A stretch of DNA of 63,989 bases, filler included, from Diploschistes diacapsis (Eukaryota): NCBI GenBank assembly GCA_023645945.1. It is 7 parts of 7 records of this genome, joined end to end, with 100 filler letters (N's around TTAATTAATTAA, not from the genome) between each part and the next. Parts side by side here need not be neighbours in the genome. Positions count along the whole stretch, not along the records: positions 1 to 28,517 come from JALAIB010000147.1; 6 more parts are not named here. One strand, given 5' to 3'. Positions within the stretch are counted from its first letter, which is position 1. Each line of letters starts with the position of its first letter. Below are positions 1 through 63,989 of the stretch, one piece after another. The translations under genes and the position numbers were made by a program. The notes under the pieces were generated by a model that was not told where the DNA came from, made no database searches, and saw only the letters and a list, made by a program, of their open reading frames with translations.

Positions 1-868
1 GGGAGAAGTCAGGTGGGAACGAGAGCGCTTGTTGGATAGAGAACGCGGCCCAGAGGAGGCGATATCCTGGACGCAGGGCGTCGAGCAGGCAGGTGCTTTC
101 TCAACTGGCGCCGGATGGGGGGCCAGCGGTTTCCTTTGGACGAAGGATCAAAGGATCAAGATTATTAATAATAACAATTTATGACGCCGCAACGAAAGAA
201 AAGCAGAGCGTACAAAGGTAGCAGCTCCGCGAACCATACAGAGAGACACATATAAAATCGCGACGGCCTTGGAATATTTTTTTTTCTCCTACCCCCTTTT
301 CTACGAGTGGCATGTTTTTTCTCGCTTGGAACAGTCAAGTAGTCAGTCAGTCAGTCAGTCATACAGAGGAGCAAAAAAAGGGGCCATGCTCCCCCCCCCC
401 CCCCTCCTCTACCCAAGCTTTATCAAATCCCAATGAATGGGAATTTGTGGGCGATCGTGTCGTGTCGTGTTCGCTTGGTGCACATAAGATTTATGACTTT
501 TTTTTATGTGTTTTTTTTAAAAACCAAACTCGGCTGAAAAAAAAAATTTCAAAAAATTCTGGATAGCGTTCACAATACACACACACACCCCCCCTTGTTC
601 GCGCGGCTGGTAAAATAGTTCTTCTTTATGTACAAAAGTCCGATCGGTCCCCTGACCCGCCCGATCGAAAGGCTTTCGGTGGCACACACATCCCTAGAGC
701 TAGAAAGCCCCCCACTCGGTTTTCTAACATACGGGGATTCTGTTCCCTTTGGAAATATCACACCACGCTGGTTGAAACAAAGCCAGTTGGACATACGCCT
801 TCCTGCAATGCCTGTCCTTACACGGAGCCGAAGCTGGCGCGGCAAATAAAAAAAAAATATGGGAGCCA

Positions 869-3800
869 TCATGATGAAGATCCGGCCATCTGCGCCTGCG
901 GAGGTCGCGGGCTCGGGCTGGCGCCGTTCGGCATCGAGCCGCGTCTGCTCGGGACGTTGCCCACGCTGCCCTGGCTTCCGGGACGTATCCCGTTGGCTTC
1001 GTCGTGCGAGCCGCCGCCTCCGCCCCCGCCGCCTCCGGTCGGGCCGTTCCGGTTCGGTTGCTGCGTGGCCTGGTGGGAGCGCACATACTGCGCGTATAGT
1101 TGTGGGTTCATCATGTTGGCGTTGGCGCTGGCGCTGAACGCCATCTGTTGCTGCGGCGAGAGCTGTACGTTGCTGTTCATGGCCATGTTGTTGCTGTTTG
1201 TCTGCTGGATGTTTCGCAGCTGCTGGCTGAGCTGAGTGGTGGCCATCTGCTTGATCTGCTCCGGACTCGCTCCAGGGTGTCTGGCTTTGAGGTGGTTCGA
1301 GATTTGATTGAGCACGGGATAAACGCCGCTGGGCATCTGCTGCGACTGCATGTTACCGCCAATCCCAGGCGAGGCTGACGAGCGAGATTGGTTCGAGGTG
1401 CCGTTTGTTGCTGGACTCAGTTTACCGTTGGCAGCCTGCATATTAGCTAGCATCGCAGCATTTTGCTGAAGCGGCATGTTCATGTTTCCGTTATATGAAG
1501 TGGAAGGGAGGCCGTTCAGACCGTTACTTTGCACTTGTTGCTGTTGCTGCCTCTGTTGCTGCTGCTGCATCAGGCGCTGCTGTTCTTGCTGTAGGCGCGC
1601 AGCCTCAAGCACGATCCTGTCCTGGCCACTGTGGGTGGAAAGTCGCTGCTGACTGGACATGTACGGCTGCATTGACGCTTGCGGAACGTTGCCCACTCCC
1701 CGTATAACAGTCTGGTTGCTTGCACCAGGGTTGCTACTTGGCGTAGCATCGGCCATCGCAGCTGGATGGGGTATACCTCGGTTTCCAGGAGGCATGCCGT
1801 TTGGCGGCAAGGAAGACAGAGGATTGTTTCCGACACCATTTGGCTGAGTAGGAAGGCCGCTTCTGCTGACCTGTGGCATCCCAGATGTGGATTGTGCGCC
1901 GGCCTGCTGAGCGGCCATCTTCTGCGCAACAGCAGCCTTGAAGCTTGTTAATGCCATGGGCAAAGGAGGGAAGACGAGCGACGTACCCTTTGCGTGGCCA
2001 CAAGCTGCTGCCTGTACAACATCTGCTTCTCGCGATATTCGCATTCCTGCTTGTGCTTGTGCGCACTAAGTTCTCGAGGGGTCTGCATCCTCTGCCGTGG
2101 TTGCGTGGGCTCGGTAGCTTTCCTCATCGTAGCAAGTGAAGCAACTGATGAGGTTTCAGCGAAATCCTCGGAGAGGGGATCTGGGGCTTTCCTACTGTGT
2201 TGCTGCTTCTGGTGTGCAGCCTCCCTCTTCTTCGCTAATTTGAACATGCTATGTACAAGTGTCACGTGCTTCGTTTGCCTCCTCTGTCCTACCATTATTG
2301 GTTCCGCAGTGCGTCTCCTCACTGCTGTTTGCGATGTGTTGCTGCTCTGTTGCTGGGCATTGAACGAGTTCTCCAGATGTTCCTTCGCGCTGTCTCGGCG
2401 GGTATTCCAAGTTCGGAAATACTGGTGCTTCCCCATACCTCCAGGAAGACCCTCAAACGAGACCCAACGCTCGAAACATTCCCAAGGCGTCCTCCTCTCC
2501 GCTGCGGACGAGAACAGGGAAGACGACGAACAGGAGGCAGCAATCAGAGACCAATTGTATTCGTAGTCTCTCACTAGTCTTCGAAGCTGGTCATCTTCCG
2601 CGACGGTCCATTGCGAGGGTGTCCGCGACTCGAAAAATGCCTGCGAAGGCATGTTAAACTCCGAAGGGGGTCTGAAAGCATGCGATGCATGAAGCCTTGA
2701 GATGATGTGCTTGCTTTCTGGGTTGAATAGAGCGACGTTATCCTTCTCTGGTACCAGGGAGTCTTTGCCATGTACCAGTGGCAGAAGGGTCCGTCCAGAC
2801 GGGTCATGGCCGATCTCGTCTTCTTCTTCGTAGTCGTATCGGCTTCGCTTTCGCAGAGGCCCCTGCTCCTTCATCACCATCTTGCCGGTAGCGAACTTGG
2901 TCACGGGCACAAGCGGCTGTTTCCACTCGCTGTCCAAGACGACACTGTATGGCCGCTTCTTGCCCCGAACGTCCTTGTAGACCTCGTACATTGGAAGCTC
3001 TTCGAGCAATTTGTCTGCCGATGGTGTATGGTGCATACTGAACACAACGTCTTCCGGCGCAAGAGTAAACAGCGCTCCGGGTGCAATTGATCTAGACATG
3101 TCGACACTGGGAACTTCATCATCGGCTATATCACTTGCATCATCGGCCGTTGACGGGATTAAGTCAGGAGTTGTTTCGGAATGTGAACTGCCATTAGCGA
3201 TTGGAAGTGAAACAGGTGTTATACGGTTGTCCTCGTTAGGAAGTTGCGCCGACTTTTGTGGTTTTACCTGCAAAGCCATCCGCTTTTCTGGAGAGTTACA
3301 GAACCATTCCGCACACCAATCAGCCAGATTTTTCGCAGCCGCGATCTTCCATTTCCTCTCCTCACGGAAATCTGTCCGCATCCACTTTGCTTCTCCCAAT
3401 AGCAGATCCCAGTGTGATACTGGTCGCTCGGGCTCCGATGAGCGCTCCATTTGTCGGAGTGACCATCGATTCGAGTTTTGGAGGTGATATATTCTCTTGA
3501 GCATGCGAGTATCTTGAGTTTCGCGGTATTCAAGGTAATGATTATCGGTGTCAAGAACCTTTGATGACGACGCAATCAAATTGGGAAGTGTTGGTGTTTG
3601 AGCTGTAGCTTGGGTGGCGAAAAGAGTAACAAGATAGTCCTTAGGCTCGGGTGCCTTCTCCTTGCGATGAACATCGTCGGGTTTAGCTTTCAAGGTAGCG
3701 CGACCGCCGGAGAGCTGTTGCCGAGGAAAAACCACAGCGGACAACTTACTCCGGTCCTTTTCTCTCTCTTTGAGCTCGTTCAGGCGGGAACGGAAAGTGG

Positions 3801-5298
3801 CAGATTCAGGCGAGGCAACAAGGCGGCCCACGAAGGGTGTTTGCGTGCCAATCTCGCGAAGCTCATTGCTAACAGCGCACGGAGAGCCCTTCTCTTTCCC
3901 CAAAGCTGATCTTGGTGCCTCACCCAAGATTTCAGATACAGATTTATGACGGAGCACACCAGACGCGTTTCGTGTAGCCATACGTTCTGGAGGCGATGTC
4001 TGCATAGCCATGTGATCTGACCTGAGTGGTGTGGTTGAGTCCGAGGAAGCTTGAGTATTGTAGATAGAGGTATGACGGCTGGTGTCAGTGTCGATCCGCA
4101 TTGGACTTTTCCGGTCAGCGGTCGAACGACCAGATGGGCTTCGCCGCAATGCAAGGCTTGAGCCCAATGCTTCACTACGAGGAACTCCGAGATCATTGCT
4201 TGCTAACTGCATCGCTTGTATAGCCTCTTTGCCGACCTTGTCAATCTCGGGGACTTCCCGTGAGGCACTCGGCTTTGTACTATATTGGCTGCTATTGGCG
4301 GCTTCAAGTTGCAGCTGCGCACTTGGACCCGAACCTTGGTTTGCTGGGGGTGTAACCGTAGAAAGTTCTATTGGCTGAGATGGTCCCAGGCTGGATTCTG
4401 GTGGGCCTTTTTGCTCGTGACTGAGCACGTCCAACGCTCGAGTGCTATTATCGTGTGCTTTGGCGGTTTGGCACATAGCAAGGTCTTCTGAAGATGAGCT
4501 TCTGCCTGAGCGCACTTGCCTCTGACCAAGTTGGCTTTGAGGTTGCAGCTGATTGCTGAAGTCCAGGGCCACTGCTTCCAGGGGTCTCCTTGGTCCAGCT
4601 TCAATACCAGAAGTGTCATCTCTTTGCAATACCACATTAGCAAGCACGCCCTCCATGCGATCCGTATCTGCAATCTCGAAGGCTGTCGTCGCGTTCGACG
4701 GGTTCGGCGAAACTCTCTCTGACAATGGTATTTTCGGCGACGCCGCCAAGTCATGTTGGCCAGGTTTGCCATGAGCTTGCGCATCATGTATTGGGCTAGG
4801 CTTCGCTTTGGCGGAGGAGTCTTCATCAACAACATTATCGGTGGATAGTGAGGAAGTTGCAGTACCATTCTCGCGGGCAGAAGTTGCGCCTGAGGACCTT
4901 ATATGGCTGTTGAGGTCACTCCGAATGCGAAGCAATGTGTTGACATCGAAGTATCGGCTCCTGTGTGAGATCAGCAAGCCCCAAACCACTGCCAAAGCGT
5001 AGTACTTGGATCGTCTTACTTCGATAAGTCGTTAGCATCCAGAAAGGTGGCTTCGTTGAGGATCCTGTTTTCATTTTGCGCAACATGGCGACCTGACTCC
5101 TCGGGCCCCGCAAAAGCTACGGTCGCATGGTAAAGCTCTCGCAACTTGCGCTTACGATTGGCGACAACATTCCTGTTTGCCCATATGAGCGATTTAATTC
5201 CTTCTCAAGAGCGAACTGAGTAGATCGAGCTTTAATATAAGAATTTTGACCTACCCAAGCTCATGGCGTTTGGTTTTGAGAATCCCGTCGCGTATCAT
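869..5298 (-). CDS. EAF1: NuA4 histone acetyltransferase scaffold subunit Eaf1/Vid21 (HSA + Myb/SANT domains, Q/N-rich C-terminus)
   Basis: Spliced model: ATG 5298; GT-AG introns 5173-5254, 4961-5019, 2145-2195 (in-frame), 1937-1986. N-terminus MIRDGILKTKRHELGNVVANRKRKLRELYHATV; HSA motif HWDLLLGEAKWMRTDFREERKWK; SANT motif WTVAEDDQLRRLVRDYEYNWSLIA...RRTPWECFERW. Confidence 0.93.
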
Positions 5299-5656
5299 TG
5301 AATCGTTGTCCACCCTGCGACATCTGAGAAAAGCGCCGAGAACGACGAGCCAGAAGTACTGCAGCTCATAAAGATATCACTTCATGGTATCTTTGTCTCG
5401 TATCAAGATTCTCGTGATGGAAATCGCGAATGGTCAAGGCTTTCTTGATGGATACCGAACGAGGGAGAGTTTGTAGTTTCTTTGCGATATCCGGAAGATA
5501 CCCGCCTGATAGCCCGATAGCCCCGACTAAGGCATGTTGAAAATTCCCCCAGGCACTTTGGTGATAATCTTGTATATCTACTCTACTCAAACTTACCTAC
5601 GTCCCCAACATTCATATACCGCGACAACTCTGCAGCTTCCAAGATACAAAAGAGAC

Positions 5657-7278
5657 ATGAGTAAGAGAAAAAGAAAAAGAAGTGATCAGGAGCAAACTCC
5701 CACGAGTCCGAGCAAGAGGATTGCGTATAGTCCAAACGTAACAGCATCCACGAATGGAGCAGTTCAAAATTCTGTCGTCAAGAAGAGCATCCAGATTATC
5801 ACTGGCTCTTACGACAAGGTGTTGCATGGAATCATAGCTACGATTTCTTTCGATCCCACACTTGGTGGTGCCTCTTCCAGAGAGGCCAAGTTCAGCGACA
5901 ACTTTCTCTTTAATGCACACAATTCAGCTATTCGATGCCTTGCTCTGTCTCCTACCTCTCGCGATGGCCGCGGACCCGAGAGATTGATTCTTGCGAGTGG
6001 CGGTACTGATGAGAGGATTAACCTCTACCATATCTCGAGCTCTTTACCAGATGACGGTACGAAGGAACCGGTGGTTTCTACTATACTTGCTGCGGACTCT
6101 AATCTCCAAAACCCAAAAAATAAGGAACTAGGCTCCCTCCTACATCATGCTTCAAACGTCAATGTTCTTCATTTTACCAGTCGGTCAAAGCTCTTATCGG
6201 CGGCCGATGACAACACCGTCGCTATTTGCCGCACTCGGGACTGGACTGTCCTGTCGACAATCAAGGCACCAGTTCCGAAAGTAGCGGGTCGACCCTCTGG
6301 CGATACCGCACCTCCTGGGGGAGCGCCAAGTGGCATGAATGATTTCGCCGTCCATCCCAGTCAAAAGCTAATGATCAGTGTGGGAAAGGGGGAAAAGTGC
6401 ATGCGACTTTGGAATCTTGTAACAGGGAAGAAAGCCGGCGTATTGAATTTTGAGAGGGAATTGTTGCAAGCACTTGGAGAAAGTCGATGGGCTAGGGGCG
6501 AGGGAAGGAAGGTGACCTGGAATGCTGCTGGCACACAATTTGCGGTTGCATTCGAAAAAGGAGCCGTACTGTTTGGCATGGTACGAAATCATACTCTCTT
6601 CTTCCAACGCCGATAATTGATCGTCAACAGAATTCGGAACCAATAGGTATCATTGCACCTCGTCCTTTGACAAAACTGCATCAAATGCAGTACATTCAGT
6701 GCAATGCAAGCGATGAAAATGCTGTCGAGCTTTTAGCGATATCCACAGAGGACGGAAGGATTCTCTTCTATTCTTGTGATACTAACTATCCTCAAACGCA
6801 GGACATGGAGCCTCCACCAACAGCTTCTCATTCACCGTATTGCCGCTGCATAGCGTCATTGGGAGGGAATGAGCGGGCTGTAGGCGTGAGAATCAAAGAC
6901 TTCGCATGTCTAGACGTCGGCGTTAACATGAAGATCATCGTCACGGCTGGAAGTGACGGAGTGGTCCGAATATGGCTCGTGCAAGATACAGAGCTAATAC
7001 ATCCTACTAGACCAGATAACGTCCACACGTCGAACAGCAACAATGCCATCAATAGTACGGGTATGGATGATGGAAATTCTGAATCTCAGAAGAATGAAAC
7101 TTTCGAAAGTGCTCATGTTGGGTCATTGCTAGGGGTATACGAAACAAGCAATAGAATCACATGTATGAAGGCAATCCTACTACGGCAGTCAGATGACTCG
7201 TTTCACAATCAGCACGACGAGGAGGAGGAGAAGGAGGAGGAGGAGGATTTTGTAGGGTTCGACTCATTAGATGTATAA
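5657..7278 (+). CDS. MAK11: WD40 60S ribosome biogenesis protein Mak11 (PAK1IP1 family)
   Basis: IQIITGSYDKVLHG, FLFNAHNSAIRCLA, LASGGTDERINLY, FAVHPSQKLMISVGKGEKCMRLWNLVTGKKAGVLNF, terminal RITCMKA plus acidic tail. Intron 6581-6630 joins the two ORFs in frame. Confidence 0.88.
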
Positions 7279-7729
7279 CCGCAAGCAGAATTCATTTATT
7301 GCAAAGCGTTGAATTCGCAAAACATGACACAACCTCTCCGAGGATATACTCACGTGACATGCGAGTTGAAAGATTTGCGGAGTTACTTTATTACGTGAAA
7401 GACAGACGGAGATAGCACCTTTACTCCGGTCTGAAATTTATTGTATCCATACAAGTGGGAGACCAATGACTCTAAATTCCATAGCTAATATCAAACACAA
7501 CTCGCCCTCCGTTGACAGAACTTCGATCGAAGATCTCTCAGAGGCAGATTCTCCTTATCTGAAGCGAATATTCGGCATCATTCCCAAAATCCCAACCACG
7601 TCCACAGATTGGGAACGAGTATCTGACAACCAACCCCACCTCGAGATCGTGATTGCAGCATTTTAGGCTTGTCTGTCTGACGACCCAGACTGCGGAAACA
7701 TCTTCAAGAGTCGTTCGGCTCCCGCCATC

Positions 7730-9386
7730 ATGGCTACTAATGGAGACTTTCTCTCTGATGAAGAGTCTATTCCGGGATCCCCACCTTTTGAAGGCGCAGA
7801 CGGTGCGGGTGACGATATCGAGGAAGAAGAGCAAGAAATCACGAAACCTAAGTCAGCATTGAAAAAGACTTCAAAACCAGAACCTGTTCCTCCGGCTCAA
7901 CGACCAGAGCTGCCAGAGCAACGGGATCCCAACACCTTCGATGTTACAGAGCTGACCCCGCTTTCTCCTGAGATTATTGCAAGGCAAGCGACAATCAACA
8001 TTGGAACGATAGGACATGTCGCGCATGGTAAATCAACGGTTGTGAAAGCCATATCGGGAGTTCAGACCGTCCGCTTCAAGAATGAGCTTGAGAGAAATAT
8101 TACTATTAAGCTAGGCTACGCCAATGCCAAGGTGTACAAATGCGACAATGAAGAATGCCCTAGGCCGGGCTGCTATCGGAGTTTCAAAAGTGAGAAGGAG
8201 GTTGATCCCCCGTGCGAGCGAGAAGGATGCACAGGTCGATATCAATTATTGAGACATGTTTCGTAGGTGACATCCTGACGCTTACAAACGCTTTCACTGA
8301 CCTTTGAGATGTCCAGTTTTGTAGACTGCCCAGGCCACGATATTCTTATGAGCACCATGCTTTCTGGGGCAGCGGTTATGGATGCCGCACTGCTACTGAT
8401 TGCCGGTAACGAAACGTGCCCTCAGCCGCAGACATCAGAGCATCTGGCCGCAATTGAGATCATGAAGCTGAAACACATCATCATTCTACAAAATAAGGTC
8501 GATCTAATGCGAGAAGAAGGAGCCGATCAGCATTTTCAGTCCATACTGAAATTCATTCGTGGTACCGTTGCCGATGGTTCTCCAGTCATTCCCATCTCGG
8601 CGCAGCTCAAATACAACATTGACGCCATCAACGAATACTTGATCACTCGAATACCCGTTCCACCTCGAGACTTTGGTGCGGCTCCGCATATGATCGTGAT
8701 TCGATCTTTCGACGTTAACAAGCCAGGTGCTGAGATAGAAGATCTCAGAGGCGGTGTGGCTGGAGGTAGTATCCTGACCGGGGTTCTTAAGCTAGGCGAC
8801 GAGATCGAGATTCGTCCGGGCATAGTAACAAAAGACCAGAATGGCCAGATCAAGTGCAGTCCCATTTTCAGTAGAGTGGTGTCACTGCTTGCTGAACAAA
8901 ACGATCTCAGATTCGCCGTTCCCGGTGGGCTCATTGGCGTCGGCACACGCATTGATCCTACACTCTGCCGAGCCGACCGTCTTGTCGGCCATGTTCTAGG
9001 CCTCAAGGGAAATCTACCAGCTATCTACAACGAGCTCGAGGTCAACTATTTTCTGCTTCGACGTCTTCTGGGAGTAAAAACTGCAGACGGAAAGCAAGCA
9101 AAAGTCGCAAAGTTGGCAAAGAACGAGGTGCTGATGGTCAACATTGGATCGACTGCTACTGGCGCAAAGGTTCAGGGCGTTAGGGCAGATGCTGCCAAGC
9201 TAAGCTTGACAAGTCCTGCGTGCACAGATATAGGAGAGAAGATTGCCCTCAGCAGGCGGATTGACAAACATTGGAGACTTATCGGATGGGCCAACATCGT
9301 TGCGTAAGTAATGCTCCTCTCCAATCCCTCTTGCAGGCCCTAATCAGGCACCCAGTGGCGTGACCCTTGAGCCAAGCAAGGATTGA
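7730..9386 (+). CDS. GCD11: Translation initiation factor eIF2 gamma subunit
   Basis: [20 protein letters not shown] (G1), DCPGHDILM (G3), NKVD (G4), [12 protein letters not shown]. Introns 8263-8316 and 9304-9355; last exon ends GVTLEPSKD*. Confidence 0.97.
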
Positions 9387-9645
9387 GGTTATTCACCAAC
9401 AAACTTGGTGGACGTAACAATATATCAGTTACAGCACTCAAGCTATGGCGCCGACACAAGCGTAAGCGAGGTACAATGTCTCACTTTACCGATAGTGAGG
9501 CGCTCCAAGCAGGACGCTCGTTTAATCCGAGCACTAGAACCTGAACGATGTTATTGGGATGCTTGCAGCGTCGCAAGGCAGGGTCATGCAATAACAGAAG
9601 CAACCGTGAGTAAATCCTAAACGATTTGGATCGATTTGCTCGAAA

Positions 9646-10409
9646 TTACTTTGTACCTAATCTACTGATGATGCTCTGATGTGTGACCCTATGACTTTCC
9701 TCGATCTGTCCTTTGATGAAGGAGCCTAAGCCCCAAAGGCACTCGATCTTGCCGTCCTCGGCCAAGAAGCGCCGCTGAGTAGACCCGTCCCTCCCCTCCT
9801 GCACGGAAAATGTCGTCCAGCTTCGCATACCCATTACGCCAGGAACCTCAACTACAGCGCTTGTGCCACTGTGGATGTTAACAAAACCGGCCGTGTACCT
9901 GGATCAACCGTCAGCCAGGCCCCTTCCAACCTTCGAAGCCCAGCGGGAGCAAGATGGTACGGATCTTGCTCTGGATTGTAGAGCATCAGAAATTTCTAGG
10001 GCACTTTTTGAACTCTGGCAGAAAACGATCGTAAAAAAATTTGCCCTGCCACTTACTTTAGATTACCCAGCAGCTTGCCCAAGGGGTTAGCTATTTGCAG
10101 CTCCCAAAACTCCACATCCCACGATCGCTGCGCTCGGGCTTCGCTCTCGCTCGCCGCCGCGGCGCCGAGATCCCTCACGATCCTCTGCATCTCGGCCCTC
10201 AACCATTCGCTGACGCCCGGAAACCCCGCGACGTCGGCTCCGGCCTCGACCGACTGTTTGCCCAGCCGTGTTCGCTCGAGGAGGTGCCCGTCGAGGGACA
10301 TGTAGGCGTCGTGGTCCTGTATCAGCTCCAGCACGGCCGACGCTTCGACGGACCCCGGAAGCTCGCTCCGGATCGCAACGTTCAGTATCGTTGTCGTCGT
10401 CGGCGCCAT
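9646..10409 (-). CDS. Conserved fungal hypothetical protein (resembles DUF7053-type proteins)
   Basis: Exon 1 reads MAPTTTTILNVAIRSELPGSVEASAVLELIQDHDAYMSLDGHL. A GT-AG intron at about 9900-10057 leads to YTAGFVNIHSG...FLAEDGKIECLWGLGSFIKGQIEESHRVTHQ. Family assignment is by motif spacing from memory only. Confidence 0.55.
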
Positions 10410-10965
10410 TCATATATACTTTGTACCACGTCGCGCGCCCGCGCTGAATATCGCTGTGTGAAAACAGGGGTTATTTTTGATGTCTGAAAAAACATGAAAT
10501 GACTTCGGCCGCTGTTTTTCACGCACGCATTTCTCTCCCTTTTTTTTCTTTTGGGTTGGCTCTCTGCCCTAGCAGGGCTGGTTTGACTATTATTCCCAAC
10601 AAATGTCTTTTTAAAAGAGGGGGAGGAGGGTCTCTATTGAGGGTCGCGTAAGGGGCCCCCCTGGGAGATATGGGAGAAAAGTTTTATAGATTGAGGAAAT
10701 GCCAAGCAGTTTCAATGCGAGTGCGGAATTCTTTAAAAATACCCTATGGTTCCTGGTTCCGTACTCTACTGGAAACTGTATGGTATTATTCCCGTGATTT
10801 TTACACACCTGCTCTGACAAGCCGCCAGCCATTGGCTATTAACTACGGCAACTTTCCCCGCTACGAAGCCAACCTCGTCTGTGGTACGATCAGTGACTCG
10901 TCCAGAAGGCATCGACGCTGCCTTGTTTACACGGATATCTGTTCTCGTCCATCTAGATCACTACA

Positions 10966-12612
10966 ATGACGGCCGAAAAGGCCAGCAACAATGAAGCCAC
11001 AACGGCCATGGAGCCCTACTCCGTCTTCACCCGCCCCGAAAAATGGTGCATCATCGCCATGGTCTCCTACGCCGCCTGGTTCTCGACACTCAGCAGCTTC
11101 ATCTACTACCCTGCCCTGCCCGCGTTGGCAATCACTCTGGGCGTCTCCATCAGCGATATCAATTTGACCGTCACGACGTACATGGCTGTCGCCACGATCG
11201 CGCCGAGTCTGGTCGGTGACGCCGCCGATATTCTAGGCCGGCGCATGGTCTATCTGATTATATTGAGCGTCTATTGTGTGGCGAACCTGGCTATCGCGCT
11301 GACGCAGTCGTATTTGGCGCTTCTCGGGCTGAGGGTGTTGCAGGCTTTGGCGATCTCTGGTGGGTGATTTCGAACTGAGTAGGGGCTGGATCTCATCCCG
11401 CTGCAGGTACCTTTTCGATTGCTTATGGCGTCGTCACGGATGTTGCGTCGCCTGCCGAGAGGGGATCCTATGCTGCGCTCGTCTCTTTTGCGTGGGTTAG
11501 CTCCCCCGTGCTCGTAGAAGGATACCCTGACGCCGTCCAAGGATTACTATTGCTCCGAGCGTTGGACCGATTCTAGGCGGGGGCCTGACGTTTGCCGCCG
11601 GTTGGCCTTGGATCTTCTGGTTCCTGTGCATCGCTTCCGGGTCGTGCCTCCTTTCAATGGTCTTTTTCCTGCCTGAGACCTCTCGCAGCATCGTTGGTAA
11701 CGGATCGATCCGGCCACCGAAGCACCTTCAACTGCCCGTTCCGTTGCTAATGTGCCACTGGAAAGACAATCATGTCGCAGCAGCCTTCAGATGGCGGGTG
11801 CCAAATCCGCTGAAATCTCTGGCTATACTGGTTCGAAAAGACAATGCGATCGTCATTCTTGCTTGCGGCTTCCTTTATGTCGTGTACACATGCATTAACG
11901 CTTCGCTTTCTACGCTGTTTATCAGCATCTATAAGCTAAATCAATGGGAGGCGGGCCTGATCTACCTTCCGTTTGGACTCGGCGGAGTGACTTCGACCTT
12001 CATTTCGGGCCGACTCCTAGACCAAGCATATCGCAGATCGAGACTGGAACAAGGCTTGTCCATAGACAAGGTTGTGGGGGACGACCTAGATAATTTCCAT
12101 ATTGAAAAGGCCCGCCTGCGAGTCATATGGATTCCTATGGCTCTTACTGCTTGCTCTGTCGTGGCATTTGGTTGGGTTCTGAATTACCATCAGGTGCGTC
12201 TTTCGCTCTTCGAGCAAAATGTTTGAATATTGATATCGATTGAGAACATTGCTATTCCGCTTTTCCTTCAATTCGTTGCTGGTGTGTGCATGCAACTGGA
12301 TTTTAGCGTAAGTCAGCTTCCGTCTCGGACACCAGTGGTTTCGAGTGACAATTGATCAAGATATATAATACCTTACTTATTGACAAGAATCATCGGGCGC
12401 CAGCGGCTGCTCAGGCCTCGAGTAATATTGTACGCTGCACACTAGCAGCTATTTGCGTGGCGTTCTTGCAGAACATGATCGATGCCATGAGCATTGGTTG
12501 GATTTTCACCTTCATGGGCGCTCTATGTTTGATTGCAATTACTTTTTTTATCATCGACTATTATTGTGGAATGATATGGAGACGGAAGCGAGCCCTTGCA
12601 GAAGTGGCCTAA
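10966..12612 (+). CDS. MFS transporter, drug:H+ antiporter (DHA1-like)
   Basis: YSVFTRPEKWCI..., SSFIYYPALP, GDAADILGRR (motif A), GPILGG/GWPWIFWFL, FFLPETSRSIVGNGS, AAAQASSNIVRC. About 4 GT-AG introns. Confidence 0.9.
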
Positions 12613-12819
12613 CATTAGACTGAGAGACAGCGCGATTATACGGGATAGATATATTATGCGTGCTGCTGTGCTGGCCTCCGTTAACGAAACTAAAAGGGCT
12701 TAGAGCGCACGGGAATATGAAAGGTGGCCCTGAGGAAGACTCCAACGCCATTAGCTTCTAATTACCGTCGTTCAAAGTATCTGCAATTATCAATAGCCTG
12801 AACAACCTGACCACATCTT

Positions 12820-15800
12820 TCAAGCCAAAGCTGCGGAGCGAACAAGCGCAACCTCGCCATTTCTTGGCACCATCAAGGATTTCTCCGCGGGCCAGATGCA
12901 AGATAACGTCAAGCAGTCTCTCCCTATCCAGTCGCCAGGCAGCAGGAAAAGCTCTTTGGGCGTCTTATCCGAATTGGCACTGATATTGGAGCTGGGACGG
13001 CCAATCAGTGGTGGCCTTGCACTGCCTGAAACCTTGCTCATGCCCTCAGGACGGTGGCTCCCGGAAGCGGCGGAAAACATCGGATCTGAAGACGGTGGAA
13101 GTCGCCAGGTGCAAAGAGCGAAGTGCTTCGAAAGATATACAAGACGGTCGTGGGAGAGAAAAGAAAGAGCGAGCGTAATCTCCGACGCGGTGGCGTGAGG
13201 CAGAAGCGCCGGAGTGGTATTTATTTTGAGCCCAGAACCTACAGATTTTGAAGTTGCGAACGAGGATGTCTCGAAAAAGAGAAAAGTCTTTGCCTTGGTG
13301 TGCTCTCCCGAATGCGATACCTGGACCAAAATGCGTTTTTGATCTTGTGTGATCAAGACTCGATCGATGGTTGACGGCCTGTTCGAAACGGTTTCTTTGC
13401 CTTGGGAAACCTCTGGTAGTATTTGAGTTTCGAAAACGCATGTCTGGATCTCGACCAAATCCCATCTCATCACATGTACGTGGCCTGGTGCGATGCCTAG
13501 GAGCAATGATGAATCTTGAGGATGCAGGAGCCATCTGCACTTGTCAGTATGCCATTTGAGTGACTTGACAATGGCAGAGGACCCTAGTGAGATGAGGCAG
13601 ATTGTAGAAGAAGTGTAGACGAAAAGAGATGCCGAGTCAGAGTTAAATAGAAGCTGTAAAATAGGACCTTCCGTGTTACTCTTTACTGAAAGCTCTGTTC
13701 GCAGATCAATTATTACATCCGTCCCAGGAGTTGCGACAGCAATTGACTTTACGAAAATCTTCTTGCTTGAATCGGAAAAGCAGATGCATGTTCCGTCTTC
13801 GCTCCAAGCCATTTGCTCGATGCTGAGGAAACCCTTGGGCGTATGGGCATTCAGATGCTGGTTCTGAAATTTGTCGAAAAGACGTACACTTCCGTACTCG
13901 GTGCCGTAGCAATAGAAACGACCACGGGATGAGGCCACGAGAGTGGTGATTGATTGGACCTTCGTGTAGCTGGCAGTTGCTATGGTGCTTTGCATTATAC
14001 TCGTTGTCTCATTATCCGAATTCAGGCCCCGTCCTGCCTGTGCCGTGAACCTCATTAGTGCAGAAGGCTCCCAAGCATTTCCGTACTCGCCTCGAATGTC
14101 GTAAAAGCGATTTGAGTCGGGGCTGAAAGCCAAGCCAAGAATACTGTCTTGAGATGCTAACTGATACACAAGACTAAAGTCAAGAGTATTGAAGATCTTG
14201 ACAATGCCATGCACGTCGCCGGTTGCAAAGAGATTCCCGTCTCTGCTAATGGCAAGTTTGGATGCTCCAGTAGTGAGCTCCTCTACTTCACCTTCATAAG
14301 GACTCCATTTGAAAACGATTCCCTCGATGTAAAGACCAAGGACCTCTGGCGCGTACGGATGCCAAGCGGCGTCGATGACTTGACCTCTGGTGAGCTCTTC
14401 GCCTTGCCGCCAGCAATGACCGATGTGTACTGGGCCGTCGGTTTCCCATGCCGAAAGTGGATGACCCCGGTAAGCCACAGCGATAAGACTGCCATCGCTG
14501 TTGAACGCCATGTAGCTCGATGAATTCAAGAAGTGGCCCTCAAGCTCCGGCTCTTCAAGCTTGGCAGCATCCTGCCATGTGGAGGAAGGATCTGTCAAGT
14601 CCAGTGACAGGATCCGTCGGTCATCTACGCCCACCAGCAGCTTTGTGTTGTTATCCATTAGAAGCATGGCAAGCGGCCGGGGTCGAGATTCAATATTGGC
14701 GACTGTGAGTTTACATCTGCCGGATCTGATGTCCCACAACTTGGTCGTCTTGAAGCCGTGGGTTACGAGTAACGTGCCAGTGCTGTTGAGCTCCATCCTG
14801 TATAAACGTTCTCCATGTCGAATAGGACTGGCTGCGATTTCTTCGAATGTTGAGGAGTCGAATATCTGCACTACGCCTGAAGAGGCTAATATTGCAACAT
14901 GCTTTCCCATGGTACATACGGACGAAGCATAAACCCCAAAGCCAAGGGGCAAACGCGCTATCAGATCATCCCAACTATCGGTTGTCTGGCCCGTCACAGC
15001 GAGGTTCCTCGCTTCCTGCTTGCCGAATTGTTGATAGATCGCAGAGGTAGGAGGGCAGAATGGAGGAATAAGCTTGTGGATAGACTCAGGGCTCCGCCGA
15101 AGACTCGATCCGAATTTGCCAACAATCTTAATAAGATCCTGGTACCAACTTTCGAGGAGCTGTTGCTGTATTAGATCTATACCCTGACCATCCTGGGCTG
15201 CCTTTTCTTTCCTCCATTTGGAGCAATATTTTGAGAGGTGTTGAGACGCTTGAACAAGCGTCGGAAACGCTTTGTTTGTCGCAATGATTTGGATCCACGT
15301 CAACACCCAATGGCCGCTCAAGAACCTGGTGAGCGTTTCGATAGCATCCTCGTCTCCAAGAGACGTGTGCGAGAGATGTGAGGACCACCAAGTAGATGCA
15401 TAATCGAGAAACTCAGGTCCTGCATTCCGATGCACCTTTCCTCTAAGACTCGGGGACATGAGGCATCGCATGCAGCTCAAGAACAACTGCCTGTGAGCAA
15501 TATTGTAATCAATTTGGAATGTGGAATTGTTGCGATTGGAAAGATACTCTCGAGCAGTCTGATGTACCATAGCGACATTGTCTCCATTGTCGATGACCAC
15601 GAAGCCACCGCATAAATCCACGACCGATTGCTGAAAATCAAGGACTCCGGAACTTTCATGGCCAATTGCTTCAAAGAGCTCTGCTACTGTCATTGTTCGC
15701 AGCGAGCAAGAGATACATTCCAACACGGTTTTTGCTAAAGCCTTGCTCGTCGACGAAGAATTCTGAGCTATCGAGTCTGCCATACGGTCGTAAATTGCGT

Positions 15801-18066
15801 CCATACCAGCTGGTAATTCCTGAAAGGCACATTCAACGTCCGCATGCGTCCGACACGTGTTCAGTTTCTGGACGGCGAGTCGTACCCACTATTTAGTTAA
15901 TAGAGGGTAAAGGCACATGGCTTTCATGAACTTACGAGAAAGTTGTTCTGAGATTCCTCCAACAATCTTTCCACAATTTCATCGCGAAACTCAGTAGTGC
16001 CAAGCATATCGAGCTCTTGCAGAATATAAAGGCGCAAGTCTTCGGTTTGGCCTTCGAGACTAATGACACTCGTATGCAGTGACCTTGGGGCTTTCTTTAG
16101 TGCGTTGGTAACTTCAGAAGTATCACGGCTGACCAGCAAAATTTTGATCGGGGCGAAGGATGTCGGGGTATCTGAAATGAGTTTGATGATCGCTTTTGGA
16201 TCCTCAGCTTCGTCAATCCCATCTATGACCCAGTACAGTGGCTTGCAGTTCGCCATTTTAAACAGAACTGATCTAAATAGTCGTCCCCATATGGTCTTCG
16301 AATCTGCGTTTTCGAGATTCACTGCCTCATCGGCTACCCCATATACTCCTAGCAAGAACTCTGGTACACTCTGTGCGATCTGATAGGCGATAGAGCGTAG
16401 CAACATGGTCGAACTTCTCTTGATTAGATCTGCGAATTTTATGAAGAAGTATTGACAGCATTCGCCTTGCTCCATGAGGGTATTAATAATGAAGGAGGAT
16501 ATGACTGATTTCCCTGTAGCTGGGCCACCTTTCAACCATAGTACGTTGGGCGTAACGGCTTCAGTGCTTCGCCACCGGAGGAATGCCTCGTCGTTGAGAA
16601 TCCATTCACCGGTGCCCGGTGTCCATTGATCGCGATAAAAAATGTAGTCCGTGTCCGGTAGTTCGGCAATTCCCAACGTTGTCTTGAGGTCACGCGAGTT
16701 TCCTCGGCTCGATATGGAAGGTTTTCTTGAGCCACTGCCGCTTTTCGCAAGTACCTTACTCACAAGGGATTTCAGAACATTTCTGACCACAATATAGTTC
16801 GGATCTTTAGGGCCATCATACTTGCAGACGCCGTGATGATCGGCGTCTAGGGCTTTGGAGATCTCCCCGGGATATCCGAGTACAGAGGAATCTTTCTCGA
16901 GCACCATCTACTGGCCTTAGTCAAGCCCGAATAGAACGCTTGGAGGGAATTGGCTTACGACACGTGTAACTTTTAACCCAATCGTAGTAGGCTGGGTCTC
17001 GTAGAAGGAGATGATGTCAAGACTGGGCGCAATATGGCGGAACTGCTCATTGAGCTTCTGTAATTGGAACGAGTTCCTAGCGAGATCTGATATGTATTGT
17101 TTTGTATTGCTAACGACCGTTGACTGCAGGATCCGATTCAACGTCATGGCAAGGTTCGTGCCGCGATGAGGCGTTGCAAGAAAGGTTATCGCGGAAACTG
17201 CCTTGATGATAGACATGTACTCTGGATCATTCTGACCTTGTAGATATGCCTAAGCTTCGTTAGTACTCGCGCGTGAGTTTGAGACTAAGACGTTGCGGAA
17301 GACTTGGGATCATTGGAACTAATCAACGTCCCATGTTTTGATTTACGCGTGAGCAAGTATGTCGCATTATTCAGGCAATGACCTTACTTCTTTTACGATC
17401 AAACCTCCCATGCTATGCGCCACGAAGATAAGAGGAACCTAGGGCCTGGTTAGCAGAGCTTCCTACGCGAAGCTCTCAATATACACTAACTTCGCCCATA
17501 TAAAGTTCTTCTGTCTGGTCATTTTTTGCGTACTTCAGATCGAAGAGAAGATCTTTAGCAAAATCCAGGACCGATGTCCCGATGCTGCCGGGTTTGACGA
17601 TGTTAGCATTGTATCCGAAAGTTAGGATCCTCGCCAGACATATATCGGGCTCCAAGGGAAGAAATGTCAACGGCCAGAACAATTCCAAGTTCTTGTACTT
17701 CGACCAGGACCACTTGCTGGTCCCTCCGAGTCCGTGAATGAAGATGATATTCAATTTATGGCCATTTGGAGGCGTATAGACGACATTGAGACCCGGCGGA
17801 CCTGACCCGGTCTCACTGTGTCTTCGATGGAATGAGTCTGCAGCTGTAGGAGTAACCGATAACCTAGAGAGAGGTGAGGTGGCTCGTCCGTCAAGCGGAA
17901 GTTCAGGTGAGCTTAATTGATGCGTGTGAGATCTTGATCGACGTTCTTCTAGGTTTTCAACCTTCTGATCCTTGTTGATGGACTTTTCTCTTGAGCCGAA
18001 CACTTTTGAAAACTAGTGTCACTGTAAGTATTCGAATCCTAGAATAAAGACGTAAGAACCTACCAT
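12820..18066 (-). CDS. Fungal NLR-like protein: N-terminal alpha/beta hydrolase (SesB/DUF676/PGAP1-like) - NACHT NTPase - WD40 repeats, ~1635 aa
   Basis: Exons 18064-18066 (ATG only), 17491-18012, 17388-17438, 16959-17249, 15936-16907, 12820-15888 total 4908 nt in one frame. Motifs: IIFIHGLGG, nucleophile elbow FVAHSMGG, FLATPHRG, DADHHGVCKY; Walker A WLKGGPATGKS; Walker B WVIDGIDE; WD-like LAFSPDS, AFNSDGSLIA, KLWD. Confidence 0.9.
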
Positions 18067-18471
18067 GACCAATCATAGAGGCGTGTCGCAATGCTATCTC
18101 CACTTCGCAACTGCACTGAATGCTCCAAAACCAGCGTAATTGTTGTGTACTTGGATGCAATGCGCAAAAGCGCTGGTTGCAATTGACAGCGTATTCGGGG
18201 CCTTGCAGCGTTTTATCTGCAGCGCGACTCTGGAGCAAGGCTGGAATGGATGGCGTATCGCTCCAGCTCGCCGTATGAAAGTAGTCCGTGTCATGATTGC
18301 TTTTTACGGAGTGTGCATGTCTCGGCCGCACACCGCACGCTATCGACAGCCTATGGCCTAATCGGCTTAGCTTTGAATGGCTCCACCAGCCTCCATGGGA
18401 TTTGAACGAAGTACTAAAGGCAGATCTTACAGTTGTTGCAACTTTGGCTCTTTGATCCTGCCGTCAGAAAG

Positions 18472-19749
18472 ATGACTGACAATTGCGAGTGGCTGACTGA
18501 TATCGGTGGGAGCTTTCCGCTGCATAGAGCTGTACTCCAAGGTATGAATTTGCAAGCTGCTGGATAAGCGTGGCGCGATAACAACGTCGAAGCAATGTCT
18601 CAAGGAACGAGAGTTCTCGCGGCGGAATCTTCGGGCGTTTCTGCCTGGACAAAAACTGCCAAAGTCGAGGCGCTGTTGCCGGACGGAAGTCCCAAAAGAT
18701 ACTTCTTGAAGGTAGGGATATGCACATCATCTTGCTTCTGTACACGTCACTAAGGACAGTTGGGTTGCAGTGTGCGTCAGGCCGAGGCGCTCGACCTTTG
18801 TGCGAAGGAGAATATCATTCCGCACTTGCTATTGACCAAGTAGTACCGCAGATGGTGCCGAAAGCTGCAGGATGGGGGCAGTATCGTGATGGCGAAGCGG
18901 AGATATATTTCTATCTCTCCGACTTTCACGACCTGGACCTTTCAGCACCTCCGGAGCCTGTCAACTTCACTGCCCAAATCGCAGAGCTTCATAAAAACGG
19001 CACGTCTCCTAACGGCATGTTTGGTTTTCCTGTACCCACTGTTATCGGTATCCTGGAGCATACAGTGACCTGGGAAAAGAGCTGGGCAAAATCATTTACT
19101 CACCTGTTGAAAGACGTCCTTAGATATGACACCGAGACCAATGGACCGTGGTTGGAACTGGAAGCCGCTTCCAACCAGCTCATTGATGTAGTCATACCTC
19201 GCCTCCTTGGTGTACTGCAATCAGACGGCCGGGAGATCAAGCCTGCTCTGATTCACGGCGATCTGTGGGAACAAAATATCGGAGTCGACATGGAAACGGG
19301 CGAGACTGTCGTATTCGATCCCGGTAGTACCTATGCCCATAATGAGATGGAGTTCGGTACCTGGAGGTGCTCCTGGGCGTTCCATTTCAAGAACCCTGTT
19401 TACATGCGAATGTACCAAAGGCATATAGAGCCCTCGGAGCCAGCAGAAGAATGGGATGATCGGAACCGGCTGTACAGTCTTCATCCGTACTTGACTGACT
19501 CCGCAGGGCATCCGGGAAGTACCTCGAGGGCCATGTGAGTATCTAAACTCGAACTCAAGTTGGCGCTGCTGAAAAAAAGCGAGCAGAGCGTATAACGACA
19601 TGCTATGTCTCTGCGAGAAGTATGGGCCTCTTGAAAATCTGGAGAGGTATGACGCGGGAAAGGATATTAGTCTGACCGGCGCTCATGTTCCGCACTCTAC
19701 GTATCTCATGGAGCAAGCTAATGCAGAGAAGAGGCGACTTCATCTTTAG
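18472..19749 (+). CDS. Fructosamine/ketosamine-3-kinase-like protein (APH/protein-kinase-like fold), ~371 aa
   Basis: Exons 18472-18541, 18593-18711, 18771-19534, 19587-19749 (1116 nt, in frame). Motifs KRYFLK, GEYHS, SPNGMFGFPVPT, catalytic LIHGDLWEQN, VFDP, YAHNEMEFG, PSEPAEEWDDRNRLYSL. Confidence 0.9.
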
Positions 19750-20448
19750 GAGAAGTAGTGACGGACGGTTTTATTTTAAGGTCAGAAGTACGAATGAAGT
19801 CAAGCAAAGTTAAATAGATCACAAATATCTTAGGCGGCTAAGAAACATATAGTAGGGCTAGAAGTCCGAAGCCCTTCTCAACCTTTTCAACGGCTATAAA
19901 ATAGCCTACCTTTATCCCGTTCTCTCTTCGCGGAGAAAGACCCAAAGGACCGTGTAGATGCTATCCACCTCGATGCCTGTAGTATCAGCGGCTAAAGGGC
20001 ATGTAAGACTTCCTTGAGGAATCAAATAGAATATCCACACTAGACCATGGCCTACAAAGTTATTTCCCCCTCATTCTCCCCTCTACGAAAGTATTTTACG
20101 GGTTCGAGTTAGATTACTACTAGCTTAGTATACTACGGTTTCAGGATGTTATCTAAGGCTGTTAAATTACTAGCATATTGTACTATCGTGTATCAGTTGT
20201 AACAAAGTCTACGTCTAGCTCAAATCAGCAATTTTCAACATCCACGCCTTTTCCACTTTTTCCCACCCGGTATTGTTGCTCTTCGCCTTGGGTCTTAGAA
20301 ACAATACCCCTTTCCTGCAGCTCCAGTTTCTCAAATCTTATCTCATGATCTGCTTCCTCTGAATTGGCCGCGTAAAACATCTGACTTTATGAAAAAAACC
20401 GGTTTAAACTCGGGGAATGGACAAGAGACTGCATAATCCGGATCTGAT

Positions 20449-23293
20449 ATGACGGCCCGAATAACATCACAAACCACCTTCGATGCCGAAAAAATCATCC
20501 AACCGATTTATACGGGAGGGGATGTAGCTACAGACCATGAGGGTCGCATTTTGGCCACTTGTCTTGGAGAGGAGGCAGTGTTGACAGATCTAGCAACTGG
20601 CGAAACGCTAGCTAGAATTGAAGGGGTGCGTCAAAACTTAGCTCAGTATAAAGATTATGGTCTCATTTACTTTAGGACGGCGAGGTTCTGACAACCTTGA
20701 AAAGTAGGTGATTTTGCGGTGCTACGATTCGCTTTAATGCCTCTCAGTTACCCCCTCCGCTTCCCATATAATAACATGCTCCCGGTCTCTTTCTATGCGA
20801 ATTTACTCCTTAGATCACTCTCAAACTCCGAGCGCTATTGCGGTGAGCCTTCAACGCACGCTCAAGCCGCACACTAGCCCTGTCATAACAGCTGCTATAG
20901 ACCGCTCTAGCAGCTTGCTCGCAACAGGAAGTAGCGATGGCGTTATCAAGGTGTGGGACATTCGCGGCGGTTTTATCTCCCATACTTTCCGAGGCCATAC
21001 TGGAGTGCTGTCAGCTCTATGCTTTTTTGAGTTGCCTCCGGAGCTCGCGGCATCGGAGGCTTCTGCTATATCCACTGAAAGACGCAAGAAAAGCATCCTG
21101 AAAGGTAAAGTAAGGAAAAACCAAGCCAATCAAAAGTCTGCTACAGAAACATCAGCTTTGCGTCTCGCTTCTGGTGGCGAGGACGGCAAAATTCGTGTCT
21201 GGGACTTGGTCAAGCGAGCCGCTGTGGCATCTCTTGAATCCCACGTCTCGGTAGTTCGTGGTCTTGACTTTTCGCCAGTACAGGCAGTTTTACTTTCTGG
21301 GAGTAGAGACAAGACACTGATCGTCTGGGATGCCAGAACCTGGGAAACTGAACGAATCATACCTGTATTGGAGAGCGTGGAAGCAGCTGGCCTAATTGGA
21401 GACGGACGGCTTGCATACAGTGGAGGCGAACGAGGAAGATTACGGATATGGGAGGTAAAAACTGGGAGAGAAGTGACAACCGAGCAGCAATCAGGTGTCG
21501 AAGATGAAGGGATAGTAGATGTGCTTTGGATATCTGCGGATCAATCCCTATTGAGCATTCACGCCAATCAAGCGCTCGACTTCTATTCCATTCGTGGCCT
21601 CGCTATTACTTCGCAAGAGACCACTATCGACCCCCTACCACTTTTACGACGAATATCTGGGACACATGACGAGGTTATCGACCTTGCGTATGTTGGATTA
21701 CGCAAGAATCTGATGGCTTTGGCGACAAACGAGGAGTACGTTAAGCTCGTGTCCGTGATTAGTCAAGACGAGGTCTCTGGAAACGCTCCCTATTTCGGCG
21801 CCGATGTAGCCCACCTCCAAGGTCATGAGGACATAGTGATCTGCCTTGATGCAGACTGGTCAGGATGCTGGCTTGCGACGGGGGCTAAAGATAACACTGC
21901 ACGTCTCTGGCGGATCGATCATTCTGCGGGGTTGTACGATAGTGCAGCCATATTTACGGGCCATGCGGAGTCCATTGGTGCAATTGCGTTACCTTTGCAG
22001 CCTCCGCCGGCCGATTCTGCAGCTTTTAAGAGTCCGTTACAGCATCCGCCTACTCTCATGCTCACCGGCTCACAGGATAAGACTATCAAAATGTGGGAGA
22101 TTTCGAATAAAGCAGGGAAACCCTTGCAGCCTGCTGGAGCGCTTTACACGAGAAAAGCGCACGAGAAAGACATCAATGCTATTGCTATCAATCATAACTC
22201 GACTCTCTTCGCTTCAGCATCTCAGGATCGAACTGTGAAGATCTGGTCCCTACAGGAGGGTGAAACTCAAGGAGTTCTGCGAGGACATAAACGTGGTGTG
22301 TGGTCTGTTAAATTCGCACCCAAGGACACGCCCACCATCACCGGCGACTTTGGCGCGGCTAGCTCCAGTCGAGGACTTGTGCTCACGGGGAGCGGCGACA
22401 AGACGGTTAAAATCTGGTCATTATCCGACTATAGCTGTGTTCGCACCTTCGAGGGCCACACTAACACAGTTCTAAAGGTGCTCTGGCTTCCACAGTCTAA
22501 TCAAGAAGATCCCGAATCAAAGAAAAAAGCTCAACCCTCCGCCCTTGTAGCTTCGGCAGGTAGCGACGGCCTTGTAAAAGTGTGGGACGCTCTGGACGGT
22601 GAATGCGCCTGTACGCTCGACAACCACACCGACCGCGTGTGGGCTCTTGCGACCAATTCTTCCACGGGCCATTTGGTATCGGGAGGCGGCGACGGTGTCG
22701 TCACTTTCTGGGCGGACACTACGGCGTCGACAGCCGCTGCGACTGCGGCAGCCTCTACAGCGCGCGTCGAGCAGGAGCAAGAGCTCGCTAACCATGTGCA
22801 CCGTGGCAACTACCGCGATGCCATCGTGCTCTCGCTCCAACTCAACCATCCGGCGCGCCTGCTTGCGCTCTTCAAAGATGTCGTCGAAAAGCACCCGCCG
22901 GAGCAGGGCTCGATGTCGGGCCTGGTAGCCGTCGACAATGTCCTGGCAGAACTGGGGGACGAGCAGCTATACACGTTGCTGCTACGGCTCCGAGACTGGA
23001 ATACGAATGCCAGGACCGCACACGTGGCCCAGAGGATCATGTGGGTGGTGGCAAAGAACTATCCGGCTAGTCGGCTTGTTGGCTTGAGGAAAAAGGGCAG
23101 AGGCCTGGGCGATGTGCTGGACGCGCTCAGAGCTTACACGGAGAGGCACTACAAGAGGTGCGAGGAGCTGATTGAGGAGAGCTATTTGGTGGACTTTGTG
23201 GTGCGGGGAATGGAGGATGGCGGTTTTGTGGTGGATGATACTTCGCTGGTCAAAGACAGCAAGGCTGAAGCAGATGTGATAATGGTCGAATAA
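20449..23293 (+). CDS. UTP13: U3 snoRNP/SSU processome WD40 protein Utp13 (TBL3)
   Basis: N-terminal IIQPIYTGG, many WD repeats (GHKRGVWSVKF, SGDKTVKIWSL), C-terminal Utp13 domain RVEQEQELAN...LRDWNTNARTAHVAQ...YTERHYKR. Two short introns at about 20626-20747. Confidence 0.93.
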
Positions 23294-23470
23294 TATTCAC
23301 ACCTTCAAAAAGGCCAACTTACGATGAGACGCGAAGGATGCAGGTTCAAGGTCGGCGAGCGGCACTGCAGAACGGATCTATTCTTGGGTCTTGCAATCCC
23401 TAGGCAAATGAGAAGATATCGTATCTCAGAACTCTATAAGATCGCGCTAAAGGTGGATCTTTTATGTCGC

Positions 23471-24862
23471 TCAATAATTGTCCTTGTCGCGCTTCCTATG
23501 CTTGTCATCCTCTCGGTTCCCCCGACGGTTTCTATTATCGTCTCCGTGTCTTCTGTTCTGGTCCCCACTGTCATCGCGATGATCACTTCGGCGATGCCGG
23601 CGGTCATCATGGCCATTCTTTGAGCCCCTAGACTTCCTTTCTCTTCGGTGGTCATGATCGTTGTCCCGCTCTCGGTCTCTATGACGATGCCGCTCCGGAT
23701 ATTCTTCCCTTCTGTCGCTTCTATCTTGGGACCTGCTCGTGTTGCGCCGCGACGCGCCGTGTCTGCTTCCCTCGCGTCCTTGATCTCTATCTCTGTGGCC
23801 ATATCTGCGATCAGACTTCCTCTCGCTATCGGTGGCTAGATTGCGATCCCTCCTGTCCCGCCAGTCTTCCGCCACAAACTTGTTCTGATCTTGCCGCAGT
23901 TTGAGTTCCCCTTCCGCTAGCACCTCTCCCGTCTTGGGATTTCGAAGGACTAGAGGGTTGTAACCGCGATCAATCTTCTTGGTTTGCTTGGACCCCTTTC
24001 CCCAAGCGCCAAGCTCTTCTAGACCTTCGGGAACTTCCTTCGCACCAATACCCAGCAGCGCTGGTCGACGCTCAACATTCCGAGGTTTGGCCACGGCACC
24101 TTTTCTTTTTCCTATGGCGTCACCGGGTTTCCAACCCATTCCGCGCATCAGAGCTGCTCCAAACTCTTCCACAGGTACCTTTTCGTAATCTTCGAGAGAA
24201 GCCGGGTCCGGACGGGAAGCGACATCAAATCTGAAGGCATCTTCTTCTGTTAGGCGTGGAGCGAACCGCGTGTCGGGAGCGTCGGGATTCTCGATAACTA
24301 GTGTAGACTTTTTCTCTTTGCCTAAGAGAGCGTCAATTGCTTCTTCGTCCTCCGTCTTAGGTCTCCCGGCAGCGTCTTTCGGTGGAGAGTCTCGACTGGC
24401 CTCTTGCATAGTAGTGTCTCCATTTTCTTTGTCGCTGTTGACCCTCTGCTGGACTACCAATCCATACAGGGGTTTCTGCTCTTCAATCTCATCATCGACG
24501 ATATTCTTGGTCTTTCTACCTTCGCGTCGTGCCTGCTCCTCTTCCGGTAACAGAATCTTTCTCCTCTTGCGCTGAGCTTCGTCGCGCCAATCACGATTCT
24601 TCTGGCCTTCGATTACCAACGGGCCTGTTGCCTCTTTTGTATTTCCCAGCGTAATTGCTCCACCGACTGAGCGGTCGAATGACAAGACTAGTTGAGATCT
24701 GCCTTCGACTCCGTCGTTCTCGCCTTCCGAGTCATCGGCCGCTATTGCAGAGTAGGGTCTCTTTTCATTGACTTTGGGAAGCGCCAAAGTTTTGGGCTTC
24801 GAACCGAGGGATATTGAGAAGGGCTTTGTAAAGTGGGTGACAGCTGCCCCTTGTCCAGGCAT
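23471..24862 (-). CDS. SPP2: Pre-mRNA splicing factor Spp2 (G-patch), R/D-rich tail
   Basis: DYEKVPVEEFGAALMRGMGWK...RRPALLGIGAKE is the Spp2 G-patch. Likely start MPGQGAAV at 24862. Confidence 0.88.
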   Translation of the reverse strand: MPGQGAAVTHFTKPFSISLGSKPKTLALPKVNEKRPYSAIAADDSEGENDGVEGRSQLVLSFDRSVGGAITLGNTKEATGPLVIEGQKNRDWRDEAQRKRRKILLPEEEQARREGRKTKNIVDDEIEEQKPLYGLVVQQRVNSDKENGDTTMQEASRDSPPKDAAGRPKTEDEEAIDALLGKEKKSTLVIENPDAPDTRFAPRLTEEDAFRFDVASRPDPASLEDYEKVPVEEFGAALMRGMGWKPGDAIGKRKGAVAKPRNVERRPALLGIGAKEVPEGLEELGAWGKGSKQTKKIDRGYNPLVLRNPKTGEVLAEGELKLRQDQNKFVAEDWRDRRDRNLATDSERKSDRRYGHRDRDQGREGSRHGASRRNTSRSQDRSDRREEYPERHRHRDRERDNDHDHRRERKSRGSKNGHDDRRHRRSDHRDDSGDQNRRHGDDNRNRRGNREDDKHRKRDKDNY

Positions 24863-25506
24863 GGTAGAGTTGGCTGTGGCCGATTTCACGTAGTCAGGCT
24901 TGTAGATTAAATATTTTGTTTGCGCGATGCGCTCTAGACATGCGCAGGCGTTGTAGATGTTATCATATTGGAAAATGTTTGGTGGGCTACGAACTTTACT
25001 TATAATAGACGTAGCAGCCTCGATTCTCACCAATCTTCAAACGGACAACCGCTTCAGTCCATCTTCTTTTGCTTTTTAGATCGAGACTGTTTGATTATAG
25101 ATGCACCGTTACGTGTCTTGCACGTGACCAATCCCCGTACAGAAGTCTTAATTCTCCAGCTTTCATTTATCGAATAAATCAATTTACATAAAGCTACTTC
25201 AATGCATTAGGTGATGTGGGCGCATTTGGACATGTAATCCATCTTTATATCTTTAATATCTTTAATAGCCTGCCATTACAAGAATAAATAAAATAAAGGA
25301 TCTGATTGGTCCACGTAGAGCTGCGACGTTATGGCCGATCAAAACGCAACTACCGCCAAGTACTGGAGTGAATATGAACTTGATGCTGGGGGTTTTTTTT
25401 CCCTTTCCCTCCTTCTAGTTCACTCAAAGCACGAGCCATTGAGACATAGTAGACTTCAGAATTCCGTTTTACTGATGGTCTGATACCGCGACCTCAACAT
25501 GAGATT

Positions 25507-27798
25507 ATGGTTCGTCAAGCTTACGATTACCGGCTAGCTCTGGTAGGTCTCGATGCTTTCTTCTTCTTTCCTCCAGCAGCCATGATACAACTAGAAAAAT
25601 TCATTGAAGGTGTTGCCCTTCTATTTTATCGACTTCGTGCAATTTGAAACGATGTTTCTCGTCGATTGCAGTTCTTGTTTTCCATTAAAAGCATTGCATT
25701 CTTCACTGAATCACGTGCCTAGGGCCGATCTGCCTTTGAGCTACCTGTCTGGCCTAATGGACGGCGACCTCAGGACAATTCGACCGCCGATTCCGGGCAT
25801 GATAGAACCACGGACCGGAATACTTCATCCTCTGGGTACCGTCAGAGCTATAATGCGAGAGGGCACCCCCAGAATTCAGCGTCAAGGGCTCTAATCCGGC
25901 GAAATGCGAGGGCTCACAATGAGGTCCTTGCGACTGTGCATGTATGCGCGCAGGTGGATGGCGAGGGCAAGGACGTTGGCAAAGTGCAAAGGAATGGCAA
26001 GGCTACGTTGGACAAGAAGCCAAACCCTACCATCGTCCAAGAGAATGAAACCGGGGTTTGGATTAGTATGGCGGAGGACGTGGCCTGCCTTGTTGCAACA
26101 GCCTTTACCGTGAACATAAGACAAAGGATCGAGGTGAGATTTGCCGCCATACGAGAAGCTCGGGCGCGCTTTTAACTCTCTCGCTTAGACTTTCAGCCGT
26201 TATGAACGCCTCTCGCTCATGCAAGTCTCCAGGGCTGAATTCTCTGGCTTTGGCTTCTTCAAGTTCTTTCTCGCTGGGAAATTTGCAAGCACGACTTTCT
26301 ATGGATTGACTACAATCGCAGATGCTCTCATCGAAATGGGCCGTGATTATCTGGTGGAGCGGTTTGCAAGCATAGATCAACTAAATCAGGAACGAAATGG
26401 CTTCAGGCCTTGGATCGATATCCTTGCGCAAGCGTGAGATCCTAATCAACCTGCTTCTTCGGTCCTTGACTAATTTCACAAGGTTGAAAATTGCATCTTT
26501 CTCTTTCCTTTCTCCACTGAAGTTTTTCGCAACGCTCCAACGTCTTGATTTATTACCAGCATGGCCTTTACTACCTACTTTGCCACAGTGGCTGTCCTTC
26601 ACACCCCTTTTGCCACCGTTTCCCACGCAATGGAACCGCTTAACGTTTTCTGCATTTGCAACTGCATTGGCAGCGTCGCCCTTCGTCACGTTTATGTGCA
26701 TGCACTACTTCGCAGATAAAGTCGCGGGCAAGCTATGCAGCTATTCCAGAGCCTCGATCCCTCGTCCGGACAACCCCGATAGCGCTTCCTACCGGGTAGG
26801 CGTAGACGATGGTGTATCGGGAATTACTTCGGTATTGGGATATCCTAAATTCCAAGGAACGTTACGCCAGGAGCTACAGAAAGATATCGAGCACATGCTT
26901 GAAGGACTCACTATAATCCACCACCGGCTACGAAGTAATTTTCGTCGGCTCTTTGACCGGCGTCGGCAGTCTGTGAGCTTTCCCAGAGCCAGCCAACCAG
27001 GTCAGCGAGCCGGCCCGGCCCATGAAAACCACCAAAATTCGCCAGCACCCGAACTCACAACCAGCGTGGAAGTAGAAAGCGCTGGAACTGTTACAACAAT
27101 CTTCCCACCGGCCGCTCCGCCCGAATCTTCAACTGCAACATCGATCTCGCCTCCTCTTACGCCGACTTCGTCAGAAGATTGGGAAACAGCTCAGGAAGAA
27201 CCAAGCAACGTTCGCATCCGAACGCGTACTGGCTCGACCTCCACCCTGCATATGGACGTAGAATTCAATTCTCCGGGGCGGGACCGACCATCAGTGACGT
27301 CTAGCTTTGCCGCGTCGCCGCGCCCAGCTGCTCTAGAGGCAGCATTGCATGGCGCTCATAGTAAGTCATCAGTCTGCATATCTCCGCCGCCCAATCATTC
27401 AGACAAGATATGCTGATGCAGCTGGGATAGAGCCGCATTACCGTGTAACGGCGCTGACGCTCCACGCATCCGATTCACTCGGCTCGCACGTTGTCAACGC
27501 CCTTATGTCACTACTATTTCTTCCTCTAGAGTCATTGTACGTTCGATCTGTAGCCCGCAGTTTTCTTACGGTGGGAAGTTTAGACAGGAGATCCTGGATG
27601 TTGGGTCATACATATCCACTCCAGCATTGGATCCTGCCTGGATTTCATGACGTCGGCTGGCGAGTGTTCGGGGATTATGCGGCGAAGTTACTGCTGTGTG
27701 TAGCCTCAGAGGCCATTATTAGCACCGGAGTTTGGCGTTTAGCATGCCGCTACGCTGAGTGGACTGGAAGATCGTGGTATTCGTGGGGAAAACTCTGA
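25507..27798 (+). CDS. Conserved Pezizomycotina hypothetical membrane protein
   Basis: Spliced N-terminus MVRQAYDYRLAL|GRSAFELP, then YNARGHPQN...RRNARAHNEVLA, ENETG, several hydrophobic segments, S/P/T-rich linker, RVTALTLHASD and terminal WYSWGKL*. Internal exon limits are approximate. Confidence 0.65.
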
Positions 27799-27975
27799 GA
27801 TGCTGGACTGCTTGCCTCTCCTTGTACAAGATACCCCCTTCCTGATTATTTTCACTGTACTATTGGGACGAGTTTATTATTTAGACTGCTTAAAAGAAGC
27901 GTTACCTTAGCTAGTGACCAACAAGCTTACGGCATGAGTTTCCAAGCCTACAAGTCTACTTCGATGGTTTATCTT

Positions 27976-28455
27976 TCAATCGCTCCTGGCCCTCTGTGCC
28001 GACCCCTGCACAAAGGAAGCTCTCCTTTCGTCCCTCAGCGTAATGAAGATCTTTCGTCCAGATTTAGTCTCAAGCCAAACAAGCGGCACCAGCGGACGAG
28101 AGAAAAAACATACCCAGAACCATGCCAGAATGCCCACGAACGCCCAAGAGAAAACGATGCCGTTCCCGAGACCTCCCTCGGCAGCCCCTGGGCTGCCCAC
28201 GGCCAGGCTCGCGGCCTGCGCTGCATCCGGCGGCGTCGCTATGCCCGCGAGCCCGCCGGGCCGGGCGGCGAGGGACCAGGCCGTCAGGGCAAAGAAGAAG
28301 AGAAGCCTCGCGGGAGCCTGGGCGCCCCAGTAAAAGGCCGAGACCTCCGCGTGCATGCTCGTCGCGAGCACGTCGGACACGGAATAGTAGGCGAGCACGG
28401 CGGCCAGCAGGGCTGACACCGCTGATGGCTCGTGGAGAGAAGGGGGATTGTAGCG
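27976..28455 (-). CDS. ILM1: Ilm1-family membrane protein, 3' part (5' end lost at contig break)
   Basis: SDVLATSM...FYWGAQAPARLLFFF...GNGIVFSWAFVGILAWFW|IFITLRDERR; in-frame intron 28051-28113. Confidence 0.78.
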   Translation of the reverse strand, partial: RYNPPSLHEPSAVSALLAAVLAYYSVSDVLATSMHAEVSAFYWGAQAPARLLFFFALTAWSLAARPGGLAGIATPPDAAQAASLAVGSPGAAEGGLGNGIVFSWAFVGILAWFWVCFFSRPLVPLVWLETKSGRKIFITLRDERRASFVQGSAQRARSD

Positions 28456-28517
28456 CTGAGATGAGGAGAGAAGTCAGAAAGATGGAAGGTTGCGAGGAGG
28501 AGGAAGTGGGGGAAAAG

Positions 28518-28617
28518 NNNNNNNNNNNNNNNNNNNNNNNNNNNNNNNNNNNNNNNNNNNNTTAATTAATTAANNNNNNNNNNNNNNNNNNNNNNNNNNN
28601 NNNNNNNNNNNNNNNNN
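28518..28617. other. Artificial contig-joining spacer N44-TTAATTAATTAA-N44
   Basis: Same 100-bp structure occurs six times; the core gives stops in all six frames. Confidence 0.97.
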
Positions 28618-29291
28618 CCCCTCACCGCCGCTCCCCTCACCGCCGCCCCCAGTCCTCACAACTATCCCGCGGATGACGTTCCCATTCTCCTAATGCGTGG
28701 CTTGTATGGATATGCCGCAAGACACCGCATCCCGAATTATTTTTCTCCTCTTATTAGCGACGACGGGTATCTCCGTCATCTGCTGCTTGCGCCGGGGTCG
28801 GCACCGGAAGTACTCTATCCGGCCGCTTTTCCCTTTACGCGACCAGACCAGACGTTGTAGAGAAAAGGCGAGGGTGTCGGCGACGGAGCAGGCGAGGGCG
28901 AAGGGATTGCGGCGACGACAAACGCAAAAAAACGTCAAAGACGCGAAAAATGGCTGAAAAGAAAGAGAAAAAGAAATACTGGGAGAGAAAAAGAGATGCT
29001 GGGACAGTAAATAAATAAACAAATGTGGCTGAGGAAATGAGGTACTTACAAATGTATAATGATCTCATATAAAATGGGAGTACCTACTTTCTTTGGTACG
29101 CTAGTGTAAGAATCAAAAGATTTCGGTCACAATAACTGCTCTGCTAATAATGAAAAAAATGCATGATCATCAGGAAAATATTGCGGAAGGTTTCCCCAAG
29201 CTTGAGCGCGCTTCTTCACAGCTGCACATAGTTCTGCTAGTGTTCTCATTCAAAGTGATATCCAGAGTTGTGCAACTCTTTCTTACTATCG

Positions 29292-30496
29292 ATGTCTCTT
29301 CGACAGCCAGTGCCGCGCATTCAGTGCCTCTACCAGGCAGCTCGAGAACGTGTAGCTGGCTTGCAACCGAGGCTTACTCCATATCGCAACGCAGGCTCTA
29401 CGCCTTCAAGAACCTTTTTGCTACCCTTGGGATCTAGGCGCCTTCTCCACTCGTCTTCGACAGCGCCTACCAAATCCAATAGGTTGGCGACGGCACGAGC
29501 CTTCTCTTCCACTCCCTCCCATCGTCATGCCGCTCCGAAAACAATCCAGCAAGCCAGATCGCGCTACATAGTCGGCGTAAGCTTCCCCGCTGTTCTATAC
29601 TCTAGCTGTACATTTTCTAATTGGTTCTCAGCCTGTGTCATTCCTTTCAATCGGCCTCTTCGTTGGCGCCGGTGTCGGGCTGTACCTTTACTTCCAGTAC
29701 GAAAAAGCGCGTGTGGAGCGTCAACGAATAGCGGAAGCTACAAAAGGCGTTGGGAAACCGAAAGTTGGCGGGCCCTTTGAGCTTGTGGATCAAAATGGGC
29801 AGGTATGGGGAAGCGGAAAGATGAAAGGGAAGTTCTCGCTTGTGAGTCAGCAGTACAAAGCTGGACAAAGGACGAAAAGCTAATATGAACCCCTTATGCT
29901 GCGTAGGTCTACTTCGGCTTCTCCCACTGCCCCGACATCTGTCCAGAAGAGCTCGACAAGATGGCGCACATGCTCTCACTCGTTTCCGAGTCCCATCCAC
30001 CCTCCAATCCCAAGTCTCCCGACCTGTTGCCGGTCTTCATAACCTGTGACCCGGCACGCGACACTCCGGCGGTGCTGAAGTCCTACCTGCGCGAGTTTCA
30101 TCCCGGTCTGATTGGGTTGACGGGTACCTGGGAGCAGATCAAGGCCGTATGTAAGCTGTACAGAGTCTATTTCAGCACGCCACAAGGGGTCAAGCCAGGG
30201 ATGGATTATTTGGTGGACCATAGCATATACTTTTATCTCATGGGTAAGTACTTGTGTTTTTGGAAATGGGGGGACTCAGCAGTTGGAAGTCTAATATGCT
30301 TGCAGATCCTGAAGGCGACTTTGTAGAGGCGATTGGGAGACAGCATACGGCTGAGCAGGGGGCTAAGATTATATCGGACCATATGGGGGATTGGAAAGGC
30401 CGGATTGTGAAGGGACAGGACGCTGAAGAACCATACAATAACAATGTAAGATCTGGGACCAAGCGTCTAGAGCCAAGCCGGACGGGAGCTGCTTAA
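29292..30496 (+). CDS. SCO1: Mitochondrial copper chaperone Sco1
   Basis: Basic, hydroxylated presequence; TM segment; GKPKVGGPFELVDQ; VYFGFSHCPDICPEE (CxxxC); DPARD; YRVYFS; YLVDHSIYFYLM|DPEG. Three introns. Confidence 0.95.
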
Positions 30497-30780
30497 TTCT
30501 TATTGTAGCACTACATCATCTTGTAATAACATACGAAGCTCTCCCCACTATATTTGCTTGTAGACTGCAGTCATTAGGCCAATTTCTATAAATAAAGTGC
30601 TCCCATGTTAGGCAATAACTTTGCCTGCTACCGCAAATCTCCCTGTAGGAGTTACCATTGTACAGTGACGGTTGCTGGCCACTAACTCCTCGTCGCTATA
30701 CATTTCAATAGGTCTTATATATACCGGCGCAACCGTCCTTGCTTCGATTCTTTAGACGTCTACCGGATTCAAAAGCACAG

Positions 30781-32704
30781 ATGGCGCAAGCGGAAGAAGA
30801 TATCAAGTACACGGTCTTCATCAAGTTACCATTTCCGCGCGGCGACTTCGTAGACCCGCCTACGGTACGCTCATCTCTTTTTTACAGTAACGAAAACGCC
30901 CGAATCATAGCCTAGTATGGGGCGAGGTATGCGATGATGCATTGGAAAAGCTTGCTAATGACAAAGTCAGGCAAATTGGAACACGGCAAAGGAGGCAGCG
31001 CTATGGAAGACGCTGAACTCTACACCCAAGGGAGCGCAAATTGATTGTGAGTGACTGAAAGCCTCTGAAACGGCTGACTCGATGGCTCACCACCCATTAA
31101 GGGGAAGAGTTGTAAGTCTATCTCCATACGATGAACTACCGCGCGGACTCCGATCGCAGCGATCTTCATGAGATAGTGTACATGGAGGAATCTGATCACT
31201 CTCAGAGCGGAGACCTTTTCAGCAACTCCTGCATTCCTACTACAGCAGGCAGCTTGGCTATATGAGCGTCAGCTGTCCCATGTGAGAGAACACCTACAGG
31301 TTAAGCACGCCAAGTCCGCCTCGAATGCCACCGGGTCTGGCTCCGGTTTGCCAGCACTGCCTCCTGAACTGGGAAGTGGTACGACTGCAGCAGGAACAGG
31401 TGGCCATGCTATGGCGAGTGGAGGAAGTACTAGAGGTTCGTCTGGCTCCTCTCATCGAGCCGGCCTTAAGGCCTGCTTCAACGTCTTGAGATATCACTAA
31501 ATTTGCTCATTGAAGGTACCAACTCCAGGGCCCCGTCAGCGCTGTCTGTCAGGGCCAAAACAAGCAAAGACTTGAGAGCCGATGCTAGTGGACCTAGTAC
31601 GCCGATTCAAGCACAAGGTATGCTGGCTCAACCACCAATAAGGAAATTGTTCCCCTAATGTCGCCAGTGCCTTACTCTCGCACGACATCTACGAGTACAG
31701 TCACTCAAGTCCAGCGATCTCCGTCCGGAGCTCAGAGACGGGGGGCAACTATCAGCACTAGCCCACGAGCTCAACGTCTCTCATCTGAAGTCTACCACAA
31801 GGAGCGTGAAGCTCGACAATCAAGCCCAAATCCATCGCTGAATACTCGATCCAACCTCTCCTCTAGCAGCTCGTCATCGTCAGTATCTCTTGATCCTAGT
31901 CAGAGCAGAATCTACAGTCGCCGTCCGGAATTTCCGCGATTAAGAACCAAATCGAAAGGCAAAGCACCCCTGAAAGCCCCCCTGGGCCATGGCGAATCCA
32001 ATTCAGACGATGCCGTGCCCAATGCCTCCGATAATGACGATGAGGAAGACTCCCCCGCCTTCCTCCCATTTTCCAATCTACCTACAACTGCTACTTCCGA
32101 GAAACCCACTCAAGACCTCGGCGCCACCCTCCGCCGCTTTTCTCGCAAAGGCGAGCGCCCGAAGCTTACTCCACAGCCACATCCTAAACCACAAGCCCAA
32201 CCTCGCTCTGACTCCTCCTCCGGCACCCTATCCTCACCGCCGAATCTCCGCTCAGCATCCTCATCCGTCCCTTCCCTCTCGTCTCCTGGCGCACCTTTGC
32301 GCAGCCCAACCTCTTCCAACCCTAACACCGCACTTGCAACTCTATCACCCAGACAGAGACGGTTAGCGCAAGAAGGACCCGGTAGCGAAGGCACTCCCAG
32401 CATGGGCAGTTCTTTCTCGGACCTAGATGATGCGAGCGTCACGCATTCTGCAATGGAGGAGGCGTTGGCGGGGCAGATGAGGGCCGCAGGAAGCAAGCTT
32501 GGGGTTGGAATGGCGAGTCTAGGGGTCGTGGGGAGGATGGGAGGTCTTTGGAGGCAGGGGGTTGAAAGGGGTAAAGCCACTGCAACGGGCGCAGCTGGAA
32601 GAGTTGGAGCCGCAGGTGGTGGGTCAAGGACGCCGGAGAGCGAGCAAATAAGTAAAGGGAAAGAGGTTGAGAGGCCTGTAGAAAGGAGCAAGAGATCCAA
32701 ATGA
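30781..32704 (+). CDS. ATG29: Autophagy protein Atg29
   Basis: YTVFIKLPFPRGDFVDPP|ANWNTAKEAALW...ID|WEEL|AETF...FLLQQAAWLYERQLSHVR, plus C-terminal SEGTPSMGSSFSDLDDASVTHSAMEEAL. Includes a 10-nt microexon at 31102-31111. Confidence 0.88.
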
Positions 32705-32786
32705 AGCGGACTAGATTGGAGACTCTCGAAGGGGCTTGAAGGAGTTGAGGAACGCACAGCAAGCGAATGTTTACTATCCTGATTTA

Positions 32787-33755
32787 TCAGTCATACGTGG
32801 CTCGAAGCTCGACCATGTCGATATGCCCTTTGGCTTTCCAATCTCGTTCCAAATCCCCCCTCCTCTTCCCCTCTCCGTCGGTCGCGTGCACGCCCTCGAT
32901 ATTCCCTCCCTCATCCACCCTCACGCTGACTAGTCCTCCAAGTCGCATGTGAAAGCTCGCCTTCCTGCGCTCTGGGTCCTCAAACACCGTCTTCCTCACG
33001 CTCTCCGCCTCACCCAGTCTCACCAACGCATCCTCCCGTCGCTGACGCGAGACCAATCTGTTTCTCAGCACCGCCACCAACCCAGGCAAATCCTGTCCAC
33101 GTGCATCATTCGTATTTCCGTCCTCATGTCGCTCGTTGTTGCGTCCAACGCCCTCGTCCTCATTCTCATCCTCCTTCTTTTCCGACAGATACCTCTCCGC
33201 CAGCCCCGCCACACCCGCCCACTCCTCGAAGCAATGCCGGTGCACCCTCACCCCTTTCTTCACTCTCCGGTCCTTATCCACCCACGGCCGATGCAGCAAC
33301 AGGTACCGCGGCTTCCCATATTTCCGGCTCCGCGCAGAGAAGCTTTCGAACCGCACGCCCAGCACTCGGCCCTTGTTCGGCGCGGACGGGGCGGGGTCCA
33401 GACACGGAAACGCGTTTGCGGGGAGGAGGGTGCGATGGAGGAGAGCGGTCGACTCGCGGCCGCGACGGACACAGAGCTCGGAGACGGTGGAGGGCTCGGA
33501 GGAGGCTGCGGATGCGGGGCCCGGGGCGAGGGTGCGCATGTGCGGCGAGGTGGAGAGGAGGTGCGAGGTCAGGATTTGGCGTCGGGAGGTCAGCGAGGAG
33601 ACTGCGCCCCCGGCGTTAGTCGGGGACGGCAGCGTCAAGGAGTTGGCGGAGGGGGGGGTGGTACGCTGTTCTCGCATCGCGCGGATCTCCGCGTCGACGG
33701 ACTCGATCGTGCGTTGTGTTTCGCGCACCGCCGAAGAGGGACTGGCGGGGCTCAT
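32787..33755 (-). CDS. Kinetochore CENP-O/Mcm21-family protein
   Basis: N-terminal coiled coil; DPAPSAPNKGRVLGVRFE, KPRYLLLHRP, VRVHRH, LAERYL, QDLPGLVAVLRNRL. Intronless; probable start MSPASPSS at 33755. Confidence 0.75.
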   Translation of the reverse strand: MSPASPSSAVRETQRTIESVDAEIRAMREQRTTPPSANSLTLPSPTNAGGAVSSLTSRRQILTSHLLSTSPHMRTLAPGPASAASSEPSTVSELCVRRGRESTALLHRTLLPANAFPCLDPAPSAPNKGRVLGVRFESFSARSRKYGKPRYLLLHRPWVDKDRRVKKGVRVHRHCFEEWAGVAGLAERYLSEKKEDENEDEGVGRNNERHEDGNTNDARGQDLPGLVAVLRNRLVSRQRREDALVRLGEAESVRKTVFEDPERRKASFHMRLGGLVSVRVDEGGNIEGVHATDGEGKRRGDLERDWKAKGHIDMVELRATYD

Positions 33756-34022
33756 CGCGGTTTGGCTGACGGCGTCGGAGATAGTTGGCCGCGTAGTTGG
33801 GCAGACAATGTATCGGCGCTTCGAGCTGGAGTCACGGGCCTGGCACGATACTTCTTTCATTCGTTGTTACTGGAACCCGTATGCGAAATACATGATACTG
33901 ACTTTTGTTTCGCTCCGCACGCGTTATAGGACTCATAGCACGAGCGGTTGTTGTGACCGAGACAGAACATGTATTTTACGATTAGCCTCTGCGCCCTTTT
34001 TGCGGGTCCTTCAATTAATATA

Positions 34023-34443
34023 CAGTACTAGGCCAAAAGTAGTTAGGTACACCATAAGCGGCAGTAAATAAACAGTCCAACTCTTACTATTATTCTTACA
34101 ACTATGCCTCCCTGTTGAAAGTGGTGGAAGTTCCTAATAGATAACTGATGACTAAGAGTGTATTCTTCAGCTAGTCCTAACTAGGGAATAATCCTAGCCT
34201 GCCTAGCCTGGTAGCTGACTATTGTTCAATGATTATATTGAAGAGGTTCAAGGTTATAACTATGAACGATGGAGGGTGAGAGGCCTTTTATAGGCACATT
34301 TCACGCTAATGTGATTAGTAATAATCTAATCTAGAATGTTCTTTATCCTTCCAAATCATTTTATACATTAATAAACCGAATATTCTAGAATATTCTAGAA
34401 CATTCGATAATATTCGATAATTTTCGATGATATTTTATTATGT
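34023..34443 (+). mobile_element. Degenerate Tc1/mariner-like DNA transposon left end
   Basis: TA|CAGTACTAGGCCAAAAGT resembles a Tc1-type terminus after a TA target. It is followed by a stop-riddled ATGCCTCCCTGTTGAAAGTGGTGGAAG, which restores to MPPRRKRRK by TG>CG changes. TA-rich; runs to the contig end. Confidence 0.5.
34377..34406. promoter_or_regulatory. Perfect heat-shock-element-like array (six alternating nGAAn/nTTCn pentamers)
   Basis: cGAAt aTTCt aGAAt aTTCt aGAAc aTTCg, continuing as a decaying 10-bp tandem repeat to about 34430. Confidence 0.45.
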
Positions 34444-34543
34444 NNNNNNNNNNNNNNNNNNNNNNNNNNNNNNNNNNNNNNNNNNNNTTAATTAATTAAN
34501 NNNNNNNNNNNNNNNNNNNNNNNNNNNNNNNNNNNNNNNNNNN
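34444..34543. other. Artificial contig-joining spacer
   Basis: N44-TTAATTAATTAA-N44. Confidence 0.97.
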
Positions 34544-34576
34544 GAATGGGGGGATGGAGTGACGGGGGGCTGGAAA

Positions 34577-34675
34577 GGTGGCTCAGGTGACTCAGGTGGT
34601 TCAGGTGGCTCAGGTGGCTCAGGTGGCTCAGGTGGCTCAGGTGGCTCAGGTGGCTCAGGTGGCTCAGGTGGCTCA
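34577..34675 (+). repeat. 9-bp tandem repeat (GGTGGCTCA)x11
   Basis: Eleven units; unit 2 is GGTGACTCA and unit 3 is GGTGGTTCA. Confidence 0.95.
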
Positions 34676-35142
34676 GGCTAGCTAGCTCGCTTCAGGTACA
34701 GGATTGCCGCAGTAGAAAGACGATAAGACCCGGCCGTCAATCATTCACACCATCATCATCTTCTTCTTCTTCTTCTTCATCATTCAATCTCGCTCTCTAC
34801 TCGAGACGAAGTGGGAAGCTGCAGGTGAAATCCAGCCAAGACGAAAAGGTACTGGACGGGGCAGTTTGGTGCAACAGTGCTGGGAACTCTGATTCGTTCA
34901 CTTGAGATTGAACTAGTCTGCCTTCATGTTATCAGCCCGTGAACCACTATTATTGGCAGGTGCGAAGTCACCTTTCTAAAAACCCTAGATATACATACAT
35001 ATGCAGTCGCTTCGCTTTTCTCTTTCCTTCTTCACCTTCTTCCTCTTCCCTTGCCTTTTGGTATCTCTTGGAAACATCCGATTCCTTATTGCTTAACCCC
35101 CCTCCTTCTTCCGCACCGCATTGTTACCGAGTATAATCCACC

Positions 35143-36995
35143 ATGCACTTCTCAGTGGCCGTCAAGGCCGCCATCCTCTCGGCTTTTGCTTCTCAGACCC
35201 TCGGAGCAACCCTTCTGGAGTCGCTGGAAAGCATCCCCAACGGATGGAGTGAACACTCGACCCCGGATGTCTCCCATCAGGTCATCCTGTCCGTCAGCCT
35301 TCCGCAGCAGAACCTCGACCAATTCTACAAAAAAGTCGATTCCGTCTCCGACCCCAGCAGCAAGGAGTACGGCAACTTCCTGCAGAAGAACCAGGTTGAT
35401 GACATTCTGAGGCCCTCCAGCGCCTCCAAGACCGCCGTGACATCGTGGCTCAAGAAGAACGGTGTGAGCAAGTACGCGTCGGACGGATTCTTCGTCAACT
35501 TCGCCACGGACGTGCAAACTGCGAACAAGATGCTTGGCGCAAACTTCAAGCACTACAGCAAGGACGGTGTGTCCAAGCTACGGACTCTGTCCTACTCGGT
35601 CCCAGAGAGTGTGGCCCCGCACGTTGACTTCATCACCCCCACCACCTATTTCGGCAAGACTGCGCCGTTTGCACCAGTAGTCCGCTACGCGTCGGAGAAC
35701 ACGCTCGACGCCCGTGCTACCGATCCCAGCTGTGCCCAGCGCATCACTCCCCGGTGCATCCAAGAGCTCTACAACACAGTTGGTTACACTCCCGACAAGA
35801 GCTCCGGCAGCAAGATCGGCTTCGGCAGCTTCTTGAACCAGTCCGCGCGTTACGCCGACCTGGCCAAGTTCGAGAAAACATACAACATCCCGTCCCAGAA
35901 CTTCACCGTCGTCCTCATCAAGGGCGGCGTCAACGACCAAGCGGTGGACGACAACCACGGCGAGGCCAATCTCGATGTTGAGAACATCGTCGGTGTCGCC
36001 CATCCGCTGCCCGTCACCGAGTTCATCACCGGAGGTTCTCCGCCCTATATCCCGAACATTGATGGCCCCGCCGGCGACAACCAGAACGAGCCTTACCTTC
36101 CGTACTACAACGCCCTCCTTGCACGCAACAACAGCGAGCTGCCCCAGGTCATCAGCAACTCGTACGGCGACGAGGAGGACACGGTGCCGCTCAAGTACGC
36201 TCAGCGTGTGTGCAACCAGATCGCACAGATGGGTGCTCGAGGTATTACCATCCTCGAGTCCTCCGGCGATCTCGGCGTTGGCGCCGGGTGCAAGGTCTCC
36301 GGCAGCAGCAATCAAACGCGCTTGAACCCGATATTCCCTGCGACATGCCCCTACGTAACCGCTGTTGGCGGCACGCAGGCGGTGAAGCCCGAGATCGCGT
36401 GGGTCGCGTCCTCGGGTGGATTCAGCGACTACTTCCCGCAGCCGAGCTATCAGAAGGCCATGGTCCAGCAGTACCTCACCAACGAGATCTCCGCGGATGC
36501 AAAGGCTTACCTGGCGCCATACGTCAACTACACGGGTCGTGGGTTCCCCGATGTTTCCGCCCACTCCCTTACACCCGAGTAAGTAGTTCCCCGTTCGCGA
36601 TGGGGAGAACCTCGCAAAAAGAACTGACGATTGCCTCTAGCTACTATGTCGTCGTCAACAACCAGCTTACCCAATCCGGCGGTACCTCCGCCGCGGCGCC
36701 CGTTTGGGCCGGCATCATCGGTCTCCTGAACGACGCACGCTTGCGCGCCGGCCAGAAGCAGCTCGGTTTCCTCAACCCCCTGCTCTACTCCACGCTCTAC
36801 AAGGGCCTGAACGACATCACGGGCGGTAAATCCGTTGGCTGCAACGGCGTTAATGGCCAGACAGGCCAGCCTGTTGCCGGCGCAGGCATCGTGCCAGGCG
36901 CTGCGTGGAACGCCACCACTGGCTGGGACCCAGTTACGGGCCTGGGCACTCCCGACTTCCAGAAGCTCAAGACCCTCGTGCTGGGAAGCTCTTAG
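35143..36995 (+). CDS. Secreted sedolisin / tripeptidyl-peptidase (peptidase S53)
   Basis: Signal peptide; prodomain (VSDPSSKEYG, LRTLSYSVP); catalytic EANLD, SSGD, GGTSAAAP; terminal Ca-site GWDPVTGLGTPDF. Intron 36579-36640. Confidence 0.95.
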
Positions 36996-37617
36996 GGTGA
37001 AGGGTGGGGGAGCGGCCAGAATGGAGGCTCCGTGAGGACGGAGTTTTTCGTGTATATATATTGGGCTTTCCCCGCAGTCGCTGCAGGAATACCTGTTCTG
37101 TTTCTATAGACTTGAGATGAGGATGATGATGATGTTATGGACGGAACTTGGACGCAATATAATGCAATGCCGTGTGTACAAATGACCAGACCCACCCCGT
37201 GCCCGTGGTGTGAGACGATCTGACGGTAATACATGGTAATGGTTTGCGCTGTTCAACGGCCAATGTAGCTCAAGTTGACCTTGTTTCAATTTTTTACGCA
37301 GCCTCTTCCCAGCTTTTACGCGAGCGCGTCGCGCATCGTCGAGTCGCGTACCCCTAGCAATGACATCAAGACTCATGGCCCTAATAATAAATATCTATGG
37401 ATCTCGCTTCGCTCAGGTACAAAAGGCGCGTGCTTTGCACATAAGCATTGCCATTGCTAGGAGTTGTTGCTTTTATGTTTTATAGCTCCCACGTCCGTAT
37501 GCTGTATTCCAAGCTATTTATTACCCAAATTACACTCCTCTACCCAATCCCACCAGCCTGCCGTACTATCGGCGCGTTATCCTACGCAGATAAAGACTGC
37601 AATTTTTCTTTGTGGCG

Positions 37618-40365
37618 ATGAGCTCCACTCCGCTCGCCGCATCCTCTTCTCCCGCCAAAACAACGCCCGCGTCCTCTCCTCCCTCATCGCCCGCCACTAT
37701 GCCCGCATCTGCGGATAAAGAAGCCGTGGCAAGCACAACCGCCAATGGCCAACCCACGAACACAGAGCCCATTTCCTCACAGATGCTGGAGGAGGAAGAG
37801 CGCATGCGCGAGGCCGCCGAGAGAGACGATTCCGAGGGCAGCAAACGGGCGAGCCAATGGGCCAGTGCGGGCAAAACCCAGCAGCAGGGCCAGTTCCAGA
37901 AGCTGATGCGTTTGGTCGAGAAGAGCAAGGTGTTTGCAAGCATCATGCAGCAGCGGATGCAGCAGGAAGAGGAAAAGAGGCAGGCGAAGACGGAGGCGGA
38001 GAGGAAGAAGATGGAGAAGAAGGAGGCAGAGGCCGAAAAGGTGGCCGGCGGCCAAATGAGGAGGGGGACAAGAACCACTACCGGGGCGACCAAGGAGGAG
38101 GCCGATACCGATGGGCAGAAGGCAGAAGAGGCGGAGGGCAGGAAACTGCCCGTTCGGACGAGAGGGAGGCCCAAGAAGGGAGAGAAGAAGGATGGGAGCA
38201 TTTCGGCCTGGCTGAAGAAAGAGGACGTTGACAAAAAGACGGGTGGCATGACTGTCTCCGAGGCGGTAGCTGAAGCGGCGGAGGAGTACGAAGCAAAGGA
38301 GAGCGGTTCGTTCGGCGCATCGGACCTGCGATCGGCGAACCAGCCGGCGGCGGTCACGGGCGGCATCATGCGCAGCTATCAGCTCGAAGGTTTGTACTGG
38401 TTGAGATCGCTGTACGAGAACGGACTCAATGGGATTCTTGGTGAGTAGCTTGGGCAGGGAGCACGGCCGGTTGCTGATGGGCGTGTAGCTGACGAAATGG
38501 GCCTCGGTAAAACGGTGCAGACGATCTCGTTTCTGGCTTTCCTGCGCGAGATGGAGTCGTTCGGGCCTTTCTTGGTCGTCGCACCGCTGAGCACGCTCGG
38601 TAATTGGATCGACGAATTTGCACGGTGGACGCCGAGCATCAAGACATTATTATACCATGGCAATCCTGCGGAGAGAGCGGAGCTTCGGGCAAAGGAGCTC
38701 AGGAAGGATAGAAAAGAGAACTTTCCGGTGGTGTGCACCTCGTACGAAATCTGCATGAACGACCGGAAATACTTGGCCGAATATGGATGGAAATTTATTA
38801 TCATTGTAAGTACGGAAGCGGTTCCTCGCGTGGCATCGCTAACATGTCTCCAGGATGAAGGGCATCGGTTGAAGAATCTGAACTGCAGACTAATCAAGGA
38901 GCTCAAGCAGTACAAGTCGGCCAACCGTCTCCTCATCACCGGCACTCCCCTCCAGAACAACCTTGCTGAACTGTGGTCACTGCTCAACTTCCTCATGCCC
39001 GAAGTCTTCGACACGCTCGAAAACTTTGAAAGCTTCTTCGACTTTTCCGCCGTGCTGGAGAAGGGCGGGCACAAGGCGATCATCGAGAAAGAGCAGAAGA
39101 GCAATCTCATCGCCTCGCTCCACGCCATTCTCAAGCCCTTCCTGCTGCGCCGCGTCAAGACGGATGTCGAGACAGAGCTGCCAAAGAAGCGCGAGTACAT
39201 TCTCTACGCGCCCCTCACCGCCCCGCAGAAGGAGCTCTACAAGCAGATTATCGAGGGTAACGTTCGCAAGTACCTCGAGCAGCAAGCCGTCGACCGCATG
39301 CTTGAGAAGAACGGCGTCAAGAAGAGCCGTAGCACCGGTAGCCTCAAACGCAAGCTCCTCGACGACGACGACGACGATGCGGATGCCGTCTCGAACAAGT
39401 CCGCAAAGAGCAGCCGCCGCTCCACCCCGGCGTCCATGCGGTCGGGCCGAAAGGCAGCCTCGCGGCGCAAGAACTACACCGAGGTCAGCGATCGGCAGTT
39501 CTTCAAGGAGCTCGAGACGGACAACACGTCTCCGTCCAACGGCTCCTCGGACGACGAAATGGACGAGTCCGAGCAGGAAGAGCTCCGTCGCCAAAAGACC
39601 ATCGCCCTGGCCAAGCGCGAGATATCCGCGAAGAAGCTCCAAAACCCCATCATGCAGCTGCGCCTCGCATGCAACTCGCCGCACAACTTCTTCTGGCCCT
39701 GGCTCTCCTCCAGCGAGGACGAGGAGGACCAGCCCCCGGACAGCACGCTAGTGACGAGCTCCGGCAAACTGCTGCTCCTCGACCGACTCGTTCCTCACCT
39801 CCTGGAAAAGGGCCACAAGATCCTGATCTTCTCCCAATTCAACAGCACCCTCGACATCCTCGCGGCATGGGCCCAAGACCTACACGGCTGGTCCTTCTGC
39901 CGCATCGACGGCTCCGTCGCGCACGCGGACCGGGCCGAGCAAATCGCCTCCTTCAACGACTCCGAGAGTCAAACGGACATCTTCCTCCTCTCCACGCGCG
40001 CCGGCGGCCAGGGCATCAACCTCGCGGCCGCCGACACCGTCATTCTCTTCGACAGCGACTGGAATCCGCAGCAGGACCTGCAGGCGCAGGATCGCGCGCA
40101 CCGCATCGGGCAGACGCGGCCGGTCGTCGTGTACAGACTCGCGACGAGGGGGACGGTGGAGCAGACGCTGCTGGAGAAGGCGGACGGGAAGCGGCGGCTG
40201 GAGAAGCTTGTTATTCGCAAGGGCAAGTTCAGGAACCTGAAGGGCCCTGGCTCGGGCGGGGGCGGGAACAACAACGACGATATGGAGGAGCTGGCGCGCC
40301 TGCTGGAGCGGGGCGAGGGCGAGGGCTGGGATCTGGTGATTGGGGGGGTGGGAGAGAGTCTGTTG
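37618..40365 (+). CDS. IRC5: SNF2-family chromatin remodeller of the LSH/DDM1/Irc5 subfamily (3' end truncated at contig break)
   Basis: [99 protein letters not shown]. Introns at about 38442-38488 and 38805-38853. Confidence 0.85.
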
Positions 40366-40465
40366 NNNNNNNNNNNNNNNNNNNNNNNNNNNNNNNNNNN
40401 NNNNNNNNNTTAATTAATTAANNNNNNNNNNNNNNNNNNNNNNNNNNNNNNNNNNNNNNNNNNNN
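40366..40465. other. Artificial contig-joining spacer
   Basis: N44-TTAATTAATTAA-N44. Confidence 0.97.
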
Positions 40466-40568
40466 GTTCCATAGATACTTATGATTACATATGACTGAAA
40501 AAGTATCTTAAGAATCATGGTACTTATTATATAATTTATGTGTACAGTAAGCAGAATAAGACTTGCCG
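40466..40568 (-). mobile_element. Terminus (end A) of a repeated TIR-type element, reverse orientation
   Basis: Reverse complement CGGCAAGTCTTATTCTGCTTACTGTACACATAAATT... matches 45471-45585 over about 100 bp, differing mainly by transitions. Confidence 0.75.
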
Positions 40569-41052
40569 AGAATAGTAGGGCAGCCATCAGCCTAGTCTGA
40601 AAGAGGAGTTATTAACCAGCCAACAACGTTCTACTTTACCTCCCCATTTCGCCTATCTACCCATCCTTGATTCTACAACTGAACCATGACGGCGCTTCCC
40701 TCAAGTTATCAATGATCGGCAAAAGTACGGGTCTGGAATCCACAATGCATGCGAGAATCCGGAAAGGGTCGAAGTAGCAAACATTGATGTGATTCTGCGT
40801 GTATTTTGATTGTATTTGAGGCTGATCTCTGCCGCTGGCTTCATCAAACATCTTCTGCTCTTCCCTTTTCCTTGCATGTTGGGAACCTATCTTTACTACT
40901 ATGCCGGACTCCCAAGCATAGCGAAGTAGTTCAGTTCGTTAACTTGTGCTTCTGGAAATCTCTTCTTCACACTTCAGAGACGCCATCTCCTGCAGCCAAG
41001 TCTGGCTTGAGGTGTTCTTTAGTCGCACCCTCATCAGTCGCATCTATTCAGT

Positions 41053-41981
41053 ATGCCGACGCCTCTTGCAGGAGCATTGACTCGTACTGGATTCAACAAC
41101 AGAAACAAGGGTAGAGGATTGCAGAACCAATATGATCTAGCACAGCGTATGTTCACTGGACCAATGAATTCTATGCATCCAATGTATCAAGATAGATATG
41201 GAAATGCTGGTATGTCTCATTCCATACCAACAACTGCAAGATTCCGACAGATGTACTAGCAGGATGCTATCAACATGGGGACGGCTGGCCAGTGGGAGTG
41301 CAGAATGGCATCATGCCTTACGATCCAATGACCGCAGCCTTTCAGCAAATGCTATCCGGTGGGCTCGATGGACACCATAACCACGAAGGGCTTCGGGGAG
41401 GGAATTCAAACGGTTGGTTCTGCAGTTATAACCAATCCTATACTGACGGTTATCAAGGCGTGGATCCTCTCCAATTGTTTGAGTCGATGGGTCTATATTC
41501 CCCGCGTCGGCCCAGAGGAATGGGACCATCTGGACAAGACTTACTCGAGCTTCTAGCCAGCGGATCACGTCCTCGTCCCAGAGGAATCGATCCACTATCT
41601 CAAGGGTTGCTTGAGATTCTTGCCAATGGCGGCCAACGTCATCATCCTGTCGATGTCATTGTTGAGCATCGCCATAGTCCAAGGCGAGGACGACGACCCA
41701 AAAACTACAGGTCTTATGATCGAGGTAGCGCCTACTACCCCTCTGATGACACGGAGTACTATGGCTCTGAAATCGACGACGATTATGACACCCGCAGCTA
41801 CGTCCGTCGTCGTCCGAGACATCATTATAGCCATTCCCATAGTCGCAGGAGGGCTTGGTCGCCCAGTTATCGTGACTTGGACGGCTTCGGATTCTGGAGC
41901 AGGGGCAGACCGAGACATCGAATACATTTCGGAACGGCAAGGGACGGTAGTTATACGGATAGGGAGTTTACCCTTAGGTGA
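41053..41981 (+). CDS. Orphan low-complexity protein (G/M/Q/Y-rich N-half, R/D/Y/H-rich C-half)
   Basis: ATG 41053; intron at about 41210-41262 fuses the 68-aa and 229-aa ORFs in frame; short internal repeat RPRG(M/I)xPxxQxLLExLAxG. Confidence 0.55.
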
Positions 41982-42358
41982 GCCTAGGCCATTGCAAAAC
42001 CATACCATGTTTAGAAATAGGACGGTTCGACACATTTGTAGAATTTTTATGAAATATCCCTTGAATTTCTCTTTCGAAAACAGGGAAAATTCACAATTGG
42101 TGAGGCACTTGCTGTTTACATTCAATGAGCAACTCCCGTAGAGGAAAGCCCGCCTCTCCCAAAAAACTTGATCTTCTATCTCCTATCTCTTATCACCCGT
42201 CTCTCACTTTTCACTTTCTCATCCTCAACCTCAATCGTGCAGACTACCACCACTGACTCACAATGTTGGCTTTCGAAGCTCAATACCAATTTCGCTAGCT
42301 CAGATCAAGTCTTTCTAGTAATCTCAAGAAACCCCCCTGCACTCTGCAGCACGTTAAC

Positions 42359-44716
42359 ATGCCACCATGGCGACACGATGATATGCGCTTTGCCCCAGCA
42401 TTCAAACCAAAGGCGAAGCACGATACTCATGACGAGACCGAAGAGGTGGAGTCCTTCGCCCCTGCGTTCAGACAGAAATCGAAAATTTGCGACGGATATG
42501 ATGCCTCAGGCAACCCGCAGTATGAGTATATGAAAAAGGAGTACGGCCAGTCAAATACATGGAACACCTATGATATCAGTACGAAGAGGAAGAACTATAG
42601 CAGTTCTGGCTACTCTGAAGGCTCGCACAGCGCTCAGGCAGAACCAGACGGCGTGTGGAACAACTGGGGTGTGAAGGTTGAAGACGGATGTCTTCAGGAT
42701 GTCACGAATCTCTTCGTCAAAGATAATGAGGTGATGTCTCACGACGCACCGCGCAATGCCTTTGAAGCTGCTAATATGTCCACGTTGGGCCGGGGATCCA
42801 AATCAAAAACCATCGTTAACATGATTGGGGACAGAGTCATAGGTACCGTGAACCGCTCAACAGAGGAAAGACTGCGATACCTGGATGAAAAAGGGAAATA
42901 TAGCGACGGCCAAGACCGTGGTATGATCCCGAAGCGATTGCTCGAGGAGCACGCTCGCAGAATTCGTCAATGGCGAGATGAGATGACACACGCAAATGCT
43001 GTGTTGAAGGAATGGAATCATCTTGCTCCGGAACAGCAAACCCAGCGTCGTGAGAATGCTAGGTTGAATATGTCTGAGATGCTCCAGGCGCTTGAGCTTA
43101 TTGTCGATGAAGACGTACCGGAGGAATATCTTCGGAAGGATCAAGACACTTCTCAAGCAGTAGACCTGGTCGAGGAAGACGAGCTTCCACTTTTCGTGGG
43201 AGACTCTGATGACGAAGAACCTTCAACAACGAGTCATACAAGCTCCTCGCGACCACCTTCAAAGCGTGTTTTTTCCGGCGTCAGCAACAGACAAAGTCAC
43301 ATGAATCGAGGCGCTGAGAATCGCCGCAACGCTCTCGAACGAGGATCAGATCAACGCGGTTCATCTTACAAGACTCTTAGCGAGTGCTCCCGTAGGCCGC
43401 CTAGGCATCAGCGCGTGGGTCCATTAAGCAAGGCGAGCAAAGACTACCATCGACGCGAATTGAGGATAACAGCGCAACTAGCTAGTCAACCGGGACTGGC
43501 ATATAGGCTGAAGTCTGCTCTTGCACCAACGCCTGCTCCCAAGTCTGTCGTGTCCGAGTCTTCGCTTTTCTCGGTGACATCTTTTCCGGATGCATTGCCC
43601 CTAGAAGACACAGATGCGCTCCCGACTCATGCTGTTCCGCGTGCAGCTGCTGCGAAGTACTCCAAAGCTGTCCAACATGCGACTATCTTCCCTCGAATAG
43701 TCGCTATCCAGCTGCACTCCAATCTCAACTTCAATCCGGAAGCGGTTGTTGCTCGCGTATTTGGCGGACATGTCCAAGAAATACAGTACGTTCTCTTGAA
43801 TGCACGCGCTTATTTCACGGCGTATGCTGCTCATGATTAATACAGGTTTTTTCCCAAAGCCCGTCAAGCCCTTGTGGCGTTTCTGTATCCATGGGAGGCC
43901 ACAGCGTTCATCGTTCATAATAGAACCGCTCGCAAATACGACGAGGAATTCCGCCGTCTGCAGATAGCTGCGCACTGGTACCATGGGAAAGAGGAAGAAG
44001 CCATCTACGGCCAACAAATGAACCTTATCAAGCATGTCATGAACGAGAATGCATCCCGCATTGTCCAGGTCGCCGGCATCGACAAGCGTATCGACCACGC
44101 CATGCTAACAGAGGTCCTCAAAGGTCATTTTCCGAACCTCGTGAAACTGAGGCTTGTCATACCAAAAAAGAGGTACGAACGGGAGAAGCAGAATAGCAAC
44201 AGCATCATTCTTGAGTTCTCAAGTACGTCTCTTTTGCCCCATCTATACTAATCTACCCTCTTCAATCAACCACCCGGGCCCCACTCCCGCAAAGCCACCT
44301 CTCCAAAAAGCTGATCCCCAATCCATCCAGACATCCCCCATGCCATATCCGCCCACCGCGCCTTCGCCTCCAACTCCCTCCGCGACTTCCCCAACGCAAC
44401 TCCCACCTACCTCATCGACCCGTGCGCCGAGCCCCGGCCACGCCAACCCTGGTGCGATTGCCTGCACTGCAAAGCACCCCTGCCCACAGCGCCGATGCTC
44501 CGCTACGGCAGCAGTACTCCCGGAGGCTCCGACACCGCGTCCGACACCGGCGACGGAGACCTCGTGATGCCGTTCCACAGGGGCCGTGTGGTGAACTCGT
44601 GGGGACGAAACGCGGGCTACTTTGCGACGTGGGGGGATGTGGATTTGGAGTTTGATCCGGAATTTGATGCTAGTCGGCCGGCGGAGTTTGCGAGGAGTTG
44701 GGACGGAAGGTACTGA
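42359..44716 (+). CDS. Hypothetical protein: long disordered N-terminus, two degenerate RRM-like folds, Cys cluster
   Basis: Introns 43786-43845 and about 44222-44330 give a continuous frame: ...VFGGHVQEIQ|FFPKARQALVAFLYPWEATAF...ASRIVQVAGI...IILEFS|NIPHAISAHRAF...YLIDPCAEPRPRQPWCDCLHC...WDGRY*. Confidence 0.6.
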
Positions 44717-45470
44717 TCGGGAGAACGTGAATTGGAAAGATGATGGTGGTTGGTGACGGTCGATATTGAGAAAGGTAGGGGGGACATGGGGGAGAGATAG
44801 CAGCTGAGCCCATGGGGACGCCAGTGGGGGGGAGGTGGCAATTAGCTTATGAAAATTGAGCGGAAGGGGTTGGTTGCTCCAGCAGGTGGAGCACGATCGG
44901 AGCTGTCTTGCTCATATGCAAAAGGTCCTTCGGGTCAACAGTCCTCGGTCTGTGGGACTTGGATCGGTGCTTATTAGATACATGATATATAGCTATTTTC
45001 TAAAGCAACAAAGATATACTTTACAGGCTTATTCAGCAATATACGGGAAACGATAGTTGTGAAACCTTTCTGTCCCTAACACTCCTAACGAGATATATAT
45101 CTTACTATCTATCGTGCGTACCATGATGGCTTGTCCTGGCCTGGGAAGCGAGTCAAGTTCTCAGGATGATAGATAATACCCCGTACCGTGCTCTCTACTC
45201 AAGGCCCGGAATGGAATGGGAAAAGCCTTTGCATTCTCGATTACGGCCCCCACTCCCTTTCCAGATGGAAATTGATGTTTTACTTGCTGTCGAGGAACCC
45301 CCCTGGGAGGGGGGGAATCGAGTGGATGCGAAGAAGCTGCTGGTGAACGGGGTTGTTGAATGAAGTACATGCCCCCAAGCCGAAAACCAGAGCACACACA
45401 CAGCCTAAAAGTAAAAACGCTAATAATGGAAGAGAAAGAGAAAAAGCTCTCATATTTACCCTACTTACTA

Positions 45471-46285
45471 CGGCAAGTCTTATTCTGCCTACTATACACA
45501 TAAATTACATAATAAGTATTATGGTTCTTAAGATACTTTCTCAGTCATATTAATTTATATATAACCATAAGTATCTATAGAACTAACGTTTTTTTTAATT
45601 ATATTTATTTACTTAACGATCGCTTATATATTCTTTTTTTAATTTTTAATTTTATTATTTTAATTTTTTTTTAAATATTATAAAGATTTTATTATTTATT
45701 CGTTTTATTCGCTTTACGCGTTTTATCGTTTTTTTTATCGCCGCCGAGACCACGTTCGATATAATCGCCGATAACGATAAACTAGATCTTAAAAATTTTA
45801 TACTTTACGACGCCCTTTCCGCCGCTTTAGATCGTGATGTTATCCCTTCGCCCGCTCCGACGCCTACTACCTTACCGTTCCGTGATTCGTTTACCTTCGT
45901 TATTCTCGTCGAGTCTACGCGGGCCTCGATATTTTTACCGCCGTTATTTATTACGGGGAGGCTTTATAGTTTCCTTACGAACCTTTCGACGTGAAAAACG
46001 CGTTTCTTTATTATCGCGGATATCCTTCGAATAATCGTAACGAATTTTAACGCGTTTTAATTTTACGTAAATAATTTCTAAACGTTTAATCGAACGTCTA
46101 AAAATATTATATAATATCGTTATTATTATTAACGAAACGACGATAATAATACGACATTTATTACGCGTAATATCGATATTAAAAAAAAATCACGCGCGAC
46201 CGCGTAATTTATAATATAATTATCGTAATTCGATAAAAACGTCGGTTATAAATAAATCGTCGCCTTATTTAAAAATATTTATATA
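45471..46285 (+). mobile_element. Heavily mutated (RIP-like) DNA transposon: end A plus internal relic ORF
   Basis: Starts CGGCAAGTCTTATTCTGCC. The interior is very AT-rich and stop-riddled, with most remaining C/G in CpG. Possible BED-finger remnant SNV*KYY...YA*Y (restorable to SNVWKHY...CAxC) at about 46090-46173. Confidence 0.7.
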
Positions 46286-46385
46286 NNNNNNNNNNNNNNN
46301 NNNNNNNNNNNNNNNNNNNNNNNNNNNNNTTAATTAATTAANNNNNNNNNNNNNNNNNNNNNNNNNNNNNNNNNNNNNNNNNNNN
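46286..46385. other. Artificial contig-joining spacer
   Basis: N44-TTAATTAATTAA-N44. Confidence 0.97.
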
Positions 46386-46516
46386 ACATATATTTATATA
46401 TAAATTATATAGAGATCTAAGTATTTAATAAAGTCATAATGAACTAAATAGAATGCACACTAAGGCGCTATTAAATATGTTACACAATTTTATAATAGGC
46501 AGAATAAGATATACCG
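46386..46516 (+). mobile_element. Opposite terminus (end B) of the same TIR element family
   Basis: ...TATAATAGGCAGAATAAGATATACCG is an imperfect ~26-bp inverted copy of end A with a different AT-rich subterminal sequence. Confidence 0.6.
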
Positions 46517-46850
46517 AGATCTTCGGGCCCTGAGACCATATTGAATGCTTAGAAGCCAAGCTCAAAGCATGCAGGCTGCAGGCGCAAAAGATTCACCACG
46601 GATAGGCACCTCGTAGTAGAGTAGAACTCACTTTGATTATATTCACTGTTAGACTCGATTGTCTTCACTCAAGCTGTCAGACTTTTCATCCTTGAAATCT
46701 CTCATCTCTCATCTCTCATCTTTCATCTCTCAACTCTCAACTCCCCTTCGTCATCTTCTTCTTCAGGTAATACTTCAAGTCCACCGAAAGAGCTTATCAG
46801 AGATCATCATCAACACTCTACTTAATCTAGATCTCTAGATTACTGTCAAG

Positions 46851-47494
46851 ATGTCAGACACAGGAAATGTCATTAGAGGCCACAAGGCTGCCATGAACAA
46901 CCCAAGTAAGCTTTCACATCGAATCCTCTCCAGTGTTGAGCTTCTGATTTTGTACCCGTGCTCAATCCTCAATCCATTGGATTCCCACCAATTCCACTCA
47001 CACACCTGCTGAACCTCTCTCCCTTACAGACGTCTCCGACGAAGCAAAACAGCACTCCGCCCAAGTCGTCTCCGAGCTCTCTGGCTCCAGCGAGACCACT
47101 GGGCAGAAGCAGGATACTGGCAAGGACCCCAGCCGCATCGTTGGAGGCCTGAAGGCGTTAGTCACAGCCCCCTTTCCTTCCACCCTATCCCTCCAAAAAG
47201 CCATCAAGCTCACTGGACTCAGAACCATCAGCAACCCTAGAGTTAGCGACGAAGCCAAGCTCGAGGCTGAGCGTAAGCTCGAGCACCTTCCCGAGAGCAA
47301 CACCGCTGCTGCTGGCGAGCGTGATGATGGCAAGGATCCGGAGGCCGTTGCGCGTGGATTGAAGGCGTAAGTCAGCATGATGTTTTGTTTGAACGTGAGA
47401 TGTTGAGTACTGATGCAGGTCCATCACCAACCCCAATGTCTCCGACGCGGCTAAGAAGGAGGCTGAGAGGAAGCTCAAGGAGATGGGTGCTTAG
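46851..47494 (+). CDS. Conidiation protein Con-6 family, three repeats
   Basis: Exons 46851-46905, 47030-47156, 47223-47366, 47419-47494: NVIRGHKAAMNNPNVSDEAKQHS / DPSRIVGGLKATISNPRVSDEAKLEAERKL / DPEAVARGLKASITNPNVSDAAKKEAERKL. Confidence 0.9.
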
Positions 47495-47812
47495 GGTGTC
47501 CATTCCTTCGAGCATGCTACACGTAGTTATCTACGGCTTACTGGTGCTAGTTGGTGGATACCTACAATAGTAAGGAGGGGATTAGTCATTCAATTGCTTA
47601 AAGGGCGAAAGGTAACATGAGTTAATCATGCAACCTTGTAATTAGGCTCAAGCTACCAAAGACTTAAATGAATCGATCATCATTCCGAAGTTCATCCTAC
47701 TCAGGCATCCCTAATGCCACAACAATCGTAAACAAACTCTACATATAAGCAGAGGATTACCTCCTTTGCGGAAATTGCCCATCGCGGGTCATGACGGCAG
47801 CTCGGAGAGATC

Positions 47813-49255
47813 TCAAGTTTCCGGAGCAGGCCTCAGGGCAAATTGCTTCATGTACTCGTAGTCTTCGATATTGGCATTGACCGTATCGCGAATCAGATTA
47901 GCAGCTTCCTCGCCGAATTTCTCCGCCCAAGTATGGTCTTCCTTGATTGGAGTCTTGGGTCTCTTGTGCTGCGGGTACCATTAGCAATCTACAGAGTACG
48001 CCAAAAGTACGCTCCTTACATGCATCCGCGGACGCAGGTCCGAGCTACCAATAGCATCTTCGTGGAAGCCCTTCCACTTTTCAAACGCATGGACCGCCCG
48101 CTGATGGTCCTCCTCCGTGTCCCAGACCAGCATATCGGGGTGAAAATCCAAGCCGACGGACTTGCAGTAGGCCCGGATGATCCCGGAGGGATCGTCAAGC
48201 AGATCGTCGGCGTCTATGACGCAGATCTCGACGCCGCTACTTTTCTCGCCATCGGCGGGCTGGCTGTTGTCCTCGCCAGCGACCTCGGGGCCGATCTGGC
48301 CGGTGGAGCGGAGCCAGTCGAACACACGTCGGAGCTCGTCGTAGCCGGACTCGTTGGGCAGGAAATTGTAGAAGCCCGTTATTTCGTCAAGGGGAGGGAC
48401 CATGCAGCGGTAGTAGGAAGGCACGCTTTTGCCAGGATGGCGGATGAGGAAGGTGAAGTGGAACTTCCGGAGGATTGCTTCTGGGACGACTGTGGGGTTA
48501 TTGGGTTCTGGCTCGGTATCGTAAGGGTAGGGAGTCCCCGAGGCGCAGGTTCCATTCTTGTTGTTGGATTCCCCGTCAGTCGTCCCAGAAGTGCCAACGC
48601 CGCGTTTGATCCTGAGTAGAGATGGGGCTATGGATGGAGGCTTTCGGTTGGGAGGCACCAAATAGTAAATCATGTCCTTGATGAATAGACGCTTGCCCTG
48701 ACGAACCTGTCAGTCTTGTGTGCAAGAGGAAAGGCCATATCCGGTACATGGAAGGAACGTTGTTCACGCATAATGCACGAAACTTCCAAAACATCTTCGC
48801 AAAGGAGGCAGACTAAGAAACCACATTGTATAGACCCGGATCACTGCAGGCTATGGGATTGAAAGGATAGCGCAAGCGCAAAGCGAAGACCATAAATCAG
48901 AGATTGACGCGAGTAGGGCATATATAATATCTTTATCAAGGGGAAAGCGTCAAACCTCTTCGCTCTCTCGATCAAATCTATCCAGGACCGTCTTATAGGT
49001 CGAATTACTGAACCCACTCCCCTGTCTTGCAGATTCATTATTCTCAAATCTCTCGCCTAGCCTTTCTGTACCGTAGTAAAAAGCATCACCAAAAGGCTCA
49101 TGGATACAAGTCATGTCGTTATGACGAGTCATGAAAACCTGCGTGGGCCGCGTTAGTTGAAAGCTTTCGAGGATAGGATACATAGACCAAACCCTCTCAA
49201 ATGCAGTCGAACAGGCCCTCGGGTGGGTAGCCACGAAAATCGGTTTTGCAGTCAT
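47813..49255 (-). CDS. P-loop / sulfotransferase-like fold protein (conserved fungal family)
   Basis: MTAKPIFVATHPRACSTAFER|VFMTR...HEPFGDAFYYG...|GKRLFIKDM...NPTVVP...FTFLIRHP..SVPSYY...VIDADDLLDDP...WKGFHEDA...DYEYMKQFAL. Three introns. Confidence 0.8.
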
Positions 49256-50428
49256 ATTTATGAAGTCTATTTCAAAGGGGGAAAGCAAGGTAGATCCTTG
49301 TATGTTCTAAGTTTCGCCGGCAGGTGCAAGGTGTTTGAATGAATTTCAGTGCTGCTTTATCAACAGGTAATGCTATCAAGGGTAAAAGAGGCCGCAGAGC
49401 TTTGAAATAAGATTTGTATACAGTGTTGTAGTTATGACATATGTGTTGGGGTTGCAAGTAAAACAGGACGCCATCGCTCATCCCACCACTGACATCCATT
49501 TATTACTTGTGGGTGAGCCGCGACTCTGGGTCAAATGGGATAGCCCAGAGGACCGTTGCATGCATAATTCAGGAACTGTTTTTCGGCAGGTACAAGGGGC
49601 ATCACTGGCAATCAGTTGTAGTGATTTGATCGGAGGAGAGATTTGTAGTGAGTGCCCTTTTCGTAAGGGTTCGGGACGGCTTCGACCAGTGATGAACGAG
49701 ACCGAAGCGACCAGAGTCCTGCAGGTTTCCACAAAGTGTGAACTACCCCCCTCTGCCACCCTTTATAGCGCGGGGGTTGGGGGTTATCAGTTCGTATCCC
49801 ACTAGACATACGAAAACAGTAGGTGTGTGCGTATATACATATATACTGGAGTGGCGGAGATGAGAAGGTGACTGGCCGGTGCCGTTTATTCTGATCGTTA
49901 TCTTGGCAGTATGCAAAATCGGGTGTACACAATAACTGGCTGGAAAGTATATAGGTAGTTTGAGTAGCTCTATATTAACAGGATAATCGAGCCTAGTGTC
50001 TGTAATCTATCAAAATTAGCGGCCACAATAACCGCTACCAAACTGGCCACTAACGCTTATAAGACCATCGGGTACTTTCGTCTCCTTCATTGCTCATCAC
50101 GTGAAACTGTCCTACAACTCACGACGGAACAGCGTTTCTTATCTAGATCCTCTGTTTTCAAATTTCAGCAAAACCATGTACATTCATCACTACCCTCGTT
50201 TTCTCCGCATATCCAAAGATCTATATTGAAGCCTATCTCTTACTCTACTAATACATTTGAACTAATCCGTTGCAACGGTTGAGCGTTGCAACTTTCCACT
50301 ATGCTGAACATCCAGGTTAGTGCTATCAAAATTTAGCGACTTGGCCAAATACGCCGCTAACAGTCACAGCGACCGCTGGGCTCCCCGAAATGCAAACGCC
50401 AGAATGGCTGAAGCACACATCGTGCCGT

Positions 50429-51114
50429 TCAAGAACTTCCCTTGATGGTTGCATTGTACCCATGAACGGTCACTACAGTCTTTGCCTGGTTGGGAAGCAG
50501 CTCAGCAAGGATGAACGACTTTGTGAGGAATGCGTATGGTCCCCCAATGTCTATCGTCTATGATATTGAAAACGCGTTAGTAATTCAAAACTACAGCAGC
50601 TCTGCCTTAGCAGACTATTCACGTGGCAGAACTCACGAATTGCGCAACCTGGCCAGTTGTCAGCCCCAATCCTTCACCACGTCCAATGTACGGGTAGCCA
50701 TCTGTCGTGTTGCCGTAAATCATGACGCTTGCTACCTCGGTGGTTTGATTGTTGTATAGAGTAGGAATTGCAGTACCACCGATGATTATGCCGTTGATCA
50801 TGGGACCAGTGATGTTGCCACCGGTGATGGGCTCGACTATTGCATGGCAGAAGAGCTTAGTTCTTTGAGACTCAAGCAGGAAGGAAAGAAAAAGCGCGAC
50901 ACCAAGGGCCAACCAAGCAACTCACGAATTTCGGCACCGCTGCCCAACGTTTTGATAGGGGACAAAGGTGAGGCGACATTCACAGTCGCAGTGAACAAGT
51001 ATGTCAACGATGGTGGAGTAGGAAGTTTAGAGGAGGTAGGAGCTTCTAATGCTGTCCCGTGCACCGAGATCAAGGACCCAAGCAGAGGGAAAAGGAGAGC
51101 TGGGAAGCGCACAT
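50429..51114 (-). CDS. Secreted DUF3237-like beta-barrel protein; start region appears frameshifted (possible pseudogene or assembly error)
   Basis: Signal-like RFPALLFPLLGSLISVHG; PSLTYLFTATVNV; PITGGNITGP..NGIIIGG; YGNTTDG; last exon GGPYAFLTKSFILA...SS*. The ATG at 51114 is 2 nt out of frame with this. Confidence 0.6.
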
Positions 51115-52157
51115 ATTGTTCGTTTGGATAATTCTTTGGAGAAGCGGCGCAAATCTAATGACTCTAAGATAAGATGAAATAGAGAGATAGTCAACGTCTT
51201 GCTAGTTAGTACTCCGAGGGGAGGAGAGGGAAGATCGAACATATATGCACTTCCAATACTGCCATCGATTCTGGCTTTCAGCCTCATCATCCACGAAGTG
51301 TAGCGGTATTCTGGCATAGGCAGCACTCGATTGATGCTTCATTGTATTCGAGAGTCGGATCCACATTTAGGAAATTCCAGGTTTAAGAATTTGTCATTGA
51401 GACTGCTTATAGAAATTTCCTTATATCTTGACCTAAAGCTTCGTTCGACGAGCTGAACTCAACCGCCGAAGCCGACTTACTTACGCACGTAGTATCATTT
51501 TCTCGGCATCTGCACGTGCTCCATCGCTAATCGTGCCTACTGGAAGCACACTATCCGGAGTTCTTCAGCTAGGTTCCCAAAGAAGTTTGACATAGAATTG
51601 ATAACGTGATTCTGTGTTCGCACCGCAGGCTCTCAACTACTACTATTCAGGCCTCTCCTGACACTTTGACACAAAGCCGTTTGGCCTTGTTATTGGTAGG
51701 TTTCTGGTTAGGTAGGCTTCGGTATGCCTTTCGGCGACTGAGCGGTCAACCGAAGCAACAACATCACACCTTGATCGAGTCGGAGAGAGAGATTGTATTA
51801 ATTCAGATATTAGAATTAGTTTTGAATTAGGGCCGGAGTGTCATTTTCCTGTTTAGCGCGAATTGTATAATGAGTCGTCCCATAACAATGAGCCTGGTGG
51901 GCTGAGATGTCAAAGGATTCTAAGTTTTCGGAAGAGCTTTCCTCCGCCGCCGACTTGGCCCTCTCTGTCTTACGTTTTCTTCGTTCACTTTCCACGTAAA
52001 TGCTGAGATGCGATGCAAGCTGGAGCTGCCTTATAATAAAAAGACTTTTCTTTATGACCCCGTGAACAAGGTTTCTAAAAATGGATGGAACGTCTGATGT
52101 TCGGATTCTAAAGTTAGCTAAAGCTCTACTTCTTTGTGCGCATCTAAACCTCTTTTA

Positions 52158-52194
52158 CGGCAAGTCTTATTCTGCCTACTATACACATAAATTA
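52158..52194 (+). mobile_element. Terminus (end A) of the TIR element, cut by contig end
   Basis: TA|CGGCAAGTCTTATTCTGCCTACTATACACATAAATTA is identical to 45471-45507. Confidence 0.75.
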
Positions 52195-52294
52195 NNNNNN
52201 NNNNNNNNNNNNNNNNNNNNNNNNNNNNNNNNNNNNNNTTAATTAATTAANNNNNNNNNNNNNNNNNNNNNNNNNNNNNNNNNNNNNNNNNNNN
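52195..52294. other. Artificial contig-joining spacer
   Basis: N44-TTAATTAATTAA-N44. Confidence 0.97.
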
Positions 52295-53244
52295 CTCTCC
52301 TCCTCAAGACCCCCGACCCTTTCACAGTATAGCTAGGAGCTCGGGAGAAAAAAAACTCAGACCTCTCCCCCGCGCCACCTCGCCAACAACAGCCGGCGCA
52401 GTTATCGAACAACCACGGCTGTTTGTCGCAGCTCCGAGAATAAGGGAGATTTTTCCCACTTTGGTGGAACAGGGGACGGGGACGTGCTTGCGAAGGTTCC
52501 GTGCCTGCGTGGCTTCAGCTGGAGGAGGTGTTGATGGAGGAGCTGGGACGTGGGATGGCGATACGGGATGGGGGTTACGATGAGGAAGGGCCGGGATGGT
52601 TCCGGGAGGAGAAGTGAGCTGTGTAGGGGGCCGCTCAAGGCAGGGGGAGAGTACAGCACAGAGCCAGACGGATAATCGATTAACCATTAATCACGTGCGT
52701 TAATCGGTTATTGAATATCGGCATAAATATTGCATAGATATTATACAAATGATCGTTCCGACTAATCGCCGGTTAATGGTTAAATACTTATTGATGATAT
52801 CGAGTCACATGACGACGATAATAACTTCGAGAAATGTTCCTTCCAATCTTCCAATATAGAGTTTATTTCCCCGCAAAAAGAATCCCTGTCACACTCGACA
52901 GCTTTTGCAGCTCCACCATGGTCCGTGGCTACAGTTAAAATTCCTTCCTTTCCCCCACCTAACATTTCGTTAACTTTGAGTTGAAGCTAACGTACAATGA
53001 CCGCACAGAGCAGGCATGCCTGCTCCATACCTATCCCTCCTCATATTCCCTCCCCTTGGTTGATTGTACCCTGGCAAGACAGCTCCGTTTGATTGCGGTT
53101 TTTTTTGATGTCATGGCCCAGCAGGTCGCCCTGCAATGGGCCTTATATATTTCCCATGTACCCCACAAGATCATGCAGAACATTCCCGCTGTGGCTTTTT
53201 ATAGATATTTCCAGTCGTTGAAAGCCTTCCTTCACGCTTCAAAC

Positions 53245-56200
53245 ATGATTTTCACCAAGCTCGTTCCCGCCCTGTTCTGGGCGAGCTTGGCCCTGAACGG
53301 CCAAACTACCGCAACGCCAGCCAGCTTGAAGCCAGTGATCAAGCCGTACAAGGACGCACCACTGCAGAACATCGTAACGTGGGACGAGCATTCTGTCTTC
53401 GTTAGAGGAGAGCGGATCATGCTCTTCAATGGCGAATTTCATCCTTACCGACTGCCTGTGACGAGTCTGTGGCTAGACATCTTTCAAAAGCTCAAATCAG
53501 CCGGTCTCAGTGGTGTGTCGTTTTATACTGATTGGTATACAAAACTCAAACACGCCTTCAGTTAATAACTAACGGATATCGAAGGGCCCTTCTGGAAGGC
53601 AGGGAAGGAGACTTTGTGAACGAGGGTATCTGGAGCTTGACAGAATTCTTCGACGCTGCCAGCGAAGCCGGTATTTATCTTGTGGCTAGGCCAGGCCCGT
53701 ATATCAACGCCGAATCTTCCGGCGGCGGCTTCCCAGGATGGCTTACCCGATATAAGGCTCAGGAGCGAACCACTGCTTATCTTCCTTTGACGGAAAACTA
53801 TGTCAGAGGTATTTCCCAAGAAATCGCAAAGGGCCAAATCACGTAAGCTTGCTCGAATCCTAGTAAATGGCATCTCTAAGGTAGCTCAGAAACGGTGGTC
53901 CTGTGATTCTGTTACAGCCGGAGAATGAGTACACCCTCGCAGATTCAGACGTGTCGCCGTTCCCTGACAAGTCTTATTTCCAAGCTGTGGAGGACATGTA
54001 TAGAGCTAATGGTATCGTCGTACCGTTCGTCAGTAACGATGCAGCTCCGGAAGGTTATTTCGCTCCTGGAACAGGAAACGGTTCGGTGGATATTTATGGT
54101 CATGACGGCTATCCTCTTGGCTTCAACTGCGCGAACCCATATGACTGGCCCGACGACGCGCTGCCTACCGACTACCTCGCTCTTCATCAAAGCCAGAGCC
54201 CGTCAACGCCATATACCATATCCGAATTCCAGGGTGGCTCGTTCGATCCATGGGGCGGACAAGGATTCGCCAAATGCACAGAGCTACTGGGTCCCGAGTT
54301 CGAACGTGTTTTCTTCAAAAACAACTATGCTGCAGCTGTCGCCATCATGAACTTGTACATGGTCTACGGCGGGTAAGTCCAAAGCTGATGGCTTGTCCAT
54401 GCCTGGCTGAATTCTTTATCTAGTACCAACTGGGGAAATTTGGGTCACCCTGGCGGCTACACAAGCTACGACTATGGCGCGATCATTGCAGAAGACAGAA
54501 CGGTTACCAGAGAAAAGTATAGCGAGCTCAAGCTGCAGGCCAATTTCTTCAAGGTCTCTCCCTCGTACCTCGTGTCGAATGCAACATACACTGTCAACGG
54601 CTCCTATGTCAACACGCCTCTCATCGGCACGGCTCGCCTCCAGACGAATACAACTAGTCTTTACATTACCCGGCATGCCGCTTACAACTCAAACGGCTCG
54701 ACGACCTACAACTTGGAAGTTCCGTCAAGCGCAGGTGACCTTACTATCCCACAACTCTCCGGAAACTTGTCACTCAATGGACGGGACTCCAAGATCCACG
54801 TTGTTGACTACGATCTTGGGGGCATCAACCTTCTGTACTCTTCGGCAGAGGTGTTCACCTGGTAAGCATGGTTCCTAGGCTCAAGTTTAAGTCTTGGATC
54901 ACTGAAGCCTAGTGCAGGAAGAAATATGGCCAACAGACGGTACTTGTCCTTTATGGGGCGCGGAATGAAACGCACGAGGCCGCTTTCGTTGGCCAGTCGA
55001 AGCCGACGGTTGTCGAAGGCTCGGGAGTGACTTTTGGGTCCATGGATAACGCTGCGATTGTTAATTGGGCAGTAACGCCGGAACGCAAGGTCCTCGAGTT
55101 CTCATCCGGCCTTTATGTCTATCTTCTGGGCATGTACATTTCCTACCTATCACTACCGTAAGCTGACCGGGAACAGATCGTTATGATGCCTACAATTACT
55201 GGGTGATTGACCTACCAGCAGCCTCTCCTGCGGACAACTTTACAACATCCGATCCCAAATCTATCATTGCACGCGCAGGCTACCTGCTTAGAACTGCCTC
55301 GGTCAGCGGAAGCACCGTCAGCCTGACAGGTGATCTGAACGCTACAACGACTATTGAGGTCATAGGAGGAGCACCAGCAGAAGGTGCACTCGTATTCAAC
55401 GGCCAGAAAGTCCAAACTACCATAACAAAGGCTGGCGCGCTGGTGGGCAACGTCGCCTTTGCCAAGCCGCAATTGAGCATCCCGGATCTGTCCAAACTGA
55501 CTTGGAAATACATCGATAGCTTGCCCGAAATCCAATCGACCTATGACGACTCCAAGTGGCCCAATGCGAACCACACTTATAGCAACAACACTATTCAGAA
55601 CCTGACGACACCTACGAGCTTGTTCGCAAGCGATTACGGTTTTAATACTGGCAACCTGCTTACAAGGGGCCACTTTGTAGCTACAGGAGGGGAAACAACC
55701 TTGTCCATAGGGACTCAGGGTGGCTTTGCTTACGGATCTTCTGTATACCTCAACTCAACTTTACTCAATGCATACCCTGGCTTGAGTGCAGATGCGAGCT
55801 ACGTCCAGCATATGACTCTTCCTACCCTCACGGCCGGCGCTCCTTATACTCTTACAGTCCTGACCGACAACATGGGTCTCGAGGAAGACTTTACAGTCGG
55901 TTCGGATACGAACAAAGAACCTCGCGGCATTCTGAACTATACCCTTGCAGGTCGTGATCCTTCTGTCATCACCTGGAAGATTACTGGAAATCTTGGCGGC
56001 GAGAACTACCAGGATCGCACAAGAGGCCCCTTGAACGAGGGTGGACTGTACGCCGAGAGGGAAGGCTACCATCTACCCAAACCGCCTTCACAGAACTGGA
56101 AGACTGCGTCCCCATTCCGGGGCATTGCAAAGCCCGGCGTTGGATTCTACACTACGAGCTTCGAACTCAACGTACCAGTTGGCTACGACATCCCAATGTC

Positions 56201-56548
56201 ATTTGTTTTCATGAACTCCACAGGCACCGAAAACTTCCGGAGCCAGCTTTACGTTAATGGCTATCAATTTGGCAAATACGGTAAGCTTAGCCATTGCAGG
56301 TCAAGTCTCTCACGCTAACTCATCTCTCAGTCAATAACGTGGGACCGCAAACCTCTTTCCCTGTTCCCCAGGGCATTCTAAACTATAACGGCACAAACTA
56401 TCTCGCAATCTCGCTTTGGGGATTCGACACCAACGGAAACAAACTAAGCGGTCTCGAGTTGCAGCCGACGGCAAAGATCATGACGGGCTACGGCGCCGTT
56501 ACCAACAGCCCCATGCCTGCGTACTCGCCTAGGCCTGGCGCTTATTGA
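53245..56548 (+). CDS. lacA: Secreted beta-galactosidase, glycoside hydrolase family 35 (LacA/BgaA type)
   Basis: [46 protein letters not shown], acid/base QPENEY, nucleophile [48 protein letters not shown]. Six introns, one GC-AG. Confidence 0.95.
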
Positions 56549-56920
56549 GTTAGATAGAGGAGAAGTGTCCACGGGGAAAAAAATACAAAGGGGGAGCCTT
56601 GAAAAGCTCATAAGATAGGTATATATGGTTTTGTCAATCTATGGATATTTATCAACAGTAATCTTTTGGAAGCTGCTGCATCTATAGAACATGTCTGGAG
56701 GGGGGGAGGTTTTTACGAACCCATCTGGCAGGTCACCCCGGTGCTATCGCCAAGCCTACAACACATGCTCGATATGTACTGTACTGTACTGAAGGAATGA
56801 AATGGTAAGGCGTACACTTGATTAGTAATCTGGGCTCTTCGGCAATTCTCGGGGACATCTCGGGAGACCTCGGACCGTCCGACACCCGGTCAGGAACTAA
56901 TGGTTAGATGATGATGATGA

Positions 56921-56962
56921 TGACATGTTTGACACGTTTGACACGTTTGACACGTTTGACAC
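56921..56962. repeat. 9-bp tandem repeat (TGACACGTT) x~4.5, preceded by (GAT)n
   Basis: tgacatgtt tgacacgtt tgacacgtt tgacacgtt tgacac. Confidence 0.85.
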
Positions 56963-57180
56963 CTGGATGATTGATTGATTCTATTTCCCAAAACCCAATA
57001 GACGAACTTCAATTCAAATATAGGCCATCTGCAGGCGGATTCATTGACAATGCTTCGTCGTGCTATTTCATGCCATTCATCATCGTCCGGTTTCTGCGCA
57101 GGCTCCCATCGCAACCACCAACCCTAGAGTCTAGGCATTTCTTTGTCGCCGGCCGACCCCACTTACATCGAGTACACACC

Positions 57181-57855
57181 ATGGCTGAAGCCAATGTCGA
57201 GAATGCGCCGACAGGACCCTCGAAGGCATCACAACCAGAAACCAAACCCCTACCCAAGCTTTCTGCAGCGGAGTTCAGGATCTATAACGGCATGGCGGAG
57301 CACATGAATTACTTCGTAAGAAGCTCCATGCAGACAATGAAGTGCCAGTCGCTAAGGAAGGCGCACAGCACAACAATTTCAGAAACACGTGGAAGACCAT
57401 GTATGCAGCTTCTTCCACAGGAAAGCGGCCGGGAGGCATGTCGATAAGGCAATTCGTTTCCATGTGCGAACAATTCTGCCATCATTTGACCATGCACCAT
57501 ACAATTGAAGAACAGCATATATTCCCAGTAAGATTCCTACTCCTGTCTTTTCAACAGGCCAAAGCTCACTTCACTCATCGTAAAGGTCCTTGCAACAAAA
57601 ATGCCAGCATTCAGAAAAGAACTCGAGCTCTTGACCCAACACAAGCAGATCCACAATGGATTGGAGAAGTTTGAAGACTATCTGACAAAATGCAGATCCG
57701 GCGAAAAAGATCTAAGAATGGGGGAGATCAAAGAAATCTTGGATGCTTTTGGCGATGTCCTGTGGGCGCATCTAGACGACGAAGTGAAGCAGCTCCAGGC
57801 CGAGAACATGAGGAAGTATTGGACGGTAGCGGAGATGGAAAGGATGCCAATGTGA
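57181..57855 (+). CDS. Hemerythrin/HHE cation-binding domain protein
   Basis: LPKLSAAEFRIYNGMAEHMNYF|HNNFR...HLTMHHTIEEQHIFP|VLATKMPAF...QHKQIH...LWAHLDDEV. Two introns. Confidence 0.88.
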
Positions 57856-58093
57856 AAGGAGCTCAGAGCTCGCACTATACTACTTCTACAGCAAGATTGC
57901 AATATCTCAGTCTAGTAGTAGCTGTCCTGTAGCAGTAGAGAAGTGCAGTGGCCCAGAAGTGCGCTATGACAGATAGCAGTATTCCACGGTACAGTATATT
58001 TTTTTTGACTACATATATCATGTATAACGTTCCGCGCGGGGCCTGTTCTGTAATTGGACTGTAATTGGACATAGAGTGTTCCCGGAGCAAGGA

Positions 58094-58193
58094 NNNNNNN
58101 NNNNNNNNNNNNNNNNNNNNNNNNNNNNNNNNNNNNNTTAATTAATTAANNNNNNNNNNNNNNNNNNNNNNNNNNNNNNNNNNNNNNNNNNNN
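58094..58193. other. Artificial contig-joining spacer
   Basis: N44-TTAATTAATTAA-N44. Confidence 0.97.
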
Positions 58194-58707
58194 GGAATAT
58201 TGGAGGTTCGAAGGTGTAGTAGAACGGGTTGGGGGAGCGGAGGGGGAAATTTCCGCTTAAGACTCCCCTAAAAGAAACGGGCGACGTTGACGGGGTGGGA
58301 GAAGTCGTAGCTTTGCTTTCGTGGCCAGAGACTGTGTTGCTTCTTACACGTCACGGGGGGCGGATCGATGCCAACTCGTTGCTTGCGCTCAATCAATATG
58401 CTTCTTAATTCGAAATACCATGTTCTGCTTCAAACCCCCTTACCTTCATCAACCACGAGTCAAAACCGGAGATGCCACGCACAACGAAAAAGACAGTATT
58501 CGCGAGCCATCCACGCGCCATCCACGACGCCAAAGAACAAGTCAGAACGAAAGCATAATATCATTCATCGAAGCCATCGCGGATCTAGCACACAGGCTAC
58601 ACCCAAACCCCGCACCGGCACCTCCATTAGCCCTATACCCTCCACACGCCATTCCATCCCTACCACATACACAGCACCTCCCAAACAAGCAACTATTCCC
58701 TCCATCC

Positions 58708-60697
58708 TCAGGCCGCCTCCGCCTCCGCCTCCACCTCCACCTCCAGTTTCTCATCTTCCTCCTTCTCCGGCTCCTCCGGCTCTTCGGCCTCGGCTCCGGC
58801 CTCCACGTCCGTATCATCCGGCGTCATTTCCAACGCGGGCGACTCCGGTCTTGGATCTGGAAGCAAGAAAAAAAGAGATCAGCGAAAGGGAACGGGAGAC
58901 GGGTTGATCTCAAGGCAAGTGCATCGGACAACACCAGCAAGAACAGACCAAGCGTAGGCAGACAATCTCACCCTTGGCCGGAAGCGGAGCAGCATGGGAT
59001 GGGGCACATGCAAGCGTAGCTGCGGGCGAGGCATCTGCAGCTTCGACTGCTAGGAACAGGGGATTGAACTAGGGGCTGGGAAGTGTGGAAAGCTCCTGCT
59101 GGGCGGGTGCTGGCAGACGCCCGTGCAGATGGTTGTACGAGGCTTCGGGTGTCAAAACGAGGGGCTGGAATACGGATTTCTCACCTATTGGCTCCGGAGG
59201 CTCGTATTCGACAATCTTGTGAACGGACGTCCGGATCAGCTTGAGAGGCTCCTTTACCGGTGGCTTCTCGGGGGCCACGTCCAGAACGTGCTCGATGGTG
59301 CCTGAGCTGAGCCTGGGCGGTTCTTCAACGGTGGGCTTCACGCAAGGCATCTCGGCTATTGACTCGATGGCTGGGGAACTGAGTTTTGGAGGAACGATGA
59401 CTGGAGGCTCCTCTGGCTGGACCTCGTGGGCGTGTTGGGTCATTACGAGGGTCAGTTTGGGAGGCTCGATGACCGGCGGCTTGATGGAGACTTCTTCGTG
59501 GATTTGCGCGGTCGTGCTGAGAGTCAGCTTTTGAGCGGCTAGCTTTTCAGGGATCATATCCATGAATGCTGCGATTGAGCTAGAACTCAACCTGAGAGGC
59601 TCCTGGACGGCCTCTTTGACAGGCAGCATCTCAGAGATTTCTGAGACAGCTCCAGAAACAAGCTTCTGAGGTTCCTTGACAGGCTCCTTGACAGGAAGGT
59701 TTTCAGATATCTGCTCTACGGTTCCTAAGGATAGCCTGGGAGGCTCCTTGACTGGTGGCTTTATTGGGACGTTGTCCAAGACTTGCTCAATGCCCCCAGC
59801 ACTAAGCCTCACGGGTGGCTTCTCTGGTGGCTTGAATGGGACGCTCTCCAGCATCTGTCCATGCATGGACACCGCCAATTTAGGTAGAGATTTCACCTCC
59901 GGCTTTATCGGAGCATCTTCATAGATGTTCTGAATATCAGCAAGAAACAACCTGCGTGCAGTTTTATTCGCGAGAGCGACCTTCTTGAGCTTCGCATTAG
60001 ACTGGACAATGTCGCAGGTGTGGCCTCCAATGGTTGCAAGGAAGTACTCGCTCCTGCGCACTTTAGTGACATCAAAGTTGTGTGGGTCCTTTGCATGGTG
60101 CGGATGCAAAACAGATCGAGCTTTATGGACATCCTGTACGAGGTTCAGCAATGTGGTAACTCCCACCGCCAGGCAAATGTAGCTAGCAACAATAGAGCAT
60201 CCTTTGGATTGAACAGCTAGCCTAGGTGGATACAAGGAGACAAGCCAAGAAGAGCAGAGCCAAGGAATTGTCTGGAGAGATTACTTACATCAGAGTGTTC
60301 GAATTGCACCTCGATAATCCATGGACCGTCCTTGGTCCTCCTGCCCAGACCTACATTGCCCTTTGGAAGTGCAATGGTATAGTGGTCATGAATGGTGCGC
60401 TAATAGAGAAGCCACTGTTAGCATCGGGGCCCCTTGGGAATGGGAACTTGGAGAGCAAATGATCGCAGCTCAGCATAGGCTTACCAAATCGTTTTGGTAT
60501 TTTGCCCTAACATCCAATTTGAGATGTTTGTGCATGTCGAGCGCTCCATGGTTGACCTTTTTGAAGTGATGGGCAATCTTGTGCAGGCAGCCGTCAACCC
60601 ATTGATCACAGGAGTGGGGATGTGGCTCTAGATGGGGGTCTGAATGAGAAGGCGGAGGAGGAAAAGGAGCTGTATGAGGATCTGCAGGGTAGCTCAT
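58708..60697 (-). CDS. Orphan protein: His/Pro-rich N-terminus, ~10 tandem ~24-aa P/E/K-rich repeats, acidic tail
   Basis: Multi-exon model from MSYPADPHTAPFPPPP; repeat consensus approx. PPKLSxGxIEQIxExxPVKPPVKE at about 59195-59920; last exon DPRPESPALEM...EVEAEAEAA*. Several splice sites are tentative. Confidence 0.6.
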
Positions 60698-61693
60698 GGT
60701 CTGTGTCCGTAATCTGGATGGCTCGGCTTGAGGTTTATAGGTTAAGATGCCTGAGATAGGGAAACTTGGGAAAGAAAAGGAGGAGAGACGGGAATGGAGA
60801 AGAAAGTATGTCGTTCGTACATAAGAACGGATAGAGAAGCATTTTTACAGACAGCAAGAGCAACGGGTTACCCAAGCTTTCCTTGCCCGAGCTTTCTGTA
60901 TACGGAATTATCAAAAAGAGGAAATTGCAGCTGTAGGAAAGGAAACGGTAGAATAACTTACTCCATACTGCTCTTCCACATGGATATTTACCGTAGTGAC
61001 CAGTATTGACTACCTGCTCCGTGAAGTCAAATTGCCCACGAGATTTGAAAACACCAGGATGACTTGAAGGCAGCTTGTCTACTGCCTGCCGGGCTTGGTG
61101 GCCGTGCCGTCCTTGCTTTCCTTCATTGCTGGTCGTCAAGGAACGTGTGACCGGAGAAGGAGGGTTTCGTGGGATCGCAGGTGCTCACGATGATGTCCGG
61201 GCTGAGTAGAATACCCATGCGATGGAAATTCTGCTATCATTGATTTTTCTGGTGACGATGGCCCTTTGTTGCCACACCATCCATCCTCTTCAAAAACCTT
61301 TTCTCGCCTTTTCCTGTAACGCCATGCTTGTTTGTGACGATGAGGGCTCTTTGCTCAAGCATCCTCACACAGGAGGGGTTTTCTGTCCATAATCACTAGA
61401 TACCGCGGTGTTCATGCAATGGATCGGAGTTTCCAATCAGCATCCACTAACCCACAAGATGAGTAACTCTCTTTGGCAAAGCCAAATCGACGTGGATTGC
61501 CGGGACGCTACACTACACTACTGTGGCCAGCTTCGCCTTATCATGCACACATCCCGCTCGCGTGCTTATCAGTAAGCTACTGGGATCGTAGGTGAGCTAA
61601 GTTATCGCTTTACTCGAGAACGAAGATGATGTATATACTTCAATCTCTTCGGCCTTTCCTTCACATCTCAGAATTGTATGCCTACAGCCGAGC

Positions 61694-63791
61694 ATGTCTT
61701 CAGAAGAGTCAGATACAGAGTCTCGGAGACCGTCAGCTATCCAGGCTGCTGGCGGCCTGGCCAGCGAGGATGATGCTGCCGTTTTAGGTGCGCGAACGAC
61801 AGCGAACGTGTAAAGAGAAAGCTGCATGTGCTGATAGACTGTAAGCAAAAATGGGGTACAAGCAAGAGTTACGGAGGAATTTCTCCATGATGGAGGTTTT
61901 CGGGATCGCCTTCAGCATCATGGGGCTCATGCCTAGCATTGCGAGTACCTTGAGTTACTCCGTGCCTGCTGGGCCCATCGGGATGGTCTGGGGCTGGTTT
62001 ATAGCCTCCGGGTTTATCTTCATCGTTGGACTTGCCATGGTAAGTTGCGTCGGGTGTCCATCGGCTTAGGTTTACCCAACGCAGGCCGATATGGGTTCGG
62101 CCATGCCCACCTCGGGCGGACTATATTATTGTTTGAGTCCAGCATTGGAACAAGACGACGCGGCCATCTAACCCGAGTAGGGACATTTTTCTATGCGAGC
62201 GTCAAGGCGAGGCGACCACTGAGCTTTCTCGTCGGCTATAGCAATACCCTAGGGCTTGTTGGAGGCTTGTGTTCCATCGATTGTAGGTAATCTTGCATGG
62301 TTGGCACAGGCTGTACTAATGACCCAAGATGGCTTCGCCCTGATGTTCCTTTCTGTGATTGTAATTGCCACAGATGGTCAATATAGCCCTTCGTATGGCG
62401 CTGTATATGGAGTCTTCGTTGCCTGCGTGCTCTTGCATGCGGTTCTAGCTTCGACGCTGCAGCGCATTATGGTAAGTCTTACTAGGTTATGCTCGATCGA
62501 GACTCGACCACTGATTGTACTATCTAGGGGCGACTACAGACTGTCTTCGTCGCAGCGAACTTTATCCTGATCTTTGCCACTATCATAGCGCTCCCTATTG
62601 GCCGTGCAGGAAACCGCAACAGTAGTCAATACATCTTCGCTGGTGCCGAGAACCTGACGAGTTGGCCCGTCGGCTGGAATTTCTTCATTGCCTGGCTTTC
62701 TCCCATCTGGACAATTGGTAAGGCTCGTCAAAGACCCCAACTGTAAGTTCTTGCTTTTTGACATTACGTACGCCAGGTGCTTTCGATAGCTGCGTGCACA
62801 TGTCCGAGGAGGCTTCCAACGCCGTCAAGGCCGTACCTTACGGCATACTCATGTCGATCGGATCGTGCTGGCTATTCGGTTTCATCATCCAAATCGTACT
62901 TGCCGCTTGTATAGACCAAAACCTTGAAGCCGTTGTCGGCACGCAGTTCGGGCAGCCCATGGCTCAAGTGAGCTGATGCTCCTCCTCCTCCTCCTCCTCG
63001 GCCCGCTACGCAGCTGATGATATGTCAGATCTATTACGATGCACTCGGCAAGAGCGGGGCCCTCGCATTCATGGTGCTCATGTTCGTCGTTCAATTCTTG
63101 ATGGGCCTGAGCATTATCGTTGCGGCGTCACGGCAATCCTGGGCTTTTTCACGCGACGGCGCCCTGCCGTTCTCCTCCTTCCTGAGAGTCGTTTCCGAGC
63201 GGATGGGCTTCATACCCCTGCGAGCAATCTGGGGCTGCGCTCTAGCCACCATCGTCCTCGGTCTGTTGAGTCTGATCGCACCCGCCGCAGCGCAGGCTCT
63301 CTTCAGCCTGGCCGCGGCCGGGAACAATCTGGCCTGGGGTGTCCCCATACTCTGCAGGCTGGTCTGGGGCCAAAAGAAGTTCGAGCCCGGGCCCTTCTAC
63401 ACCGGAAGATGGTCCGTCCCCTTGGGATGGACCGCCGTCGTCTTCCTGGCCTTTGGCATCGTCGTCGCTTGCTTCCCCGTCGGCGGGCCGGGCCCGACCC
63501 CCGCGTCCATGAACTACACGGTCGTCATCAACTGCGCCGTCTGGCTCGGAGCCCTTGCATATTACTTTCTCGGTCAGTGTTTCTCCCGGCGACAGCCCCT
63601 TCCTGCTCGAACGAACTCGCTGACAGAAAGTTGTTGCTGCAGATGCCCGGAAATGGTTCACGGGACCCAGGATCACGCTGGACGCCGAGCTTCTCGCCGA
63701 CGAACAGATCAGGGCCGCCGTGCAGGTAGAGGCCGTCGAGCTCGAGGGCGTGTCCGACAAAGCGCGGACGACGTCAATCAGCAAGGCTTGA
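61694..63791 (+). CDS. APC-superfamily amino acid/GABA/polyamine permease (Uga4/Tpo5-like)
   Basis: MGYKQELRRNFSMMEVFGIAFSIMG, GPIGMVWGW, SAMPTSGGLY, FDSCVHMSEEASNA, AASRQSWAFSRDGALPFS, FEPGPFYTGR, MNYTVVI, ARKWFTGP. Many short introns. Confidence 0.92.
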
Positions 63792-63989
63792 AAGGGTTGG
63801 TTGCAAGGGCGTTCGGTATCGGGGGGGGGGGTCATGCTCCATAGATCGATATGTAACTTTTTTTTTTCTTTACCCTGTGCGATGGGAGACATTTTCTCCA
63901 AACATATCCCCCCCATTTTCCATCATCGTCCGTGGACGAATCGACTCTCCAACGCACGCCCTCATTTCCTTCTCCTTCTCCTTCTCCTT

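Follow-up and report, generated by a model that had tools for sequence, protein, structure and literature searches.

The window, a stretch of 63,989 nucleotides from the lichen-associated fungus Diploschistes diacapsis, holds an NLR gene and a gene of the fructosamine-kinase family in head-to-head orientation, with a transporter gene on the far side of the NLR. As read from the sequence, the NLR and kinase genes are both intact and divergent, with start codons (18066 and 18472) 405 bp apart. The features are:

10966..12612, plus strand: MFS_1 transporter gene, 5 exons, 481 aa, from Pfam and a splice model (exons 10966-11359, 11407-11491, 11542-12193, 12245-12307, 12361-12612)
12820..18066, minus strand: NLR gene, 6 exons, 1635 aa, from a gene model, Pfam and homologues (exons 18066-18064, 18012-17491, 17438-17388, 17249-16959, 16907-15936, 15888-12820)
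18067..18471, strand not applicable: divergent spacer, 405 bp between the two ATGs
18472..19749, plus strand: fructosamine-kinase-family (APH-fold) gene, 4 exons, 371 aa, from a gene model, Pfam and a family alignment (exons 18472-18541, 18593-18711, 18771-19534, 19587-19749)

All NLR introns were GT..AG, and the one-codon first exon of this gene is backed by homologues, 11 of the 15 annotated full-length ones having an MF[RSQ]K start as in the model. The transporter gene is convergent with the NLR gene (stop codons 207 bp apart) and matched Pfam MFS_1 on two exons (2e-13 and 6e-16). Its last acceptor was picked on the basis of homologues that run uninterrupted across the ...YNTLL(V/I)D...NIVRC segment. 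Contigs of an independent run (X2) spanned the whole region at about 99% identity. At least five full-depth indels were found in X2 within 12820-19900 (12 indels listed of 26), and these fell in predicted introns (17353, 17468 and 19571), in the spacer (18278) and past the kinase stop codon (19811). The spacer presumably contains a shared or bidirectional promoter.

The NLR protein begins with a disordered Ser-rich N-terminus, followed by a predicted SesB-like alpha/beta-hydrolase, a NACHT domain, a winged helix, a helical linker, WD40 propellers and a conserved C-terminal motif. Its recognisable motifs were FIHGLGG (HG oxyanion), AHSMGG (nucleophile), GPATGKS and DGIDE. Pfam detected an NPHP3_N/NACHT-type domain (2e-43), GPIID_WHD (4e-14) and WD40 propeller families as well as PF00400. 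The protein has the C-terminal WD40 propellers of fungal NLRs, and its NACHT-type NTPase carries both Walker motifs, A and B. Across the 23 de-duplicated loci described below, Walker A GKS was present in 22 of 22 covered NLRs and Walker B took the form D[GA][LIV]DE. The hydrolase domain was matched by Pfam only at sub-threshold level (DUF676, Abhydrolase_6 or PGAP1, in four of six full-length homologues); its HG and GxSxG (AHSMGG) motifs were conserved, and an [AV]HSMGG nucleophile was found in 16 of 19 HSP-covered rows, the remaining three reading AHIQGG, TTSL and SRSXGS. Solved structures gave weak WD40 matches only. With its putative hydrolase, the protein appears to share the architecture of the SesB-like/NACHT/WD40 class of fungal NLRs. 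Dyrka et al. 2014 (PMC4986451) relate the N-terminal domain of that class, a predicted lipase/esterase, to human SERAC1. That survey, in its available text, covers domain architectures and not a fixed kinase or transporter neighbour. The lineage found here is distinguished within the class by 50-62% identity over 1000 aa across fungal classes and by the lack of high-identity repeats. Tandem Repeats Finder returned only an 11-nt microrepeat from 12800-18500, with no high-identity WD repeats at the DNA level. Hypervariable WD repeats of the HET-E type (HNWD class, HET-E/D/R) were excluded, as the WD region had no DNA-level tandem repeats.

In its main exon the kinase scored 94.4 bits (E 1e-26) with PF03881 (Fructosamin_kin), for which the curated cut-off is 22.4. 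Its motifs comprise the RYFLK Lys, EGE, HGDLWEQN, FDPGSTYAHNEMEF and FDPG. In a homologue, P0034, residues 60-313 of 361 matched solved chains of FN3K and FN3K-RP (4e-19 and 3e-15), aligning with 6OID and 9CX8 through the catalytic loop and the metal-binding Asp motifs. The HxD Asp was kept in 22 of 23 linked kinases from de-duplicated loci and the FD Asp in all 23; judged by these residues, the kinase appears catalytically competent. While Pfam family, catalytic loop and metal-binding Asp are shared with FN3K and FN3K-related protein (6OID, 9CX8), the fungal subfamily differs from them in its H[GA]DLWExN, YAHNEME and EWDDRNRLY motifs, in its variable copy number and NLR linkage, and in a conserved C-terminal extension (AYNDML.LCEKY...) that lies outside the reach of the solved FN3K alignments. 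The first-pass annotation had taken HGDLWEQN for a private divergence of this kinase. It is not: every part of the NLR-linked subfamily is marked by H[GA]DLWExN, where solved FN3Ks read HGDLWSGN. Identity across classes was 65-79% for the kinase, above the 50-62% of the NLR. Table S1 of PMC7331620 counts no PF03881 genes in N. crassa, three in C. parasitica and 29 in O. clavigignenti-juglandacearum, and a family of seven members in Cladonia grayi, three of them induced in co-culture, is reported in PMC6652019. A plain housekeeping FN3K was rejected as an identity for the gene because of this range of copy number, 0 to 29, and the NLR linkage.

Adjacency of the two genes in other genomes was examined in a kinase-seeded metagenome scan that yielded 80 loci. 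An NLR homologue with the full architecture lay upstream on the opposite strand in 47 of them, which is 47 of the 57 informative loci, and the head-to-head pairing noted at first pass is thereby more than chance. The other 33 loci comprised one with an NLR in another arrangement, nine in which 3 kb or more of upstream sequence contained no NLR, and 23 that were too short to be informative. After de-duplication at 97% kinase identity there were 53 groups, 31 with an NLR, 5 without and 17 uninformative. Since an intact kinase without an NLR occurred in at least five groups, the kinase has a role of its own. Kinase and NLR matches from protein searches agreed in the length of their longest contig in 12 cases, including contigs of 8.1 kb and 22 kb and the genomes of Daldinia eschscholtzii, Hypoxylon sp. 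FL1150, Halenospora varia and Xylogone sp.

All-against-all clustering of ORFs from 36 loci recovered only three widely shared families: the kinase (36 loci), the NLR (29) and the MFS transporter (24). The next real family was present in 7 of the 36, a 21-locus cluster being the antisense frame of the kinase, and the WD-repeat gene downstream in the window was found in none of the 36. Of 23 complete loci left after de-duplication, 21 had an MFS homologue beside the NLR or kinase gene, and in L029 and L061 it was missing. Order and orientation of the MFS gene varied between loci, and the trio persisted. The three genes stay neighbours while all other neighbours change. The locus had initially been described as a two-gene module; the pair holds up as a functional unit, but the membership has to be extended to the transporter, which had been overlooked. 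The presence of a dedicated transporter points to small-molecule chemistry and so counts against a model of protein guarding alone, for which such chemistry is superfluous.

Phylogenies bore out the expected congruence of the pair. The kinase and NLR trees had 12 of 20 splits in common (in 2000 label shuffles the average was 0.23 and never more than 4 were shared), and their patristic distances were correlated (r = 0.90). The MFS tree shared 10 of 18 splits with the kinase tree and likewise with the NLR tree (r 0.75-0.80). The same clades appeared in all three trees, including paralogous clades older than the split between ascomycete classes. From published copy numbers we infer that clades A, B and C occur together in one genome. 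With adjacency and tree congruence both positive, the pair is well founded as a functional module, and the trio is inherited together across many distant fungi and probably works as one unit. Such co-phylogeny is a matter of shared history and linkage, not of contact.

Variation between haplotypes, of a kind that resembles immune loci, was seen in several cases. The NLR was destroyed independently in three haplotypes, with the kinase kept. L012 was 99.9% identical to L010 and L011 but had an AT-rich block past NLR residue ~176; L068 was 93-97% identical to L064 and L065 but an AT-rich block replaced its NLR and MFS genes; and in L005 a deletion of ~1.55 kb took the spacer and the first ~200 codons of the NLR. 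The kinase is both more conserved than the NLR and able to survive its loss, which speaks against a reading of the kinase as guarded by the NLR.

When L002 was compared with L004 and L008, 500-bp bins of the flanks were mostly 90-100% identical (range 69-100%), against 76-88% from the 5′ half of the NLR to the 5′ end of the kinase. Synonymous divergence (dS) between L002 and L004 was 0.02 for the MFS piece, 0.52 for NACHT, 0.48 for the hydrolase, 0.39 for the WHD/linker, 0.19 for WD40 and 0.30 for the kinase, with dN/dS of 0.14-0.26. The two longest ORFs of the downstream flank had dS of 0.11-0.12, some small flank ORFs being noisy. These two related haplotypes show a local peak of synonymous divergence over the NLR and kinase. 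The island as a whole, which resembles the effect of balancing selection, was seen in three metagenome contigs of one lineage; the divergent haplotypes of that lineage are centred on the 5′ half of the NLR, the spacer and the kinase. Divergence along the NLR was highest over the hydrolase and NACHT and lowest over WD40, a pattern that does not favour an arms race at the sensor surface.

Incompatibility pairs made of an NLR and a linked partner include PLP-1/SEC-9 (vic2/vic2a) and HET-E/HET-D with HET-C. Incompatibility of this kind was reportedly treated by Heller et al. in 2018 (cited in PMC13449251). The present locus would resemble these pairs, in which an NLR with a lipase-type N-terminus is genetically linked to the protein sensed, in an association conserved across genera and reused for allorecognition; as in PLP-1/SEC-9, NLR and partner showed conserved adjacency and shared phylogeny. 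It departs from them in its putative partner, an APH-fold kinase where theirs is a SNARE or a glycolipid-transfer protein, in a predicted hydrolase of the SesB-like and not the patatin kind, and in the added transporter. In plants, ZAR1 with RKS1/ZRK pseudokinases and Prf with Pto are NLRs for which a kinase-fold protein associated with them acts as bait or co-receptor. The plant partners come from the ePK family, as protein kinases or pseudokinases, and do not form a divergent gene pair with the NLR, whereas the present kinase belongs to the FN3K family and appears catalytically competent. No description of a fungal module of NLR and fructosamine kinase was found in the literature covered, which did not extend to subscription journals. 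Searches for fructosamine kinase together with NLR/NACHT, heterokaryon incompatibility or Cryphonectria returned only genome papers on family expansion (PMC7331620 and PMC6652019).

We suggest, with about even confidence, that an ancient MFS-NLR-kinase module of filamentous ascomycetes, inherited as a block, is built around the head-to-head pair, and that in it the NLR serves surveillance or allorecognition and the kinase is the partner monitored. The NLR would then be a surveillance receptor that holds or reads the kinase through its WD40 and linker regions, whether as the protein itself or in a state loaded with a small-molecule substrate moved by the MFS transporter. An altered state of the kinase would release NACHT-driven oligomerisation, and this could gather the N-terminal lipase/esterase domains, with membrane damage or remodelling leading to cell death or a defence response. 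In populations, mismatched kinase and NLR alleles, or the presence of a partner against its absence, might result in vegetative incompatibility as in vic4.

The vic4 locus of Cryphonectria parasitica has a ‘protein kinase c-like’ allele 1 and a ‘NACHT-NTP/WD’ allele 2, which are mutually incompatible (PMC8923234). The locus is listed as encoding a STAND protein (PMC4986451), and its phenotype, ‘weak barrage, no virus restriction’, is known for C. parasitica only (PMC7849911). Compared by description only, vic4 and the present locus involve the same two kinds of protein at one locus, and in vic4 incompatibility is between the kinase-like product and the NLR. The two genes had been likened at first pass to both vic4 idiomorphs side by side. 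That likeness stands at the domain level only (a kinase-like gene and a NACHT/WD gene) and not for idiomorphs, since the window and 47 of 57 informative loci carry the two genes in cis; vic4 is reported as a pair of alternative alleles, whereas the present locus adds a transporter to the cis pair. A direct descent of vic4 from such a locus, with the cis pair as the ancestral state and two idiomorphs arising reciprocally, one having lost the NLR and the other the kinase, is a tentative proposal that we rate somewhat short of even. The reported domain content, kinase-like against NACHT/WD, agrees with it, as do the three PF03881 genes of C. parasitica and the repeated appearance of NLR-loss haplotypes with the kinase kept. 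These kinase-only haplotypes make reciprocal loss, as first proposed, plausible on one side, the side to which a kinase-seeded scan extends. Against such descent, ‘protein kinase c-like’ need not mean PF03881, and no C. parasitica protein was present among the best 120 of 774 matches to the clade-A kinase of Cytospora (Diaporthales), which does not in itself establish absence. Judged by these 120 matches, an FN3K-like vic4-1 would not be closely orthologous to the copy in the window.

The locus could instead serve small-molecule surveillance or detoxification, the MFS protein moving a xenobiotic or an Amadori-type compound, the kinase phosphorylating it, and the NLR sensing the compound or its product rather than the kinase protein, with a lipase response when handling fails. 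The co-inheritance of a transporter with the kinase and NLR fits this alternative, as does the retention of all catalytic residues in a kinase whose fold acts on small molecules or glycated amines, and the conservation of a non-repetitive WD40 region is what a fixed ligand would lead one to expect. However, it leaves unexplained both the joint divergence of haplotypes over the kinase and the NLR 5′ half and the incompatibility of kinase-like and NLR alleles at vic4, and the transporter is missing from two of the 23 complete loci. We consider it unlikely, if a serious contender.

Less probable still is a metabolic or membrane-homeostasis cluster with no role in nonself recognition or cell death, in which a kinase for deglycation or amine-sugar salvage, MFS transport and a STAND protein acting as a regulated lipase would be co-regulated through a common promoter. 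The conservation of kinase and NLR is unusual among loci of the NLR type, dN/dS stays well under 1 and high-identity WD repeats are lacking, all of which would suit such a cluster. It is at odds with a copy number of 0 to 29 among related fungi, N. crassa having none, with the repeated destruction of the NLR by AT-rich insertions or deletions, and with the locally raised synonymous divergence, since these are features of dispensable, polymorphic loci of defence or incompatibility. Chance or passive synteny, with the genes neighbours merely for want of rearrangement, is very improbable: linked genes do share phylogeny automatically, but no other neighbour is conserved (7/36 for the next family and 0 for the downstream WD-repeat gene), the trio persists through changes in MFS order and orientation, and it is kept in paralogous clades with only 40-50% kinase identity, so that this explanation is contradicted by neighbour turnover and MFS rearrangement around a retained trio.

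Returning to the module as a surveillance system, a stronger version can be stated, which we regard as doubtful. The trio would be a widespread and ancient innate-immunity module, with the kinase and transporter processing a small molecule (xenobiotic or Amadori-type) and the NLR reading the state of the kinase to launch a lipase response, and vic4 would be its degenerate, reciprocally pruned descendant. If true, a fungal NLR would for the first time have a partner that can be identified as processing its ligand, and vic4 would acquire a mechanism.

To our knowledge, fungal genomes hold dozens of NLR-like genes whose sensed target is obscure in almost all cases, and the few that are understood are linked to the protein they monitor. 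Here two candidate partners, an enzyme and a transporter, are kept beside an NLR across ascomycete classes and old duplications, so that the question of what a fungal NLR senses can be put to a direct test in model fungi from which the family is naturally absent. The module would also explain the odd expansion and contraction of ‘fructosamine kinase’ genes in fungal genomes, and it provides both a possible origin and a working hypothesis for vic4, which is, as far as we know, the least understood of the chestnut-blight incompatibility loci.

In the window, which is fungal DNA from a lichen metagenome assembly, the divergent gene pair, the transporter gene beside it and two flanking open reading frames were placed as follows.

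8279-9307, plus strand: flank ORF, which we take to be a translation-factor GTPase (eIF2-gamma-like)
10966-12612, plus strand: MFS_1 transporter (MFS), adjoining the 3′ end of the NLR
18066-18064, 18012-17491, 17438-17388, 17249-16959, 16907-15936 and 15888-12820, minus strand: alpha/beta-hydrolase–NACHT–WD40 gene (NLR), six exons with GT..AG introns, 1635 aa
18472-18541, 18593-18711, 18771-19534 and 19587-19749, plus strand: fructosamine-kinase-family gene (kinase), four exons, 371 aa
20437-23293, plus strand: flank ORF, presumably a many-WD-repeat nucleolar protein (UTP13-like)

The start codons of the NLR and the kinase are separated by 405 bp. Pfam searches recovered a NACHT-type NTPase (NPHP3_N, 2e-43), the winged helix usual in NACHT proteins of fungi (4e-14) and WD40 propellers in the NLR, and Fructosamin_kin (1e-26) in the kinase gene. 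The N-terminal domain of the NLR fell below the Pfam threshold. It carries alpha/beta-hydrolase HG and GxSxG motifs (FIHGLGG and AHSMGG), and four of six full-length homologues had sub-threshold matches to DUF676, Abhydrolase_6 or PGAP1. The odd-looking one-codon first exon of the NLR is backed by its annotated homologues, 11 of 15 of which start with MF[RSQ]K. An independent run from a different study (X2) spans the pair region at about 99% identity. Five full-depth X2 indels are listed within 12820-19900: predicted introns hold three, the spacer holds one and the fifth lies beyond the kinase stop, a placement that concerns the listed indels, 14 more existing outside the list. Since the gene models, Pfam domains, homologue starts and X2 indel positions agree, the intact divergent pair described in the first-pass annotation is confirmed as written. 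Within this species, X1, X2 and X3 each have the NLR. The G+C minimum of the window lies at 46001-48000 (0.415, against about 0.5 elsewhere).

Both genes are strikingly conserved. The kinase exon was 65-79% identical to proteins of Lecanoromycetes, Eurotiomycetes, Sordariomycetes, Leotiomycetes and Dothideomycetes, and the C-terminal exon of the NLR (1022 aa) was 50-62% identical to proteins of the same five classes. Twelve kinase/NLR pairs, four named genomes among them, had an equal-sized longest contig in the two match lists, including contigs of 8.1 and 22 kb. Eighty metagenome loci were then fetched by alignment to the kinase and searched with the spliced NLR. The adjacency that the first-pass annotation had proposed looking for elsewhere was recovered in 47 of the 80 loci, where a full-architecture NLR lies upstream of the kinase on the opposite strand, with a median of 999 nt between first HSPs. 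One locus (L027) had the NLR in another order, nine lacked it despite at least 3 kb upstream of the kinase, and 23 had less than 3 kb and were uninformative. De-duplication at 97% kinase identity left 53 groups, 31 with an NLR, 5 without and 17 uninformative. Linkage was also seen in paralogous kinases only 40-50% identical to that of the window; the NLRs beside them had diverged in step, to 30-41% identity, and were full length.

A third gene belongs to the set, since an MFS homologue was found in nearly all loci. All-against-all ORF clustering of 36 loci, which was blind to the window, returned no more than three families of wide occurrence: the kinase in 36 loci, the NLR in 29 and MFS in 24. 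A further 21-locus cluster was the kinase antisense frame, and the next real family comprised 7 loci. Of 23 complete loci after de-duplication, 21 had MFS immediately next to the kinase or the NLR, with varying position and orientation, and only one of seven NLR-less rows had it. The downstream WD-repeat gene of the window was conserved in none of the 80 loci. In L027 the trio is reordered: the kinase (+) occupies 987-2273, MFS (-) 2616-4061, and the NLR (+) extends from 5204 as far as the contig reaches. At window position 12395, where homology places the last MFS exon, a GGG run has lost 1 nt in X2 at full depth; either the transporter of that isolate is truly frameshifted or the assembly is wrong at this point. 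Another 1-nt deletion, at 12201, falls within a predicted MFS intron.

Three trees were built, one by careful search for the kinase (23 rows) and two by quick search, for the NLR (23 rows) and for MFS (21 rows). In each of them stars mark clade A, with nine rows, the window among them, and clade C, whose seven rows keep the same inner structure throughout. Clade B is smaller (L047, L055 and L061) and has stars in two trees, those of the kinase and the NLR; the MFS tree lacks L061 and does not resolve L047 and L055. The kinase and NLR trees shared 12 of 20 splits (patristic r 0.90), against a mean of 0.23 and a maximum of 4 in 2000 label shuffles. MFS shared 10 of 18 splits with each of the other two (r 0.75-0.80), and none of 2000 shuffles reached the observed r. 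One locus was discordant: by kinase and by NLR, L032 clustered with clade A, but by MFS it joined clade C on a long branch. Congruent trees are proof of shared inheritance and joint duplication, not of contact. The interpretation in the first-pass annotation is partly supported. Its footing in conservation and co-phylogeny is stronger than could have been foreseen, its identification with vic4 is putative, and it had overlooked the third gene, MFS. We infer that the clades are paralogues, because clade A alone covers five classes at 65-79% identity and because of the reported copy numbers of PF03881 (Fructosamin_kin): 3-8 genes per Diaporthales genome, with 29 in one species, 3 in C. parasitica and 0 in N. 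crassa (PMC7331620, Table S1), and 7 in Cladonia grayi according to the accessible part of PMC6652019.

Catalytic motifs were surveyed in 23 de-duplicated kinase/NLR pairs. Among the kinases, H[GA]DLWExN is kept with its Asp in 22 of 23, AHNEME is kept as well, and all 23 have the FD Asp. The NLRs retained GKS in all 22 covered rows, D[GA][LIV]DE, the HG motif, and the nucleophile motif [AV]HSMGG in 16 of 19 covered rows. A kinase homologue (P0034) matched solved FN3K-family structures (6OID, 4e-19; 9CX8, 3e-15) in alignments running through the catalytic motifs. The HGDLWEQN of the window kinase, set against the usual HGDLWxGN in the first-pass annotation, is a subfamily hallmark rather than a private divergence, as H[GA]DLWExN is common to the NLR-linked kinases and the solved structures read HGDLWSGN. 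Outside the FN3K-aligned region, kinase residues ~318-371 (window 19587-19749) form a conserved C-terminal extension, AYNDML.LCEKY.PL..LE.YD...D, which could be a docking segment.

Locus L002 differs from L004 and L008 in a restricted island. In 500-bp bins the flanks were mostly 90-100% identical (range 69-100%), whereas identity fell to 76-88% over the NLR 5′ half and on to the kinase start, and the spacer could not be aligned. Between L002 and L004, dS was 0.02 in the adjacent MFS piece, 0.11-0.12 in the two downstream flank ORFs of greatest length (values were noisy for three short stop-to-stop ORFs of the flanks), 0.19 in the NLR WD40 region, 0.30 in the kinase, 0.39 in the NLR WHD/linker, 0.48 in the hydrolase and 0.52 in the NACHT, with dN/dS of 0.14-0.26. 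The high-dS island occupies ~4-10.5 kb of the three loci and has its centre over the NLR 5′ half, spacer and kinase. In this single lineage of metagenome contigs, the pattern is as would be expected of old, maintained haplotypes.

In several kinase-bearing haplotypes the NLR is destroyed or absent. From within the NLR onward, L012 matched L010 and L011 at 99.85-99.94% identity; its NLR remnant covers residues ~64-176 only, beyond which the GC content is 15-31% for at least 5 kb. L068 matched L064 and L065 at 93-97% identity, starting ~730 nt before the kinase, and its NLR and MFS are replaced by sequence of 29-37% GC that is at least 9 kb long. In L005 a loss of ~1.55 kb takes away the spacer together with the initial ~200 codons of the NLR, and the kinase coding region is intact (L005:9657-9698 against L002:8141-9695). 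Other kinase-only loci are L003/L024, L025/L026, L036 and L060/L069. The AT-rich blocks (15-37% GC, nearly devoid of ORFs; L012:1-5332, L068:1-9100 and 1-8 kb upstream in L003 and L024) occupy the expected NLR site, and in L068 the MFS site too. In appearance they resemble repeat insertions mutated by RIP.

Among described systems vic4 of C. parasitica comes nearest, the comparison here being one of published descriptions. In the accessible text of PMC8923234 its mutually incompatible alleles are given as 'protein kinase c-like' and 'NACHT-NTP/WD'; excerpts of PMC4986451 and PMC7849911 mention a STAND protein encoded by vic 4 and a weak barrage phenotype, respectively. Unlike the trio, vic4 is reported to consist of alternative idiomorphs. 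When a Cytospora kinase served as query, no C. parasitica protein was among the 120 matches listed. Searches of the open-access literature turned up no description linking fructosamine kinase or PF03881 with NLR, NACHT, incompatibility or Cryphonectria; two genome papers (PMC7331620, PMC6652019) note that the kinase family has expanded, and leave this unexplained.

The NLR would most likely be a receptor with a surveillance role, coupled to the kinase. We favour the kinase protein as the monitored partner, perhaps in a substrate-dependent state set by the MFS cargo, because the haplotypes diverge jointly in kinase and NLR 5′ half and because the kinase-like allele of C. parasitica is incompatible with the NACHT/WD allele. 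Activation would proceed through NACHT oligomerisation to the SesB-like lipase, a domain described as a predicted lipase related to SERAC1 in the accessible part of Dyrka et al. 2014 (PMC4986451). A small molecule might be monitored instead, a less favoured reading that fits the membership of a transporter, the apparently intact kinase active site and the conserved WD40 region. The persistence of the kinase without the NLR speaks against both. A receptor of the hypervariable HET-E type is ruled out, since the WD region of the NLR had no DNA-level repeats. The trio is a dispensable three-gene block of variable copy number, with enzymes under purifying selection and an NLR that is recurrently lost. 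Conceptually, it falls with the systems that join an NLR to a linked partner, such as PLP-1/SEC-9, and adds to them a new kind of partner and a transporter.
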